A DNA stretch of 64,000 nt from a virus. Taxonomy: Duplodnaviria; Caudoviricetes. Every line of letters begins with the position of its first letter. Positions within the stretch are counted from its first letter, which is position 1. Made by a program: the position numbers and the translations under genes. This document shows, in pieces, positions 1 to 64,000 of this stretch. The stretch lies in IMG/VR virus record IMGVR_UViG_3300033074_000984, one strand, 5' to 3'. The notes beneath the pieces are model-generated. The model was not told the DNA's origin. It saw only the letters and a list, made by a program, of their open reading frames with translations, and did not search any database.

Positions 1-58
1 AACCAAGCCGATCGTAACGAAGAACGACCCGTACGACAGCACCAGTTAAGAGGCAGAC

Positions 59-478
59 ATGGCGACTCGAGCAGACAGACTAACACAGACGCAGAAGAAG
101 CGAGAGCTCTACTCTGACTTTCTTGGAAGCTTCGCTAAGCACCCGTTGTCTGGAGACCTCGCTCGTGTGACCAACGAGGAGTCTGTAAAGCAGTCCGTCA
201 AGAACATACTGCTCACCAATCTAGGCGAGAGGCCGTTCGAGCCGCACGTGGGAGGCGACGTACGACGCGCAGCGTTCGAGCCGAGCACCGGTTTCACTGA
301 CGAGATCGTGGCCTGTAACGTCAGAGAGGCTCTTGACTACTCAGAGCCGAGGATAAGCGTGCTCGAGATCAAGGTGGTCGCCTCGCCAGACTCTAACGAC
401 CTTAGAGTGTCGGTGACGTTCGTGCTGGTCAACGACCGCGTGCCACTGTCTGTAGACGTCATTGTCAAGCGCGTCTGA
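59..478 (+). CDS. gp25: Baseplate wedge subunit, T4 gp25-like
   Basis: NEESVKQSVKNILLTNLGERPFEP and EPRI motifs of the GPW/gp25 family; directly upstream of gp6. Confidence 0.93.
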   Translation: MATRADRLTQTQKKRELYSDFLGSFAKHPLSGDLARVTNEESVKQSVKNILLTNLGERPFEPHVGGDVRRAAFEPSTGFTDEIVACNVREALDYSEPRISVLEIKVVASPDSNDLRVSVTFVLVNDRVPLSVDVIVKRV

Positions 479-484
479 TAAATA
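477..484 (+). promoter_or_regulatory. T4-type late promoter (GATAAATA)
   Basis: Matches TATAAATA at 7/8 positions; lies before the AGGAGG RBS of gp6; gp55 is encoded in the window. Confidence 0.65.
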
Positions 485-502
485 AGGCTTAGGAGGAGTT
501 AC

Positions 503-2278
503 GTGAGCACAATTCAGACGCTGGCAGGGCTGGACTTCAACGACGCTAAGGCGGCGATAAAGACGTTCCTTCGTAGTCAGAGCATCTTTCGTGACTACGA
601 CTGGGACGGCTCTAATATGTCCGTGCTCGTCGGCGCGCTAGCGTATAACCAGTTCCTCTACAACTTCTACCTTAACATGGTGAGCTCTGAGGGGCGACTG
701 TCGAGCGCCAGACTTCTAGACTCTGTAGTGGCGACCGCCAAGCCGCTCGGCTACGTGCCCCGTAGTCCTCGATCAGCGGTCGCGAGCCTTGACCTCTCTG
801 TACCGACGACAGGAGCTCAGAGCCTCACCCTTCCAAAGAACACCCAGTTCTCGTCGCAGAACGCTAACGGCACGTACACGTTCTGCACCAGAAGCTCTGG
901 CGTCTACTACTCCTCGAGCAACACCTTCCTCGTGTCTAACCTCGAGGTCTTTGAAGGGTCGTACGTCACTGACGCCTACGTGTTCGACTCTACCGACGAG
1001 CTCCAACGATTCACGCTCGAGTCTAACTCAGCGGACACCGACAGCCTCTCTGTGTCAGTAGCAACGCCCAGCGGAAGCAACGTCGCTAGCTGGAAGCTGG
1101 CCACTAACCTCTACGGCCTCGACGAGACGTCAAACGTCTACTTCGTCCAGGGCGCCGAGGGAGGAAAGTTCGAGGTCGTGTTCGGCGACGGCGTGTTCGG
1201 CAGGAGGCCTGATGACGGCTCGGTAGTCACTCTCGAGTACATGGTGACTGAGGGCGCTAACGGCAACGGCTGCGACACCTTCGTCATGGACGACGACCTC
1301 GGCCAGATCAACGGCACGACCATACTATCCCCGTTCGTCATCGAGACGACCGGCGTGTCCGCTGGAGGTGACGAGCGAGAGACGGTCGAGAGCATAAAGT
1401 TCCGTGCGCCTCGACACTATCAGACGCAAGAGGCCGCCATAACAGCTAGCGACTACGCGTCTATGGTGCTCAAGAACTTCTCAGACGTCGCCGGGTGCTT
1501 CGCCTACGGAGGGGAGACTGTAAGCGGCTCTGTTCAATACGGAAGAACGTTCGTGGCGGTTGTCGGCCGAAACGGCGCTCCGATAATTGACGCGCGCAAG
1601 GAGGAGATCAAAGCGTTTCTCGAGTCGAGATCTGGCATGAACATGGAGGCGGTCATGATATCGCCAGAGACGACGTACCTCGGCTTGAACGTCTCCCTAC
1701 ACGTAGACAGCTCTAAACTGGTCGGCACCCTCGCTCAGCTAGAGGGCGCTGTGTCTAAGGCCCTTACAAAGTACAACGCCTCGAGTCTCGGACGCTTCAA
1801 CAAGCACTTTCTTGACTCACGCGTCACTGACGTCATTCAGGCCGTAGACGCGGCCATAGACAGCGTAGAGCTCTCGACGACGATCTCGAAGCTTGCAGAC
1901 ATGGGGCTCAACGAGCCAAAGACTGTAACCCTTGAGTTCAAGAACGCAATAGCGAAGGGGGTCAGGTCTTCTCACTTCACGTATCTCGGCAAGCGCTACG
2001 TCCTCACAGACACGCTCTCCTCAAGGTCGCCGAACGGAGCTCTCTACAAGCTCGAGGTTAACCCGCTCTATTCATCCGACTCTTACTCGACAGTCGGCAC
2101 CATAAACTACTCAACCGGAACCATCGACGTCTCCACCATAGAGGCCAGCTCTTTCGTTGGTGACGTCGGTCTGAGGTTCTTCGCGACGCCTGTGGCGGAT
2201 AACGTCTACGCTAAGAAGAACGAGGTGCTCAAGATCGACCTGTCTCGCTCTGTCATCTCCTCATCTACGAGCTACTAA
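503..2278 (+). CDS. gp6: Baseplate wedge subunit gp6
   Basis: LDF..K..FLRSQ.F.DYDWDGS.MSVL...LAYN N-terminus; FGDGVFGRRP; E..ESIKFRAP..YQTQ..A.TASDY; GTG start with RBS. Confidence 0.93.
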   Translation: MSTIQTLAGLDFNDAKAAIKTFLRSQSIFRDYDWDGSNMSVLVGALAYNQFLYNFYLNMVSSEGRLSSARLLDSVVATAKPLGYVPRSPRSAVASLDLSVPTTGAQSLTLPKNTQFSSQNANGTYTFCTRSSGVYYSSSNTFLVSNLEVFEGSYVTDAYVFDSTDELQRFTLESNSADTDSLSVSVATPSGSNVASWKLATNLYGLDETSNVYFVQGAEGGKFEVVFGDGVFGRRPDDGSVVTLEYMVTEGANGNGCDTFVMDDDLGQINGTTILSPFVIETTGVSAGGDERETVESIKFRAPRHYQTQEAAITASDYASMVLKNFSDVAGCFAYGGETVSGSVQYGRTFVAVVGRNGAPIIDARKEEIKAFLESRSGMNMEAVMISPETTYLGLNVSLHVDSSKLVGTLAQLEGAVSKALTKYNASSLGRFNKHFLDSRVTDVIQAVDAAIDSVELSTTISKLADMGLNEPKTVTLEFKNAIAKGVRSSHFTYLGKRYVLTDTLSSRSPNGALYKLEVNPLYSSDSYSTVGTINYSTGTIDVSTIEASSFVGDVGLRFFATPVADNVYAKKNEVLKIDLSRSVISSSTSY

Positions 2279-4977
2279 TGCGCCCGTACAAGCACGTATC
2301 TCCTCTCGTTCCGAGACAGCTGCCGTCTGAGTACCTCGAAAACGGCTCGTTGCTGCCAGACTTCCTCAAGGCCTACTACTCCTGGCTAGAGCAGGGTGAC
2401 GTGACTCGACTCCGGGCAGCGGGTGGTGGCCCGACTCTCACGGTCGGCTCTTACGCGCTGCTCGAGAGAGACCCAGAGCAGCTCTTTCTCGTACTCGGCT
2501 CGAACGACTCGAGCACGCTCGTACTCGGAGACCCAGGCTCTCTCTTACCAGGTGACGTGGTTCGTGAGGTCGTGTCAGGCCCGACCGAGCTGACGGGACA
2601 GTTGTCATCCTCTGCGTCGTCACTGTACTTGTCTGGCAACGGCACGAGGTTCAGCGCAGAGCTGACTGTTGGCTCGTACGTCTTGCTCGACGGGGCGCTC
2701 AGGAAGATAGTCTCGATATACGACGACGTCTCAGCCACCACTGACACGCCGAGCTCCACAACAGTCGTTCTCAAGACGGCGCAGGCCTTCAGTCTCGGTG
2801 AACAGCTGATCGTAGGGAGCTCTACGCGAGAGCCAAACCCGATATACGGCGCGCGATCACTCCCTGAGTGGTTCGACGTCGACTATACGACTAACGATCT
2901 CCTGTCAAGGTTCAAGGAGGAGTACCTCGGAGACTTCCCAGAAGAGCTCGCTACAGACAAGCGCTTCTTCATAAAGCACGCCCTAGACTTTTACAGGGTG
3001 AAGGGCACGCCGCTCGCTGTAAAGGTGCTGTTTCGCGCTCTGTACGCAGAAGACGCGGTCGTGTTCGAGCCGTGGAAACACGTGTTCACGCCGAGCGCTG
3101 CGAAGTGGGTGGTCCCGAAGTACATCGAGGTAGCCGGCAGCGCTTCACTAGATGCGCTTCCTGGCAGGGTGATCCGGTCACAGATGAACGGCGGCTCGGC
3201 AGTTGTAGAGAGCTTCGTAAGACGTCTGTCTAGCGGCCAAGTCATAAACGTGTTGACTCTCTCTAATCTTAGCGGAGGGTTCCACAAGGGTGACGCTATC
3301 TTCTGTGACGAGCTGTCTCTGTACCCCGTAACTCGAGTTCTAGGCTCACTGAGCGCAGTCAGCGTCACAGACGGCGGCGCGAACTTCTCTGTTGGAGACA
3401 AGCTCACTGTGCTCGGTAGGGGCTACTCTGGCACAGGCGTCGTCACCAGCACTAGAGAGAGCAGAGGCATAGTCAACTTCTCTCTTAACTACGGCGGCAC
3501 GGGATACACGCGAGACGCAGTCGTCTCGATATCTGGTGGCGGCGGAGTCGGTGCGACCTTCAAGATCGGCGACATCGTCAACACCGAGACGCTGACGTAC
3601 GTCACGGACGTGATAGGCGACTATCAGGACAAGCAGCTCGACAACGACACCTCTGGGTTCGTCTTGTCGATCACCGGCACGTCCGGAACGTTCTCTGCTG
3701 GCCACTACGTAACATCCTCAGCCAACGTGTCTACGCTAGACGTAAACGTCTTGTCAGGAGAGCTGACTCCTGGAGAGCTGGTCTCTAACGGGGCCTTCAC
3801 TGCACGAGTGTCGCGATCTGACCAAGAGTTCTTAGAGCTCGTAGGCGCCAGCTCGACGTGCGCCCCAGGAACTGTACTTCTTGGTAACTCGTCTGGTGCA
3901 AGCGTCTCAGTAAACAGCTTCTTCGGCACCCGACTAGTCACGGCCAACGGCTACGTCACGGCAGCTAACTCTAGCCAGTTGTCTGTGAGAGACGTAAAGA
4001 GCGTGGGTGCGACTAACTGGCAGCTCGGGAACGTCGTCGTCACCTCCGGGGGCGTCGGATACTCTAACACAGACTACGTGACGTTTCAAGGAGTCGGCTC
4101 TGGCGGCTCAGGCGCTATAACCACTGACGCTAACGGCTCCGTTCAGAGCGTCGCGATTCAAGACGCCGGCTCGAGCTGGACGGCAACGCCTAACGTCGCG
4201 TTCGTGACGTCTACCGGCTCGAACGCTAGCGCTACCGGAAGCGTGTTCCTGACATCAGGGGCCTTTCTCATAAGGTCTGTGGTCACAGACTCCACGTCTG
4301 GTGCGACGGCTACGACATCCTCGGTGCAAAGAGAGACTGACTGGGGGTTCTCTGACCCTTACAATCCGTGGAACGACGTGCCAGACAACCTTGACACACC
4401 GATGTCTGACTCCTTCTCGTTGGAGAGCAAGCTCGTCGGCTCTATAGGCTCCTTGATATCTGTAGCTCACGGCTCTGGCTACAGCTCTAACCCAGTTGTT
4501 ACGGTGACACAGACAGACGTCGCGTCTATAGGTCTGTCTGACGGTCAGGGAGGCGTCGTGGGTAACAACGCCATAATCACAGCGAACGGCTCTTACGGCA
4601 CGGGCATAGTCAGCTCTGTGCGCGTCGTCGACTCTGGCTTTGGGTACGAGCCGAACGAGACGTTGTCCATGCTGAGAGCTGACGGGGCTCTCGTGTCTGG
4701 ACGAGCGGTCGTTGATCAGCACGGCAAGTTTGACGGCTACTGGCGGAACAACAAGGGCTTCTGTAACAGCGACCAGTACATTCAAGACAGCTATTACTGG
4801 CAGAGGTTCTCGTACGAGGTGCAAGCGCCTCGCGTTCTAGAGAGCTACGAAGACGACTTGAGAGCTCTCGCGCACCCGACAGGGTACGCGCTGTTCGGGA
4901 AGTTCAGCAAGATAGAGTCTCTTGAAACGCCGCCTACACTCGTTGAAGAGGCGTTCACGACAGAGGTCGTGTCTTAA
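2278..4977 (+). CDS. gp7: Baseplate wedge initiator, gp7-like
   Basis: FLKAYYSWLE, DFYRVKGT...LFRALY and C-terminal IQDSYYWQRFSYEV...HPTG motifs; sits between gp6 and gp8. Confidence 0.75.
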   Translation: MRPYKHVSPLVPRQLPSEYLENGSLLPDFLKAYYSWLEQGDVTRLRAAGGGPTLTVGSYALLERDPEQLFLVLGSNDSSTLVLGDPGSLLPGDVVREVVSGPTELTGQLSSSASSLYLSGNGTRFSAELTVGSYVLLDGALRKIVSIYDDVSATTDTPSSTTVVLKTAQAFSLGEQLIVGSSTREPNPIYGARSLPEWFDVDYTTNDLLSRFKEEYLGDFPEELATDKRFFIKHALDFYRVKGTPLAVKVLFRALYAEDAVVFEPWKHVFTPSAAKWVVPKYIEVAGSASLDALPGRVIRSQMNGGSAVVESFVRRLSSGQVINVLTLSNLSGGFHKGDAIFCDELSLYPVTRVLGSLSAVSVTDGGANFSVGDKLTVLGRGYSGTGVVTSTRESRGIVNFSLNYGGTGYTRDAVVSISGGGGVGATFKIGDIVNTETLTYVTDVIGDYQDKQLDNDTSGFVLSITGTSGTFSAGHYVTSSANVSTLDVNVLSGELTPGELVSNGAFTARVSRSDQEFLELVGASSTCAPGTVLLGNSSGASVSVNSFFGTRLVTANGYVTAANSSQLSVRDVKSVGATNWQLGNVVVTSGGVGYSNTDYVTFQGVGSGGSGAITTDANGSVQSVAIQDAGSSWTATPNVAFVTSTGSNASATGSVFLTSGAFLIRSVVTDSTSGATATTSSVQRETDWGFSDPYNPWNDVPDNLDTPMSDSFSLESKLVGSIGSLISVAHGSGYSSNPVVTVTQTDVASIGLSDGQGGVVGNNAIITANGSYGTGIVSSVRVVDSGFGYEPNETLSMLRADGALVSGRAVVDQHGKFDGYWRNNKGFCNSDQYIQDSYYWQRFSYEVQAPRVLESYEDDLRALAHPTGYALFGKFSKIESLETPPTLVEEAFTTEVVS

Positions 4978-4982
4978 AGACG

Positions 4983-4990
4983 AATAAATA
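4983..4990 (+). promoter_or_regulatory. T4-type late promoter (AATAAATA)
   Basis: Intergenic NATAAATA box 8 nt before the gp8 ATG. Confidence 0.65.
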
Positions 4991-4998
4991 GGACCGAT

Positions 4999-7900
4999 AT
5001 GGGCATCCTCACTAAGAACTACGGCGTCGACTCCGCTAAGTCGTTTTACAACGACCTCGCGTCTACGAGCTCCAGCACCTACGTGTTCGTTGGCCGGCCA
5101 ACGCCGTGGACAGATGACCAGTCGCCTCCGACAGCTAACCTCTCAGTCGAGTCTACGAACCTCGTCGTCTATCCAACGATAGCCTACGGAAAGCGCGTAA
5201 GCTCCGCTGACTCTGTGTTGATGGCTCGACGAGTGCAGTGGACGAGCAACACGGTCTACGCGGCGTACGACCACGCTGACGAAGACCTGTACTCTAAGGA
5301 CTTCTATGTGGTCACGGACGACCTAGCGGTCTTCAAGTGTCTGCACAACGCTGGTGGAGAGCCGAGCACTATCAAGCCAGCGGTGTTCTCCACAGACGGC
5401 TTCTTTCAGACGAGTGACGGCTACGTCTGGAAGTACCTCTACAGCATCAGTCCGACAACGAACTCCAAGCACTACAGCGCCTCCTACGTTCCGGTCGTGC
5501 CCAACTCTGCTGTAGCAGCAGCTGCAGTTGACGGGTCGATAGACTTCGTCGAGGTTGAGAGCGCTGGTCAGAACTTCACTGCTCACGCTCGAGGGTTCCT
5601 TGGCTCTGTCGTCAACACGTCTGCGATAGGCCTGTCTACAGACGCCAGCACCACGCCTGGCGCTTACACCGGTGCGGGGATCTACCTTCATAGCAGTCCT
5701 GGTGGCAGCCAGCTCGCGCGAATAACGAACTACGTAGGCGGCACGAGTCGTCTCGCAATCGTAGATCCGCCGCTGAGCGTACACGAGACCCTGGTGCTCA
5801 ACAACATACAGGGCACCTTCGCTATCGCCGACGTGATGATTCAAGAGGTCTACTCGATCGGTACGTCTACTCTTAGAGGCGACGCGAGCTACGGCTCGGT
5901 TGTTCAGCAGTCAGACAGCGCCGCGGCCGGCGTCGTGCAATCGTCTAACTCGACAGTCGTCGTCGTTTATCCCACCACCAACACCGCGTTCGAAGCGACC
6001 ACCCCGATATACAACACGACCGACTCTGGATCACTACAGACCGGCACTGTGACGACTACGTCTGGCTCTGCTAACGTCGTCGGCGCCGGCACCGCCTTCA
6101 CCACTGACTACACAGTTGGTCAGTACGTTCGCGTTGGACCCGTTGCAAACACTCAGATAAGACGAGTGACGTCCATCGCTAACGCCACCCACATGTCTGT
6201 CACGCCTGCGTTCAGTCAGTCACTCACAGGCAACTCGCACTACTTAGTCTCGAGCGCGTTCACGCCGACGGCCGTGACGCTCTCAAGCGCTAACGGCACA
6301 ATCGACTACGTCAACGTAGACGGTCAAATAGTAGAGTTCGCTAACGTTCTCGTCGAGGGAGTAGCTTTCGTTCCTGGTGAGACCGTCGTCGAGGTCAACG
6401 GCGCTGGTGACTCACAAAGCGTCACTGGCGTGGTCGACTACGCCAACGCCAGCCACCTCATACTCTCTTCTATATCTGGGTCACTGACGACTGGCTTGTA
6501 CCTTCTCGGCTCGTCAAGCGCCCAGAGAGCTCAGATCGTAGAGCTCGACTCGTACCCGTCCGTTGGCGTGCTCGCCTCTCACTCGGACTTTAGAGCGGGG
6601 TGGCCGGCTAGAGCAGTCAGCGCGTCTAGCGGAGCACAGACCGGCAACGCTCAAGTCGTCACAGCGACGCCGTTTCCAGGCGAGCTCTCAGAGTACGTCG
6701 TCGGCCCACAGATAGTCATCGAGGGCGACGGTTACGGAGCAACAGCGTACGCCACCGTGAGCGACGAGGTCGGCCTAGTGAACTCCGTGGCTAGCGTTAC
6801 GGTCTTGGATCACGGCGCCGGCTACACCTACGCCAACGTGTACGTGTCTGACAACACGGCCTTCGGTAACTCTGCTGTGTTTAGAGCCATCATAGCGCCT
6901 CACGGCGGGCACGGCGCTGACGCTTACTCTGAGCTTGACGCTCGCTACGTCAGCGTCTCTGTAGAGTTCGACACCTTCGAGAACGAGCTCTACGACCTGC
7001 CAACATACGGCTCTTATCGAACGATCGGCTTGCTAAGAGACCCACAGTACTCCAGCGTCAGGCTCGGCCTGTCAGAACCCACGCGAGTCGGACTAGAAGT
7101 TGCTGGCACGTCTGGCTCGTTCGTTGTCGGAGAGGTCGCGTACCAGGCCAACACGGGCGCAGGCGGTACGGTGGAGTGGTCTAACACGAACTACGTAGAG
7201 CTGTCTCACAGGTCTGGTGACTTCGCTTCAGGCAGCGCAGTCGTCGGCCTCTCATCAGGGGCCACGGCTAACGTGACGTCTGCAGCGAACATAGAGTTCT
7301 CTGTAGACGGCGTGGACCTCACAGTGACTCAAGACGTCACCTCTGCGTCTATGACGCTGTACGACGTCGACCCAGCCGGCCCCTACATAGACGTCACCGG
7401 TGTCACCGGTCGCATCGCGAACTCTTACGCGGTCTCTGCCGTAGAGGGGAACGCGACAGCCAACGTGGTGTCTATAACCGAGTCGGGACGCGACGTGTCG
7501 GCCACCTTCGGAGCAAGGTTCACGCAGACGCAACGCGTCGCCATGACCACCAACACGGGCTCGTTCTCCGTGTACGAGCGAGTGATTCAGGACACGAGCA
7601 ACGCCTCTGGCGTCATCATCTCGCTCGACTCTGACGTAGACCTCATAGTCTCTGGCGCTACCGGATCGTTCTATAGAGGAAACGAGCTGTCCTCGAATAA
7701 CGGAGCAACCGCTGTCGTCGTCGGAGTCGGAAATACTACGCATCTGAAGCTGTCTTCTGTAACTGGAGACTGGGTACCAGGAAACTACGCCATAAATAAC
7801 GTCGGGATAGAAGCTCTCATAGAAGCGGCTTATCCGGCGCTGTGTCTTACAGACTCGCGCGGGACGATGCTCGAGGGCTCTTATAACATAGTCGGCGACG

Positions 7901-8055
7901 AGAGCGGCAGCATAGCGAGGGCAGCTCACGCCAACTCCATAAGCAACCCCTCTCTAGTGAGAGACACGGGTGTCGTGACTTACGTCTCGCACCAGTCGCC
8001 ATTCACGAGAGGTAAAAACACCCGCGAGCAGGTAAAGCTCGTTCTGAAGTACTAG
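4999..8055 (+). CDS. gp8: Baseplate wedge subunit gp8-like, enlarged by a long internal insertion
   Basis: YVFVGRPTPW, FYVVTDDLAVFKCL.N, DGYVWKYLY, P.GGHGAD...EL, YRTIGLLRDP and C-terminal R..EQVKLVL motifs. Confidence 0.85.
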   Translation: MGILTKNYGVDSAKSFYNDLASTSSSTYVFVGRPTPWTDDQSPPTANLSVESTNLVVYPTIAYGKRVSSADSVLMARRVQWTSNTVYAAYDHADEDLYSKDFYVVTDDLAVFKCLHNAGGEPSTIKPAVFSTDGFFQTSDGYVWKYLYSISPTTNSKHYSASYVPVVPNSAVAAAAVDGSIDFVEVESAGQNFTAHARGFLGSVVNTSAIGLSTDASTTPGAYTGAGIYLHSSPGGSQLARITNYVGGTSRLAIVDPPLSVHETLVLNNIQGTFAIADVMIQEVYSIGTSTLRGDASYGSVVQQSDSAAAGVVQSSNSTVVVVYPTTNTAFEATTPIYNTTDSGSLQTGTVTTTSGSANVVGAGTAFTTDYTVGQYVRVGPVANTQIRRVTSIANATHMSVTPAFSQSLTGNSHYLVSSAFTPTAVTLSSANGTIDYVNVDGQIVEFANVLVEGVAFVPGETVVEVNGAGDSQSVTGVVDYANASHLILSSISGSLTTGLYLLGSSSAQRAQIVELDSYPSVGVLASHSDFRAGWPARAVSASSGAQTGNAQVVTATPFPGELSEYVVGPQIVIEGDGYGATAYATVSDEVGLVNSVASVTVLDHGAGYTYANVYVSDNTAFGNSAVFRAIIAPHGGHGADAYSELDARYVSVSVEFDTFENELYDLPTYGSYRTIGLLRDPQYSSVRLGLSEPTRVGLEVAGTSGSFVVGEVAYQANTGAGGTVEWSNTNYVELSHRSGDFASGSAVVGLSSGATANVTSAANIEFSVDGVDLTVTQDVTSASMTLYDVDPAGPYIDVTGVTGRIANSYAVSAVEGNATANVVSITESGRDVSATFGARFTQTQRVAMTTNTGSFSVYERVIQDTSNASGVIISLDSDVDLIVSGATGSFYRGNELSSNNGATAVVVGVGNTTHLKLSSVTGDWVPGNYAINNVGIEALIEAAYPALCLTDSRGTMLEGSYNIVGDESGSIARAAHANSISNPSLVRDTGVVTYVSHQSPFTRGKNTREQVKLVLKY

Positions 8056-8066
8056 GACACAGTCAC

Positions 8067-11000
8067 TTGGCACTCGAAATCGACCTCTCGAAGAGTCCCT
8101 ACTACGACGACTACAGCCCAGACAAGCACTTTCATAGGGTGCTCGTCAGGCCGGCAATTCCTGTGCAGGCTAGAGAGCTCACGACGTCCCAGACGATCAT
8201 GCAAGACCAGATCGAACGGTTCGGTCGGCACATCTTCAAGGACGGCTCCATCGTCGAGAAGTGCGAGCTTTACTACGAGCCTGGCCTGCAGTACGTCAAG
8301 CTCGGTGACACGTACGCCAACGGCTACTCGCTAACCGTCGCTGACCTGGTTGGTAAGCAGCTTCGTAGTGACGCTTCCGGCCTTCGAGCGCTCGTGACAG
8401 ACTCTGCACAGGGCGCGACGACCAGCTCTCCAGACCTCAACACCGTCTACATCGACTACCTCAACTCTGGAAACGACTACGTCACTAAGACGTTCGCCGA
8501 GGACGAGGTCCTTACTGTCTACACGACTAGCAACGTAGCCATCGGTCAGGTCTCCACCGCTAACGCCGCTGTGTCGGGCAACAGCGCCTACGTGGGCTAC
8601 GCCTACAAGATGGCAGTGTCGGGCGGAACCGTCTTCCAGAAGGGCTTCTTCATCGGCGTCGAGCCGCAGTCTATCGTCGTCACGAAGTACCACAACCGCC
8701 CTGACAAGCTGTCTGTGGGCTTTCACACCGTAGAGTCTATCGTAACGCCAGAGGAGGACCCGAGCCTCCTTGACAACGCTGCCGGATCTGAGAACTACGG
8801 AGCTCCAGGCGCGCACCGACTTCGCCTCACACCGACCCTGGTCGTTCGCGACACCTCCAACACGACTAACAGCAACACTGAGGTCTTCTTCGCCCTCGCA
8901 GACTTCGTCGAGGGCGCCCCGTCAAGAGCCGCTGGCGTTGACCCGGCCTACGCAGCGCTCGGCGACGAGCTGGCTAAGAGGACTAACGAGGAGTCTGGCG
9001 ACTACATAATCGAGCCGTTCAACATGCGAGCGCTGCCGATATCTGGCAACAACACGCACCTGAAGCTCGAGCTAGACCCTGGCCTGGCCTACATCAAGGG
9101 CTATCGTGTCAAGACCGTTGGCAAGCTGGTCAGCTCGATCAGGAAGTCTGACGACATCAGACAGATAGAGGACCAAGTCGTGTCTGCCACCGTTGGCAGC
9201 TACGTCTACGCGACAGAGTATGCAGGCCTGTTCGACTTTCCGACGATAGCGTCGGTGTCACTCCGAAGCGCCAACGCTCAGGTCGTCACGACCGCTCTAG
9301 CGACTGGAGCCAGCGTTGACAGCGTCTCTGCTCCCGGCTCTGAGATCGGCACGGCGAAGATCATCGGCGCGTATCACGACTCAGGCTCTGTTGGTCTGCC
9401 GAGCACGACCTATCGCATGTACCTCACTGACATCGTCATGGCGCCGAACACGAGCTTCTCGAGCGTTCGGTCTCTGTACAGCGTCTCGGGAGGGGCGAAG
9501 GGCTTCGCAGACCTCGTTCTCGAGTCTAACAACGCGATCCTCAAGGACTCGTCTCTAACCCCACTCATCTACGACCTCGGCACCGATCACACTCGAGCGC
9601 TCATAAGCAGCGCCAACACCATCAACGCGCAGTTCGACTTCCGTACGGCGTCTAACGTCACGTTCGCAGTTGGCGGCACGGCTACGCTTAGCGTGCCCAG
9701 CCACGTAGGCGGCACTAACAAGTTCCCTTACGGCGTAGGCGCGCTAGACTCTACGTCCGAGAACGACTTCATGGTCGTCGTCACGAGCAACGCGGCCACG
9801 GCTAACCTGGCGGGTCGAGTCAGCAACACCAGCGCTAACACTGTTGGGTGGACGATAGGACAGTCGTCAGACTTCACCTCCCAGTACTCTGTTGGCGAGC
9901 ACGTCCTGTTCCTTAACGCTACGGCGTCAGAGGTGGGACGAGTAACCGCGGTTACGAGCTCGAGCATCTCTCTAGCCAACAACCTCACCTACGCCTGGTC
10001 AAACTCGGCGCACGCCAAGTACTACCCTGTCGGCTACACCATACCGTTCAGCTCGAGCTCGGGACGATCTATCACTATAAGCTCTGCGACGAGCGCCTCT
10101 CTGGCCCTCGGTGAGACCTTTACTGGGTCCTTCAACTCCAGGATCTACTACAACGTACGACGAACGAACGCCGTGCCAGCAGCGAAGACCCTTAACACAA
10201 GCGTCTTTGTCAAGATCAACACTGACACCCACACCAACGGGACAACCGGCCCGTGGAGCCTCGGGCTGCCAGACACGTTCCTACTCAAGCACGTCTATGT
10301 CGGCTCTGGCACCTACGCCAACACCAACCCGGACAGGACGTCTCTGTTCTCTGTAGATCCTGGACAAAAGGACACCTACTACGGACTCTCTCGCCTGACC
10401 AAGAGCCCGACGTACGCGCTTCCGGCCAACGCATCACTGCTCGTCGAAGTCATGTGCTTCGCTCCTGACACGTCACAGGGTGTCGGCTACTTCTCCGTGG
10501 ACTCGTTCGACATCGACGACTCCGGTAACAGCAGCTCTAACAGCATCTCGACGCAGTACGTGCCGAGCTACACCTCTGCTAGCTCCGGCAAGAGCTACTC
10601 GTTCCGTGACTCGGTGGACTTCAGACAGTACGCCGTAGCAACCGCGGCGTACGCCGCCAACGCCAGCTCTGCCACCACGAACCCCAACGGCAACAACAGC
10701 CTCTCTGTCACGTCTAGCTTCTTCCCCGTAGTCGACTCCACGTTCGAGTCGGACGTTCAGTACTACCTCGGAAGGAAAGACGTCGTCGGACTGACCCCAG
10801 AGGGCTCTGTCGTGGTCGTCGAGGGCACCCCGTCTGAGAGGCCGATAGAGCCGCACAAGATCTCATCCGGCATCTCGCTCTCATACGTCACGGTTCCGCC
10901 GTACCCGTCGCTCACCTCTACAGAGGCGCGTGACAACCAGTCCGGCGTTGACACGATCCAGTTCACGCCTATCAAGAACCGTCGCTACACCATGAGCGAC

Positions 11001-14000
11001 ATCGGCAAGCTCGACGACCGCATCTCAGTCGTAGAGTACTACACCTCTCTGAGCCTTCTCGAGCAGTCGACTAAGTCGCTACTGCTAGAGTCAGAGACGG
11101 GTGGTGACAGGTTCAAGAACGGCATCATCGCTGACCCGTTTAACGGTCACGACATCGGCAACGTGACCGACCCTGACTATAACATAGCTATGGACTCTGC
11201 GACGTCAGAGGCTCGCCCGATCGTCACGCAGAAGCTCGTACAGATGAAGTACGACTCCGCCACGCCAACTTCGAGCAGCATCTACGTCAGCGACAACGGG
11301 AAGCTCGTGATTCTCGGCTGCGAACGCGTCGAGAACCCGTACCTCTTCCAGATGTACGCCACGCAGCTGCGCAATCCCAGCCAGGACATCGCGTACCGCT
11401 GGGTCGGCACAGTCAACCTGACGCCAGAGGGCGACTACACCCCCGACGTCACGGTCAACCCAGACGTGACTGTCGGTCTCGACTTGTACTCCAACTTCAA
11501 GTACCTCTACGACCGTCTCAACCTCGCTGACGGCGGCATCGGCCAGGGAGCATGGGTGACGCAGTACGGCACGTGGAGAGAGACAGGCACCACGTCGACC
11601 ACCGACACAAGCACGACTCCCGGCAGCACCACGTACAGCCCGCAATACAGCGTTCACGTTGACAGCGTTGGATGGTACTACGTCGATCCAGCTACCGGTC
11701 AGAAGGTGTATGTCGCTGACATCTCCATGGGCCCGAACGCTGGCGGGCTCAACTTCGGTTGGAAGGAGACCGGTGACCAGACCGTTCAGTTCGTCACGAA
11801 GACGGCTGCTAGCACCACCACGACAGTCACCACGAGCGTTGACCAGACGCGAACTGGAATACAGTCAAACGTTCAAGAGAACACTACGACGTACAGTCTC
11901 GGCTCGTACGTAACAGACGTCGCGCTTCAGCCGTTCATCAAGGCCCAGGCGATCTACTTCGGAGCCGTCGGCTTGAAGCCGTCCACCCGCATGTGGATGT
12001 TCTTCGACGACGACGCGATCTCGCAGTACTGCGCACAGCTCACAAACGGCGTGCTCGGCCCGCTGGGCGGACCGTTCGTCACAGACGAGCTCGGGTCTAT
12101 CGAGGGCTGGTTCTTCCTTCCCTCGAGCACCTTCAGGACGGGAGAGCGCAAGTTCCGCATACTTGACATCTCGGACCTCGTCACAGAGACGACAATCTTG
12201 CGCTCGAGCGCAGAGGCCACCTTCTACGGCACGAACCTCTCGTACGCCAAGAACAACATCAACCTCGAGATCAAAGACGCGACGGTCTATCAGAAAGACA
12301 TCCAGGAGTCTCGAACTGTCGTCTCTAGCGTGAGCACGACGACCGGCGGCCAGGTGTCTACGGCCGTCGTGAACTGCAAGTGCTACGGATCGCCGTGCGC
12401 TCAGAGCTTCATAATGCCCGAGGAGAAGCTCGGAGAGAACGACATCTCTGGCGTCTACATCGCGGCCATGGACCTGTTCTTCTCGAAGAAGCACGAGACG
12501 CTAGGCCTCACGGTCATGATCCGTGAGATGGAGAACGGCTACCCGGCGCCTAGGATCCTCCCGTACGGCTCTAAGCACCTGACGTCCGACGACGTCCTGC
12601 TCTCTGACGACGCTACGCTGGCCACCACGGTGGTCTTCGAGGCGCCGGTGTTCCTCGAGAGCAAGAAGGAGTACTGCATAGTCGTCAAGGCCGACGGCTT
12701 CAATCCTGACTACGCCATGTGGACCGCTGCTCTCGGCGGTGATCCCGACGTCACTCTCAACGTGCCCGTCTATCACAACAGCTTCGTAGGAAACTTCTTT
12801 ACGAGCTCGACGGACACCGGCTGGACCGCGTACCAGCAAGAGGACCTGAAGATCGCGATCTATCGACTGACGTTCACCACCCTGGACGCAGTCGCAAGCT
12901 TCGTCAACGAGGACTGGGAGTTCTTGAAGCTTAACAGCCAGCTCGGCACGTTCATGGTTGGCGAGCAGGTGTACTTCGCTAACACCGCCGACTACTCAAA
13001 CGGCGTCTACGTCGAGTCTGGTAACACGACGATCGGCCTCTCAAGCAACGCCGGCTTCTCCGCCAACGACAAGATCTACGTGCTCTCCAACACGAACGTC
13101 TCAGCGTTCGTGGCCAACGTCGTGTCCGTCGGATCAAACACCATCACCGTCAACGCGACGCCTGACTTCTCAGACGCAGACTGCGAGATCGGTCACCTGA
13201 GAAACTCGGGACAGCTGTACGGCAGCCTCTATGAGTGGGTTCCGGTGACGGGCGAGATGACCGTGGCTAACTCGACCGCTACGGGCGCGAGCTACGTCAT
13301 AGCCAACACCCGTGTCATCGGCGCCATGTCTAACGCGAGCGCCAACGTCGCTCTCGTAGACGACCTGCCGTACAACGTGGTGATGCCCAAGCTCGCCACG
13401 AGCGTCCCTCACCAGACGGCGCTGACGTTCTCGTTCAAGGGCTCGTCAAACACCTACGTCTATGACACCGCTGAGACTGCGCTCGAGTTCGCTAACGACA
13501 GAGAGCTTCGAGACTACGAACGCCTAGTCCTGTCGCGCTCGAACGAGCTCGCGGGCTCTTACGGCAAGTCGCTAAGGCTGTACGCTCACTACTACTCGAA
13601 CTCTGAGAAGACGAGCCCGGCCATTGACATGAACAAGTGTGGAATGCACACTGTTCGTAACATAATCAACGCAGACGCAGCTAACAACTACATCCGCGAT
13701 TCTGAGAAGGGAAACGGCGGCTACGCCATCGACAGGTACATCTCTAGGGCGGTCGTCTTGGCTGACGGTCAAGACGCCGAGGACATCAAGATACTTGTCG
13801 CGGCTTACCAGCCGGCGAGCTCCAAGGTGCTCGTCTATGCTCGTATCCAGCACTACGCCGATCCAGACCTGTTCACCGAGAAGCCGTGGACGCTCCTGGA
13901 GACCGGCACCACTCTCGTGTCTAGTCGAGCTAACGCTCAGGACTTCATCGAGTACGAGTACGGCTTCCCGACAGTCGACCCAGGCGACGGCTCTGCGTGG

Positions 14001-14159
14001 TGCAACCCGAGCAACTACGGCATAGTGCAGTACGAGGGTGCAGACGGTCAGGTCTATGAGGGCTACAAGGTCTTCGCTGTAAAGATCGTGCTTCTCTCGA
14101 GCGACTCAGCCGTCGTGCCAAGGCTGCAAGACATGAGGGGCATGGCTCTTCAACAGTGA
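8067..14159 (+). CDS. Giant baseplate/tail structural protein (VrlC / DUF4815 type), 2030 aa
   Basis: SPYYDDY...RVL.RP..VQARELT..Q...Q.QIERFG, RT.EESGDY, YYLGR.D, RRYTM.DIGKL..RI..EYYTSLSLLE, RFKNG...D.F, AQSF and C-terminal VPRLQDMRGMAL; TTG start. Confidence 0.85.
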   Translation: MALEIDLSKSPYYDDYSPDKHFHRVLVRPAIPVQARELTTSQTIMQDQIERFGRHIFKDGSIVEKCELYYEPGLQYVKLGDTYANGYSLTVADLVGKQLRSDASGLRALVTDSAQGATTSSPDLNTVYIDYLNSGNDYVTKTFAEDEVLTVYTTSNVAIGQVSTANAAVSGNSAYVGYAYKMAVSGGTVFQKGFFIGVEPQSIVVTKYHNRPDKLSVGFHTVESIVTPEEDPSLLDNAAGSENYGAPGAHRLRLTPTLVVRDTSNTTNSNTEVFFALADFVEGAPSRAAGVDPAYAALGDELAKRTNEESGDYIIEPFNMRALPISGNNTHLKLELDPGLAYIKGYRVKTVGKLVSSIRKSDDIRQIEDQVVSATVGSYVYATEYAGLFDFPTIASVSLRSANAQVVTTALATGASVDSVSAPGSEIGTAKIIGAYHDSGSVGLPSTTYRMYLTDIVMAPNTSFSSVRSLYSVSGGAKGFADLVLESNNAILKDSSLTPLIYDLGTDHTRALISSANTINAQFDFRTASNVTFAVGGTATLSVPSHVGGTNKFPYGVGALDSTSENDFMVVVTSNAATANLAGRVSNTSANTVGWTIGQSSDFTSQYSVGEHVLFLNATASEVGRVTAVTSSSISLANNLTYAWSNSAHAKYYPVGYTIPFSSSSGRSITISSATSASLALGETFTGSFNSRIYYNVRRTNAVPAAKTLNTSVFVKINTDTHTNGTTGPWSLGLPDTFLLKHVYVGSGTYANTNPDRTSLFSVDPGQKDTYYGLSRLTKSPTYALPANASLLVEVMCFAPDTSQGVGYFSVDSFDIDDSGNSSSNSISTQYVPSYTSASSGKSYSFRDSVDFRQYAVATAAYAANASSATTNPNGNNSLSVTSSFFPVVDSTFESDVQYYLGRKDVVGLTPEGSVVVVEGTPSERPIEPHKISSGISLSYVTVPPYPSLTSTEARDNQSGVDTIQFTPIKNRRYTMSDIGKLDDRISVVEYYTSLSLLEQSTKSLLLESETGGDRFKNGIIADPFNGHDIGNVTDPDYNIAMDSATSEARPIVTQKLVQMKYDSATPTSSSIYVSDNGKLVILGCERVENPYLFQMYATQLRNPSQDIAYRWVGTVNLTPEGDYTPDVTVNPDVTVGLDLYSNFKYLYDRLNLADGGIGQGAWVTQYGTWRETGTTSTTDTSTTPGSTTYSPQYSVHVDSVGWYYVDPATGQKVYVADISMGPNAGGLNFGWKETGDQTVQFVTKTAASTTTTVTTSVDQTRTGIQSNVQENTTTYSLGSYVTDVALQPFIKAQAIYFGAVGLKPSTRMWMFFDDDAISQYCAQLTNGVLGPLGGPFVTDELGSIEGWFFLPSSTFRTGERKFRILDISDLVTETTILRSSAEATFYGTNLSYAKNNINLEIKDATVYQKDIQESRTVVSSVSTTTGGQVSTAVVNCKCYGSPCAQSFIMPEEKLGENDISGVYIAAMDLFFSKKHETLGLTVMIREMENGYPAPRILPYGSKHLTSDDVLLSDDATLATTVVFEAPVFLESKKEYCIVVKADGFNPDYAMWTAALGGDPDVTLNVPVYHNSFVGNFFTSSTDTGWTAYQQEDLKIAIYRLTFTTLDAVASFVNEDWEFLKLNSQLGTFMVGEQVYFANTADYSNGVYVESGNTTIGLSSNAGFSANDKIYVLSNTNVSAFVANVVSVGSNTITVNATPDFSDADCEIGHLRNSGQLYGSLYEWVPVTGEMTVANSTATGASYVIANTRVIGAMSNASANVALVDDLPYNVVMPKLATSVPHQTALTFSFKGSSNTYVYDTAETALEFANDRELRDYERLVLSRSNELAGSYGKSLRLYAHYYSNSEKTSPAIDMNKCGMHTVRNIINADAANNYIRDSEKGNGGYAIDRYISRAVVLADGQDAEDIKILVAAYQPASSKVLVYARIQHYADPDLFTEKPWTLLETGTTLVSSRANAQDFIEYEYGFPTVDPGDGSAWCNPSNYGIVQYEGADGQVYEGYKVFAVKIVLLSSDSAVVPRLQDMRGMALQQ

Positions 14160-14173
14160 CTAGCACGTTTTGC

Positions 14174-14208
14174 GCATATATAGTTCCACATGGAGGACTA
14201 ACATATGC
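14174..14208 (+). promoter_or_regulatory. Late-promoter variant (CATATATA) overlapping an RBS/start-sequestering hairpin
   Basis: CATATATA 14175-14182; GCATAT pairs with ATATGC (covers the ATG); TAGT..TCC pairs with GGA..ACTA around GGAGG. Confidence 0.6.
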
Positions 14209-14960
14209 AAACCAAGTACGGCTTCGTCTACGTCTGGAGAGACAGAAAGCACAAGAGGTACTACGTAGGGTCCCACTGGGGACGGGAGGATGACGGCTAC
14301 GTCTGTAGCTCTCGATGGATGCTAGCCGCAATCAATCGACGTCCGAACGACTTTAAGCGACGCGTGATCAAGCGAGGATTCATCGACAGAGCCGCTCTAT
14401 ATGCAGAAGAGCGTAGATGGCTCTCCATGATCAAGCCTGAAGAGATAAAGCAGGGCTCAAAGAGCCGTTACTATAACCTCAACATAAAGGGCGCTGGTCA
14501 CTGGGTCGCGTTTCCAGACACCAGGAGCATTCGCGAGAAGATCAGCGCTGCTAACAAGGCCTCTCACAAAGGGATGACTCCCTTCTGGGCAATAGAAGCT
14601 AATCGTGGTAGAAAGCACTCCCAGGAGCGCAAAGATCGACAGATCGCTGCCTGGAAAAGCAACCCCGCAAACGTGGAGAGGGCGAGAGCGACTGGTCAAG
14701 CGCGACGCGGATCAAAGGCGTCTCCAGAGAGCATAGAAAAGATGCTAGAAACGAGAAGACGCAACGGCACGCGTAGCGTGATCACTGAAAAAACTAGGGA
14801 GATGTCTAGGACCGTAGAGGCTCTAGCAAAGAGGTCCCTGTCAATGGCTGGAAAGAACACTGGTAAGCGACCAGTCGCAACGTGTCCGCACTGCGGTAAG
14901 ATCGGTGGAGACAACGCCATGCGGCGCTATCACTTCAACAACTGTAGAGAGGCAGCATGA
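14205..14960 (+). CDS. Seg-like GIY-YIG homing endonuclease, copy 1
   Basis: GFVY..YYVG motif, conserved Glu (EERRW) and YYNL; NUMOD3-like basic repeats; C-terminal CPHC..HFNNC. Confidence 0.85.
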   Translation: MQTKYGFVYVWRDRKHKRYYVGSHWGREDDGYVCSSRWMLAAINRRPNDFKRRVIKRGFIDRAALYAEERRWLSMIKPEEIKQGSKSRYYNLNIKGAGHWVAFPDTRSIREKISAANKASHKGMTPFWAIEANRGRKHSQERKDRQIAAWKSNPANVERARATGQARRGSKASPESIEKMLETRRRNGTRSVITEKTREMSRTVEALAKRSLSMAGKNTGKRPVATCPHCGKIGGDNAMRRYHFNNCREAA

Positions 14961-15178
14961 ACCTGGTAAAGGTGAGGGACCACCCCGGCCTCGCGCGCGA
15001 CATGAACAGCAAGGCGGTTCTCTCCACTGACGAGAGAGCGCTGCGACAGTACAGGGCTCGTAGGAAGCGAGCCCGCGAGCTCGCCTCAGAGCAGAGAGAG
15101 ACTGCGAAGACTATCGAAGACCTTCGTGCGCAGGTAGAAGAGCTGCGTTCAGCGATGTCTGCCATCCTCGGAAAGTAG
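14957..15178 (+). CDS. Small conserved coiled-coil protein
   Basis: LVKV..HP.L.RD..SKAVLSTD pattern of the small gene that follows VrlC-like genes in T4-like phages; ATGA overlap. Confidence 0.7.
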   Translation: MNLVKVRDHPGLARDMNSKAVLSTDERALRQYRARRKRARELASEQRETAKTIEDLRAQVEELRSAMSAILGK

Positions 15179-15179
15179 A

Positions 15180-16532
15180 ATGAAGTTTAAGGTGCTAGCA
15201 GTTAAACACGTGCTCGGCAGCCCGAAGCTCGCAGAGTTCACGTACGACAACGACACGTCAGAGCTTCGCGATCGAAACGGCGTGCTCATCGTAGACGACG
15301 CAGCGCGAGCGAAGATCGGATGCGCGTCCTGGGGAGTCGCCGAGGCTACGAGCGAGCAGAGCCCGCTCGGAAAGCTGACGAGAGTGAGAGACCTCAAGAT
15401 CCAGCTCGGGCTCCAGTGCAACTACTCTTGCACGTATTGTAGTCAACGGTTCGTCGAGCGAGCTGAGACCGGCGGCCCGTCTCAGGCAGAGGTCTTCATG
15501 AACAACCTCGACACCTGGCTAGACGGCTCGCCCGAGAAGATAGAGCTCTGGGGCGGCGAGCCGTTCGTCTACTGGAAGACGCTGAGGCCTCTAGGAGAGG
15601 CTCTTCGTGAACGTTTTCCAGACGCACAGATCATGGTGATCACGAACGGCTCTCTCCTCAACGAAGAGATCAATGACTGGATAGAGCGGCTCGGCGTCTG
15701 CGTCGGCGTGAGTCACGACGGCCCAGGACAGCACGTGCGAGGCCCAGACCCGCTCGAGGACCCAGAGAAGAGGCGCTGGGTGATCGACCTGTGGAGACGT
15801 CTGTCTCCCGTCGGTAAGATCTCGTTCAACCCGATGACTAACCGGCTGAACATGGACCGCGGCAAGATCCAGGAGTTCTTTCGCGAGCTCCTCGGCACCG
15901 ACGAGTTCTTGCTCGGAGAGGGAGACTTCATAGACGCATACGACGAGGGCGGCTCGGCGTGCTCTATGCAGAGCCGCGAGGAGCACCTCGGCTTTCGACG
16001 ACTCACCCTCGCGCAGACGAGAGCTGGCCAGAACGACCGACTCGAGATCGTCAATCGCAGGGTCGCTGAGTGGGTCAACTCTATATCCACTCAGCGACCG
16101 TCGTCCTCTCTCTGGCAGAAGTGCGGCATGGATCGACTTGACACGCTGGCCGTAGACCTCAAGGGGAACGTGATCACGTGCCAGAACGTGTCAGCCGCAG
16201 CGGTGGCCCCGAACGGCCGAGGGCACAAGATAGGCCACGTGTCTAGGATGGATCGCGTGGCTCTGAGAACGTCTACTCACTGGAGCGAGCGACCAGGCTG
16301 CCCCACGTGCCCGATGCTGCAGCTCTGCAAGGGCAGCTGCATGTTCCTTGAAGACGAGCTGTTCAAGAGGTCGTGCGACTCCTCTTACTCAGACCACGTG
16401 CCGTTCTTCGCGGTAGCGATCGAGCGGCTGACAGGCTACCTTCCGTTCAGGATAGAGCCGCTCGAGGGCAGTCTTCCAGAAGATCGAGCTGACCTTTGGG
16501 GAAGGCCTGACGAGGAGGGGGTAGTGCCGTGA
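15180..16532 (+). CDS. Radical SAM protein with SPASM domain
   Basis: CNYSCTYC (CxxxCxxC), WGGEP, ITNG, SHDG; C-terminal CGMD, CQNV and CPTCPMLQLCKGSC..C (Cx2Cx5Cx3C). Confidence 0.92.
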   Translation: MKFKVLAVKHVLGSPKLAEFTYDNDTSELRDRNGVLIVDDAARAKIGCASWGVAEATSEQSPLGKLTRVRDLKIQLGLQCNYSCTYCSQRFVERAETGGPSQAEVFMNNLDTWLDGSPEKIELWGGEPFVYWKTLRPLGEALRERFPDAQIMVITNGSLLNEEINDWIERLGVCVGVSHDGPGQHVRGPDPLEDPEKRRWVIDLWRRLSPVGKISFNPMTNRLNMDRGKIQEFFRELLGTDEFLLGEGDFIDAYDEGGSACSMQSREEHLGFRRLTLAQTRAGQNDRLEIVNRRVAEWVNSISTQRPSSSLWQKCGMDRLDTLAVDLKGNVITCQNVSAAAVAPNGRGHKIGHVSRMDRVALRTSTHWSERPGCPTCPMLQLCKGSCMFLEDELFKRSCDSSYSDHVPFFAVAIERLTGYLPFRIEPLEGSLPEDRADLWGRPDEEGVVP

Positions 16533-17311
16533 GCTTCTCAGTGTCAGTGCGTGGAAAAACACTTAAAGACCCGATCAAGCTGTTCCTTACGGACTCGTAT
16601 CCCGAGACGCCCATCTCTGACATCGACAGCGTCTTCGGGTTCCTCATAGAGAGCACGCCGCTCTATGGAGGCAGGAACTACTACGTCAACCCGTGGGTGA
16701 CTAGGAAGCGTGTCCCTGAGCTCTCTGCGAGAGACGTAGAGGCTCTTAAAGAGCTGAAGATCGGGTTACGAGTGCCTCTGACGAGTCTGTTCGTGACCGA
16801 GAAAGAGTACGAGAACAGCGCCCCGTTCTTTGAGAGGCTCAAGACCGTCTACTCGCCCACAGCGCTCGTCGCGCGCGACGAGCTCGCTAGGGCTATACGG
16901 CGCGACTATCCGTGGCTCAAGATCGAGGCGAGCGTGATACGCGACCTCCGAACAGTCAGCTCCATAGAGCGAGCACTCGAGACGTACGACTCCGTAGTTC
17001 CAGCGTTCGAGGCTCACGAGGACCTCGACCTACTTGACAAGCTACCGAGAGACAAGACGCGACTGTTCGCCAACGTCTCGTGCGAGAGAGCCTGTCCCGC
17101 TCGCATATGCTACGCGTACTTCTCAAGAGTTAACAAGAACCCACGCGACGGAGTCGACCTGGGACCGCCATGCTCACAGAGCATCGAGAGGCTCTCTAAA
17201 GCCACCACGCCCACCGGCGGCATGACGCGATACCCGATAGAGAGATACAAAGAGATGGGCTTCGACAAGTTCAAGCTCCTAAGAGAGCGCGTACCCGGAC
17301 AAGCTGCGTGA
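16529..17311 (+). CDS. U32-family (peptidase U32-like) Fe-S protein
   Basis: IDSVFG..YGGR, IRRDYP.LKIEAS, FANVSCERACPARICY..S..N...C and GFDKFKL pattern; four Cys; GTGA coupling to the rSAM gene. Confidence 0.65.
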   Translation: MSFSVSVRGKTLKDPIKLFLTDSYPETPISDIDSVFGFLIESTPLYGGRNYYVNPWVTRKRVPELSARDVEALKELKIGLRVPLTSLFVTEKEYENSAPFFERLKTVYSPTALVARDELARAIRRDYPWLKIEASVIRDLRTVSSIERALETYDSVVPAFEAHEDLDLLDKLPRDKTRLFANVSCERACPARICYAYFSRVNKNPRDGVDLGPPCSQSIERLSKATTPTGGMTRYPIERYKEMGFDKFKLLRERVPGQAA

Positions 17312-17317
17312 TAAATA
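17310..17317 (+). promoter_or_regulatory. T4-type late promoter (GATAAATA)
   Basis: NATAAATA box 9 nt before the ATG at 17327. Confidence 0.6.
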
Positions 17318-17326
17318 GGCTCGACC

Positions 17327-18103
17327 ATGACGATACAGATATCCAGACTAGCTAATAACCAGACGTTCGGCACACTCACCGAGCGACTAAACCTGCTGTT
17401 GGGCATGCTCTCGAGCAACGTCGTCACGCTCGACCAGGGAGCCTCTGGGGCGGTCAACACCGGTAACGGTCAGGTCAACGGCTACTTTTACTCTACAGTT
17501 CTGAGTGCTGGCACCCTTCGTGGCGGCACCGTCGCGTCACCAAACACCCTTCCCATATCTTCGAACGCGGTGTTCCAGTCATACCTCGGCGCGAACGTGG
17601 CTCAGTTCCTCTCGAACTCTACAGCCACGTGGGTGAACTGCACCCCAACGTCGTTCTACATCAACCCAGCAAGCGTCTTCTCTCTATCCAACGGAGCTTT
17701 CAGGGCGTACGGCAACGGCGAGGTCACCGTCTCTGGCGTCAGCGTCGGCAACAGCAGCGTCAACGTAAGCGTTAACAGCACTTCATTCAGCGGCACTGCC
17801 GCGTACGCGAACAACTCCACATACGCGTACGGCAAGGGAGAGGCCGCTCTAAACGTCAACTCTGCCGCGTACGCGAACAACTCCACATACGCGTACGGCA
17901 AGGGAGAGGCCGCTCTTAACGTCAACAGCGCCGTAACAGCCACCACGGCCAACAACTCCACCTACGCGTACGGCAAGGGAGAGGCCGCTCTAAACGTCAA
18001 CAGCGCCGCGAGCGCTACGAACTCTACAAACGCTAACAACGCGTCATATCTCGGAGGGAGCGCCGTCGGCGACCTGATCGCGATATCGGTAGCCATGGGC
18101 TAG
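17327..18103 (+). CDS. Short tail-fibre-like virion protein with 22-aa repeats
   Basis: Asn/Ser/Ala-rich; three ANNSTYAYGKGEAALNVNS repeats; C-terminal IAISVAMG motif typical of phage fibre ends. Confidence 0.7.
   Translation: MTIQISRLANNQTFGTLTERLNLLLGMLSSNVVTLDQGASGAVNTGNGQVNGYFYSTVLSAGTLRGGTVASPNTLPISSNAVFQSYLGANVAQFLSNSTATWVNCTPTSFYINPASVFSLSNGAFRAYGNGEVTVSGVSVGNSSVNVSVNSTSFSGTAAYANNSTYAYGKGEAALNVNSAAYANNSTYAYGKGEAALNVNSAVTATTANNSTYAYGKGEAALNVNSAASATNSTNANNASYLGGSAVGDLIAISVAMG
17798..18007 (+). repeat. In-frame 66-bp tandem coding repeat (about 3 copies)
   Basis: gccgcgtacgcgaacaactccacatacgcgtacggcaagggagaggccgctct at 17798 and 17864; third copy near 17951. Confidence 0.9.
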
Positions 18104-18114
18104 GAGAAAGATAA

Positions 18115-18435
18115 ATGGCCTCAAACTTCAACGTAACCGGCTCTGTGAGCATCGGCACCAGCGCCGTCCAGGTCGGCTCCTACACCCCCGGTGCTGGCGT
18201 CAAGACCGTCGTCCTCAGCTTGATTCTGAGCAACAAGCTCACGAGCGACATAACTGTCAGCGCCTGGCACTACAACGCTACGGCTAACACGACCCTGATA
18301 ACCAACGCACCAGTAGCGGCCGGAGAGTCGCTAGCTCTACAGAAGATCGTCATGGCGGCTAACAACAAGCTGTGGGTGTCGTCTAACACAGCGTCAAGCG
18401 TTGACGCGACGCTGAGCTACCTAGAGATCACCTGA
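18115..18435 (+). CDS. Small beta-sandwich virion protein (fibre-associated)
   Basis: MASNF...YT.......TVVLSLILSN...KIVM.ANNKL.V.S...SVDATLSYLEIT pattern that commonly follows AIAMAIALG-type fibres; GGAG RBS. Confidence 0.65.
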   Translation: MASNFNVTGSVSIGTSAVQVGSYTPGAGVKTVVLSLILSNKLTSDITVSAWHYNATANTTLITNAPVAAGESLALQKIVMAANNKLWVSSNTASSVDATLSYLEIT

Positions 18436-18438
18436 TCT

Positions 18439-19737
18439 ATGCAGATACTGGAGAGCATACGATCTCTGTCCCACTCTTCTGGGACAGCGTCTGTTACCGG
18501 CGCAGTGAGGGCGACGCGCAACCCCACGGGAACGGTCGATCGGCTGCGTCTGCCTTGCAACGGCGCCAACTACTCCCAGTCACAGTACAGCGGTCTCTAT
18601 CAGAAGATTGGTGGTGCGTACTCTAGGTCAACCAACGTCCACGTGAACGGCAAGCCGTGGAAGAATCGCTTTTTAGACATGAATGCTGGAACGAGCACGC
18701 TAGGCAGCTGGACAACAGGCACGAGCCTGCCAGGCGCGTTGAATTACTCTCAGGCTATAGTCACAAAGAGTCGCGTATATCTTCTTGGAGGATATAACGG
18801 CTCTAGCTACATAGCAACCGTCTACACCGCTCCGATCAACTCGGACGGCACGCTTGGCAGCTGGACGACTGGCACCAGCTTGCCAGATAGTATAGGTCGA
18901 TCTCAACCGATCATGACTAAAGATCGTGTATATCTTCTTGGAGGATGGAACAGCTCTATAGTCTCCACGGTCTACACAGCCCCTATAAACTCTGACGGCA
19001 CTCTAGGGACCTGGACGACTGGCACGAGTCTTCCAGCCGGGTGGACCAGCTCTCAAGCTATAGTCACAAATAGTCGCGTATATCTTCTTGGAGGATATAA
19101 CGGCTCTAGCTACACAGCAACCGTCTACACGGCTCCGATCAACTCTGACGGCACTCTGGGCACCTGGACGACTGGCACGAGCGTACCAGATAGTATAGGT
19201 CGATCTCAATCGATCATGACCAAAGATCGCGTCTACCTTCTCGGAGGATATAACGGCTCTCCAGTCTCCACGGTCTATACGGCTCCGATCAACTCAGACG
19301 GTACTCTAGGCACCTGGACGACAGGAACGAGTCTTCCAGGAGCGCTGTGCAACTCCCAAGCTATAGTCACAAATAGTCGCGTATATCTTCTAGGAGGCGA
19401 AAACGGCTCTCCAGTCTCCACGGTCTATACGGCTCCGATCAACTCAGACGGCACTCTGGGCACCTGGACGACTGGTACGAGTCTTCCAGGAGGACTAACT
19501 AGCACTCAAGTCATAGTAACTAACGGCCATGTTTATCTGCTCGGTGGAAATAACGGCTCTGTAACGTCTACTGTCTACACAGCTACTATCTCTAACTTGG
19601 GAGCTAATGACTATCTCACTGGAACCACACTCGAGTGCTACCTGCCAGCCACCGGCGGCTCTGAGTTCGCCGTGCCGCGTTATCCGTACGAGTACACGCT
19701 AGACGGCGGCAGGATGCCGGTCTATATAGACGAGTAG
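18439..19737 (+). CDS. Tail-collar protein with inserted six-blade Kelch propeller, paralog 1
   Basis: Collar half-motifs LPCNGANYSQSQYSGLYQKIG and EFAVPR flank six WTTGTSLP..SQ...RVYLLGG..VYTAPINSDG repeats. Confidence 0.8.
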   Translation: MQILESIRSLSHSSGTASVTGAVRATRNPTGTVDRLRLPCNGANYSQSQYSGLYQKIGGAYSRSTNVHVNGKPWKNRFLDMNAGTSTLGSWTTGTSLPGALNYSQAIVTKSRVYLLGGYNGSSYIATVYTAPINSDGTLGSWTTGTSLPDSIGRSQPIMTKDRVYLLGGWNSSIVSTVYTAPINSDGTLGTWTTGTSLPAGWTSSQAIVTNSRVYLLGGYNGSSYTATVYTAPINSDGTLGTWTTGTSVPDSIGRSQSIMTKDRVYLLGGYNGSPVSTVYTAPINSDGTLGTWTTGTSLPGALCNSQAIVTNSRVYLLGGENGSPVSTVYTAPINSDGTLGTWTTGTSLPGGLTSTQVIVTNGHVYLLGGNNGSVTSTVYTATISNLGANDYLTGTTLECYLPATGGSEFAVPRYPYEYTLDGGRMPVYIDE

Positions 19738-22200
19738 ACACAGTGAGCGACAACGCATTCTACGTGCGATCATCACCAGACAGCACACAAGGAACTGACG
19801 TAGGCGTCGGCTACTACGCGGGAGCGCGCACAGCGCTCCCGACTGGGATAGCGCTGTGCGACGGAGCCAACTACTCTCAAGCGCTCTTTCCTAAGAGCTA
19901 CGCAGCGCTGGGTGATCGGTTCTCGCGTTCGACTAACGTCCACGTAAACGGCAAGCCGTGGAAGAGCAGCCCAACCGCTTCTGGCACAATAACCTCATGG
20001 ACTACGGGTACGAGCCTGCCAGGCGTGCTGAAGGACTCACAGGCCGTAGTCACCAAGAACAGAGTGTACCTTCTTGGCGGGTCTAACGACTCCAGCTACC
20101 TCGCAACCGTCTACACGGCTCCGATCAACTCTGACGGCACTCTAGGGACCTGGACGACTGGCACGAGCTTGCCTGGCAACTTAAAGCAGTCTCAAGCCGT
20201 GATGACGAAGGACCGAGTTCATCTCATGGGAGGTGACAACGGCTCTTCAGTCTCCACGGTCTATACGGCTCCAGTCAACTCAGACGGGACTCTAGGCACC
20301 TGGACGACTGGCACCAGCCTGCCAGCTGCCAAGCACACAGCATCTGCGGTTGTCACGAAGGACCGCGTCTACCTGATGGGTGGAGACAACGGCTCTGGAC
20401 TCGTCTCTAACGTCTACACAGCTCCCGTCAACTCAGACGGCACGCTTGGCAGCTGGAGCACGACGACGAGCCTGCCAGGCGGATTAAGGTTCTCTCAAGC
20501 TGTAGTGAACGGCAACTGGGTATACCTGCTCGGCGGAGGCACGCCCAACGCCGTGTCTACCGTCTATCGAGCCAGGGTCTACGACGACGGCTCGCTCGGA
20601 GCATGGAGCACCGACACCAGCCTCCCTGGCGTGCTGCGCATGAGCCAAGCCGTGGTGGTGAAGAACTACGTGTACCTCCTTGGCGGCTCTATAACTAGCA
20701 CGAGCGTGTCGACTGTGTACATGGCGCAGATCAACGCTGACGGGTCTATAGGCGCCTGGACGACCGGCACGAGCTTGCCAGGAAACCTTGAGGTGTCGCA
20801 AGCAATCATCACTAAGGATCACGTTTACACTCTTGGTGGCTGGAACGGATCTAACACGGTGTCTACGGTCTACGTGGGCGCAGCCTCAGGGGCTGGCCTC
20901 AACGACTACCTCACCGGAACTACGCTCTCATGCTACCTGCCGGCTACTGGCGGCTCTGAGTTCGCAGTGCCGAGACTACCGCTGATAAACGACTCTGGCA
21001 TAGTCCACCTTCTTTATCCCTATGTGAGTCTCAAATGAGCATAGAAAAGATCGGCGCGTTCTCGTCAACGCCTAGTGGAGCTCTAAACCCTGGAGTCGTG
21101 TACTGGTCTTCTACGACGAACGGCGTGCTGTGCGACGGAGCCAACTACGCACAGTCTAGCAAGTCTGGCTTGTACGGAGCTCTCGGCAGCCGATTCACAC
21201 GATCTACAAACATTCACATTAACGGCCACCCGTCAAAGAATCGCTTCCTGGACACTGGTACCGGCTCTGGTGACATAGCCTCATGGAGCACCGGCACCAG
21301 TCTGCCGGTAGCCTCGACACTCTCGCAAGCCTTCGTCACCAAGGACCGAGTCCATCTCATCGTCGGGCATGACGCCTCAGGCGCATCTAGCTCTGTCTAC
21401 ACGGCTCCGATCAACTCAGACGGCACGCTCGGTACGTGGGCCGCCGGAGGAAGCCTTCCAGTAGGCGTCTACAGCTTTAACTCACTGATGACAAAGGACC
21501 GCGTCTACCTTCTCGGAGGCGACACGGGCTCGGTAACCTCTACCGTCTACACAGCTCCAGTCAACTCAGACGGCACGCTCGGTACGTGGACCACTGGCAC
21601 CAGCCTGCCCAGCGCCAGACGAGCTTTTCAAACTGTGGTGACGCATGATCGAGCCTACCTGTTCGGAGGTGACACCGTTCCAAACGGCGTCGTAAACACT
21701 AACGGCGGCGCCAGCTCCACGGTCTACACGGCTCCGATCAACTCTGACGGGACCCTCGGCAGCTGGACGACAGCCGCGTCTCTACCAGAGGGAAGCTACG
21801 GATCGCAGTTCGTGGCGCTGGGCAGCAGAGTGTACATGCTGGGCGGCGCCAACGGAACTGGTGTCATATCTACCGTAAGGTCTGCAGTAATCAACGAAGA
21901 CGGCACGATCGGCACCTGGCAGACAGAGCTGAGCTTGCCGGGTGCGCGACGGTACTCTGCTGCACTCGTGCTGAAGAACAAGATCTATCTCGTAGGCGGC
22001 CACGACGGCACGAACTACTATTCAACCACGTATTACGCTACGCTGAACAGCGACGGCTCTATAGGCTCGTGGTCTAGCGGCATCAGCATTCCAGCAGCCA
22101 GGATGTCCTCGCAAGTGATAGCCACGAAGGACCACGTATACGTCCTCGGCGGCTACAACGGCGGCTACCTGTCGGACGTCTACTACGCTAGCGTCTCTGG
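18700..22200 (+). repeat. Kelch blade repeats of about 150 bp, 18 blades across three genes
   Basis: Recurring gtctacacggctccgatcaactcNgacggcac core; near-identical 303-bp two-blade duplication near 18748 and 19051. Confidence 0.85.
19743..21038 (+). CDS. Tail-collar protein with inserted six-blade Kelch propeller, paralog 2
   Basis: LPTGIALCDGANYSQALFPKSYAALG ... EFAVPRL with six Kelch repeats; GTG start. Confidence 0.8.
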   Translation: MSDNAFYVRSSPDSTQGTDVGVGYYAGARTALPTGIALCDGANYSQALFPKSYAALGDRFSRSTNVHVNGKPWKSSPTASGTITSWTTGTSLPGVLKDSQAVVTKNRVYLLGGSNDSSYLATVYTAPINSDGTLGTWTTGTSLPGNLKQSQAVMTKDRVHLMGGDNGSSVSTVYTAPVNSDGTLGTWTTGTSLPAAKHTASAVVTKDRVYLMGGDNGSGLVSNVYTAPVNSDGTLGSWSTTTSLPGGLRFSQAVVNGNWVYLLGGGTPNAVSTVYRARVYDDGSLGAWSTDTSLPGVLRMSQAVVVKNYVYLLGGSITSTSVSTVYMAQINADGSIGAWTTGTSLPGNLEVSQAIITKDHVYTLGGWNGSNTVSTVYVGAASGAGLNDYLTGTTLSCYLPATGGSEFAVPRLPLINDSGIVHLLYPYVSLK

Positions 22201-22345
22201 TGTTGGAACGAACGATTGCCTAACTGGAACCACCCTCGAGTGCTACCTGCCAGCCACCAGCGGCTCTGAGTTCGCAGTGCCGCGACTGGCGCCAAGAACC
22301 AACTTCTATTCTGGAACTCGAGAGTATCCCCTAATTACGTCGTAG
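21035..22345 (+). CDS. Tail-collar protein with inserted six-blade Kelch propeller, paralog 3
   Basis: VLCDGANYAQSSKSGLYGALG ... EFAVPRL with six Kelch repeats; ATGA overlap. Confidence 0.8.
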   Translation: MSIEKIGAFSSTPSGALNPGVVYWSSTTNGVLCDGANYAQSSKSGLYGALGSRFTRSTNIHINGHPSKNRFLDTGTGSGDIASWSTGTSLPVASTLSQAFVTKDRVHLIVGHDASGASSSVYTAPINSDGTLGTWAAGGSLPVGVYSFNSLMTKDRVYLLGGDTGSVTSTVYTAPVNSDGTLGTWTTGTSLPSARRAFQTVVTHDRAYLFGGDTVPNGVVNTNGGASSTVYTAPINSDGTLGSWTTAASLPEGSYGSQFVALGSRVYMLGGANGTGVISTVRSAVINEDGTIGTWQTELSLPGARRYSAALVLKNKIYLVGGHDGTNYYSTTYYATLNSDGSIGSWSSGISIPAARMSSQVIATKDHVYVLGGYNGGYLSDVYYASVSGVGTNDCLTGTTLECYLPATSGSEFAVPRLAPRTNFYSGTREYPLITS

Positions 22346-22353
22346 GAGACATC

Positions 22354-22809
22354 ATGGCACAGTACACGTCTAGCCCACTCATAATACAAACAAACGCTGG
22401 CGAGCTCGTCGCGGTCAACAACTCTAACCCGGCGTACCTAGCTCTACTAGCGTCTGGCGAGGAGATACTCCCGTACGTGCCGCCGCCGGCTGACGAGTTC
22501 CTAGCGCGTGACCTGTTCTATCAGTTCACGGCTGGCGACGTGGCCAGGCTCCAGATCGCTATCGAGGACGAGTCAACCGCGGCAAGAGCCGCGATCGCGG
22601 CACAACAGGAGCCGTCAGCTCCTCTGCGCCTTCTGTGGGACTCTCTCACTGCGCAGGGAGAGTGGAAGATCCGCACAACTAGCCAACAGTTCAAAGACGG
22701 CTGGGGCGCGATGACGGCCATACTCGGAGCTACGAGAATGGAAGAGATCGCAATCGCGCTCTACATCAATCCAGACGCAGTCCTACTGACAGAGACCCCG
22801 CCCGCATGA
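22354..22809 (+). CDS. Hypothetical protein, possible tail-fibre assembly chaperone
   Basis: NPAYLA.LASG....PYVPPP motif reminiscent of fibre chaperones; follows the fibre genes; GGAG RBS. Confidence 0.5.
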   Translation: MAQYTSSPLIIQTNAGELVAVNNSNPAYLALLASGEEILPYVPPPADEFLARDLFYQFTAGDVARLQIAIEDESTAARAAIAAQQEPSAPLRLLWDSLTAQGEWKIRTTSQQFKDGWGAMTAILGATRMEEIAIALYINPDAVLLTETPPA

Positions 22810-23054
22810 CGCCCTTGATCTTTCTTAGAAACTACGCCTACAACGCGCTCTGTCTCGCGTCCCAAGCCGCGAACACCCTGCTGCTCGGCGGTGACCCAGA
22901 CGAGAGCCTCTCCTCACGAGCTGGCAAGAGCATTCGTGATGGTGGCTGGGTGTCGGACGTTCCCCTGCCTGAATGGCTGCGCGCTCACTTTCTCTGGTCT
23001 ATAGAGGATGATCGCGGAGACGCGAGTGCGTGGCTACGGAGAGAGATCGGCTGA
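22806..23054 (+). CDS. Small conserved phage protein
   Basis: SQ..N.LL.GGDPDESLSSRAGK motif of a widespread small phage family; coupled to neighbours at both ends. Confidence 0.6.
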   Translation: MTPLIFLRNYAYNALCLASQAANTLLLGGDPDESLSSRAGKSIRDGGWVSDVPLPEWLRAHFLWSIEDDRGDASAWLRREIG

Positions 23055-23374
23055 TGGCGCAGAAGAGAAACCTAACTATTGACCAACGAGCCACGTTCTC
23101 ACACGTCTTCGACGTCATTCGTGACGGAGAGGCGGCGAGCCTCTCAGGCTACGAGGGCGCTGCGGCCATGAAGACCAGCTACTACGCAGAGAGCAACGCC
23201 GCGGTCTTCGACGTGACGGTCGGGAACACGAACGTCACTGTAAGCATGAACGCTGAGACCACCGCAGCTATCGAGCCAGGAAGGTACGTCTATGACGTTC
23301 GCGTGTACGCGCCATCCGGCGCCAGCACTCGGGTCGTAGAGGGCCTCGTCACCGTCAAGGGCGGCGTTTCATAA
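23054..23374 (+). CDS. Conserved virion protein (BppU N-terminal-like beta-sandwich)
   Basis: NLTIDQ.ATFS ... PGRYVYDV ... RVVEGLVTV; start moved to ATG 23054 (TGATG overlap). Confidence 0.7.
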   Translation: MAQKRNLTIDQRATFSHVFDVIRDGEAASLSGYEGAAAMKTSYYAESNAAVFDVTVGNTNVTVSMNAETTAAIEPGRYVYDVRVYAPSGASTRVVEGLVTVKGGVS

Positions 23375-23377
23375 ATA
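23370..23377 (+). promoter_or_regulatory. T4-type late promoter (CATAAATA)
   Basis: NATAAATA box upstream of the ORF at 23406. Confidence 0.6.
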
Positions 23378-23405
23378 AGTCAGACAACACGGGAACTAGG
23401 GCACA

Positions 23406-23789
23406 ATGGCAGCTAACATCGCAGACTCCAGACCTCTTGACTACGGACTCACGGTCTTTAGCAACGAGGCGTCGCACATCTACATCACCAGCGCTGAAGC
23501 TACGACGTTCGCCCAAGCCACGTCGACCTATGCGCTTGGTAACAAGAACTTCGGCGCAGGAAGCACGTTCGGCGCGCCGGCGGCCGGCTCCCCTAACGGT
23601 CGCAAGGTCACCTCGGTGGCGGTGACTAACGGCTCTGTGACGGCGAACGGGACGGCGACTAACTGGGCCGTTGTAGACTCTGCCAACTCGCGACTCCTCG
23701 CTGTCGGCAGCCTCACGGCGTCCCAGGTAGTGACGAACGGCAACCAGTTCACGCTGAGCGCCTTCGACATCCGCTATCCGAACCAGTAA
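23406..23789 (+). CDS. Virion structural protein, fibre-associated
   Basis: Beta-rich; GRKVT..A...GSVT..GTA..WA..D...LLA...L..SQ.VT.GN.FTL..FDI pattern seen next to Gly-rich phage fibres. Confidence 0.6.
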   Translation: MAANIADSRPLDYGLTVFSNEASHIYITSAEATTFAQATSTYALGNKNFGAGSTFGAPAAGSPNGRKVTSVAVTNGSVTANGTATNWAVVDSANSRLLAVGSLTASQVVTNGNQFTLSAFDIRYPNQ

Positions 23790-23816
23790 GCTTCGCGCGA
23801 GACTAGGTCATGAGAG

Positions 23817-24209
23817 ATGGTGCTCAGAGCGGCCTCGAGAGAGGAGATCGCTGAAACGACCCTCGCTGCGTTCGGCGAGAGTGTTAAGATCGACGCAGAG
23901 CTTGAAAGGGGTGAGGCGTACGCGCTCAAAACTGAGCACGGCCCCGCCCTTTTTGTTAAGAGCGACGTCCACGAGTACAAGATAACGATCGTCTTCACGG
24001 GCTCAGGCGTCGAGAACAAGCTAGAGGCCATATCTGTTGTCGACTGGATGTTTGAGAACACCGACGCTGAGCGCGTGATCGGATATATCAGCTCCGACAA
24101 CAAGGCGTGCCTAGCTCTGATCAAGTACTTGAAGAGCTACACGCTAGATGACGGCCCTGACGGACTAAAGATCTACAGAGTTGTAAAGAGCTCGTGGCTG
24201 GGAGGGTAA
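23817..24209 (+). CDS. Hypothetical protein, possible GNAT-like fold
   Basis: VDWMFENTDAERVIGYISSDNKACLAL resembles the C-terminal half of RimJ/RimL-type GNAT domains. Confidence 0.4.
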   Translation: MVLRAASREEIAETTLAAFGESVKIDAELERGEAYALKTEHGPALFVKSDVHEYKITIVFTGSGVENKLEAISVVDWMFENTDAERVIGYISSDNKACLALIKYLKSYTLDDGPDGLKIYRVVKSSWLGG

Positions 24210-24212
24210 CGA

Positions 24213-27200
24213 ATGGCCCTTCACGTCATAGTACTTACCAGCGGCAACACAGCAGCTGTACCCAGCAACTGGAACAGCGGTAACAACTCTGTCGAGGTCA
24301 TCGGCGTCGGAGGCACCGGATACGGCGGAGGCACCGGTGGCGGTGGCGGTGGCGGTGGCGCTTACGCCAAGACGACAAACCTCTCAGCTACGCCTGGTGG
24401 AACGTTCTATCTAAGCATACCGTCTGGCGGCTCTCAAACCGCCGCATGGCTGTCAACTACTGGTAGCGCGCCGGGCAATTCGAGCCAGGGCGTACTGGCT
24501 GACTACGGTCGTAACGCTACTAGCTCTACTAGAGCTGTCGGCGGACTAAACACAAACTCTATAGGCAGCGTAACATACTCCGGCGGCTCTGGTGGAAACG
24601 GCGGCAGCTCGTCTCAGGGAGGCGGCGGTGGAGGCGGCGCTGCAGGTAGCTCTGGCGCAGGAAAGAACGGCGGAGTAAACAACTCCACTGGCGGAGGCGG
24701 CGGTGGTGGCTCTAACGGAGGGTCATCTACTGACGGCTCGTCATCTTCTAGCGGTGGCGCTGGTGGAGCAGGCACCGGCGGCGGAGGAGGGGGCGGATCG
24801 GGCGCCTCAGGAAGCTCTGGAGGCGGCGGCGGCGGTGGTGGTGCCGCCGCCGCAGGTGGAGCTGGTGGCTCAGACGTAACTCTAGACGGCTCCAGTGCTG
24901 GATCCGGCGGCGGCGGCGGTGGAGGCGGCTCTTCTTTTGGTGCCGGCCACGCTGGTGGCGCTGGTGGTGGATACGGCGGCGGCGGTGGTGGTGCCGGCGC
25001 CAGCAAGTCCTCGAACGGCACTGGCGGCGTAGGCGCACAAGCCGTGATCGTCATCACCTATGACGACTCTGTGGCGCTCTCGTCTAGCTCTCTTACGACA
25101 TCGTCGCCGTCTATTGGCTCGTCAACTCTTGTGCAGATACACGCGGTATCTACTGACGGACTGACGACTGAGGGGCTGTCGCTCGGCACCGTCGGTCCTG
25201 AGTTCTGGGCGGACGCCTACGACCCGTTCACGCTGTCTGACGACGGCTGGATCTTCTACGAGTACCAAGACGCGAACCCGACCATAGTCGAGATCGTGTT
25301 CTATAACTTCACCACTGCGGGAGTGACGACTTCTAGCCCGGCACTCGGCAGCGCGTCAGTGGGACAGGTTCACGCTCTAGCTGCGACCGGCAAGGCCATC
25401 TCGTCTCCAGCGATCGGTGCGTCATCTGTCGGCCAGGTACACGCGTTCACTGGAGCCTCTTTAACTACGGGCTCGCCTGTCATCGGCCCGTCAGCTCTGG
25501 GTCAGGTACACACCCTCGCAGGCACGTCTCTCTCGAGAGGCTCTCCTGCGATAGCGTCCGCGACTGTTGGTCAGGTGCAAGGCCTGACTGGAGCCTCGAT
25601 CGCTACGAGCTCGCCGGTCATCGGCTCGTCTGCGGTGGCGCAAACGCATGGACTGACGAGCACGTCCCTCGCTACGACGTCACCGACCCTGGCGTCTCCT
25701 AGCGCAGTAATATACGCGACGATCACGGCCACGTCTCTTAGTAGAGGCTCGCCGGTTATTGGGTCGCCGTCAGCAACGATATATGCAACGCTGTCAGCCG
25801 CCTCTCTCGACAGAGGAGCGCCGGTCCTCGGCTCAGCTTCAGCGACGATATACGCCACAGCAGCGGCCACTGGTCTAGCAACCAGTTCACCGGTCATAGG
25901 CTCGTCAGTCATCGCGCAGACGCATGGACTTACGAGCGCGTCTCTCTCGAGAGGCTCTCCGGTCATCTCCTCAGCAGTTGTAGGACAGGTTCACTCTGTC
26001 GCAACTACTGCCTCTACTATCGGCTCACCAGTCATCGGCTCGGCTACGGTGGCACAGACGCACTCTGTCTCTGCAGCCGGTCTGTCAACCGGCTCTCCGA
26101 CCATCGAAGATGCAGACGCAGTGGTGTACGCTGTGGCTGGCGGTGCATCTGTAGCGACGTCGTCCCCCGCTCTCGGTTCGCCGTCACTGACACAGACGCA
26201 CGGCCTCAGTGCTACGTCACTGACCACTGCAGGCGCTGTGCCTGGAATAGCTACAGTCGCCGCTGCTGGAGACTTTATAAGCGACCCACTGGTAATAGTG
26301 GCGCTCTCAATAGAGACGGCGACGATCGCCCAGACTCACGAGCTTGCTAGCGAGTCGCTCGTGACGAGCTCGCCTGTCAGTGAAGACGCGTCACTGAGAC
26401 AGACCCATGCGATCTTGGCGTCTGCTCTCGCGTCAGGACAACCCTCCGTCACGGACGCCGTTATCCAGCAGGCTCACGCACTCTCTACAGGCGCTGTAGA
26501 GCTCTCTTCAACGTCGATACAAGACAGCGATCTCAGTCAGACCCATGACCTCGAAGCGACTTCAGTCGCTACAGCGTCGCCGGCACTTGACGCAGCAGAG
26601 CTGATTCGTCGAGCGCTCCTTAGCGCTGACTCTGTATCGATCGAGCCTGTCTCCGTCAGCTCTCCAACGATTGCCCAGATCAACGGGCTCGTAAGCGCGG
26701 GCGTCTCGATCGGCTCAGTCGTCGTAGACGAGTCAATCGTCAAGCAGACTCACAGCCTCTACGGAGACGAGCTCTCTGTCCAAAGCGCAGTGATAACGAG
26801 CGCTGCCCCAGTAACAATCTCTGTCATAGAGCCTGTTGGGTTAGAAACAGCTGCGCCGCAGATACAAGAGCCGACTGTCGCTCAGATCCATGCGATCTCT
26901 GCTACGAGCTTCGCTACGTCTGAGCTCGCAATAGGCGTCCCTGCTGTTGGCCAGAACTACTACGTCGTCGCTGACCCTCTCAGCGTCACTCCGTCGTTCG
27001 ACGAGCCGTCTGTGTGTCAGACGCACGAGCTCTTAGCGGATCCTACGATCTGCTCCTCACCGGCCATAGACGCTCCTATCATAAAGGAGCTCTCTTACTC
27101 TCCGCCGGCCACCAGAAGCACAGTTACGATAGGCGCTGACAAGACGTCTCGCGTCACAGAGGTCGTGTCAGACCGTTCGCTCGCTGCGCTAACCTCCTCC

Positions 27201-27392
27201 TCGCCCTCAAAAGCCAGCCTAGCGCAAAGCTCTTCGACAAAAAGCGTGAGTGCGATAGACGGTGACAATACGTCTCAGGTCACAAGAGCTGCGCAAGAGC
27301 GCTCGTTCGCTGCATTAATAGCCTCTATGTCATCCAAAACGCGTTTGTCGCGAAGCTCTTCGACAAGAAGCAGCGTCACTCTGCCTAAATAG
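24213..27392 (+). CDS. Long fibre protein: Gly-rich N-terminal domain plus Ser/Thr/Ala-rich repeats
   Basis: VEVIGVGG..GGGGG Gly-rich domain ending GAQAVIVITY; many ~24-aa QxH.L...S....SP.IG repeats. Confidence 0.75.
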   Translation: MALHVIVLTSGNTAAVPSNWNSGNNSVEVIGVGGTGYGGGTGGGGGGGGAYAKTTNLSATPGGTFYLSIPSGGSQTAAWLSTTGSAPGNSSQGVLADYGRNATSSTRAVGGLNTNSIGSVTYSGGSGGNGGSSSQGGGGGGGAAGSSGAGKNGGVNNSTGGGGGGGSNGGSSTDGSSSSSGGAGGAGTGGGGGGGSGASGSSGGGGGGGGAAAAGGAGGSDVTLDGSSAGSGGGGGGGGSSFGAGHAGGAGGGYGGGGGGAGASKSSNGTGGVGAQAVIVITYDDSVALSSSSLTTSSPSIGSSTLVQIHAVSTDGLTTEGLSLGTVGPEFWADAYDPFTLSDDGWIFYEYQDANPTIVEIVFYNFTTAGVTTSSPALGSASVGQVHALAATGKAISSPAIGASSVGQVHAFTGASLTTGSPVIGPSALGQVHTLAGTSLSRGSPAIASATVGQVQGLTGASIATSSPVIGSSAVAQTHGLTSTSLATTSPTLASPSAVIYATITATSLSRGSPVIGSPSATIYATLSAASLDRGAPVLGSASATIYATAAATGLATSSPVIGSSVIAQTHGLTSASLSRGSPVISSAVVGQVHSVATTASTIGSPVIGSATVAQTHSVSAAGLSTGSPTIEDADAVVYAVAGGASVATSSPALGSPSLTQTHGLSATSLTTAGAVPGIATVAAAGDFISDPLVIVALSIETATIAQTHELASESLVTSSPVSEDASLRQTHAILASALASGQPSVTDAVIQQAHALSTGAVELSSTSIQDSDLSQTHDLEATSVATASPALDAAELIRRALLSADSVSIEPVSVSSPTIAQINGLVSAGVSIGSVVVDESIVKQTHSLYGDELSVQSAVITSAAPVTISVIEPVGLETAAPQIQEPTVAQIHAISATSFATSELAIGVPAVGQNYYVVADPLSVTPSFDEPSVCQTHELLADPTICSSPAIDAPIIKELSYSPPATRSTVTIGADKTSRVTEVVSDRSLAALTSSSPSKASLAQSSSTKSVSAIDGDNTSQVTRAAQERSFAALIASMSSKTRLSRSSSTRSSVTLPK
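27384..27391 (+). promoter_or_regulatory. Probable late promoter (CCTAAATA)
   Basis: TAAATA core upstream of the gp13 RBS. Confidence 0.45.
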
Positions 27393-27407
27393 AAATCGGA
27401 GCAAGAC

Positions 27408-28376
27408 ATGACACCAACAACTAGAGACGAGTTCAAGAAGTTCTGCCTCAGACAGCTCGGACACGGAGTCATCAAGGTGAACGTGTCACCAGAGCAGGTT
27501 GACGACTGTGTAGACATGGCTCTTACTCGATTCGCCGACTATCACTTCGACGCGTCGGAGTACACCTTCTATAAGTACCTCGTAGAGGAGAGCAACAAGC
27601 CCGATCGAGTCTACGTCGCCACCGTAGACGAGGGCGGATCAGGATACGCCAACAACGAGCCGCTTGTCTTCTCCGACCCTCGAGGCTCGGGCGCTGCCGG
27701 CTACGTGACGACTGACAGCTCTGGCAAGATCACGAGCGCGACGATCACCGCCTCTGGCGACTCCTACTTCAGTGACCCTACTACGACGATAGACACCGTC
27801 GCTGGCACTGGCGGCGTGGTCCGTGGAGAGCTCGGTGGCTGGGTGCCCATGCCAGACAACGCTCTGGGAGTCGTTGACCTGTTTGACATGGGCTCTGAGA
27901 CCGGCGTAAACAACATCTTCAACATCCGGTACCAGATCGCCCTCAACGACCTGTACACGCTGACGTCTGTCTCAATGGTGCCGTTCTACATGGCCATGCA
28001 GCACGTACAGTTCCTCGAGATGATGCTTGTTGGCAAGAAGCCGCTGAGGTATAACCGGTACCGTAACCGACTCTACATCGACATGGACTGGTCAATCACA
28101 ACTACGGGCACCATCATCGCAGCTAAGGCGTATCGAGTGATTGACCCAAACGAGTGCCGTAAGGTCTGGTCAGACTACTGGCTCCAGAAGTACTCTGTAC
28201 AGCTGATAAAGCGCGTATGGGGAACGAACCTCAGCAAGTACGCTCAGGTGCCAGGGCCGGGCGGCGTGATGCTCAACTCAGACAAGATATTCAACGACGC
28301 AACTGCAGAGATAGAGAAGCTCGAGTACGAACTGGTGAACAGCTGGTCTCTTCCCGCCATAGACATGATCGGATGA
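27408..28376 (+). CDS. gp13: Neck protein gp13
   Basis: CLRQLG..VIKVNV..EQVDDC, FNIRYQ..LNDLY, WGTNLSKY...PGGVMLN. Confidence 0.92.
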   Translation: MTPTTRDEFKKFCLRQLGHGVIKVNVSPEQVDDCVDMALTRFADYHFDASEYTFYKYLVEESNKPDRVYVATVDEGGSGYANNEPLVFSDPRGSGAAGYVTTDSSGKITSATITASGDSYFSDPTTTIDTVAGTGGVVRGELGGWVPMPDNALGVVDLFDMGSETGVNNIFNIRYQIALNDLYTLTSVSMVPFYMAMQHVQFLEMMLVGKKPLRYNRYRNRLYIDMDWSITTTGTIIAAKAYRVIDPNECRKVWSDYWLQKYSVQLIKRVWGTNLSKYAQVPGPGGVMLNSDKIFNDATAEIEKLEYELVNSWSLPAIDMIG

Positions 28377-28389
28377 CTGACATACTTTG

Positions 28390-28420
28390 TATATATATAC
28401 CTCATCAGCTGATGGAGGTA
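28390..28420 (+). promoter_or_regulatory. Late-promoter variant (TATATATA) plus RBS-sequestering hairpin
   Basis: TATATATA 28390-28397; TACCTCATC-AGCT-GATGGAGGTA stem buries GGAGG. Confidence 0.65.
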
Positions 28421-28422
28421 CT

Positions 28423-29256
28423 ATGTCGGGGTTTGTCTATATCTGGCGCGATCGAAAGCATGCGCGCTACTACATTGGTTCCCACTGGGGCGATGAAGAC
28501 GACGGTTACGTCTGTAGCTCCAAGTGGATGATGCAAGCATATAAACGTCGTCCCCAAGACTTTAAGCGAAAGATTCTAGCTAGAATCGATTTGTCCCGTA
28601 AAGATCTTTTAGTAGAAGAAGCACGATGGCTCTCTATGATAAAGCCACAGGAGATCAAGAAACGCTACTACAACATCAACATAGGAAAAATTGGACATTG
28701 GATAGCGTCGGTCTCCAGCGAAAACGTATCCGAGACGATCAGTGCACGCACTAAAGCAGCCATGGCTCGCCCCGAAGTTCGTGCACGCTATGAAGCAGGG
28801 TTAGCGAAGCGTAATAATCACTCAAGTGACCCAAAAGTCAGAGCTAAGCGTTCCGCCTCCATGAAGGCTACTATGGCCGCCAAGTATGGAGAGCTTCGAG
28901 CCGCCAAGGCCCTTCTGCCTAGCGGGCCAGCATTCGGGTCTGAGGAGTACAGAGCAGCGCTGTCTGAGTCTTGCAAGCTCGCATGGAAAGACCCTTCTAG
29001 GTTGGAAAAGTCATCTTCCAAGCTTCGAGGCAGACGCTGGTGGAATGACGGCACTAAGAACACCTTCCAGGTAGAAACGCCTGGTATAGGATGGCGTTCT
29101 GGACGACTCTCGAGCTACAAGCCCACCAGGGAGCACGTCGAGAAGATCGCAACATCCAACAGGAGACAGAAGCGCTCAGCGACAGCCAAGATGAAGATGG
29201 GCATGTCCGCAAAGTGTCGCGCTAATAAATATACAGAAACACCTTCTCTATTATAG
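28423..29256 (+). CDS. Seg-like GIY-YIG homing endonuclease, copy 2
   Basis: GFVYIWRDRKH.RYYIGSHWG.EDDGYVCSS; start moved to ATG 28423 behind GGAGG; C-terminal RWWNDG..WRSGR module. Confidence 0.85.
   Translation: MSGFVYIWRDRKHARYYIGSHWGDEDDGYVCSSKWMMQAYKRRPQDFKRKILARIDLSRKDLLVEEARWLSMIKPQEIKKRYYNINIGKIGHWIASVSSENVSETISARTKAAMARPEVRARYEAGLAKRNNHSSDPKVRAKRSASMKATMAAKYGELRAAKALLPSGPAFGSEEYRAALSESCKLAWKDPSRLEKSSSKLRGRRWWNDGTKNTFQVETPGIGWRSGRLSSYKPTREHVEKIATSNRRQKRSATAKMKMGMSAKCRANKYTETPSLL
29224..29231 (+). promoter_or_regulatory. T4-type late promoter (AATAAATA)
   Basis: Inside the 3' end of endonuclease copy 2, upstream of 29264. Confidence 0.55.
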
Positions 29257-29263
29257 GCTAGCG

Positions 29264-29734
29264 ATGATCGGCTTCAAAGAGTTCCAGCTGTACGAGAAGC
29301 TCCTCGACGCAGAGGACAAGCTGTATCACGTCTCGACCGGCACTGAGATGAACGCTCTTCACAAGAAGCTCGGCGACCTCCGCGGCATCCACTCAAAGAA
29401 GCACGGCACCTTCGTGTGGCGAGCGTACGACGCTACGCATGACGAGATGGCTAATCGCATAGAGAAGAAGCGCGGGATAACGTTGCAGCGAAGCAGTCAC
29501 GAGAGGTTCGACCCGAGCTCCGACACTCACTCCTTCTACGTAGACCGCGATCCAGGCCACGGAAGAGTGGCCGCATGGTCTCACCACAACTCGAACTCCC
29601 ACAAGGGAGACGAGCACGAGAGGGTCGCCGCTGCGGCTCACGAGGACCTGAAGAAGCGACTGTCAAGCGGGCGCGTTCACGTCGAGCGTCCGACGATAGA
29701 CGACGAGGAAGAAGACAAGAAGGGATGGTACTGA
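29264..29734 (+). CDS. Hypothetical protein, candidate internal head protein
   Basis: N-terminus MIGFKEFQLYE resembles the T4 capsid-targeting sequence; His-rich and charged. Confidence 0.5.
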   Translation: MIGFKEFQLYEKLLDAEDKLYHVSTGTEMNALHKKLGDLRGIHSKKHGTFVWRAYDATHDEMANRIEKKRGITLQRSSHERFDPSSDTHSFYVDRDPGHGRVAAWSHHNSNSHKGDEHERVAAAAHEDLKKRLSSGRVHVERPTIDDEEEDKKGWY

Positions 29735-29735
29735 G

Positions 29736-30461
29736 TTGCCTTACAACCCGTTCTTCGACCAGTTAGAGAACGAGCCTGAACAGAACCTCTACTCTGACCT
29801 TTTTGAAGAGTCGATAGAGGTCATGGGCGACGTCATGGAGTACCTGCCAAGAAGACAGGGCTCGTACGACAAGCTACTCGGCGAGGACCCGCGCGCATAC
29901 TTCGACACGGCGCGAACTGTTCCGGTGTACCTCGAGAACTTCGACTCTTTCAGGGGCGACCGGACGTTCATATCCAAGTTCGGTGTAGAGATTCGAGACC
30001 AGATAGTGCTCATCATATCTCGCGCCATGTTCGAGAGAGAGGTCGGCCAGCCAGAGGGCTTCTCGAGACCTCGCGAGGGAGACCTGTTCTACTTCGGTAA
30101 GAACGGCAAGTGCTTCGAGATCAAGTACGTCGACTATACCACGCCGTTCTACCCGCTCGGCAGCCTGCCAGGCTTCAGACTGACGTGCGAGCTGTACGAG
30201 TACTCTGACGAACGATTCGAGACTGGCATAGACGAGATCGACTCGATTCAGACGAGACTCAGCACTGACGTGCTCGCTAGAGCCGTGCGCGACGAGAGCG
30301 GAGAGGTGCTGACAGACGAGAACGGCTTGCCAGTCGTAACAGAGGGAGCCGACCTGGCCGACGTCGACCCGACAGCGGACAACTTCAGCATTCAGCAAAC
30401 AGCTAACACCTACATCAACTTCAACGAGGCTGACCCGTTCAATGACGGCGAGACGTACTAG
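29736..30461 (+). CDS. gp14: Neck protein gp14
   Basis: EQNLY.DL..ESI, YLPR, SKFGVEIRDQ, RPREGDL.YF, FEIKYV, CELYEYS.E. Confidence 0.92.
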   Translation: MPYNPFFDQLENEPEQNLYSDLFEESIEVMGDVMEYLPRRQGSYDKLLGEDPRAYFDTARTVPVYLENFDSFRGDRTFISKFGVEIRDQIVLIISRAMFEREVGQPEGFSRPREGDLFYFGKNGKCFEIKYVDYTTPFYPLGSLPGFRLTCELYEYSDERFETGIDEIDSIQTRLSTDVLARAVRDESGEVLTDENGLPVVTEGADLADVDPTADNFSIQQTANTYINFNEADPFNDGETY

Positions 30462-30470
30462 GAGATCCGA

Positions 30471-31304
30471 GTGCTAGGAGAGGGCTTCTACTTTCACGAC
30501 ACGTTAAGACGCAGCGCTGCGCTGTTCGGCACCCTCTTCAATGAGATCTACATCCAGAGAGACTCTGGAGACGCGAACGGCAGCCAGCTGGTCCGCGTGC
30601 CACTCGTGTACTCTAACAAGGACAAGATGCTCGCGCGCGTCTACGCAGACCCAGACCTAGACAAGCCGGCCGCCATCGTGCTTCCGAGAATGGCGTTCGA
30701 GCAGAACGGGTTCGTCGTAGACAAGGCGCGACGGCTACCGACTCTTAACAGGTTCGTGAGCATGTACGCTCCCGACGCTAACAAGCTCTACACCGCTTAC
30801 AGCCCTGTGCCAATCACGGTGACCTACAGGCTGTACGTCGCCGTAAAAAACGTCTCAGACGGCAACAAGATAGTTGAGCAGATCGTGCCGTACTTCACGC
30901 CAGACCTTACGATGTCTGTTCAGCTCATAGACGAGATTGATCGGCTCTTCGACGTAGCTGTCGTGTTGAAAGAGCCTGTCACCTACGAGGACTCGTTCTC
31001 GGGACCTCTAGAACAGCGAAGGACCGTCATCTACACGCTGACGTTCGACCTCGAGACGTACCTGTTCGGACCGGTGAAGCCGAAGCCGATCATCAAGTTC
31101 TCGACGACGCGCTACTGGGCTGGCGGCGCGGGCGAGACGGTCGCTGACGCCGTTGCGAACTCGTCAATGGGATACGCGACGCACGCCCAGCCAGGACTCA
31201 CAGCTAACGGAGAGCCGGCGTACTCTGCCAGCGACTCCGTGGACCCCAACGTCATCTACGCAAACTCCGACTTCGGCTATATATACACTTCAAACGCGTA
31301 TTAA
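30471..31304 (+). CDS. gp15: Tail sheath stabiliser / completion protein gp15
   Basis: FGTLFN.I.I.R, VPL.Y..K.K, LPRMAFE, IVEQIVPYFTP, IYTLTF. Confidence 0.92.
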   Translation: MLGEGFYFHDTLRRSAALFGTLFNEIYIQRDSGDANGSQLVRVPLVYSNKDKMLARVYADPDLDKPAAIVLPRMAFEQNGFVVDKARRLPTLNRFVSMYAPDANKLYTAYSPVPITVTYRLYVAVKNVSDGNKIVEQIVPYFTPDLTMSVQLIDEIDRLFDVAVVLKEPVTYEDSFSGPLEQRRTVIYTLTFDLETYLFGPVKPKPIIKFSTTRYWAGGAGETVADAVANSSMGYATHAQPGLTANGEPAYSASDSVDPNVIYANSDFGYIYTSNAY

Positions 31305-31320
31305 GGAGAGCAGTTTGAAG
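31278..31320 (+). promoter_or_regulatory. Late-promoter variant (TATATATA) plus start-codon-sequestering hairpin
   Basis: TATATATA 31278-31285; CTTCAAAC (31288-31295) pairs with GTTTGAAG (31313-31320), which contains the TTG start. Confidence 0.6.
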
Positions 31321-31992
31321 CACGGCTTCGTTTACATCTGGAGAGACCGAAAGCATAAGAGGCACTACATAGGAGTACATTGGGGACGAGAAGATGACGG
31401 CTACGTCTGCTCTTCTAGCTGGATGACGCAAGCCTATAAACGTAGGCCAGCAGACTTCAAGCGAAAGATATTAAGACGCGTTGACACCAAAGAGGAGCTC
31501 TTCAAAGAAGAAGCGAGATGGCTGTCAATGATTCAAACGAGCGAACTTAAAACGAAGTACTACAACTTAAACATTAACTTAAAACATTGGCGCACAGGTG
31601 AAGACGCTGAAACCATGCGTGAAAAAATAAGCAGAACTACACGCGAAGCTATGGCTAAGCCGGTCACGCGCCAAAAATTTCTAGACAGCCGAAAGCAGAT
31701 GAGCTCTACTATCAGAAAAACTCTTGCTATAAAATACGCAGACGTACGAACCGCGAGAGTTCATATAAAGAGAAGAGGAAAGAGGGGTACGCTAAGTCAC
31801 AGGATCGCTATGAGCTCAGACGTGAAAGCGATGTGGAAAACGGAAGAGTATCGTAATAAGCAGCTCTCCTCACGAAAAGGACTTCGTTGGTGGACTGACG
31901 GCGCGACTAACACTCGTTCAACATCGCCTCCAAGCAAAGAGTGGCGACTTGGAAGAACTAAACAGTCAAAGAGAGATACAGAGATCTACTAA
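31315..31992 (+). CDS. Seg-like GIY-YIG homing endonuclease, copy 3
   Basis: GFVYIWRDRKHKRHYIGVHWGREDDGYVCSS; TTG start after AAGGAG; C-terminal RWWTDG..WRLGR module. Confidence 0.85.
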   Translation: MKHGFVYIWRDRKHKRHYIGVHWGREDDGYVCSSSWMTQAYKRRPADFKRKILRRVDTKEELFKEEARWLSMIQTSELKTKYYNLNINLKHWRTGEDAETMREKISRTTREAMAKPVTRQKFLDSRKQMSSTIRKTLAIKYADVRTARVHIKRRGKRGTLSHRIAMSSDVKAMWKTEEYRNKQLSSRKGLRWWTDGATNTRSTSPPSKEWRLGRTKQSKRDTEIY

Positions 31993-32369
31993 TGAACAAC
32001 GCTTTTTTGCCAGTACCGCTAGACCCAGAAGAGGAAGACAACAACTTCCTTTCGAGGATACACGACCCCTCAGGAGACGAGGAGTTTGTAAGAAAGAACA
32101 CCATCGTGGCTATAGCGAGGGGTCACGCGGCACTCTCAGAGGCCGTGAAGCTTGCAGCGCAGGCCCAGGACCCGAAGGCGTACGAGGCGCTCTCCAAGGT
32201 GCTCGACTCTGTCGTGGCGGCTAACCGTGCTCTCGTAGAGCTCAAGGAGAAGCAGGCTGCGGCCGGAAGAGGCGCCGATACAGGCACCGTCAACAACAAC
32301 CTCTTCGTTGGAAGCACCACAGAGCTTCTGGAGGCGATGAAGGTCATGAAGACTCGTAACGACGAGTGA
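31992..32369 (+). CDS. gp16: Terminase small subunit gp16
   Basis: D.EFVRKN, PKAYEAL, TVNNNLFVGSTTEL. Confidence 0.9.
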   Translation: MNNAFLPVPLDPEEEDNNFLSRIHDPSGDEEFVRKNTIVAIARGHAALSEAVKLAAQAQDPKAYEALSKVLDSVVAANRALVELKEKQAAAGRGADTGTVNNNLFVGSTTELLEAMKVMKTRNDE

Positions 32370-32382
32370 AAAGACGTAACAG

Positions 32383-33297
32383 ATGAGCATAGATCACGGA
32401 CCCGCAATACTCAACAACCGGTTCTATCAGGGAAACCCCATGCTCAAGAGAGCAGGGGTTGCGATAGAGTGGACGGCCTCCTGGGTTCAAGAGTACGCAC
32501 GCTGCGCGAACGATCCCATCTACTTCATCGAGAAGTACCTTAAGATCATTCACGTCGACCACGGGCTCATACCGTTGACGATGTACCCGTACCAGAAAGA
32601 GATCGTTGAGAAGATCCACGACAACCGAAACGTGATCGTCTGCACCGCTCGTCAGAGCGGCAAGACGACGTCTATGGTCGGGTACGCGATCTGGTACGTC
32701 CTCTTCAACCCGACCAAGTCCATCGCCATCCTCGCTAACAAGGGCTCGACAGCTCGAGAGATCCTCGGCCGAATCCAGCTCGCTTATCAGCACCTGCCGT
32801 TCTGGCTCCAAGTGGGCGTGACGGAGTGGAACAAGGGCTCGGTGACGTTCGAGAACGGCTCGAGGATCATCGCCGACGCCACGTCGTCAGACGCCATTCG
32901 TGGCTGGTCGTTCTCCTTCATCTTCATTGACGAGGCGGCGCACATCGACAACTGGGACGAGTTCTCCAAGTCTGTTCTTCCCACCATCTCGTCTGGTAAG
33001 ACGACCAAGCTCGCCATGGTCTCGACGCCTAACGGCCTGAATCACTTCTACAACACGTGGGACGGCGCGAAGAAGGGAAAGAACGACTACGCCTTCGTCG
33101 AGGTGCACTGGACATCTGTGCCTGGTAGAGACGAGGCGTGGAAGAAGAAGGTCCTTGACGACCTCGGCGGTGACGTGCTCAAGTTCGACCAAGAGTACTG
33201 CGTCACCGGCGACACCACGATCACGCTGCGCGACAAAATCACTGGTGAAATCATCGAAACGACTATAGAAGAGTCGTTCAGGCTGATGAATCCTTAA
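32383..33297 (+). CDS. gp17: Terminase large subunit gp17, N-terminal fragment fused to a 32-aa N-intein
   Basis: YQGNP.LKRA, ARQSGKT (Walker A), FIDEAAH (Walker B), STPNG; ends QEY-CVTGDTTITLRD...NP-stop. Confidence 0.93.
   Translation: MSIDHGPAILNNRFYQGNPMLKRAGVAIEWTASWVQEYARCANDPIYFIEKYLKIIHVDHGLIPLTMYPYQKEIVEKIHDNRNVIVCTARQSGKTTSMVGYAIWYVLFNPTKSIAILANKGSTAREILGRIQLAYQHLPFWLQVGVTEWNKGSVTFENGSRIIADATSSDAIRGWSFSFIFIDEAAHIDNWDEFSKSVLPTISSGKTTKLAMVSTPNGLNHFYNTWDGAKKGKNDYAFVEVHWTSVPGRDEAWKKKVLDDLGGDVLKFDQEYCVTGDTTITLRDKITGEIIETTIEESFRLMNP
33199..33294 (+). mobile_element. Split intein N-fragment (IntN, 32 aa)
   Basis: Intein block A CVTGDTTI directly after terminase QEY, then a stop codon. 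Confidence 0.85.
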
Positions 33298-33313
33298 AAC
33301 TATATATAATAGT

Positions 33314-33988
33314 ATGAAACAATCTGTCATATACAAAATAGTTAGAGACGACGGTGCGGCGTACGTAGGCATAACTAACAATCTGCAAAGAAGAACTCAT
33401 GCGCATCGTTACAGCGATCGCTTCAAGGGCCATGAGTTCAAGATTGAAATTCTCATGGAGTGTGACTCTTATAAAGAAGCACAACTGCTAGAGCCAATAT
33501 TCATAGCTGAACACGGAACATTTGTTAACGGATTGAACTTAACAAAACACGGCAAGGGATATAGCAACTCTTCACGATTTACTACAACAGATTTCAAGTT
33601 CTCAGAGAACAGTAGAAAAAAGATGAGCGAAAAATCTCGAGCCCGCGGAGCCGGAACTGCTCTTCAATCGTGGTTAAGGGCTCATCCTGACATAGTTGAA
33701 AAGATGAGAAAGAAGCATTCGTTAAAAACTAGGGGTCGTCCGAAAGCGACAAGACTCACAGAAGAATCGATTCGTAACTTCTATTCACTATACTCAACTC
33801 GGCCTTCTACAAGTCGTCAACCAGGACGATGTCCGCGTAGTGGTCAACTACTGTCATATGAACGAGCATTTTGTTTTGACTACGCGTCGGCATTTGGTAT
33901 GTCTATCACTTACGGCATGAACCTCTTACAAGGAAAGAGCCTCGCATGGAGACCCATCTTCGAAGAAACGATCGCTTCCAAATCTTGA
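33314..33988 (+). CDS. Free-standing GIY-YIG homing endonuclease between the terminase halves
   Basis: VIYKI..YVGIT.NL.RR..H, conserved E and GLN; AT-richer than flanks; TATATATA box 5 nt upstream. Confidence 0.85.
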   Translation: MKQSVIYKIVRDDGAAYVGITNNLQRRTHAHRYSDRFKGHEFKIEILMECDSYKEAQLLEPIFIAEHGTFVNGLNLTKHGKGYSNSSRFTTTDFKFSENSRKKMSEKSRARGAGTALQSWLRAHPDIVEKMRKKHSLKTRGRPKATRLTEESIRNFYSLYSTRPSTSRQPGRCPRSGQLLSYERAFCFDYASAFGMSITYGMNLLQGKSLAWRPIFEETIASKS

Positions 33989-34269
33989 CGCCGAGTGGAT
34001 GGGCAGACTTCAAGGGCATAAATCGTGTCGTCAAGCGAGGAGTGGTCACTGTTAAAGCTGGAGATAAGACCCTTTCTGGATCTCTTAATCACCCAGTCCT
34101 CGGTGCCATTGGATTTGCTCCACTAGCACTCGCTAAACACGTAGTCACTCGTAACGGCTTGGAAACAATAGACTCCTTAGTCATTGAAAACGATCGCGAA
34201 GAAGTTTTCTACGATCCTTACGCTGTAGATGGCGGCGAGTACTATTCTTCTGGCATAGTCAGTCACAAC
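33946..34269 (+). mobile_element. Split intein C-fragment (IntC, 108 aa)
   Basis: Block B SLNH, block F FYD, terminal His-Asn followed by Cys+1. Confidence 0.85.
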
Positions 34270-35115
34270 TGCAACGAGTTTCAGGGCTCGTCCGGAACTC
34301 TCATATCTGGATGGAAGCTCAAGGAGCTCGCATCTGACGTCGCTCAGCCAATAGCGCTCATCGAGGGCCTCTCTGTTTACGAGCCGGCGGCTCATGGAGA
34401 GAAGTACGTCATCACGGTCGATGTGGCCGAGGGAAAGAGCCTGGATTACAGCTCCTTCCAAGTCATCAGCGTCACTGAGCCGCCGTATCGACAAGTGGCG
34501 ACGTATCGCAGCAACGTGACCACAGCTACGGACCTCGCCGAGATCATCCATCGCGTCGCGCGCACCTACGGCAGCGCTCCCATCCTTATCGAGTACGAGA
34601 ACCTCGGACCAGTCGTAGCAGAGCATCTCTGGAACGAGATGGAGTACGACAACCTGATCTGCACAGCCAGTGCGGGGTCTGTTGGAAAGAAGGTCTCGTT
34701 CGTTGGTGGTCCTGGTTGCGACAGGGGCATTAAGATGAGCAAGACCGTAAAGAGCATCGGTTGTAGCATGCTCAAGCTCTTAATAGAGCAGAACCAGCTG
34801 CTCATCAGAGATCGAGACACGATCAACGAGCTCTCGACGTTCTCGAAGAAGGACTCGAAGGGCTTCCAGGCCGAAGAGGGCAAGCACGACGACACGGTCA
34901 TGCCGCTCGTCGTCTTCGGATGGTTGACGAATCAGAACTACTTCCGCGACATGACCGAGATGAACATCCTCAACAAGATGCGAGAGCTCTCTGAAGAGAC
35001 CCTTGAGGCAGAGCTGACGCCGTTCGGCTTCATAGACGACGGAACTGACGAGACAGACCTGAAAGAGGGCGTCGTCCAGACAGTCGGAGACGTAGACGCG
35101 TGGCTGCGGCTGTAA
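33946..35115 (+). CDS. gp17: Terminase large subunit gp17, C-terminal fragment preceded by a 108-aa C-intein
   Basis: ILTPSGW..F.G, S.NHP and GIVSHN then CNEFQGSSGTLI; nuclease motifs TVDVAEG..LDYS and HDDTVM. Confidence 0.92.
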   Translation: METHLRRNDRFQILTPSGWADFKGINRVVKRGVVTVKAGDKTLSGSLNHPVLGAIGFAPLALAKHVVTRNGLETIDSLVIENDREEVFYDPYAVDGGEYYSSGIVSHNCNEFQGSSGTLISGWKLKELASDVAQPIALIEGLSVYEPAAHGEKYVITVDVAEGKSLDYSSFQVISVTEPPYRQVATYRSNVTTATDLAEIIHRVARTYGSAPILIEYENLGPVVAEHLWNEMEYDNLICTASAGSVGKKVSFVGGPGCDRGIKMSKTVKSIGCSMLKLLIEQNQLLIRDRDTINELSTFSKKDSKGFQAEEGKHDDTVMPLVVFGWLTNQNYFRDMTEMNILNKMRELSEETLEAELTPFGFIDDGTDETDLKEGVVQTVGDVDAWLRL

Positions 35116-35127
35116 GGTCCTCTGCCT

Positions 35128-35135
35128 AATAAATA
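35128..35135 (+). promoter_or_regulatory. T4-type late promoter (AATAAATA)
   Basis: Intergenic box upstream of gp18. Confidence 0.65.
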
Positions 35136-35175
35136 CGAGGAAAGCAGGATAATTTCCCGAGGGAGATACTAAGTC

Positions 35176-37497
35176 ATGGGATTCGCGCTTAGCCCGAGCA
35201 TCATTGTCACTGAGAGCGATCTCACTACGACGGTACCCGCGGTAGCGACAACCGACGCGGCGATCGCTGGCGTCTTCCATTGGGGTCCGGTAGACCAGCG
35301 AGAGCTGATCGACAGCCAGATGAACCTCAAGGAGCGCTTCGGGCCCCCGAGCAACTTCAACTACGAGACGTGGTGGACAGCCGCGAACTTTCTCGACTAC
35401 GGCACGCGCGAGTACGTCGTACGCGTAGCGAACACGAGCGCCAACACGCCGTCTGAGACCTTCAGCGTCAACACTTCAGTCGCTAACGTCCTTCACATGA
35501 CGGACGCTAACGCGACCTACACGCCTGTCTCTCTCGGCATCGAGACCAACATGCGCGTCTTCTGGGCGTCCAACACTGGAGCAGTCCCTCTCGACGCCGT
35601 CGTCACCGCTGTCAACAGCACCGCCGTATCTATCTCAACCAACGCTACAGTCAACAGCTCGTCTGACGTCGGCTTCTACAGCAACGTGTCGTCTTACAAC
35701 GCTCTGGCCATAGCGCCTGGCGGCCAGGTCGACAACGTCGGCGCTCAGGTTGTCAAGAACCGTGACCATTACGAGACCAAGGACAACGCCTTCGACCTCG
35801 ACCTCTACTACCTCGCGAAGTACCCCGGCGCGATCGGCAACAGCCTGCGAATCTCCGTATGCGACAGCGCTGACGCGTACTACGCCAGCCTGTCACTCTC
35901 CAACACCATCGTCGAGGGCGCGTTCTCTGTAGACATCGGCTCCGACGTCGGCACGTTCACCTTCACGGCCCCCACTAACGGAGCCGCTGCAAACACGCTC
36001 GCTACGACCATCATCGCCTCTATAGCGAACAACGACTACCTCGAGGTGGGTAACAGCTCGATCGGTAGACAGTACCTGAAGGTGCTCTCCACCGACAACA
36101 CCCCGACCCTCAACACCTCTACCAACGTAGCGACGTTTAACGTCGAGTTCGAGGACCCGTACCGACTGTCGTACGACTGGTCGGCGAATGACTCCATCGT
36201 TCGATACTGGGAGTTCTACGGTCTCACCGAGCTCGCGCCCGGCCAGTCGAACTTCGTCGCTGAGCGAGGCAACACGGCCGCTAACGACGAGCTGCACGTC
36301 GTAGTCGTAGACAACGACGGCGCGTTCTCCGGCACTCCAGGCACCGTCCTAGAGGTCTATCGAGGACTGTCTCGAGCGACCGACGCGACCGCTGACAACG
36401 GGTCGTCGATCTACTACAAGGAGGTCCTTAACAAGAGCTCCAAGTACGTCTGGCTCGCGAACGACCGAAGCAACGCGCCGAGCGCCAACGCTTGGTTGGT
36501 GGCGTCGTCCACCAACACAGAAGCGCTCGACCTCGACTTTACGCTCGGCACCGACGGCAAGCCAGAGAGCACCGTCTCTGTCGGCCTGGTCATGCAGGGC
36601 TACGACAGGTTCGCTAGCGCGGAAGACGTTGACATCTCGCTCGTCCTGCAGGGCAAGCCGCGCGGCGGCGTCGACCCGAGCACCGGCTCTGTCGAGTTCC
36701 AGCTGTTCAACTACCTGATCGACAACATCGGTGAGATCAGGAAGGACTGCGTGGTCTTCGGTTCGCCAGAGATCAACACCTGCCTCAACAACTACAACGA
36801 GGAGGCGCTGTCCATCGTCGACTGGAGAAACTCGACTCGATCGAGCTCCTACGCCGTCATGGACTCGGGCTACAAGCAGCAGTACGACAAGTACAACGAC
36901 GTCTATCGCTGGATCCCGCTCAACGCTGACATGGCTGGTCTGTGCGCGCGAACTGACCAGACGAACGACCCGTGGTGGTCGCCGGCCGGCCTTAATCGTG
37001 GCCACATCAAGAACCTGGTCACGCTGGCCTGGAACCCGCGGATGGCTCATCGAGACATCCTCTACAAGAACGGCGTCAACCCCGTGGTGCGCTTCAACAA
37101 CGAGGGCACGGTGCTCTGGGGCGACAAGACGCTCCTGGCGAAGCCGAGCGCGTTCGATCGCATCAACGTTCGACGGCTCTTCATCGTTCTCGAGAAGGCC
37201 ATCTCGACCGCCTCGAAGTACTTCCTGTTCGAGTTCAACGACCGGTTCACCCGGGAGCAGTTCAAGAACATGGTGAACCCGTACCTGAAGTTCGTTCAGA
37301 GCCGACGAGGCATCCAGGACTTCCTGGTCGTCTGCGACGAGACGAACAACACGCCCTACATCATCGACAGCAACAGCTTCGTTGCGGACATCTACATCAA
37401 GCCGAACCGAAGCATCAACTGGATCTACCTTAACTTCGTAGCCGTCGCAACCGGCATCTCCTTCGAGGAGATCGTCGGCGGCTCCAGGATCTCCTAA
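35176..37497 (+). CDS. gp18: Tail sheath protein gp18
   Basis: SP.I.V.E.DLT, AKYPG..GNSL, QYDKYNDVYRWIPLN.D.AGLCART, WWSPAG.NRG, SAFDRINVRRLF. Confidence 0.96.
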   Translation: MGFALSPSIIVTESDLTTTVPAVATTDAAIAGVFHWGPVDQRELIDSQMNLKERFGPPSNFNYETWWTAANFLDYGTREYVVRVANTSANTPSETFSVNTSVANVLHMTDANATYTPVSLGIETNMRVFWASNTGAVPLDAVVTAVNSTAVSISTNATVNSSSDVGFYSNVSSYNALAIAPGGQVDNVGAQVVKNRDHYETKDNAFDLDLYYLAKYPGAIGNSLRISVCDSADAYYASLSLSNTIVEGAFSVDIGSDVGTFTFTAPTNGAAANTLATTIIASIANNDYLEVGNSSIGRQYLKVLSTDNTPTLNTSTNVATFNVEFEDPYRLSYDWSANDSIVRYWEFYGLTELAPGQSNFVAERGNTAANDELHVVVVDNDGAFSGTPGTVLEVYRGLSRATDATADNGSSIYYKEVLNKSSKYVWLANDRSNAPSANAWLVASSTNTEALDLDFTLGTDGKPESTVSVGLVMQGYDRFASAEDVDISLVLQGKPRGGVDPSTGSVEFQLFNYLIDNIGEIRKDCVVFGSPEINTCLNNYNEEALSIVDWRNSTRSSSYAVMDSGYKQQYDKYNDVYRWIPLNADMAGLCARTDQTNDPWWSPAGLNRGHIKNLVTLAWNPRMAHRDILYKNGVNPVVRFNNEGTVLWGDKTLLAKPSAFDRINVRRLFIVLEKAISTASKYFLFEFNDRFTREQFKNMVNPYLKFVQSRRGIQDFLVVCDETNNTPYIIDSNSFVADIYIKPNRSINWIYLNFVAVATGISFEEIVGGSRIS

Positions 37498-37509
37498 GGA
37501 GCAAACTAG

Positions 37510-38196
37510 GTGAACAAGTCCAGAAACGCGTTTGTTGAGCGAATGATGGCCATCCAGAGTGGCGCCTACCTGGCGCCACTGAGTGGCGCCTCTTCTACGA
37601 CTGAAGTCGTCACAGAGGAGAAGCGACAGCGTCTGACTCTCACAGACAAGAGTGGCAAGAGAGTTGAGTCCAACCTCCCAATGTCAACGAAGGCTAGACT
37701 TCGTCGCCAAAAGAGGGACATCTCGAAGTACAACTCAGAAGTAAAGGCGCGAGAGCTCTCTAATGAAGAGCTCGAGTACGTCACAGAGAACACCTCTGCC
37801 GAACAGCTCGACGAGCTGTCACAGACGAAGCTGGCTTCCTACAAGAAGGCTGCCAACAAAGATGTCGGTGACCTTAGGGACGGCATCGAGTCAGTTAATC
37901 GCCGAAACGCTAACGACGACAAGTCTCAAGCCTGGAAGAAGCAAGCCACTCGACGGCTAGCTAATCGATACCGCGGTCTCTTAAAGGCGGGATCGATGAA
38001 GGAGGAGACAGCAGGGCCTATCGACGAAGCAGTTAAGAAAGCTGCTGGGGCGGCTAAAAAGAGCTCTAGTAAGAGCGCAGCCCCTGTTAAAAAGAGTACG
38101 CCTGAGCAGCGTCAAAAGGCCAGGGCGGCGCATTGGAAGAAGACGGGCGTCAGCAGTGGCACCGTTAAGTGGATGAAGGACTCCGGGTTTCTGTGA
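37510..38196 (+). CDS. Basic hypothetical protein, candidate protease-processed internal head protein
   Basis: Lys/Arg-rich modules separated by VTE, LDELS, MKEE and IDE motifs; GTG start. Confidence 0.5.
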   Translation: MNKSRNAFVERMMAIQSGAYLAPLSGASSTTEVVTEEKRQRLTLTDKSGKRVESNLPMSTKARLRRQKRDISKYNSEVKARELSNEELEYVTENTSAEQLDELSQTKLASYKKAANKDVGDLRDGIESVNRRNANDDKSQAWKKQATRRLANRYRGLLKAGSMKEETAGPIDEAVKKAAGAAKKSSSKSAAPVKKSTPEQRQKARAAHWKKTGVSSGTVKWMKDSGFL

Positions 38197-38254
38197 TCGT
38201 CTAGGCCATAGGACAGATCAGAGCCAGTAATAAGCGATCGGACAGGAGAAAAAG

Positions 38255-38818
38255 GTGCCATTTAAGATCGAAGACTTCAAGGCGCGGGGAATCCCGTACG
38301 GCGGCGCTCGTCCTGCCCTCTTCGAGGTCATCATGTCAACGCCACAGTTCGTAACTGGTGACGCGTCAAAGATCTCTTTCCAGTGCATGGCGGCTCAGAT
38401 CCCGCCAGCGACTGTAGGAGTCATCGAGGTGCCGTACTTCGGCCGTAAGGCTAAGGTTGCGGGCGATCGAGTGTTCCCGGACTGGACCATCAACGTCATC
38501 AACGACGAAGACTTCCCAGTTCGTGACATCATGGAGCAGTGGTCGAACGGCATCAACACGCTCGAGAACAACCTGCGACTGGGCGACACCATCGAGTCCT
38601 ACAAGACGACGAGCGACGCGCTCGTCACGCAGTACTCCAAGAGCGGCGTCATCCTTAGGCAGTACAAGCTGATCAGCTGCTGGCCGAACAACGTCGAGGC
38701 CATCAACCTCGACTGGGACCGCACTAACGCGATCGAGACCTTCGCGGTCACCCTGTCCTACGACTACTGGATACTCAACAGCACCCAGGGCCTTCCCCAG
38801 GGTGACGTGATCGAGTAA
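38255..38818 (+). CDS. gp19: Tail tube protein gp19
   Basis: GGARPALFEV, VPYFGR..KVAGDR.F..WTI.VINDEDF, IETF.VTLSYDYW. Confidence 0.95.
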   Translation: MPFKIEDFKARGIPYGGARPALFEVIMSTPQFVTGDASKISFQCMAAQIPPATVGVIEVPYFGRKAKVAGDRVFPDWTINVINDEDFPVRDIMEQWSNGINTLENNLRLGDTIESYKTTSDALVTQYSKSGVILRQYKLISCWPNNVEAINLDWDRTNAIETFAVTLSYDYWILNSTQGLPQGDVIE

Positions 38819-38845
38819 CCGAGGCTCTCTAGCCTCGACAGCTCT

Positions 38846-38853
38846 AATAAATA
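38846..38853 (+). promoter_or_regulatory. T4-type late promoter (AATAAATA)
   Basis: Between two hairpins upstream of gp20. Confidence 0.6.
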
Positions 38854-38854
38854 G

Positions 38855-38881
38855 AGAGCGGGGCATCGACCCCGCTCTTTT
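38855..38881 (+). terminator. Rho-independent terminator after gp19
   Basis: AGAGCGGGG-CATCGA-CCCCGCTCT stem followed by a short T run. Confidence 0.7.
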
Positions 38882-38896
38882 CGTATAGGAACGTAG

Positions 38897-40612
38897 ATGG
38901 CATTTTCTATTTTTGGTTGGGAGATCACTCGCAAGCGAGAGCTCGAGAAAGAGGCTCCCAGTTTCGCCCCGAAGGAGAGAGACGACGGCGCGGTGGTCGT
39001 CGCGCCGGGCGGCTCCTTCGGCACCTACGTCGACCTCGACGGCACTGTCCGTACAGAGACAGAGCTCGTCTCGAAGTATCGAGACATGGCGTTCCACCCT
39101 GAGGTGGACAGCGCGATTGACGAGATCGTAAACGAGTCGATCTCTATGGACGAGCCAAAGCCCGTCGCTATCGTGCTCGACGAGTTGGACGACGTTCCTG
39201 GCGCAGACTCACTCAAAGACGCCATTCAAGCCGAGTTCGAGAACGTCCTGAAGCTGCTCGAGTTCGCCGACCACGGCTACGACATATACCGTCAGTGGTA
39301 CATCGATGGAAGACTCTATTATCACGTCATCATCGACGAGAGCGACCTCGCTTCAGGTATCAAGGAGCTTCGATTCATCGACCCGCGCAAGATCCGTAAG
39401 ATCCGCGAGGTGGCGCAGAAGAAGCTTATCCCAGACCCACAGACGTCCAGCGTCAACGTCGACTCTACTCAGACACAGAGCGAGTACTACGTCTATACGG
39501 AGAAGGGATTCAGCGTACAAAACCGCATGAACCCCACGGCGACTGTCGGCATCCGCATCGCGGCAGACGCGATCATTCAGGTCGTGTCTGGCTTGACTGA
39601 CGTCAATCGCACGATGGTGCTCTCTTACCTCCACAAGGCGATCAAGAGGCTCAACCAGCTTCGAACTCTCGAAGACGCCAGCGTCATCTATCGACTCGCG
39701 AGAGCGCCTGAGAGACGCGTATGGTTCATAGACGTCGGCAACCTTCCAAAGATGAAGGCTGAGCAGTACGTTCGAGAGATCATGGTCAGACACAAGAACC
39801 GGCTCGTCTACGACTCCGCTACGGGCGAGATTCGAGACGACCGTAAGTTCATGACTATGCTAGAGGACTACTGGCTACCACGACGAGAGGGCGGCAAGGG
39901 CACCGACGTCGAAACGCTCCCGGCTGGCCAGAACCTCGGCGAGATGGAAGACGTCTTGTATTTCCAAAAGAAGCTCTACGAGTCGCTCAACGTGCCCGTC
40001 GGTCGCATCGACTCAGAGAACAGCATCTTTCCTGGTAACCAGACGAGCCAGATCACTCGCGAAGAGCTCAAGTTTGGCAAGTTCGTCGCTCGACTTCGCA
40101 ACAAGTTCTCGACGCTGTTCATATCTGCTCTTGAACGGCAGCTCGTGCTCAAGGGCATCTTGACGTACGACGAGTGGCTCGAGTTCCGCGACAAGATCAA
40201 GTTCGAGTACGCTCGCGACAGCTATCATGCTGAGGTCAAGGACAACGAGATCATGATGGGGCGTCTAACGACGCTCCAGATGATCGAGCCCTACATCGGA
40301 CGAATGTACTCTAACAACTGGGTGAGAAGGAACATCCTCAAGCAGCAGGACGACCAGATCGACGAGATAGACGCTGAGATCGCTGAAGAGGCTCTTGACC
40401 CACGATGGAACCCGCCGATGCCCGTTGACCAGAACGGCGAGCCGATGGCTCCTGAGCAGGGCGTTGACCCGACTGAGCAACAGGGGCTTCCAATGGATCC
40501 AACGCAACAGCAACAGCCGTATCCAGAAGACGAAGAGCCACCGACAGAGCCACAGGCCACGTCACGACTCAGCGCGAAGCGCCTGCTGCGCGTAGTAAAT
40601 CGCGCGCTATAA
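38897..40612 (+). CDS. gp20: Portal protein gp20
   Basis: HPEVDSAIDEIVNE, WYIDGRLYYH, YRLARAPERRV.FIDVGNLPK.KAEQY, EDYWLPRREGG. Confidence 0.97.
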   Translation: MAFSIFGWEITRKRELEKEAPSFAPKERDDGAVVVAPGGSFGTYVDLDGTVRTETELVSKYRDMAFHPEVDSAIDEIVNESISMDEPKPVAIVLDELDDVPGADSLKDAIQAEFENVLKLLEFADHGYDIYRQWYIDGRLYYHVIIDESDLASGIKELRFIDPRKIRKIREVAQKKLIPDPQTSSVNVDSTQTQSEYYVYTEKGFSVQNRMNPTATVGIRIAADAIIQVVSGLTDVNRTMVLSYLHKAIKRLNQLRTLEDASVIYRLARAPERRVWFIDVGNLPKMKAEQYVREIMVRHKNRLVYDSATGEIRDDRKFMTMLEDYWLPRREGGKGTDVETLPAGQNLGEMEDVLYFQKKLYESLNVPVGRIDSENSIFPGNQTSQITREELKFGKFVARLRNKFSTLFISALERQLVLKGILTYDEWLEFRDKIKFEYARDSYHAEVKDNEIMMGRLTTLQMIEPYIGRMYSNNWVRRNILKQQDDQIDEIDAEIAEEALDPRWNPPMPVDQNGEPMAPEQGVDPTEQQGLPMDPTQQQQPYPEDEEPPTEPQATSRLSAKRLLRVVNRAL

Positions 40613-40615
40613 ATA
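40608..40615 (+). promoter_or_regulatory. T4 late promoter (TATAAATA)
   Basis: Perfect consensus upstream of the prohead core genes. Confidence 0.75.
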
Positions 40616-40633
40616 AGAAAGAGGTAAAACGAC

Positions 40634-40861
40634 ATGCCAGTTTCAGACATTCTCGACGCAGCCCTTGGTTCAGACCCAGACGCGTTTCGACAAGCCTTCA
40701 ATGACGAGATGTCAGCACGTCTTTCAGCGGCTGTGAGTGACAAGCGCTTGCAGCTCGCGGCTTCGCTCTTTGCTAACCCCGAGGTCGAGCCTGAAGAGGC
40801 TGAAGACCCCGACCAACCCGAGGAAGAACAAGAAGACGATGTCGGAACCGAAGACGCTTAA
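40634..40861 (+). CDS. gp67: Prohead core protein, gp67-like
   Basis: Short helical protein with acidic tail immediately after the portal. Confidence 0.6.
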   Translation: MPVSDILDAALGSDPDAFRQAFNDEMSARLSAAVSDKRLQLAASLFANPEVEPEEAEDPDQPEEEQEDDVGTEDA

Positions 40862-41648
40862 GAAGGTTATCGGTCGCTTCGCCGGCAAGGAGCAGGCGTA
40901 CAAGAAGGCCGAAGAGGACCACCCCATCGAGGTGCATGACGACGGCTCAGGCACGGGCGCTGAGCAGGCGAAGAAGCTCGCACCCTATGACCGTAAGAAG
41001 AACCGCATGGGCGTCAACTCTGATGAGAAGGTCGAGGGCGTGTCAGAGTCTGCACCTCCAGGACGAGAAGACCAGGTCAAGGCGCTAAAGAAGAAGTTCC
41101 CAAAGCAGGCGGCTTACAAGATCGCTTGGAGCCAGTATCGCAAGAAGCAAGCCGTCAAAGAGGAGCAGCAGCTTGACGAGCTGACCGGTAAGGGCAAGCT
41201 CGGTGCGATCGCAACGCATCACTTCAACCAGTCTATCGAGACCGGCAAAGAGTGGCCGCCAAAGCCAGCAGATCGCGAGCGATCAAAGAAGCACTCAGAG
41301 CAGTACTCAAGGGCCCAGAACCTCAAGAGCCTCGCTGCGTGGCCTGCTGCTCAGAGAGACGCCGTCCGCAAGGGTAAGGTCGGCGGCACTCGACCGCTCG
41401 CTGGCGCAGACGCAGAGGTGCAAAAGCGAAAGAAGAAGCTCGCAGAGGGACTCGAGAACGACCCGCGCATCTCAAAGCGCTTCAGAGCTATAATGAAGCA
41501 CACTGACAATTATCTCAAGAAGCGCCACATGGACATCATCACGAGAGCGAGAGCTGGACACAGCGTCGAGCAGATCGCTAGCGACTTGAAGATCCATCCC
41601 GGCATCGTTGACGCCTCTATTCGTGCAGAGCCAAGGGTGAAGAAGTGA
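40839..41648 (+). CDS. Basic prohead core / internal protein
   Basis: Start moved to ATG 40839; VSE, VKEE, LDELT and LAE motifs separate basic modules. Confidence 0.55.
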   Translation: MSEPKTLKKVIGRFAGKEQAYKKAEEDHPIEVHDDGSGTGAEQAKKLAPYDRKKNRMGVNSDEKVEGVSESAPPGREDQVKALKKKFPKQAAYKIAWSQYRKKQAVKEEQQLDELTGKGKLGAIATHHFNQSIETGKEWPPKPADRERSKKHSEQYSRAQNLKSLAAWPAAQRDAVRKGKVGGTRPLAGADAEVQKRKKKLAEGLENDPRISKRFRAIMKHTDNYLKKRHMDIITRARAGHSVEQIASDLKIHPGIVDASIRAEPRVKK

Positions 41649-41902
41649 GCATCATACGACTAAAAGGAGCACAAGCGTCAGTCAACGCAACGCCTAGCAG
41701 CTTCTCCAACGCGAGCCTACTGTACGTCTACAACGGCGGCACCGTGGCTACGATCAGCGTTGTCAGCTCTGCTAACGTGGCTGTGGGGTCCATGACCGTA
41801 GGCGCTAGCAAGGACGTTCTCCTTGAAAAGGCTCCCACAGACGTCATTTCATCTAACACTGCGTCTGGCGTAGTAGCTACGCCTGTAGCCTACAGGAACT
41901 AA
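41645..41902 (+). CDS. Small beta-rich virion protein
   Basis: GTGA coupling; LEKAPTD.I...V.ATPVAY pattern found upstream of gp21 in T4-like phages. Confidence 0.6.
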   Translation: MSIIRLKGAQASVNATPSSFSNASLLYVYNGGTVATISVVSSANVAVGSMTVGASKDVLLEKAPTDVISSNTASGVVATPVAYRN

Positions 41903-41904
41903 CG

Positions 41905-42564
41905 ATGGGACTAAAGCTCATAAGAGAGGCCGTAGAGGACCTTCGAGTCGTTGTCACTGAAGAGGCAGAGCGCCCCAAGCAGCTCTATCTCGAAGGGATA
42001 TTCCTACAAGCCGGCATCAAGAACCGCAACGGTCGCGTCTACCCTCCAGAGGTCATGGAAGAGAGCGTCAACCGATACGTGACTGATCGCGTCAAGCGGG
42101 GCAACGCGTTCGGTGAGTTCGGCCACCCTAACACCCCGTCTATAAACCCAGAGCGAATCTCGCATCGCATTGTCAGTCTGACTCGTGAGGGCAACAACTG
42201 GATCGGACGGGCTCTTGTCTTGGACGAGGGCTACGGCAAGATCGCGCGAAACATCATCGAGACCGGGGGAACTCTCGGCATGTCGTCGCGCTCTCTCGGC
42301 TCTCTCAAAGAGCAGAACGGTGTGTCGTACGTTCAAGAGGGACTCGACATACGAACGGCCGGAGACATCGTCACCGACCCGTCAGCGCCTGATGCGTGGA
42401 TGACAGGTATCATGGAGAACGAGGAGTGGGTGTTAGACGCTACTCGCGGCTGGCAGATGCGTGAGATCGTTCATGAACAGCGAAAAGAGATGAGACGCTT
42501 GTCTGTTCGTCAGCTCGAGGAGCAGAAGCTCGCTCAGTTTGCGCGCTATCTTAAGACACTCTAA
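41905..42564 (+). CDS. gp21: Prohead protease gp21
   Basis: LYLEGIFLQ..IKNRNGRVYP, GEFGHP, GMSSRSLGSL, DIVTDPSAPDA. Confidence 0.96.
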   Translation: MGLKLIREAVEDLRVVVTEEAERPKQLYLEGIFLQAGIKNRNGRVYPPEVMEESVNRYVTDRVKRGNAFGEFGHPNTPSINPERISHRIVSLTREGNNWIGRALVLDEGYGKIARNIIETGGTLGMSSRSLGSLKEQNGVSYVQEGLDIRTAGDIVTDPSAPDAWMTGIMENEEWVLDATRGWQMREIVHEQRKEMRRLSVRQLEEQKLAQFARYLKTL

Positions 42565-42566
42565 AC

Positions 42567-42574
42567 CATAAATA
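42567..42574 (+). promoter_or_regulatory. T4-type late promoter (CATAAATA)
   Basis: Intergenic box upstream of gp22. Confidence 0.65.
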
Positions 42575-42607
42575 TCAAACGAGACAACGCCAAGGAGCTA
42601 TGACGCA

Positions 42608-43654
42608 ATGCCGAAGAAGGTAAAGACGCCCGAGTCTGAGATGATCGAGGAAGACGGCACCACGGCTGCCGCGCAGTCCCTCGCGCCGAACTCGGCGCCG
42701 GCGGACGACGCGCGTTCTCGAACCGAACTCATGGCAGCTATCCTCGGAGACCTCGCGAAGATAGAGGTCTCGGATCTCGCGAAGCTTCACGACCAGGTGC
42801 TCGCACAGAACAGCAAGCAGTTCGCGTCGTCTATCCCAGACGGTCGTGCTGAAGAGCTCCGTAGCACCATCGACCCAGCGGTTCCTCCGGCCAGCGCCAG
42901 CCTCAAGGCTGCGGTCAAGGAAGACGTCGAGAACCTCTTCAGTGGGGAGCAGGACCTCTCTGAGGAGTTCCGTGAGAAGACCGCAACTCTGTTTGAGGCG
43001 GCGGTTGACGCTCGAGTCGCTGTAGAGGTCGCTCGACTCGAAGAGCAGGTCTCAGCCGACTCAGACTCTCTCATCGAGCACGTCACGGTCGCGATGATCG
43101 ACAAGCTCGACAGCTACCTCAACGTTGTGACCGAGGAGTGGCTGAAGGAGAACGAGGTCGCCGTTGAGAGCTCGCTTCGAAACGAGCTGACGATGGAGTT
43201 CATTGAGGGTCTCAAGGGACTGTTCGCTGAACACTACATCGAGATCCCTGAAGACAAGGTCGACGTCGTCGAGAACCTCTCACAGAAGGTTGACCGTCTC
43301 AGTGAGCAGCTCGACAGCGCTATCACTGAGATAAACTCGCTTCGCGAGGAGAAGGTGCAGCGCACGCGCGAAGACATCGTATCTGAGTGTGCAGATAGCC
43401 TGTCGCTCGCTCAGGCGGAGAAACTCTGGAGTCTCTCAGAGAGCATCGACTTCGAGGATGAAGACACCTTCAAGAAGAAGGTTCTCACTCTTCGAGAGAG
43501 CGCCTTCACACAGAAGGCTCGAGCGTCCCAAAAGACTGGAACTCGCCAGCTCACTGAAGCTACAGAGGACCAGCCCGAGGCTGGTGTCAAGTACACCGAC
43601 GCCAACGTTCGCCGCTACGCCGAGCAGATCGCGCGCAGCTATCAGCCGGCGTAA
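42608..43654 (+). CDS. gp22: Prohead scaffold protein gp22
   Basis: LSEEF.EK..TLFEAAV, DSYL..V.EEWLKENEVA, GLK.LF.EHYIEIPEDKVDVV. Confidence 0.93.
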   Translation: MPKKVKTPESEMIEEDGTTAAAQSLAPNSAPADDARSRTELMAAILGDLAKIEVSDLAKLHDQVLAQNSKQFASSIPDGRAEELRSTIDPAVPPASASLKAAVKEDVENLFSGEQDLSEEFREKTATLFEAAVDARVAVEVARLEEQVSADSDSLIEHVTVAMIDKLDSYLNVVTEEWLKENEVAVESSLRNELTMEFIEGLKGLFAEHYIEIPEDKVDVVENLSQKVDRLSEQLDSAITEINSLREEKVQRTREDIVSECADSLSLAQAEKLWSLSESIDFEDEDTFKKKVLTLRESAFTQKARASQKTGTRQLTEATEDQPEAGVKYTDANVRRYAEQIARSYQPA

Positions 43655-43666
43655 GTTCGGCAGCTT

Positions 43667-43674
43667 TATAAATA
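43667..43674 (+). promoter_or_regulatory. T4 late promoter (TATAAATA)
   Basis: Perfect consensus upstream of gp23. Confidence 0.75.
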
Positions 43675-43714
43675 ACTCATCAGCGCCCAGAAGAAGGGAA
43701 AGAGGAGCCAAAAA

Positions 43715-45097
43715 ATGCAGGTAGTCAAGGAAAGCGTCCTCAACAAGTGGAGGCCGATCCTCGAGCACCCCGATCTGGGTGGTGACATCCGTGACCCGTA
43801 TCGCAAGCGCGTGGTCGCTCAGATTCTCGAGAACACAGAGCACGTTGCTATCACCGAGAACCAGATCGACGCTCGCAACCTGATCTCGGAGACGAGCTCT
43901 ACGGTTCCCGCGAACTTCATGGGCGCGTCGTCCTCTACGGCAGGCGCTGGCGGCATCGACATCTTCGACCCCGTCATGATCAGTCTGCTTCGGCGAAGCA
44001 TGCCAAACCTCATGGCGTTCGACGTCGGCGGCGTTCAGCCAATGAAGGGCCCGGTCAGCCTCATCTTCGCGATGCGATCTCGCTACGCGAACCAGGCCGG
44101 TAACGAGACGTTCTACAACGAGGTCAACACTGCGTGGTCAACCGTCGTAGGTGGCGCCAACACCATCGGTGACAAGCACACCGGTACGGTCCCGTTTGAC
44201 CCCACCGGCGCTAACACGCTCCCTTACGCTAACCTGGCGTCACAGGGCATCTACAACTACGCCGACGCGATGAGCACGGCGCAGGCTGAGGCGCTCGGCT
44301 CAGACTCCAACACCGCGTTCGCTGAGATGGCGTTCAGCATCGAGAAGGTCTCGGCGACTGCCGGCTCTCGAGCGCTCGCCGCGGGCTACACCATGGAGAT
44401 GGCCCAGGACCTCAAGACCATTCACGGCCTTGACGCTGAGAGCGAGCTCTCTGACATCCTGACCTCTGAGATCCTTGCTGAGATCAACCGCGAGTTCGTC
44501 CGCACGATCAACGTCTGCGCTAAGCAGGGCGCTCAGACGAACACGACGACGGCTGGCGTCTTCGACCTCGACACCGACTCCAACGGCCGCTGGCTCGTTG
44601 AGAAGTTCAAGGGCATGATGTTCCTGCTCGAGCGCGAGGCTAACCAGATCGCGAAGGACACCCGTCGAGGCAAGGGTAACATCGTCATCTGCTCGTCCGA
44701 CGTGGCGTCGGCCCTCCAGATGGCTGGCATCCTGGACTACACCCCCGCCCTCAACGGCAACAACCTCCAGGTCGACGACACCGGCAACACGTTCGCTGGC
44801 GTACTCAATGGCAGGATCAAGGTCTATATCGACCCGTACTCGGCCGGTGGTCAGTACTTCACCATGGGATACCGAGGCGCGTCTCCGTTTGACGCCGGCA
44901 TCTTCTACTGCCCGTACGTTCCGCTCCAGATGGTGCGCGCTACGGACCAGGGGACCTTCCACCCCCGTATCGGCTTCAAGACCCGATACGCGGTCGTCCC
45001 GAACCCCTTCGCTCAGGGACTCACGCGAGGTTACGCGAACCTAGTGAAGGACTCGAACGTCTACTACCGCCGCGTGGCGGTCATGAACCTGATGTGA
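43715..45097 (+). CDS. gp23: Major capsid protein gp23
   Basis: KWRPILEH, GVQPM.GP..LIFAMRSRY, EMAFSIEK, FYCPYVPLQM, GFKTRY. Confidence 0.98.
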   Translation: MQVVKESVLNKWRPILEHPDLGGDIRDPYRKRVVAQILENTEHVAITENQIDARNLISETSSTVPANFMGASSSTAGAGGIDIFDPVMISLLRRSMPNLMAFDVGGVQPMKGPVSLIFAMRSRYANQAGNETFYNEVNTAWSTVVGGANTIGDKHTGTVPFDPTGANTLPYANLASQGIYNYADAMSTAQAEALGSDSNTAFAEMAFSIEKVSATAGSRALAAGYTMEMAQDLKTIHGLDAESELSDILTSEILAEINREFVRTINVCAKQGAQTNTTTAGVFDLDTDSNGRWLVEKFKGMMFLLEREANQIAKDTRRGKGNIVICSSDVASALQMAGILDYTPALNGNNLQVDDTGNTFAGVLNGRIKVYIDPYSAGGQYFTMGYRGASPFDAGIFYCPYVPLQMVRATDQGTFHPRIGFKTRYAVVPNPFAQGLTRGYANLVKDSNVYYRRVAVMNLM

Positions 45098-45138
45098 GAT
45101 TACATTTTTGTAATCTTCCTAAATTTAGGATTGCTAAG

Positions 45139-45171
45139 CATAAATACCTCCGAGGAAACTTGGAGGTATTT
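45139..45171 (+). promoter_or_regulatory. Late promoter (CATAAATA) overlapping an RBS-sequestering GAAA-tetraloop hairpin
   Basis: AAATACCTCCGAG-GAAA-CTTGGAGGTATTT, a 13-bp stem (one G-U) containing GGAGG. Confidence 0.8.
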
Positions 45172-45173
45172 TT

Positions 45174-45926
45174 ATGTCTGAAACTTACGGATTCGTTTAT
45201 GTTTGGAGAGACGCAAAAAAGAATCGCTACTATGTCGGTAGTCATTGGGGAAGAGAAGATGACGGGTATATATGCAGCTCTCCGTGGATGAAACGCGCAC
45301 ACGCCAATAGACCTAGAGATTTTAAGAGACGTATAGTCAAGCGAGTTTATTCTAATAGACTCGATCTTTATGAAGAAGAGAATAGATGGCTCTCGATGAT
45401 AAAACCGGAAGAGATGAACACTCGAATAAAATCGCGTGACGGCCCTCGAAAATCGATAAAATACTATAATCTTCAAAAGATAGCAAAACCACAAAAGTCT
45501 ACCGATCGTCAAAAGCCGCAGATGACGCCTGAGCAGCTAGCAGAGCGCGGTAGAAAGATATCAGAGGCTAAACAGAAAAGGGCTGCGGAGAGAGAAGCAG
45601 CTACCGGCTCAAGAATTTCAGAGCGATTCGCTGCAGCTAGAGCAGCTTCTAGAGGACCGAACGGACGAAAACACACACCTGAATGGAAGGCTGAGAACGG
45701 TGTTCGACTAAGAGCACGAAACGCCGGCGCACACATAGTGACGTGCCCAGTTTGTGGAGTCTCTGGGAAGTCGTTCGCTATGAAGCGCTGGCACTTCGAC
45801 AACTGTAGAGGCCCTAAGAAGCGAAGCACGACGCATGCAGAGCGTTGGGCAGATCCAACGTGGAGCACGATGATGCGGCAGCGTCTACGAGAAGGGTCCG
45901 CAAGAAGACAGCTCCATACGAACTAA
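45174..45926 (+). CDS. Seg-like GIY-YIG homing endonuclease, copy 4
   Basis: YGFVYVWRD....YYVGSHWGREDDGYICSS; GRKHTPE and CPVC..HFDNC modules. Confidence 0.85.
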   Translation: MSETYGFVYVWRDAKKNRYYVGSHWGREDDGYICSSPWMKRAHANRPRDFKRRIVKRVYSNRLDLYEEENRWLSMIKPEEMNTRIKSRDGPRKSIKYYNLQKIAKPQKSTDRQKPQMTPEQLAERGRKISEAKQKRAAEREAATGSRISERFAAARAASRGPNGRKHTPEWKAENGVRLRARNAGAHIVTCPVCGVSGKSFAMKRWHFDNCRGPKKRSTTHAERWADPTWSTMMRQRLREGSARRQLHTN

Positions 45927-45956
45927 AAAGGGGCCCTCACGGGCCCCTTTTCTTTT
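45926..45956. terminator. Bidirectional Rho-independent terminator
   Basis: AAAAGGGGCCC-TCAC-GGGCCCCTTTT between convergent genes. Confidence 0.85.
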
Positions 45957-46260
45957 ATGCATCTTCCAGCTCGCAATCACTCGTCTCAGTGAGCTCTACT
46001 TTAAAGATGGCTGAGACGTCGACCTCCTTGATGGGTCGAAATCGACTGAGCCAGAAGCACTTGCAACGACGAACGCCATGAACGCTCTGAACACCGGCGT
46101 CTTCTGGCTCGAAGTCAGCCAGCAAGACTGGTACGTCGTCCAAACGGGTGTTAAGGTGCTTGGCGTGGCAAGTTCCCTTTACGAAGTACTCCTTCCAAAG
46201 GACGAGTCCTGACGGAGCGCCGTCTTCCGACAAGCTGTCGTCAACGCATATGACTCGCAT
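45955..46260 (-). CDS. Hypothetical protein
   Basis: MRVICVDD start behind GAGGAG RBS; ends at the bidirectional terminator. Confidence 0.6.
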   Translation of the reverse strand: MRVICVDDSLSEDGAPSGLVLWKEYFVKGTCHAKHLNTRLDDVPVLLADFEPEDAGVQSVHGVRRCKCFWLSRFRPIKEVDVSAIFKVELTETSDCELEDA

Positions 46261-46459
46261 CTCTCTCCTCAAGATGACTAAAGCCCGCTACGTGATCGTC
46301 GTCAATGTCTGGCGACAAGAAGTGCAGGCCGCGGGCGCATGGAACGTAGAAGAAGCCCTCGTTGGACTTCACTACGACCTTGGCGCCGAGCTCCAGGCAG
46401 TCGTGACCGTCTTCTGCAACGATCACGTCACCAGCGCTGAGCTTAGAGTACGTCAGCAT
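46241..46459 (-). CDS. Hypothetical protein
   Basis: MLTYSKLSAGDVIVAEDGHDC...YVPC..G.HFL; packed in the minus-strand block. Confidence 0.55.
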   Translation of the reverse strand: MLTYSKLSAGDVIVAEDGHDCLELGAKVVVKSNEGFFYVPCARGLHFLSPDIDDDHVAGFSHLEERDASHMR

Positions 46460-46461
46460 CG

Positions 46462-46689
46462 TTACGCCGCCGAACGAAACACAGACGCGTTGAGATAGAG
46501 CTCCGGCTCTTTGACAACGACCGGCGGGCCGCCCTCGCGCCGAAGAGCTCGAGCGCGCTTCTTGACACCCGACCACTCAGTCAGACGAAGCCGGCTTGTG
46601 CCAGGACGGCGATGATAGCGAGACGGACGGTGCGGAGCGGCGTTGACAGGAATGTCGAGCCACCAAGCGATAGAGGGCTTCATAGTCAA
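46462..46689 (-). CDS. Hypothetical protein
   Basis: Fills the gap between neighbouring minus-strand ORFs; no recognised motif. Confidence 0.4.
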   Translation of the reverse strand: MTMKPSIAWWLDIPVNAAPHRPSRYHRRPGTSRLRLTEWSGVKKRARALRREGGPPVVVKEPELYLNASVFRSAA

Positions 46690-46877
46690 GGCTTCAGTCT
46701 CCCGTTGTTATGCTCGCGAACCAGCTCCACGAGCGCCTTCGAGGTCTGCGCGTAAGCGAACGCCGCCATGAGTCGAGCAACGTGCTCGCGTTGATCGGGC
46801 GTAAGCTTCCACTCGTTTGGCCAGAACGTGGACAGCATGCCCTCCGCCTGGTCCTGAATAGTCTTACTCTTCGTCAT
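46686..46877 (-). CDS. Hypothetical protein
   Basis: MTKSKTIQDQAE start with GAGG RBS. Confidence 0.5.
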   Translation of the reverse strand: MTKSKTIQDQAEGMLSTFWPNEWKLTPDQREHVARLMAAFAYAQTSKALVELVREHNNGRLKP

Positions 46878-47109
46878 CGAACCTCTGTATCTTCCAAGAA
46901 GTCTGCACCTCTCCGTCGTCACCGGTCACCGCAACGATCATAGCCACCGGACACGGAAACAGGTTAACACCGAACTCTTCGATCCAGTCAAACGCGTCCT
47001 GGGCGGTGTCAAACACGCCGCCGACAGGCATCCCCAGGCACTCTGGCTTGGTAGCGCCTAACGGACTGAAAAAGAGCATCGCGATCGGAGTGTGCTTCTT
47101 AGAGCGCAT
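46864..47109 (-). CDS. Hypothetical protein (start uncertain)
   Basis: Part of ORF 46864-47271; non-overlapping ATG at 47109 chosen. Confidence 0.35.
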   Translation of the reverse strand: MRSKKHTPIAMLFFSPLGATKPECLGMPVGGVFDTAQDAFDWIEEFGVNLFPCPVAMIVAVTGDDGEVQTSWKIQRFDDEE

Positions 47110-47183
47110 CTTTCTAATAGAGAAGCTGACCCAGTGAGGCAGCAGCACCGACCAGTTAGAGAACTCTAGAGGCGTAGAAGTCT

Positions 47184-47621
47184 CTAGAGCTTCGCCGACA
47201 TCGTCTCGTTCCATCGTCTCCTCGCTATGAGTTCGACGCTCAACTTGAGGAGCGTTTTTGGACCAGGCCACTCGTCTGCCAGCAAGCCGTGAGACGTCTG
47301 AAAGTCAGCGATGCACGCACGAGTGCGAGGTCCCCAGTCACCGTCAACTACGAGGTCGTAGCCGAGCTTCTTCAGAGCCAGCTGTACCCGCTTCTTCGAC
47401 CAGTCGACCTCTTTAACGCTAGAGGTCTTCTGCAAAGACGCACGAAGGTCTCCAAACAGTCGAGCGATCACAGGAGCGGCGGTCACCAACAGCCTCTTCG
47501 CCTCGTTCTGTAGAGGCTCGGACGCCTTGACGACGTCTTGAATGTCCTCTGTGTTCTGCATGAGAACCTCTACAAGTGGAGAGTACTTGTAGAAGAGCTT
47601 TATGAGACTGTCGACTATCAT
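47184..47621 (-). CDS. Peptidoglycan-binding domain protein with no catalytic domain
   Basis: VQLALKKLGY...VDGDWGPRT..I..FQ..HGL.AD..PGP.T (PG_binding_1 pattern); ATGA-coupled to thyA. Confidence 0.8.
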   Translation of the reverse strand: MIVDSLIKLFYKYSPLVEVLMQNTEDIQDVVKASEPLQNEAKRLLVTAAPVIARLFGDLRASLQKTSSVKEVDWSKKRVQLALKKLGYDLVVDGDWGPRTRACIADFQTSHGLLADEWPGPKTLLKLSVELIARRRWNETMSAKL

Positions 47622-48415
47622 ATCGCTATAGGCGCCTGGATCGCTGGCAACGGGTCATAACCCTCTAGTTTAACGTCTTCAAGACGAAAGTCGTCTATAG
47701 ACCTCTGTCCTCTGTCAAGTATCGAGAGCTTCGGAAGCTCTCTCGGCTCTCTTGAGAGCTGGCGCTCTACCTGATCCAAGTGATTTAGGTAGATGTGAGC
47801 GTCTCCGAAGCTAATTATCAGCCTCTCAGGCTTCAGGCCAACGAGACGCGCCACGAGAGCGGTCAACAGCGCATAAGACGCCACGTTAAACGGCACCCCG
47901 AGAAACATATCAGCGCTGCGCTGGTACATCTTACACGAGAGCCAGTCTCCCGAGACGTAGAACTGGTAAAGGAGATGACACGGCGGGAGAGCCATCTCGT
48001 CCAGCTCTGCTGGGTTCCAAGCGGACACTATCAGCCTCCTGTCATATGGAGACGTCTTGATCCGCTCAATGACTTCGGAGAGCTGGTCAACAGAGCGCCC
48101 GTCGTAGCCGCGAAACTCTCTCCATTGCGCGCCGTACACCCGTCCGAGATCACCGTTCCCGTCTGCCCACTCGTCCCAGATAGACACGCCGTTCTCTTTG
48201 AGGTATCCAACATTCGTGTTGCCGGATATGAACCAGAGAAGCTCTGCAACGACTCCTTTGAAGAAGACGCGCTTCGTAGTGAGCAGTGGAAACCGCTCTG
48301 ATATGTCGATCTCTAGCTGGGGACCGAAGAGCGATATCGCGCCGGTTCCTGTTCTGTCTGATCGACAGCTCCCCTCGTCGCGCACGCGTCTTAAAAGGTC
48401 TAAGTACTCTTTCAT
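47618..48415 (-). CDS. thyA: Thymidylate synthase (ThyA type)
   Basis: DRTGTG, FPLLTTK, ELLWF, MALPPCH, YQRSAD.FLGVPFN (Asn, dUMP-specific); start moved to MKEYL. Confidence 0.96.
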   Translation of the reverse strand: MKEYLDLLRRVRDEGSCRSDRTGTGAISLFGPQLEIDISERFPLLTTKRVFFKGVVAELLWFISGNTNVGYLKENGVSIWDEWADGNGDLGRVYGAQWREFRGYDGRSVDQLSEVIERIKTSPYDRRLIVSAWNPAELDEMALPPCHLLYQFYVSGDWLSCKMYQRSADMFLGVPFNVASYALLTALVARLVGLKPERLIISFGDAHIYLNHLDQVERQLSREPRELPKLSILDRGQRSIDDFRLEDVKLEGYDPLPAIQAPIAI

Positions 48416-48422
48416 GAGACGC

Positions 48423-48451
48423 ATGATACCATCTTTCACGACCTGGGTCAA
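48423..48451 (-). promoter_or_regulatory. Sigma70-type promoter for thyA, probably leaderless
   Basis: TTGACC-17 nt-TATCAT with TGn extension; ATG lies 7 nt after the -10 box and no SD is visible. Confidence 0.65.
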
Positions 48452-48453
48452 CT

Positions 48454-48461
48454 CATAAATA
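48454..48461 (+). promoter_or_regulatory. T4-type late promoter (CATAAATA) for gp3
   Basis: Back-to-back with the thyA promoter; followed by GAGGAG RBS. Confidence 0.65.
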
Positions 48462-48477
48462 CCACAAAGAGGAGCTC

Positions 48478-49002
48478 ATGACCGCACTAGACAGAACGCC
48501 GCAAGACGTAAACTTTCTCCAACCCGTAGACTTCAGCTTCTTTGTAAAGAAGCTGCCGACGACGAACTTCTTCGTGAAGGGCATCACGATTCCTGGAGTC
48601 TCGATCCAAGAGGTCTCTATGCCTACGCCTCTCACCCGAGTGTACGACTCTGGTGAGCACGTCTCGTACGAGCCGTTGGAGGTGCGCTTTCTCGTTGACG
48701 AGAACCTCCGTAACTGGACAGAGGTATACGCCTGGTTGAAGGGCCTCGGGTTTCCTGACGAGTTCGGAGAGTACGCAGAGCTGGCGAGCGTACCAAGAAG
48801 CATGCTCGGTGAGGGGCTCAAGAGCGAGCTCGTGGTCGGTCTTCTTGACAGCTCTCGCGTGCTCAACTTCTCGTTCGTCTATCACGACGCGTTCCCCATA
48901 GCGCTCAGCGGCATGGAGTTTCGAACAGACGACGACGCGACGAGGTACGCAGAGGCCACAGCCAGGTTCATGTACACCACGTTCGACGCTTCGAGAGTAT
49001 AG
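48478..49002 (+). CDS. gp3: Tail tube terminator / completion protein gp3
   Basis: NFLQP..F.F...KLP, YEPL.VRFLVDENL.NW.EVY.W, F.DAFP.ALSG. Confidence 0.88.
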   Translation: MTALDRTPQDVNFLQPVDFSFFVKKLPTTNFFVKGITIPGVSIQEVSMPTPLTRVYDSGEHVSYEPLEVRFLVDENLRNWTEVYAWLKGLGFPDEFGEYAELASVPRSMLGEGLKSELVVGLLDSSRVLNFSFVYHDAFPIALSGMEFRTDDDATRYAEATARFMYTTFDASRV

Positions 49003-49007
49003 TCTCG

Positions 49008-49036
49008 TTGACAACGGCGCCGCAATAGTGTATCGT
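49008..49036 (+). promoter_or_regulatory. Sigma70-type promoter upstream of uvsY
   Basis: TTGACA-17 nt-TATCGT. Confidence 0.6.
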
Positions 49037-49063
49037 TGTTCGTAAAGACCGAAACGAGCGCCA

Positions 49064-49498
49064 ATGAAGATAGAAGAGATACATGAGTCCTGGGCAGAGG
49101 ACAGCAAGATCGACATGTCGGAGCTCGGACGAGAGAGCGCTGACATACCTCAGCTTCACGCCCGATGGCTGCGCCGTCACTCAGACGAGAAGCTGCTGCT
49201 CTCGATGTTAAAACAGCAACAGTCACGACTCAAGCTGAAAAAGCACGAGTGGCTCCTTACCGGCGAGACCAAGGAGTCTCGCGAGCTCGGATGGAGGTAC
49301 CCGGCGCGGGGAGCGCCGTTACGCGCAGACCTCGACCTGTACCTCTCCGCAGACAAAGAGATGCAGGACATCGAGGCTAGGGTGACGCTTCAAACAGAGA
49401 AGGTTAGGGTGCTCGAGGAGATCGTTCGCCAGATCAACTGGCGACACGCAGCTATCAAGAACGCAGTCGAAGACGAGAAGTGGAAGCAGGGCGGGTGA
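49064..49498 (+). CDS. uvsY: Recombination mediator UvsY
   Basis: W.EDSKID..EL..ES..IPQLH.RWL, YL.AD, I..R...IKNA. Confidence 0.9.
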   Translation: MKIEEIHESWAEDSKIDMSELGRESADIPQLHARWLRRHSDEKLLLSMLKQQQSRLKLKKHEWLLTGETKESRELGWRYPARGAPLRADLDLYLSADKEMQDIEARVTLQTEKVRVLEEIVRQINWRHAAIKNAVEDEKWKQGG

Positions 49499-49533
49499 AA
49501 TACATACATAGCTCTTAAAGGAGAGGAGCTATG
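49499..49533 (+). promoter_or_regulatory. Late-promoter variant (AATACATA) plus RBS/ATG-sequestering hairpin
   Basis: CATAGCTCTT (49507-49516) pairs with AGGAGCTATG (49524-49533). Confidence 0.65.
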
Positions 49534-50115
49534 GATAAGAAGTACGGCTTCGTCTACGTCTGGAGAGACCGAAAACACAAGAGGTACTACGTAGGGTCCC
49601 ACTGGGGACGGGAGGATGACGGCTACGTCTGCTCTTCTAGCTGGATGACACAAGCATACAAGCGTCGACCTGATGATTTTAAGCGAAGAGTCATTGCTAG
49701 GATTTCATCAACGAGGGCTGACCTGCTTAAAGAGGAAGAGCGCTGGCTCTCTATGATCAAGCCTGAAGAGATCAAGCGCCGATATTATAATCTTAAGCTT
49801 GGCGGCACTGGTCATTGGACAGCCTTTCCAGGTTCGAAAATGGTGTGTGAAAAAATAAGCGCCTCTGTTAGTAAACAGATGACTAGAGCTAAACGGCGCC
49901 AGATCAGTGAAGCCACTCGTAAAGGAATGAATCAAGAAGCCGTTAAAGAGAAAATAAAATTTTACAACTGCGATCCAGAAAGACGAAAAGCGCAGAGTTT
50001 GAAACGCCGCAAGTTTTTAGAGTCGAATGTCGAAAGAAAACGAATATCTGATGGAATGAAAGCGGTCTGGATCAAAAGGAAAGCAAGTGGCTGGGTGAGT
50101 TGGAAGACACAATGA
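49531..50115 (+). CDS. Seg-like GIY-YIG homing endonuclease, copy 5
   Basis: KYGFVYVWRDRKHKRYYVGSHWGREDDGYVCSS, identical to copy 1 over this stretch. Confidence 0.85.
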   Translation: MDKKYGFVYVWRDRKHKRYYVGSHWGREDDGYVCSSSWMTQAYKRRPDDFKRRVIARISSTRADLLKEEERWLSMIKPEEIKRRYYNLKLGGTGHWTAFPGSKMVCEKISASVSKQMTRAKRRQISEATRKGMNQEAVKEKIKFYNCDPERRKAQSLKRRKFLESNVERKRISDGMKAVWIKRKASGWVSWKTQ

Positions 50116-51668
50116 CAGGGACATTGAAACCATTAAACGGCGTACTGGCTCTAAAGCGTTATAACGAGACGTACTCGTTCGTCTCGTGCGAGGACTCCGC
50201 CGCCGAGGAGCTGCATGACTGGCTCACGTTTCAGCCGCCGGGCTATCAGCACTCTTACGCGTTCAAGAAGCGTCGCTGGGACGGCACGGTGCACCTCTTC
50301 AACAAGAGGACTCGACTCGTCTACGCGGGCCTCGCCTACAAGGTGCGCGAGTTCTGTGAACTTCGCGGCTACGAGTACGTCGAGCCAGAGCCAGAGGTTG
50401 CTGGCTGGAACGTCGGCGCGATCATAAAAGACCTGGGACTGAAACTTGAGCCGCGCGACTATCAGTTCGACGCGATCGCGCACCTGATCAACGCAGATCG
50501 AGGTGTCGTTCTCCTCCCGACATCTTCGGGTAAGACGCTCGTCGAGTGGGCCATGGCGCGCTGGCATCAGAAGAACAAGCGCAGGACCCTCGTCATCGAG
50601 CCGAAACTGAACTTGATCGCACAGACCCAGAAGGCGTTCGAGAGGTACGGAAGCTCGAGCCAGGACATCCACGTCATCTCGGCTGGCGCTGACAAGAGCA
50701 CTCGCAAGCCGATCGTCATCTCAACGTGGCAGTCGATATACGAGCTTCCTCCAGAGTGGCTGTCGCAGTTCGACGTCATAGAGGGAGACGAGGCCCACAG
50801 GTTCACCGCAAAGAGCCTCACAGGCATCATGGAGAAGGCGCCTGGCTGTAAGTATCGTTACGGCTTCACCGGCTCGCTCGACGACACCCAGGTGCACAAG
50901 CTGGTTCTCGAGGGCCTGTTCGGGCCGGTATACGTCCCGGTGACGTCTGACGGCGCCGCTGCTACGACCAGCGAGCTCATGGAGCGGGGCTACATGTCTC
51001 CGCTCGAGATCGTCGTGGTTGTTCTTAGGTACTCGGACGTCGATCGACAAGAGCTCTTGTCGAGAAAGGCGCGGGTGTCACGCAACACAGCAGCGGCGAC
51101 TGCAGGCGCAAAGAAGTACGCTGAGGAGATCGACTTCCTTAACGCTCATGAGAGGCGCAACGCGTTCTTGGCCAGGCTCGCTGAGTCTAGCGCTGCGCAG
51201 GGCAACGCTCTTCTGTTGTTCTCTCGAGTGGAGAAGCACGGCGTGCCACTGTTCGACAAGATCGCCGGTCTAGGCACGCAGACGTACTTCGTCGCTGGGA
51301 CGGTAGATGCAGACGTCAGAGAAGAGATTCGAGAGATAGTGTCGCTCGAAAAGAACGCTCTCATAGTAGCGTCTGTCGGAACGTTTCAAGAGGGCGTAGA
51401 CATACCTAGTATAGAGAGACTGATCTTTTCTGCGCCGTCGAAGGCCAAGATCCAGACACTTCAAGCCATAGGGCGCGGCTTGAGGCTCAACGAGGGAAAG
51501 TCCCGATGCGTGTTGTACGACGTCGCAGACGACCTCTCATGGAACGGCGATGAGAACTATGCGCTCAAGCACATGGAGAAAAGAGTAAGGCTCTATGCCA
51601 GAGAAAAGTTCGACTATCGCGTCGTCACCGTTGAGCTCCCAGCCAGTAATGGTTGTGGTGACGACTAG
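50112..51668 (+). CDS. uvsW: RNA-DNA/DNA helicase UvsW
   Basis: PRDYQ, PTSSGKT, GDEAH, GFTGSL, QAIGRGLR; start at ATG 50112. Confidence 0.94.
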   Translation: MTGTLKPLNGVLALKRYNETYSFVSCEDSAAEELHDWLTFQPPGYQHSYAFKKRRWDGTVHLFNKRTRLVYAGLAYKVREFCELRGYEYVEPEPEVAGWNVGAIIKDLGLKLEPRDYQFDAIAHLINADRGVVLLPTSSGKTLVEWAMARWHQKNKRRTLVIEPKLNLIAQTQKAFERYGSSSQDIHVISAGADKSTRKPIVISTWQSIYELPPEWLSQFDVIEGDEAHRFTAKSLTGIMEKAPGCKYRYGFTGSLDDTQVHKLVLEGLFGPVYVPVTSDGAAATTSELMERGYMSPLEIVVVVLRYSDVDRQELLSRKARVSRNTAAATAGAKKYAEEIDFLNAHERRNAFLARLAESSAAQGNALLLFSRVEKHGVPLFDKIAGLGTQTYFVAGTVDADVREEIREIVSLEKNALIVASVGTFQEGVDIPSIERLIFSAPSKAKIQTLQAIGRGLRLNEGKSRCVLYDVADDLSWNGDENYALKHMEKRVRLYAREKFDYRVVTVELPASNGCGDD

Positions 51669-52062
51669 CGGTAAAGAGCTTGTAAGCAGGGTCAGCGCGA
51701 CACCCGACGGAACTCGACTGAGACTGACAGACCCGCTGGTTCTACAGCGGGTCGAGAACGGAAACGCGAACTCGTCAACTGTACTGACCCCGCTTAACCA
51801 GTTCGGCACGTCTCGTGAGATCGACATTGACGGAAGACAGGTCTTCTTTGCTGACTTGGCAGAAGAGAGTCTGAGGAGCTACTACGAGGTCTCACTCAAG
51901 TACCTTCGACGAATATGGCTGCCGTCACTCCGTAACGCAACCAACGTTGCGAGCACGACTCTTGAGCGAGTGTTGCGAGAGTCGTCTCCAGAGCCTGTCT
52001 ATCAGCAAAAGATGGACGTTGAAGATCGCTTCTTGTCGCCTAGCTCGAACACGATACACTAA
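51649..52062 (+). CDS. Sm-like fold protein (conserved after uvsW)
   Basis: TTSGKELVS..L.L.DP..L...LTPL..F...I.I...V pattern; start uncertain. Confidence 0.55.
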   Translation: MVVVTTSGKELVSRVSATPDGTRLRLTDPLVLQRVENGNANSSTVLTPLNQFGTSREIDIDGRQVFFADLAEESLRSYYEVSLKYLRRIWLPSLRNATNVASTTLERVLRESSPEPVYQQKMDVEDRFLSPSSNTIH

Positions 52063-52063
52063 G

Positions 52064-52225
52064 AGCTTAGACGGGAAACGCGAAGCGTTTCCGCCCGAAG
52101 GGCAACACATGCACCGTTTTGATCGCTCCTTCGTCGCGATCGCTTCGCGTCACTTGCTCTTTAAGCGACTCACGCTTTCAGCAACCGGTGCAACTGGTGC
52201 TTTAGTGTTGAGCAAGTCTGGAGCT
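52064..52225 (-). ncRNA. Candidate structured non-coding RNA or ssDNA element
   Basis: Nested stems AGAC/GTCT, CAACAC/GTGTTG, TGCACCG/CGGTGCA plus several small hairpins; promoter immediately upstream on the minus strand. Confidence 0.5.
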
Positions 52226-52254
52226 AGAGTATCATGGCCGAGAATGGTTGTCAA
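52226..52254 (-). promoter_or_regulatory. Sigma70-type promoter firing into the structured intergenic element
   Basis: TTGACA (52254-52249)-17 nt-TACTCT (52231-52226) with TGn extension. Confidence 0.6.
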
Positions 52255-52290
52255 CCCCTCTTTTACTTCACAGGTGCCTAGCAAGGTAAT

Positions 52291-52788
52291 ATGCACTACG
52301 TAAACAACAAGCAGCTCTATTCAGTCCTTATTGACTATCGTCACGACATAGAGGAGAACGAAGACGCTCGCGTTCCCTCTTATGTCGGTGAGGCCGTGAT
52401 GCTCATCTGTGAGCGTCTCTCGCGTCGACCCAACTTTGTCAGGTTCACGTACAGAGACGAGATGGTGGGTGACGCTATAGAGAACTGCATGGCCGCGGTT
52501 CGCAACTTTGATCCCCAGAAGACGTCTAACCCCTTCGGCTACTTCACCCAGATAGCTTGGAACGCGTTTCTGAGACGCATCCAGAAAGAGAGGAAGCAGT
52601 CTTACATTCGAGCTAAGAGCTACGAGCACTTCGCCACAGACGCTGAGATGCGCGTAGATGAGAGCGACCGAGTCGTTATAGAGCGATCGCATCACGACGG
52701 CGCTAACCGACTCATCTCGAGCTTCGAGAAAAAGATTCCTCGTAAGCGAGGATCGAAGCGAACAAGCGTTGCACGACAGATCGGATAG
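52291..52788 (+). CDS. gp55: Late-transcription sigma factor gp55
   Basis: HYVNNK, RPNF...TYRDEM..DAIENC, NFDP.K.SNPF.YFTQI.WNAFLRRI.KE.KQ. Confidence 0.96.
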   Translation: MHYVNNKQLYSVLIDYRHDIEENEDARVPSYVGEAVMLICERLSRRPNFVRFTYRDEMVGDAIENCMAAVRNFDPQKTSNPFGYFTQIAWNAFLRRIQKERKQSYIRAKSYEHFATDAEMRVDESDRVVIERSHHDGANRLISSFEKKIPRKRGSKRTSVARQIG

Positions 52789-52814
52789 TGATATATTGTT
52801 CTCTTCGGAGGAAC

Positions 52815-53003
52815 ATGCAGCTCGCATTCTCTGTAAAGAACACAGATGTCAGGTGTCTTTCTGGAGAGCTGGTGCCGGTCAACAAAGGAAGACCAAACTC
52901 ACGAAAGGACCTTCCAGTGAAGCAGGTTAAGTGTCCGAGATGTGGACGCGTCGGTGGAGCTGGAGCCATGCGACGTTGGCGCTTCGAGAACTGCACTAAA
53001 TGA
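52815..53003 (+). pseudogene. Homing endonuclease remnant (C-terminal Cys module only)
   Basis: CPRCGRVGGAGAMRRWRFENC matches the C-termini of copies 1 and 4; keeps an upstream GATATATT box and a C(UUCG)G hairpin over GGAGG; no GIY-YIG domain. Confidence 0.65.
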
Positions 53004-54067
53004 AAATCGCTCTTCTTTCGGACACGCACTGGGGAGCTAGGGGAGACTCTGCAGCGTTCTCTCGGTACTTCTCAAGGTTCTATCGAGAGGTCTTCTTTCC
53101 AGAGCTGAAACGCCGAGGGATAACTCGAATATTTCACCTGGGCGACCTGGTTGACCGTAGGAAGTACATCAACTTCAAGACGCTTCGAGACGTTCGTGAG
53201 ACGTTCGTAGACGAGTGTCTTCGATGCGGCTACTCTCTAGACCTCATTGTCGGCAATCACGACACTCACTACAAGAACACCAACGAGCTCAACGCAGTTC
53301 GGGAGCTGTTCGGCGCGTACCCCATAGCGATTCACTCCTCTCCGACAGAGGTTGACCTCGACGGACTCAAGGTCGCCCTTGTTCCGTGGGTGTGCGCTGA
53401 GAACGTCGTCGAGACGTACGAACTACTGGAGAAGACAGATGCGCAGGTCGTGTTCGGCCACCTCGAGCTCGCCGGGTTCGAGATGTACAGGGGGGTCTCG
53501 AGGCCAGAGGGCGTCGACCCATCTCTATACTCTCGTTTTGATCTCGTGCTTAGCGGCCACTATCATCACAAGTCTTCTAGGGGCGGGATTCATTACCTTG
53601 GTGCTCCTTATGAGCTCACTTGGTCTGACTACAATGACGCCCGAGGGTTTCACGTACTCGATACAGAGACTCGCGAGCTGGAGTACGTTCAGAACCCACT
53701 CAGGATCCACAGAAAGCTCTTTTACGACGACAAGGGAAAGCGACTCGCAGAGCTAGAGCCGGTGCCGAGCGACCTTCAAGACTGCGTCGTTCGCGTCGTG
53801 ACGAAGAGCCGTACGAACCCGATATGGTTCGAGAACTACACAGACGCTATTCTCGCTCAAGACCCTCAGTCTCTGTCTGTCGTTGAAGACAATCACGGTG
53901 CAGACATGGTGTCTGACAGAGAGCTGGCAGAGGACGTGGAAGACACACCGACGATGATCCACTCTTATCTCGCCGCCATGAGAATGGACGAAGACGTCAG
54001 GCCACTCACCGAGTCTATCATAGCTGGGCTGTACGAGGAGGCCCTCAACATCGCGGCTCGTGAATGA
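53000..54067 (+). CDS. gp47: Recombination nuclease gp47 (Mre11/SbcD-like)
   Basis: SDTHWG, HLGDLVDRRK, GNHD, GHLEL.GF, SGHYHH. Confidence 0.96.
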   Translation: MKIALLSDTHWGARGDSAAFSRYFSRFYREVFFPELKRRGITRIFHLGDLVDRRKYINFKTLRDVRETFVDECLRCGYSLDLIVGNHDTHYKNTNELNAVRELFGAYPIAIHSSPTEVDLDGLKVALVPWVCAENVVETYELLEKTDAQVVFGHLELAGFEMYRGVSRPEGVDPSLYSRFDLVLSGHYHHKSSRGGIHYLGAPYELTWSDYNDARGFHVLDTETRELEYVQNPLRIHRKLFYDDKGKRLAELEPVPSDLQDCVVRVVTKSRTNPIWFENYTDAILAQDPQSLSVVEDNHGADMVSDRELAEDVEDTPTMIHSYLAAMRMDEDVRPLTESIIAGLYEEALNIAARE

Positions 54068-55776
54068 TCATCTTTAGGTCCATACGTTGGAAGAACTTTC
54101 TTTCGACCGGTAACGCGTGGACGGAGGTTCGCCTCGACGCTGCTCCCACCACGCTCATCGTAGGTAAGAACGGCTCTGGCAAGAGCACGATGCTCGACGC
54201 TCTGATGTACGGTCTTTACGGCCGACCGTATCGAAAGGTCAAGCTTGGCAAGTTGCAGAATCGCGTGACGCGCAAGGGCCTAGAGGTCCAGGTGGAGCTT
54301 GAAACCAACGGCGCGAAGTACCTAGTGGTTCGGGGGATGAACCCAGCGATCTTCGAGGTCTACAAGAACGACGCGCTCGTTTATCAAGACAGCGACAAGA
54401 GAGACTATCAACAGGTCTTTGAGCGATCCGTCTTGAAGATGAACCACAAGTCGTTCTCTCAGGTCGTGGTGCTGGGTAGCGCCGGTTACGTGCCGTTCAT
54501 GAGTCTTCCAGCTGGTGATCGCAGACGTGTCGTCGAGGACCTCCTTGACATCGAGATCTTCAGCGTCATGAACGCGCTGCTACGTGGCGCGATAACAGAG
54601 CTTGAGCGAGAGCTCTCTAGTGCAGAGAGCTCTCGACGCATTAACGCTGAGCGCCTGGCTGTAGCTAGGGAGCACGCTAACAAGACGTTCGAGAGCATCG
54701 AACGCGTCATATCGTCTCGTGAGAGCGCTCTTGCGTCTGTAGAGAGCGAGATAGCGGAGAGCGAGGGCGATCGCGTGAAGCTGTCTTCAGAGCGAGACGA
54801 GCTCTTAAGGCTCACCGCAGACGGAACCGCCGTCTCCGAGAACGTCAGACGGTTTGGCGAGCTCGAGCGCTCCATGTCAAAGAAGAGGAGAGACGTCAAG
54901 AAGAAGATCTCCTTCTTTTCAGAGAGCACTGCGTGTCCGACGTGCACTCAAGAGATCGACGACGAGTTTCGTGAGTCACGGGTGCTCGCGCTTGGCGATC
55001 ATGACGAAGAGCTAGAGCTTGGTCAGGAGAAGCTTCGCGCTGAGATAGCACGACTGGTTCTGAGACAGAACGAGATCAGTAGCCTCGTGACAAGAGCTTC
55101 AGCTGTCTCCAGACAGATAACCACGTTAGAGACGAAGGAGAGGATGCTACGCGCCAGGCTTGAGGAGATTCGGGCTGAGATAGAAGAGGCCCGTGCTCAG
55201 ATTCTATCTCAGGTTGGTGAAGACCGTACCGGTGAGATCGAGGCGGCTTTGAGAGAGGACGAGAGACGCATAACAGAGCTGTCTACTCGCCGTCGCGCCC
55301 AGGCAGTCGCTGAGCAGGCGCTTCACGACGGAGGCATAAAGGCTCGAATAATCTCACGCTACATCCCCGTCATCAACAAGCTGATCAACAAGTACCTCGC
55401 TGCGTTAGAGTTCGTATGCAGCTTTAACCTCGATGAGGAGTTTAGGGAGAGCATCCGCGTCAACGGTCAGGACGGCGAGTCGTACAACTCGTTCTCTGAG
55501 GGTGAGAAGTTCAGAATGAACGTCGCTATCCTCTTTACATGGCGATCACTGGCTGCGATGCGTAGCAGCTCAGACACCAACCTCCTGATAATGGACGAGA
55601 TCCTTAACAGCGCGCTCGACGAGGAGGGCACTGAAGAGTTTTTTAAGTTGCTGAACCAGTTGACAAAGGGAACGAACACGTTCATAATATCGCACGGGAT
55701 GGAGACTGACAAGTTTCCGGTGATACTCTCTTTTGAGAAGACCAGTGGTTTTTCTAAGATGACGGAGTCGGAATGA
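54064..55776 (+). CDS. gp46: Recombination ATPase gp46 (Rad50/SbcC-like)
   Basis: WKNFLSTGN, GKNGSGKST, zinc hook CPTC, FSEGEK, LIMDEI. Confidence 0.96.
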   Translation: MIIFRSIRWKNFLSTGNAWTEVRLDAAPTTLIVGKNGSGKSTMLDALMYGLYGRPYRKVKLGKLQNRVTRKGLEVQVELETNGAKYLVVRGMNPAIFEVYKNDALVYQDSDKRDYQQVFERSVLKMNHKSFSQVVVLGSAGYVPFMSLPAGDRRRVVEDLLDIEIFSVMNALLRGAITELERELSSAESSRRINAERLAVAREHANKTFESIERVISSRESALASVESEIAESEGDRVKLSSERDELLRLTADGTAVSENVRRFGELERSMSKKRRDVKKKISFFSESTACPTCTQEIDDEFRESRVLALGDHDEELELGQEKLRAEIARLVLRQNEISSLVTRASAVSRQITTLETKERMLRARLEEIRAEIEEARAQILSQVGEDRTGEIEAALREDERRITELSTRRRAQAVAEQALHDGGIKARIISRYIPVINKLINKYLAALEFVCSFNLDEEFRESIRVNGQDGESYNSFSEGEKFRMNVAILFTWRSLAAMRSSSDTNLLIMDEILNSALDEEGTEEFFKLLNQLTKGTNTFIISHGMETDKFPVILSFEKTSGFSKMTESE

Positions 55777-56228
55777 CCAATACGAAGATCTACATCGCTG
55801 CCCCGCTCTTCACCTTTGGAGAGCGAACGCAGAACATGGTTCTCGGTGACGCACTCGTGAAGCTCGGCTACGAGGTGTATCTGCCTCAGTACCTTGACAT
55901 CGAGGGCCGGACCGGCGCGTTCGTCTCCAGCAAGCTGAGATCGGCCATTAACGAAGCCGACGTGATCGTCGCTTGCATGGATGCAGAGGATAACGGCACC
56001 GCGTGGGAGATGGGCTACGCATTCGACAAGTGCCTCATCATCTCTTACTACACGAACGTCAAGTTCGAGCCGATCGGCGGCATCGACTCTCCGTTCAACT
56101 GCATGAACTATTACGGCTCTGATCGCGTCATTGACGCGAGGGCTCTTGACATCGACGAGCTAGCGGCTGCGATCTCTGACGCTATCGAGTCTGGTCTTGA
56201 TAAGTGGGGTGCCGGTGGACGCGCATGA
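55773..56228 (+). CDS. Nucleoside 2'-deoxyribosyltransferase / nucleotide N-glycosidase family protein
   Basis: IYIAAPLF, VYLPQ, ADVIVA, D.GTAWEMGYA, N.M. Confidence 0.82.
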   Translation: MTNTKIYIAAPLFTFGERTQNMVLGDALVKLGYEVYLPQYLDIEGRTGAFVSSKLRSAINEADVIVACMDAEDNGTAWEMGYAFDKCLIISYYTNVKFEPIGGIDSPFNCMNYYGSDRVIDARALDIDELAAAISDAIESGLDKWGAGGRA

Positions 56229-56598
56229 GCTCGATAGAGACCTTCGGAGTCTAGAACGTCGCGCTGAAGAGGTGTTTGCAGCAGCTGTCTGTACAGACGA
56301 CGACGAGACCTACGCGTTCGTTAGAGCTCTAGAGCCGTATCTCAAGCGATGGGGGACGTACGTTCCTCCGTTGAGAGTCACTGTTAAAGAGTCTGACGGC
56401 TCGATTCGAGAGCTCTCTACCTTTGAGATTCAGAGCGTCGTGTCTCATTGGAGACACGTCGGTCATCTCGACGAGAACGAGAACTTGGAGTGGGACGTGT
56501 ACTCCTGCACCTTTAGGGGGCCAAACGGTCTTCTGGAGCTTCAGTACGACTACCTGCTCAAGAGAGCTACGATACGGAGCAAGCGATGCGCCTCTTGA
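56197..56598 (+). CDS. Hypothetical protein (start uncertain)
   Basis: Open frame packed between the NDT and def genes. Confidence 0.55.
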   Translation: MISGVPVDAHELDRDLRSLERRAEEVFAAAVCTDDDETYAFVRALEPYLKRWGTYVPPLRVTVKESDGSIRELSTFEIQSVVSHWRHVGHLDENENLEWDVYSCTFRGPNGLLELQYDYLLKRATIRSKRCAS

Positions 56599-57107
56599 GC
56601 ATGAACAGTGACGTCTTACGTACGCCGTGCGCACCCTTCAACTTCGCCGACCCGCCGTTTGATCCCGTGGCGTACGCTAAAGAGCTAGCGAAGCTCATGC
56701 TCGACAGCAACGGCATCGGGCTGTCTGCTAACCAGACAGCCAGCGACTTTGACACGTCTCCCGAGCATCGCTTCGCCGTGTTCGCACTCGCTGCAGAGCC
56801 TAACATCGTCTGTTATAACCCACGCGTAGTGCACTGGGGCTCTGAGCAGGTCCTCCTCGAAGAGGGCTGTCTTAGCTTTCCAGGCTTGATAGTCAAGGTG
56901 TCCAGGCCACGAGACGTCAGAGTGAGGTACCAGACGCCCAACGGCGAGACTGAGTCTAGGTTCCTTACAGGAATGACTGCGAGAGCCTTTCAGCACGAGC
57001 TAGATCATCTTAGCGGAGTGCTGTTCTTTGACAGGGCTTCTAGGATGAATCGTGATCGAGCGATGCGAAGGTGGGACAGGAGCAGACAGAGTGGGAAGTT
57101 ATCTTAA
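56586..57107 (+). CDS. def: Peptide deformylase
   Basis: GIGLSANQ, EGCLS, QHELDHL motifs. Confidence 0.95.
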   Translation: MRLLSMNSDVLRTPCAPFNFADPPFDPVAYAKELAKLMLDSNGIGLSANQTASDFDTSPEHRFAVFALAAEPNIVCYNPRVVHWGSEQVLLEEGCLSFPGLIVKVSRPRDVRVRYQTPNGETESRFLTGMTARAFQHELDHLSGVLFFDRASRMNRDRAMRRWDRSRQSGKLS

Positions 57108-57285
57108 GCACAGCAACGTGTCTGTCGCGATAGACCTCAATCCCTATCAGTGGAGAGTGCACGTGGCGTACTCTCCGCCTGTAGGAAAGGGGTTTGACGC
57201 GCACCGCAGCTTCTTTCTGTTGCGCGTGTTGTTCTTGCGTGTTATGATAGTCATAGACAACGGAGAGGCAAAAGAGCTTGAGTAA
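57091..57285 (+). CDS. Small hypothetical protein
   Basis: Fills the gap between def and the MazG-like gene; hydrophobic C-terminal strands. Confidence 0.45.
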   Translation: MGSYLKHSNVSVAIDLNPYQWRVHVAYSPPVGKGFDAHRSFFLLRVLFLRVMIVIDNGEAKELE

Positions 57286-57691
57286 AGACTGGGTAGCGGA
57301 CGTCTCTGAGATGTCCGAGAAGTTTAAGGTGTTCGACCGAGTTCGATCTATGGACAGTGAAACGCTGAGAGAGTTCTTTCAGCTGCGGCTGCGCATGATC
57401 CAGGAAGAGGTCGACGAGATTCGTGACGCTGAAACGGGCGAAGACGTCCTTGACGGTCTCATTGACCTCGCTGTGTTCACGATCGGCGCGTTGGTGCTGT
57501 TCGACGCCGAGGCTTACGAGGCCTGGAACCGGGTTCACGCCGCCAACATGGCGAAGATGCCTGGCGTCAAGCCTGGTCGGCCGAACCCCTTGGGTTTGCC
57601 CGACCTTATCAAGCCACCAGGCTGGGAGTCGCCGAGAGTCGACGGGCTCGCTGGCAGACTCGTAGAGCTGTTTTCTGGAGAAGACTCATGA
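57278..57691 (+). CDS. MazG-like all-alpha NTP pyrophosphatase (probable dCTPase/dUTPase role)
   Basis: IQEEVDE..DGLIDL..VH.ANM.K..IKP.GW..P; TTG start with GGAGG. Confidence 0.85.
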   Translation: MSKDWVADVSEMSEKFKVFDRVRSMDSETLREFFQLRLRMIQEEVDEIRDAETGEDVLDGLIDLAVFTIGALVLFDAEAYEAWNRVHAANMAKMPGVKPGRPNPLGLPDLIKPPGWESPRVDGLAGRLVELFSGEDS

Positions 57692-58212
57692 CGGAATGGA
57701 CCACTGAGTTCACTGCTTCCAAAGCAGGTCTTACGGCGCTTAAGAACGAGAGACACAAGGAGTTTCTTGAAGTGATCGAGGCCGCTGACCCTAACAGAGA
57801 GGACCCGTGGTTCGCTCGATACGCTGAGATGGTTCGTACGGGCGACTACGCTCGTGAGTCTGTTCGAGTGCTTGCAGAGTGCGGTGCGCTTCAGGTGCAG
57901 AAGGACCATGACTATCAGAACGCCGCCTCAAGCGTTCGACAAGCGATGCACTATCGCCGGGGGGTGTCAACGATCTTTGACATGATCTGGCAGAAGCTGC
58001 TTCGGGCCAGGTCCATCATAGAGGCGTATGAGGCTGACTCGAGCTTCGTTCCCTCTAACGAAGCTCTTGAAGACACGTTTCGAGACGCCATCAACTACCT
58101 CTCCTTTGCAATATCCTACATGAGGGGCAAGATGGATGGTCAAGAGCTGAACGTGGGTCTCGACGCGTTCAATCGTCCGGTGGAGGGTAACGAGTGCTCG
58201 AGCCGCACGTAG
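57688..58212 (+). CDS. Nucleotide-modification-associated domain 1 (Nmad1/DUF1599-like) protein
   Basis: K.HDY...K..R...E.LEDT..D..NY pattern. Confidence 0.7.
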   Translation: MTEWTTEFTASKAGLTALKNERHKEFLEVIEAADPNREDPWFARYAEMVRTGDYARESVRVLAECGALQVQKDHDYQNAASSVRQAMHYRRGVSTIFDMIWQKLLRARSIIEAYEADSSFVPSNEALEDTFRDAINYLSFAISYMRGKMDGQELNVGLDAFNRPVEGNECSSRT

Positions 58213-58940
58213 AAGACGTTAGAGAGCTGTTCGCTCGCAAGTTTGAGCACAATGAGTTCGTGATCGACAAGACGGGTGTACGCCTGGTTGAGGTTGTCGG
58301 CCGGTCGTTCGTCGCTGACGAAGATCACATCTTTGGTCTTCCAAACGAGAGCTATGTTCGTAGGGAGCTCGAGTGGTACGAGTCAATGTCTCTGAGCGTT
58401 GACGACATACCAGGTGGTCCTCCTAAGATCTGGAAAGAAGCGTCGTCCAAAGACGGTCGGTCGCTGATCAACTCGAACTACGGCTATCTCATATACTCTA
58501 TGGAGAACTATGAGCAGTACAGGCACGTCTTTAAAGAGTTAAAGAGGTCACGCACTTCTCGACGAGCAGTGATGATCTACCAACGCCCGTCTATGTGGTA
58601 CGACTACAATCGCGACGGTCGAAGCGACTTCATATGCACCAACGCTGTGTCTTATCTGATCCGTGACGGAGCGCTCGACGCAGTCGTTCAGATGCGATCG
58701 AACGACGCATGGGCCGGCTATCGAAACGACCACGCGTGGCAGCGGCACGTCCTAGAGAAGCTAGCGCAAGACCTGGATGTGGACGTCGGCGTTATTCACT
58801 GGAACGCGGCGAGTCTCCATCTGTACGAGCATCAGTTCTATCTCTTGCGTCATTATGTCGAGACCGGCGAAGACGCCATCACCAAGGCGCGTTACGTCGA
58901 GCTCTATGGAGACGACAGTTGGGCATCAAACGCGTCTTAG
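58194..58940 (+). CDS. gp42: dCMP hydroxymethylase, T4 gp42 homolog
   Basis: DKTGV..E..G.SFVADE, RELEWY, PKIW, INSNYG, RPSM..DYN.DG.SDF.CTN, MRSND...G.RND.AWQ (Asp, cytosine-specific). Confidence 0.92.
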   Translation: MLEPHVEDVRELFARKFEHNEFVIDKTGVRLVEVVGRSFVADEDHIFGLPNESYVRRELEWYESMSLSVDDIPGGPPKIWKEASSKDGRSLINSNYGYLIYSMENYEQYRHVFKELKRSRTSRRAVMIYQRPSMWYDYNRDGRSDFICTNAVSYLIRDGALDAVVQMRSNDAWAGYRNDHAWQRHVLEKLAQDLDVDVGVIHWNAASLHLYEHQFYLLRHYVETGEDAITKARYVELYGDDSWASNAS

Positions 58941-59467
58941 AGCGTCTCTTTAAACGACGCTCTTCTAACGTCTTTTCAGACCCTATCGAGGCGGTGCTTG
59001 CCAGGAGCGAGCCGTCAAAGTGGGACAAGCGGTTTCTAGAGATAGCGAAGCTCGTATCGACGTGGTCTAAGGACCCGTCGACCGGTGTCGGAGCGGTTTA
59101 CGTCTCTCCAGAGAGACGTCTCCTCTCTATCGGCTACAACGGCTTTCCACGGGACATGCCAGACAACGACTTGTTCTATCACGACCGCGACGAGAAGCTT
59201 GCTAGGACGGTGCACGCTGAGAAGAACGGCATCTACAACGCCACAGAGAACGGCGTGTCGCTGAAGGGCTCGACGCTGTACGTCTATGGGTGCCAGGTGT
59301 GCCACCTGTGCTCTCTTGGAGTCATGCAGGTCGGTGTCAAGCGAGTCGTTGTCGCGTACCCTCGATCCAAGGTGAAGACAGAATGGCAGCAGAGTACCGA
59401 GAGAACCAGGAGCTACTTCCGGGGTGCCGGTATAGAGTACGTGGAGACGGTGATCGAAGGCGAGTGA
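58919..59467 (+). CDS. cd: dCMP deaminase
   Basis: WSKDPST.VGA, GYNGFP, HAE.N, C..C; start moved to TTG 58919 behind GGAG. Confidence 0.88.
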   Translation: MGIKRVLERLFKRRSSNVFSDPIEAVLARSEPSKWDKRFLEIAKLVSTWSKDPSTGVGAVYVSPERRLLSIGYNGFPRDMPDNDLFYHDRDEKLARTVHAEKNGIYNATENGVSLKGSTLYVYGCQVCHLCSLGVMQVGVKRVVVAYPRSKVKTEWQQSTERTRSYFRGAGIEYVETVIEGE

Positions 59468-59844
59468 TTGTCGTCGGCATCAACCCGTCATCTGCTCGCT
59501 CTATCACTGCTGGCAGCACCCTAGCTAGGGTGCATAGGTGGATGACTTATTGTGGTGAGACGACGTATGACTTTACGAACGTCGTCTTGACTCCAGGCGA
59601 CTACTCAAGAGGCATGGTCGACTTTGGCGACCTCTCTCGTAGCGTATCAGGGTACGAGCGAGTGGTGGCTCTTGGTGACTTTGTAAGCTACTGTCTGATG
59701 CGTGCAGGCGTAGATCACTACGTCGCGCCTCACCCTTCTGGTCGCAACAGGAAGATGAACGACCAATGCTTCGTTACCGTTCAGATCGAGGGCTTGCGAG
59801 CATACCTAGAGGTGAGCGAACCGTTGAGAGCATTGAATGATTGA
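59464..59844 (+). CDS. Uracil-DNA glycosylase superfamily protein
   Basis: VGINPS, FTNV, VALG, PHPSGRNR; GTG start overlapping the previous stop. Confidence 0.7.
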   Translation: MIVVGINPSSARSITAGSTLARVHRWMTYCGETTYDFTNVVLTPGDYSRGMVDFGDLSRSVSGYERVVALGDFVSYCLMRAGVDHYVAPHPSGRNRKMNDQCFVTVQIEGLRAYLEVSEPLRALND

Positions 59845-60664
59845 AGCCATTTACGTTCCGACCTGGCGCAGGCCGACACAGCACACTGTAGAGCAGCTTC
59901 CTCAAAAGTGGCGCGACATCACGCGGCTCGTGGTTGACGAGCGCGATCGCGACATGCACGAGGCTGCTGGCTACAACACGCTGTTGTGTGACGTGCAGGG
60001 CCAAGGCCCAGCGATAGTGCGAGAGTGGATATGCCACCACGCTCGTGACAACGGCGTCGAGAAGTACGGCGTGTTTGACGACGACATCTGCAGCTTCGCC
60101 TACACGAGACTCGCCACCGAGAAGGACAAGTACCCCCAGTGGAACACGCGTCTTGAGCCAGAGGGCTTCGACGTCATGTTCTCTGTTCTAGACGAGTGGC
60201 TCGACGAGTTCGTGACGTGTGGTCTGGACGTTCGCTGGAACCCCCCGAATGAGCGACCGTATCACCAGAACTTCCGTCAGTCTGCGTCGCACTTCTACAA
60301 CAGCCGCACTCTGCCGCTCGACAAGCTCGACTGGAACGACATCTGGGCAGCAGAGGACTTCAACGTTGTTCTCCAGCTGCTCACTATGGGCTACCAAAAC
60401 CGAGTGGCCACCAGGTACAGGACTTGCCCGACACCGACACAGACGCCCGGGGGCATCACTGACCTACGAACCGTCGAGCGGCATAACGAGAGCATGCGCC
60501 AGCTAAAGGCGAAGTTTCCTCGATTCGTTAGGCTCTACGAGAAGAAAGCCTCCTCGGGAGAGTGGGGCGGCATAACAAAGCTAGCGGCTGAGATATCATG
60601 GAAAGCCGCGTGGAAATCATCTCAAGAGAAGCGAGACGACGCTCTCGAGGAGCTGTTCGCGTAA
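59837..60664 (+). CDS. GT-A DNA-base glycosyltransferase (T2/T6 beta-glucosyl-HMC-alpha-glucosyltransferase / TET-associated GT-like)
   Basis: YVPT.RR, G....RE.I, FDDDI (DxD), AED....L.L..GY.N, Q.PGG...R...N......L...FP. Confidence 0.78.
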   Translation: MIEAIYVPTWRRPTQHTVEQLPQKWRDITRLVVDERDRDMHEAAGYNTLLCDVQGQGPAIVREWICHHARDNGVEKYGVFDDDICSFAYTRLATEKDKYPQWNTRLEPEGFDVMFSVLDEWLDEFVTCGLDVRWNPPNERPYHQNFRQSASHFYNSRTLPLDKLDWNDIWAAEDFNVVLQLLTMGYQNRVATRYRTCPTPTQTPGGITDLRTVERHNESMRQLKAKFPRFVRLYEKKASSGEWGGITKLAAEISWKAAWKSSQEKRDDALEELFA

Positions 60665-60707
60665 AGTTAACTGCTCTAGCACCACTCACTCGACTAGAAA
60701 GAGGCGA

Positions 60708-61910
60708 ATGAAGTACGTCGGAATCATCCCGCTCATCGGGGGCATGGACATCGCTCACGGCAAGGTGCTCGGTCATCGTCCCGAGTACCTCGTGTCGTGG
60801 ACGCCGTTCTCCTCAAACGACTCGCACCTGGTGAACTACTACGAGGGTGAAGTTCCTTACGTGCTCGTTGATAACGGAGACAAGCGCCCGGCTGGTAAGA
60901 TCGACGTGGTTCACAGCACCTGTCCCTGCGCCGGTCTGTCTACGCTCTCAAAGAAGGCCAGTCCACTCAACCCAATAAATGAGTGGATGACGACGTGCGC
61001 AGAGTACGTCATGGGTGAGATGCGCCCAGAGGTGTACTGGGGAGAGAACGCTCCGGCGCTGTCTACAGCGATGGGCACCCCTGTACGCGAGAAGATTCGA
61101 GAGGTCGGTAAGAAGCACGGGTACGTGATGTCTTGTTACAAGACCAAGTCGTTGCTTCACGGGGTGCCTCAGATTCGCGAGCGCACCTTTTACTTCTTCT
61201 GGCGCGGCAATCACGTTCCGCTACTCAACTACTACGCACGGCCGCACGTCAAGATCGAAGATCTTATCAGCGCTCCACACGGCAACTTCCAGACAGAGCC
61301 CGTGCGTCCTGGTAAGATAACAGCCGACCCACTCTACACGTACGCTCGCGAGGCGCTTCTCGACGGCGCGTCTCATCGAGACATAGTCGCCGGGCTAGAA
61401 AAGACGACTCAGATACTGGACATCGTTCAGAGTCACGTGCCTGGTAAAGAGCCGGCTCAGGCGTTCTTGGACGCAGCTGACTGGCTTCGTGCGCATGACA
61501 TGGAACGAACAGCCGCTTTCTGTGAACGCGTGTCAAAGAAGTTCGGCACAGACAGCGGCATGATGCGTAGGTCCATAAACCTGCCGAAGGACTATATCGG
61601 AGCCTTTGTCGGCTACCTGCCGACGAACGTCGCTCACCCAGTGGAGGACCGTCACCTCTCCTACAGGGAGTGCATGGCTATCATGGGTCTTCCAGACGAC
61701 TTTGAGCTCTTGAGTCCCAAGCGCAACCTCAACCACGTCTGTCAGAACGTGCCCGTGGGCACCGCCAGCGACATGGTGGAGGAGGTTCGCGCGGCGCTCG
61801 AAGGAGAGCGGCCGAGGATACGAGCTGACTACGTGTTTCAGTCAAACCATCGCCAGACGCACGAGTCGCTCATTGATGACAAGCCAACCATAGAAGGGAT
61901 CTTCTCATGA
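60708..61910 (+). CDS. C5-cytosine DNA methyltransferase-like protein with atypical motif I
   Basis: CPCAGLS (motif IV), ENAP (VI), GVPQ.RER (VIII), R.LS.RE...MGLPDDF (IX), QNVP (X); motif I reads IPLIGG instead of FxGxG. Confidence 0.78.
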   Translation: MKYVGIIPLIGGMDIAHGKVLGHRPEYLVSWTPFSSNDSHLVNYYEGEVPYVLVDNGDKRPAGKIDVVHSTCPCAGLSTLSKKASPLNPINEWMTTCAEYVMGEMRPEVYWGENAPALSTAMGTPVREKIREVGKKHGYVMSCYKTKSLLHGVPQIRERTFYFFWRGNHVPLLNYYARPHVKIEDLISAPHGNFQTEPVRPGKITADPLYTYAREALLDGASHRDIVAGLEKTTQILDIVQSHVPGKEPAQAFLDAADWLRAHDMERTAAFCERVSKKFGTDSGMMRRSINLPKDYIGAFVGYLPTNVAHPVEDRHLSYRECMAIMGLPDDFELLSPKRNLNHVCQNVPVGTASDMVEEVRAALEGERPRIRADYVFQSNHRQTHESLIDDKPTIEGIFS

Positions 61911-62269
61911 CGTTGCTACCGTCCCCAGACTCAGACAGCAAGGACTACGTCTTCAGTAACGGTCTCGAGCTCTCTAGAGAGGCCCTTACAGCGCCGTTCA
62001 AGTACAACGAGGGCAAGCTCGTGGGCGAGGTGCTTGACTACGTCGCGAGCACGTACGGCTCATATTACGCGCGCGATCCCAACAAGACTCAGGCCATCGA
62101 CCTTATCGAAGCGTCTGGCAACCTTCCAGGCTTCGCTAGCGGCAGCATCTTGAAGTACGCTACGCGACTCGGCAAGAAGTCGGGTACGACGCGTAGGTCT
62201 GATCTTATGAAGATCATTCACTATGCGCTGTTGCTTCTGAACTTCAATGAGGAGAGTTCAAAGACGTGA
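61907..62269 (+). CDS. DUF3310-like protein
   Basis: KYNE...Y..STY..YY...Q.IDLI...GF..G..LKY..R.GKK...DL.K..HYA. Confidence 0.65.
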   Translation: MTLLPSPDSDSKDYVFSNGLELSREALTAPFKYNEGKLVGEVLDYVASTYGSYYARDPNKTQAIDLIEASGNLPGFASGSILKYATRLGKKSGTTRRSDLMKIIHYALLLLNFNEESSKT

Positions 62270-64000
62270 AGATCGGAGTACCACTAGAGGAGCTTCAGAA
62301 GTGCAAGATCTTCGTAGCTACGCCGATGTACGGCGGCCAGTGCTCCGGGACGTTTGTGCAGTCGATACAGGCTTTACAAACAGAGCTCAAGAACGCGGGT
62401 GTCGAGCTCCAGTCATACTACCTCTTTAATGAGTCGCTCATAACGCGAGCGCGTAACTACTGCGCGGACGAGTTTCTTCGCAGCAACGCGACCCACCTGC
62501 TCTTTATCGACTCTGACATCGGCTTTCGTCCTAAAGACGTTTTGAGCATGCTCGCGCTCTCCTTGACGGAGCCACCAAACGAGTACGACATTCTTGGTGG
62601 TCCGTACCCGAAGAAGTCCTTGCCTGGGAGCGCTCTTGTTCTTACGGAGGATGGCGAGCAGCCGATTAAAAAACTAGTTTCAGGGAAATATAGTGGCAAG
62701 GTGTTGAGTCTGTCTGAGGACGGCTCGAAGCTAGAGTTTAAGAGGGTGGTGAGTCATTCTCGATTCAGGCCTGCTTCTCCAAAGCGATGGGTTAAGTTGG
62801 TTACAGAAGGGGTAAATAAGAGAAAGCAGACCATGACGCACGATCATGAGTGTGCGATCGTGCGAGACGCTCTTCGTCCTACATTAGACTGGTTGGCAGC
62901 GGATAATATAGACGGCTGTTACGTGGTTAGGAAGCCAGGCGGCTCCGGGTTCTTGAGTGAGAACTTAGCCTACTCTTCTCAGCAGATATCTTTTCTTGTA
63001 GGTACCTTGCTAGGAGATGCTAGCGTCAAGAAGAACGGCCAAGTCGCAGTGGTCCATTCGGCTGCGTTTCGTGAGTATGCGGAGCTGAAGGCTAGCATCT
63101 TTGGCGGCGAAGTTCGCGACAGAGTCATTGAGTCTTTTGGCGGCAAGTTCAAAGCGAGTGGCTTCTATACGCCGGTTAACGCTCAAACAAAGCTCTTGAG
63201 GTCACTTCTCTACAAGAACGGAAAGAAAGAGATATCAAGCATAGTAGACTTGATAGATGAAGCCGCTCTTTCGTTTTGGTACATGGACGACGGCTTCACG
63301 AGGAGCTCTAACGGCATAGCGCACCTATGCACAGAGTGTTTCTCTAGCTCTGACATCGACTTATTGATCTCTAAGTTGAGAGGTATGGGGTTCGATCCGT
63401 CAACCTTCTCGTATAATGGGGGTACGAGGTTACGATTTAAGCGAGTCGACAGTGACCGTCTCCTTAACATTGTATCTCGCTACGCTCCAGACTGCATGCT
63501 CTATAAAATACCAGAGAGCTTGAGGTCGCCTGATAGGTTTGACTACTCTTCTATACAGCGGCTGCCATACTCGATCGCTCGAGTAAGAGCGATCGAAGAG
63601 GCGTCTGATCAGGGAGACCAGTACGACATAGGCGTTGAGGACAATCACAATTTTATAGTTTCTGGCTACGTCGTTCATAACTGCATCTCGTGGGAGAAGA
63701 TACGTCTCGCAGTAGACAAGGGATACGGCGACCCCAACAACCCAGTGCCTGACCTACAGAACCCTGACATCCTCTCGAACTTCGTCGGCGACTACGTGTT
63801 CAACCTCGCGCATGGTAAGACGAACTTCGACGTACAAAAGCCGGCTGAAGTTCTTGAGTTGGGCACGGGCTTCATGCTCATACGTCGCGAGACGCTCTTG
63901 AAGTTCGCAGAGGCCTATCCCAACTATCGCATCCGTCCAGACCACGTTCGTACACAGCACTTTGACGGCAAGAGGTTGATCACGCAGTTCTTTCAAGCGG
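62266..64000 (+). CDS. GT-A glycosyltransferase interrupted by an intein; truncated by the window end and absent from the ORF track
   Basis: Translated by hand from GTG 62266: FVATPMYGG, NESLITRARN, LFIDSDI (DxD), GPYPKK-intein-CISWEK, GTGFMLIRR, PDHVRT.HFDG; no stop seen before 64000. Confidence 0.85.
   Translation, partial: MKIGVPLEELQKCKIFVATPMYGGQCSGTFVQSIQALQTELKNAGVELQSYYLFNESLITRARNYCADEFLRSNATHLLFIDSDIGFRPKDVLSMLALSLTEPPNEYDILGGPYPKKSLPGSALVLTEDGEQPIKKLVSGKYSGKVLSLSEDGSKLEFKRVVSHSRFRPASPKRWVKLVTEGVNKRKQTMTHDHECAIVRDALRPTLDWLAADNIDGCYVVRKPGGSGFLSENLAYSSQQISFLVGTLLGDASVKKNGQVAVVHSAAFREYAELKASIFGGEVRDRVIESFGGKFKASGFYTPVNAQTKLLRSLLYKNGKKEISSIVDLIDEAALSFWYMDDGFTRSSNGIAHLCTECFSSSDIDLLISKLRGMGFDPSTFSYNGGTRLRFKRVDSDRLLNIVSRYAPDCMLYKIPESLRSPDRFDYSSIQRLPYSIARVRAIEEASDQGDQYDIGVEDNHNFIVSGYVVHNCISWEKIRLAVDKGYGDPNNPVPDLQNPDILSNFVGDYVFNLAHGKTNFDVQKPAEVLELGTGFMLIRRETLLKFAEAYPNYRIRPDHVRTQHFDGKRLITQFFQA
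62617..63681 (+). mobile_element. Intein (355 aa) with LAGLIDADG homing endonuclease
   Basis: Starts SLPGSALVLT; block B THDH; LAGLIDADG-like LVGTLLGDAS and FWYMDDG; ends YDIGVEDNHNF..VVHN followed by Cys+1. Confidence 0.9.

Follow-up and report, generated by a model that had tools for sequence, protein, structure and literature searches.

Here, we describe a pair of coupled genes for predicted Fe-S proteins in the tail region of an uncultured tailed phage (Duplodnaviria; Caudoviricetes; IMG/VR record IMGVR_UViG_3300033074_000984), of which a stretch of 64,000 nucleotides, referred to as the window, was analysed. The locus contains the following features:

8067-14159, plus strand: giant tail/baseplate-associated protein of 2030 aa (phrog_358; PHROG match with E reported as 0), a candidate substrate
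12369-12410, plus strand: loop VNCKCYGSPCAQSF within the giant protein (NxxC motif and a third Cys), the best candidate modification site
14205-14960, plus strand: GIY-YIG-type homing endonuclease (phrog_314, E 4.8e-18), between the giant gene and the 73-aa gene
14957-15178, plus strand: 73-aa virion structural protein, Cys-free and coiled-coil-like (phrog_473, E 4.8e-12)
15180-16532, plus strand: radical SAM/SPASM enzyme P0001, 450 aa (phrog_1802); three [4Fe-4S] sites are predicted, and the N-terminal domain is conserved and rich in beta structure
16529-17311, plus strand: P0002, 260 aa, predicted divergent U32-fold TIM barrel with conserved C185, C189, C194 and C215; putative [4Fe-4S] O2-independent oxidase/hydroxylase
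17327-18103, plus strand: fibre-type protein P0164, 258 aa, with three NNSTYAYGKGEAALNVNSA repeats and an N-terminus homologous to f1 tail fibres; alternative substrate
18439-22345, plus strand: three Kelch-propeller paralogs that match tail-collar domains weakly; alternative substrates

The first-pass annotation had described the P0001 and P0002 genes as translationally coupled, placed between the giant protein and the fibre genes, and lacking a separate small precursor peptide, and the layout agrees on all of these points. Both genes are tightly packed and co-directional, with the phrog_358 gene on one side and fibre-type genes on the other. The stop codon of the radical SAM (rSAM) gene and the GTG start of P0002 overlap as GTGA at 16529-16532, and a ribosome-binding site (GAGGAGG) lies 10 nt upstream of that start. 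No terminator-like site was found on the plus strand between 13800 and 24500, and no T4-type late promoter was found near the two genes. Homologs of the 73-aa gene follow the giant gene in two related phages, L005 and L192, and in L041, L068 and RSP15; because this ORF has no Cys and accompanies the giant gene rather than the rSAM gene, no separate precursor peptide is evident. The homing endonuclease is outside the proposed modification system, and is missing from the same position in L005 and L192. It has a paralog at 28387-29256.

The assignment of P0001 as an rSAM-SPASM enzyme was confirmed. The protein matches Pfam Radical_SAM (PF04055) at 35.6 bits (cut-off 29.5) and the NCBIfam SPASM domain TIGR04085 at 30.5 bits (cut-off 27). 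Its radical SAM motif is CNYSCTYC at residues 80-87 (C80-x3-C84-x2-C87), and the SPASM pattern for two auxiliary clusters (TIGR04085/PF13186; Cx9-15Gx4C ... Cx2Cx5Cx3C ... C) is present with all seven Cys, as C315-x13-G329-x4-C334, C374/C377/C383/C387 (Cx2Cx5Cx3C) and C399. All Cys of both motifs are invariant in 38 homologs. A structure model (pLDDT 92.6) returns anSMEcpe (4k36), CteB (5why), ChlB (9gmc), SkfB and SuiB as the top-ranked PDB matches, in keeping with the proposed kinship to peptide- and protein-modifying enzymes; the sugar-acting rSAM enzymes DesII, BtrN and BlsE are also among the matches but are outranked. anSMEcpe (PDB 4k36-4k39), the best match (Foldseek E 3.9e-12, TM 0.54/0.65), likewise has a SPASM domain and acts on Cys or Ser of a folded protein; relative to it, P0001 has an extra N-terminal domain of 70 residues. 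The likeness to anaerobic sulfatase maturases is one of structure only (TIGR03942 23.5 bits, cut-off 349), and no sulfatase was seen among the annotated neighbours of P0001. A PapB equivalog was also rejected (48.7 bits, cut-off 340), and P0001 is not a member of the CrpC-type family TIGR04463, since it scores 12.9 bits against a cut-off of 525 with the rSAM core alone covered. A genome search found no second rSAM in the phage.

No usable match for P0002 was obtained in Pfam, NCBIfam, PHROGs or PDB sequences, or by profile comparison against the PDB, and because the sequence libraries gave nothing they could not provide a U32 call. PF01136 (cut-off 22.4 bits) gave no match to P0002 at E up to 0.1, to the 53 family members at E up to 1, or anywhere in the phage genome at E up to 10. 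The structure model (pLDDT 92.4) matches the U32 protein Mk0906 (PDB 5d88) with Foldseek E 2.2e-7 and TM 0.65/0.67, and VIA-align superimposes 220 of 247 residues at Z 16.3 and rmsd 3.8, the next barrels scoring about 10.3. A family profile of P0002 aligns to P0163, itself a PF01136 protein at 53 bits, with an hhalign probability of 96.9% (E 2e-10), and 26% of the members of an ESM Atlas cluster that matches P0002 at TM 0.76 carry PF01136. Comparisons of the family with single E. coli U32 proteins or a four-sequence U32 alignment were weak (hhalign probability 0.3-5.7%), yet they still paired the signature strand of U32 with its counterpart, and likewise the last, KIEGR-like strand. P0002 is thus supported, at the level of predicted fold and profile, as a divergent member of the U32 Fe-S TIM-barrel superfamily, and the U32 fold that had been proposed for 16529-17311 stands on the structural match to Mk0906 and the profile link to a PF01136 protein. 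The barrel is the one seen in UbiU/UbiV, TrhP, RlhA and Mk0906, and the four Cys follow the strand that aligns with the U32 signature. Across 53 homologs no substitution is seen at C189, C194 or C215, and C185 is kept in at least 90%. The four Cys fall at an equivalent place in the barrel, but their spacing, CX3CX4CX20C, differs from the U32 consensus (CX6CX15CX3/4C). Unlike the characterised U32 proteins, P0002 is a single 260-aa domain without the C-terminal U32 extension, and the partners of its family are an rSAM or sulfotransferases.

The two enzyme genes, described at first as a pair, are not a conserved one: they occur together only in three related phages, all myoviruses, namely the window, L005 and L192. 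These three keep the order giant gene, approximately 70-aa gene, rSAM gene, U32-like gene, and the last two overlap in each (GTGA in the window, 4 nt in L005, 8 nt in L192). In L005, glycosyltransferase and methyltransferase genes lie downstream. The giant-protein homologs of L005 and L192 carry PF16075 (DUF4815). All three phages with the pair share the loop VNC[K/D/Q]CY.SPCAQSF in the giant protein, whereas all 58 other giant-protein homologs read DP[L/I]AQ[S/T]F without Cys at this position, and no rSAM or U32-like gene was found at the 79 other giant-protein loci. Loop and enzymes co-occur in one clade and therefore represent a single evolutionary event. Within the window, VNCKCYGSPC in the giant protein is the only N-C-x-C motif in a real gene.

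The rSAM family is large, almost exclusively phage-borne, and resides in tail-fibre modules. It was found on at least 494 IMG/VR contigs and in one of 401 sampled bacterial genomes (L191), and the association of its members with tail-fibre genes extends to all three phage tail types, with the rSAM gene adjoining fibre genes in RSP15, JWF and RP12. Among 78 sampled rSAM loci, 44 include a fibre with an S74 chaperone, 54 include a 2OG-Fe(II) oxygenase-like gene within four genes (directly adjacent in 37), and at 50 a neighbour ends in an Asn-Cys ladder, scored as C.C within the final 25 residues; 40 of these ORFs are fibres. The same criterion picks out only 55 of 799 ORFs overall. In JWF gp028, for example, the Asn-Cys ladder NCNCDCNCNCSC precedes a Hint domain, and RSP15 gp048 ends in NCQCGN. 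By comparison with the long C-terminal ladders elsewhere, the giant-protein loop is internal and short. The genes of about 240 aa that adjoin the rSAM gene in JWF and RSP15 were considered as U32-like and ruled out; they form a separate unknown family ('p240') that is present at 41 of the 78 rSAM loci and absent from the window. No 2OG oxygenase was found in the phage genome (no match to PF13759 or PF13640), and in this lineage the U32-like gene occupies the slot of the O2-dependent 2OG oxygenase beside the rSAM gene.

The U32-like family has a different distribution, being mainly bacterial and mostly chromosomal with variable neighbours; it comprises 226 representative clusters and occurs in the genomes of at least 215 bacterial species. 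Tail linkage, which the first-pass annotation had expected of the homologs of both enzymes, therefore holds for the rSAM but only in part for the U32-like gene, since the homologs of the latter are mostly bacterial, their neighbourhoods vary, and the phage homolog P0161 (50% identical to P0002) is found away from tail genes, with a metallophosphatase/gp59-N protein and a methyltransferase as neighbours. Viral-locus profile searches with alignments A2 and A4 returned only 2 viral loci each. Sulfotransferase fusions account for 19 of the 22 multidomain members, a sulfotransferase lies within four genes at 13 of 54 U32-like loci, and the rSAM was present at none of the 54 bacterial loci. On the viral contig L017, the genes around the U32-like one encode a fibre, sulfotransferases and an APS kinase. 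For this so far unannotated branch, the sulfotransferase fusions together with the replacement of the 2OG oxygenase suggest a concrete and testable function. Characterised U32 proteins are Fe-S, prephenate-dependent, O2-independent hydroxylation factors (PMC6747719, PMC10990095), and from the positional replacement and the fusions we infer that P0002 may act in the same manner.

Tentatively, we propose that P0001 and P0002 form a late-expressed virion-protein maturation module that would combine a thioether-type cross-link with O2-independent oxidation; this is the leading reading and may well be correct, though we stop short of calling it probable. Several points weigh against it: loop and enzymes are confined to one clade, the loop is short and internal, P0001 falls below every equivalog cut-off, the U32-like family is mostly bacterial with no rSAM at its 54 bacterial loci, P0161 lies outside tail genes, and the Cys of P0002 depart from the U32 spacing. 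P0001 would generate a 5'-deoxyadenosyl radical and, with the help of its auxiliary clusters, cross-link or oxidise the Cys of an N-C-x-C motif. In most phages this motif would be the C-terminal (N/D/A)-C ladder of a fibre protein, and in the present lineage the VNCKCYGSPC loop of the giant tail protein, encoded about 1 kb upstream. Two characterised enzymes could serve as models for the chemistry: NxxcB, which joins Cys-S to Asn C-beta in a thioether and tolerates N, D or A as acceptors (PMC9389541), and CrpC, which installs ranthionine links on an entire protein (PMC13692751). P0002 would then oxidise or hydroxylate that substrate in an equivalent reaction that needs no O2, like those of UbiU/V, TrhP and RlhA on theirs; the neighbouring Tyr or the Asn are possible targets.

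Like P0001, NxxcB of the streptococcal RaS-RiPP system NxxcB/NxxcA and the PapB-type ranthipeptide maturases are SPASM rSAM enzymes; the candidate N-C-x-C motif includes NxxC, and the ladders of related phages alternate Cys with N, D or A, the acceptors tolerated by NxxcB (PMC9389541). In contrast to these systems, the candidate substrate here is a 2030-aa structural protein (fibres in the relatives) instead of a leader-bearing peptide, and no canonical RRE is evident. CrpC of Methanococcus voltae (PMC13692751) is likewise a three-cluster SPASM rSAM, and its substrate CrpA is an adjacently encoded Cys-rich protein; the phage system differs in its virion setting and in its U32-like partner, in addition to falling outside TIGR04463. 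A literature search found no description of rSAM cross-linking or hydroxylation of phage virion proteins. The rSAM family is present in hundreds of phage contigs beside host-recognising proteins, and if the proposed module is real, host-range prediction and phage engineering must reckon with modifications invisible in the sequence. The giant-protein loop, the rSAM and the U32-like protein together provide a compact three-part test case for chemical tail maturation with and without oxygen.

A bolder extension, which we regard as doubtful, is that P0002 founded a new U32 branch that hydroxylates proteins without O2, making it the first U32 enzyme to act on a protein. Phages of low-oxygen settings would have taken it up in place of the 2OG-Fe(II) oxygenases that normally accompany the fibre-maturing rSAM thioether synthase, the exposed N-C-x-C-Y loop would become a cross-linked, hydroxylated structure serving adsorption or virion stability, and in bacteria the same branch would feed hydroxyls to fused sulfotransferases. 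To our knowledge, every known U32 enzyme acts on an aromatic ring, either of a quinone or of an RNA base, and none on a protein, which also counts against the maturation module proposed above. The branch offers a clue to function within a family in which only quinone- and RNA-acting members have been characterised.

That record also bears on an unlikely alternative, in which both genes are accessory genes of a variable fibre region and act on a non-protein substrate such as a glycan, a small molecule or a nucleic-acid base. Characterised U32 proteins modify ubiquinone precursors and RNA pyrimidines (PMC6747719, PMC6599085, PMC5727448), and the chromosomal, variable and sulfotransferase-linked contexts of the U32-like family, the non-tail surroundings of P0161, the glycosyltransferase and methyltransferase genes of L005 and the sugar-acting enzymes among the structural matches of P0001 are all consistent with such a role. 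Against this alternative, phages of unrelated types share the association of the rSAM family with fibre genes and Cys-ladder tails, SPASM enzymes that modify peptides or proteins rank above the sugar enzymes, and the pair is translationally coupled inside a structural operon.

Should the substrate be a virion protein, it could instead be P0164 (17327-18103) or the Kelch/tail-collar proteins (18439-22345) rather than the giant protein, an assignment that we consider quite unlikely. P0164 starts 15 nt after P0002, and the f1 fibres to which its N-terminus is homologous carry Cys ladders elsewhere. Tail-collar-domain proteins have been predicted as substrates of operons that combine a hydroxylase, a sulfotransferase and PAPS synthesis with tail-collar or collagen-like proteins (Iyer et al., 2010; PMC2938197; predictions without experiments). 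The shared logic would be to hydroxylate a surface or fibre-type protein and then O-sulfate it, and the U32-like family recurs with sulfotransferases; those operons, however, use 2OG-Fe(II) dioxygenases, and no sulfotransferase was found in the genome of the present phage. A Collar protein is also encoded in a bacterial cluster with a U32-like/sulfotransferase fusion, and no Collar domain was found in the fetched loci beyond the seed. Against these candidates, P0164 has a single Cys and P0165 none, neither contains NCxC, no in-gene C.C motif was found in the P0164 and Kelch/collar genes, and the Kelch proteins match Kelch families above cut-off but Collar (PF07484) at only 14.7-20 bits (cut-off 24). 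The YAYGKGE repeat of P0164 was also discarded as a candidate for a conserved substrate motif; it occurs in this phage alone, and the L005 homolog lacks it.

Very unlikely, finally, is that P0002 is no hydroxylase at all and instead assists the rSAM as an Fe-S electron carrier or a scaffold, or is a true U32-type peptidase that trims a fibre protein, U32 being named after collagenase-type peptidases. UbiU and UbiV, both Fe-S proteins, work as a heterodimer (PMC6747719), which makes a redox-partner role conceivable for a protein with the U32 fold, and direct hydroxylase activity in vitro has not been reconstituted for the characterised U32 proteins (PMC10990095), but P0002 stands in the position of a 2OG oxygenase, its family is mostly without any rSAM and is fused to sulfotransferases, which require a hydroxyl or amine acceptor, and a viral member lies among sulfotransferase, APS kinase and fibre genes.

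The source virus record (IMG/VR), of which the window is a part, is 161 kb long and about 95% complete by CheckV estimate. A co-directional block of baseplate and fibre genes spans positions 1-29000 and contains two coupled genes, for a 450-aa radical SAM (rSAM)/SPASM protein (P0001) and a 260-aa U32-like protein (P0002):

Within 1-29000: baseplate wedge proteins (phrog_219, phrog_17744, phrog_438)
Within 1-29000 (gene 8067-14159, + strand): giant tail/baseplate-associated protein, 2030 aa (phrog_358)
Within 1-29000: fibre-type genes and three Kelch/collar paralogs
15180-16532, + strand: P0001 ORF
16529-17311, + strand: P0002 ORF

The two ORFs share a GTGA overlap, with GAGGAGG 10 nt 5' of the P0002 GTG, and structural genes lie around them, confirming the first-pass annotation of a coupled pair inside the tail/baseplate block. 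Intergenic gaps around the pair are at most 45 nt and no terminator-like sites were found on the + strand between 13800 and 24500, from which we infer that the pair is co-transcribed with the structural genes. The window also has genes for two GIY-YIG-type homing endonucleases (phrog_314), paralogs of each other, at 14205-14960 and 28387-29256; the first, preceded by the sole sigma-70-like site of the region (14156-14184), is an insertion separating the giant gene from a 73-aa gene, at a site that is empty in both related phages carrying the pair.

P0001 clears the Pfam Radical_SAM and NCBIfam SPASM domain models, belongs to phrog_1802, and has a CxxxCxxC motif and seven SPASM cysteines that are all invariant across 38 homologs. 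The structures closest to its AlphaFold2 model (pLDDT 92.6) are anSMEcpe, CteB, ChlB, SkfB, SuiB and TigE, all peptide- or protein-modifying enzymes, with sugar-acting enzymes lower in the ranking. The protein scores below every equivalog cut-off (anSME, 23.5/349 bits; PapB, 48.7/340; TIGR04463, 12.9/525). The first 65 residues fold into three strands plus one helix, carry an invariant F.YDN.TS motif and do not constitute a canonical RRE.

The rSAM family comprises >2300 clusters at E <1e-10 and occurs on at least 494 IMG/VR contigs; among 401 genomes sampled evenly from a single bacterial phylum, only one has it. Its members adjoin fibre genes in the cultured myovirus RSP15, siphovirus JWF and jumbo phage RP12. 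Typical rSAM neighbours, across 78 loci, are genes for an S74-chaperone tail fibre (in 44), an uncharacterised protein of ~280 aa (in 41) and 2OG-Fe(II) oxygenase-like proteins (no more than four genes away in 54). The last were assigned from borderline Pfam scores (PF13759/PF13640), phrog_81 and hhalign probabilities of 98.3% and 97.6% between neighbour families. In 50 of the 78 loci, C.C occurs in the final 25 residues of a neighbour at most five genes away (example tails NCNCNCNCDCYC); fibres account for 40 of these ORFs, and the pattern is seen in only 55 of 799 ORFs overall. The association of the rSAM with fibre proteins ending in Asn-Cys repeats is real and specific, and the linkage to fibre genes and Cys-motif proteins sought by the first-pass annotation is found for this enzyme.

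The Asn-Cys ladders are overlapping NxxC motifs, and CrpC shows that a SPASM enzyme is able to introduce ranthionine links into an entire protein (PMC13692751). In Achromobacter phage JWF, the fibre-type gp028 (L002:6676-8127), two genes upstream of the rSAM homolog gp030, has the ladder NCNCDCNCNCSC directly preceding a self-cleaving Hint domain (CFPAGT...), whose cleavage would make the ladder the C-terminus. In Ralstonia phage RSP15, gp048 (L001:6377-7249; annotation "side tail fiber, fragment") terminates with the minimal NxxC motif NCQCGN and is separated from the rSAM homolog gp045 downstream by gp047 and gp046; as RSP15 is cultured, modification of gp048 could be sought by MS. Radical SAM/SPASM maturation of Cys-rich proteins is a known kind of system, with a partner enzyme that is here unusually testable; specific to the window locus are the new U32-superfamily branch that takes the oxygenase slot and, as the probable target, a Cys loop inside the giant tail protein.

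P0002 was recognized by none of the sequence libraries searched. An exhaustive search gave a family of 226 representative clusters, and a 53-sequence alignment shows R8, G48, S135, C189, C194, C215, G244 and K249 to be invariant and C185 nearly so. The P0002 model (pLDDT 92.4) matches the U32 peptidase Mk0906 (5d88) by Foldseek (E 2.2e-7, TM 0.65) and by VIA-align (Z 16.3 across 220 residues, with generic TIM barrels at only ~10). The family profile retrieves a 399-aa protein with PF01136 at 53 bits, the two aligning by hhalign with 96.9% probability over 189 columns that include the Cys region, and structural neighbours in the ESM Atlas include a cluster with PF01136 in 26% of members (TM 0.76). 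Because of this fold match, profile link and Atlas cluster, the U32 call for 16529-17311 is right at superfamily level, although P0002 fails the Pfam U32 model and its CX3CX4CX20C spacing is unlike the U32 consensus of Pelosi et al. (CX6CX15CX3/4C). P0002 is a new branch of the U32 superfamily, placed in the oxygenase slot specifically at the window locus.

The order of giant gene, ~70-aa gene, rSAM gene and overlapping U32-like gene is shared by two other uncultured phages, whose proteins are 51-63% identical. Among the 78 other viral rSAM loci a U32-like gene is present in one, on the contig (L005) of one of these same phages, and the rSAM is absent from all 54 bacterial loci with a U32-like gene; P0001 and P0002 form a unit only within one lineage, and elsewhere the families are independent. 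In the closest relative of the window phage, L005:12810-16786, lying a few kb past the pair on the downstream side, encodes proteins absent from the window: a TPR-containing GT2 glycosyltransferase, a second, small rSAM/SPASM protein of 335 aa and a fusion of glycosyltransferase and methyltransferase.

No gene of the window ends in a Cys ladder. The sole in-gene N-C-x-C motif of the whole window is VNCKCYGSPCAQSF (12369-12410), in the giant protein, kept as VNC[K/D/Q]CY.SPCAQSF in both other phages with the gene pair. Among 80 loci fetched for giant-region homologs, the loop position is a Cys-free DP[L/I]AQ[S/T]F in 58 and the region was not located in 21 more; none of these 79 has an rSAM or U32-like gene within 9 kb, and loop and both enzymes occur together only on the L005 contig. 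Because the loop is found with both enzymes, and Cys-free homologs with neither, it is the best candidate substrate of the pair, with the co-occurrence confined to a single clade and so representing one event, not a statistic; a separate first-pass note on this loop is supported as well.

P0002 lies next to the rSAM, in the position held by a 2OG-Fe(II) oxygenase in 37 of the 78 loci, and neither PF13759 nor PF13640 has a match in the phage genome. The U32 proteins that have been characterised are Fe-S proteins on which O2-independent hydroxylations depend, and each has an O2-dependent counterpart (UbiU/V vs UbiI/H/F; TrhP vs TrhO) (PMC6747719, PMC6599085, PMC10990095). On this indirect evidence, P0002 would most likely be an oxygenase-slot partner with a role like that of a hydroxylation factor. 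Its family is also a Rosetta-stone partner of sulfotransferases: the best 150 representatives include 22 multidomain members, of which 19 are sulfotransferase fusions, in either order. Of 54 bacterial loci, 13 have a sulfotransferase at most four genes away. In a temperate phage, the U32-like gene occurs together with genes for a 595-aa protein and a sulfotransferase. On a 33.8 kb viral contig (L017:3420-9754; IMGVR_UViG_3300048883_000844), a tail fibre (Mtd_N + Peptidase_S74) and two unannotated ORFs (339 and 149 aa) are followed by weak sulfotransferase-like, weak 2OG-oxygenase-like, U32-like, Sulfotransfer_1 and APS kinase genes, which would be a phage-borne sulfation pathway directly behind a fibre gene. 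Since sulfotransferases need a hydroxyl acceptor, "hydroxylate, then sulfate" would be the simplest reading for U32-like proteins found with them. Iyer et al. predicted these same two steps for operons that combine a 2OG oxygenase and a sulfotransferase with tail-collar or collagen-like proteins (PMC2938197); unlike in those operons, no sulfotransferase was found in the window phage.

Tail linkage, proposed for both enzymes, holds for the rSAM but only in part for the U32-like gene, and the proposed virion-protein modification by the pair is partly supported. Members of the U32-like family are uncommon, present in 4 of 400 other sampled genomes, and mainly chromosomal, with variable neighbours, in Gamma- and Alphaproteobacteria MAGs, and a phage homolog 50% identical to P0002, on T4-like contigs (L194:478-1275, L195:607-1404), has small ORFs around it and neither tail module nor rSAM. 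To our knowledge, the only substrates of U32 proteins are aromatic rings, belonging to quinones or to nucleobases. These points leave as alternatives a non-protein substrate for P0002, which we consider unlikely, and a function as redox partner, which is less probable still.

Neighbours of the 50% homolog include a metallophosphatase/gp59-N fusion and an FkbM-type methyltransferase, a second context of the phage branch of the family. A bacterial lasso-peptide-like cluster (L007:884-8600; ENA ERZ25039477 contig_68563) has PqqD, two ScmC/HPr-kinase-like genes, a sulfotransferase, Asn synthase, a 57-aa ORF, a phage tail-collar-domain protein and a U32-like/sulfotransferase fusion (P0032). A Gammaproteobacteria MAG (L018:6428-13672; JBRGND010000027.1) has, in this order, Sulfotransfer_3, a Beta_helix protein, a U32-like gene, a Sulfotransfer_3+DUF4915 fusion and DUF4915, and in another protein (P0053) DUF4915 is fused directly to the U32-like domain.
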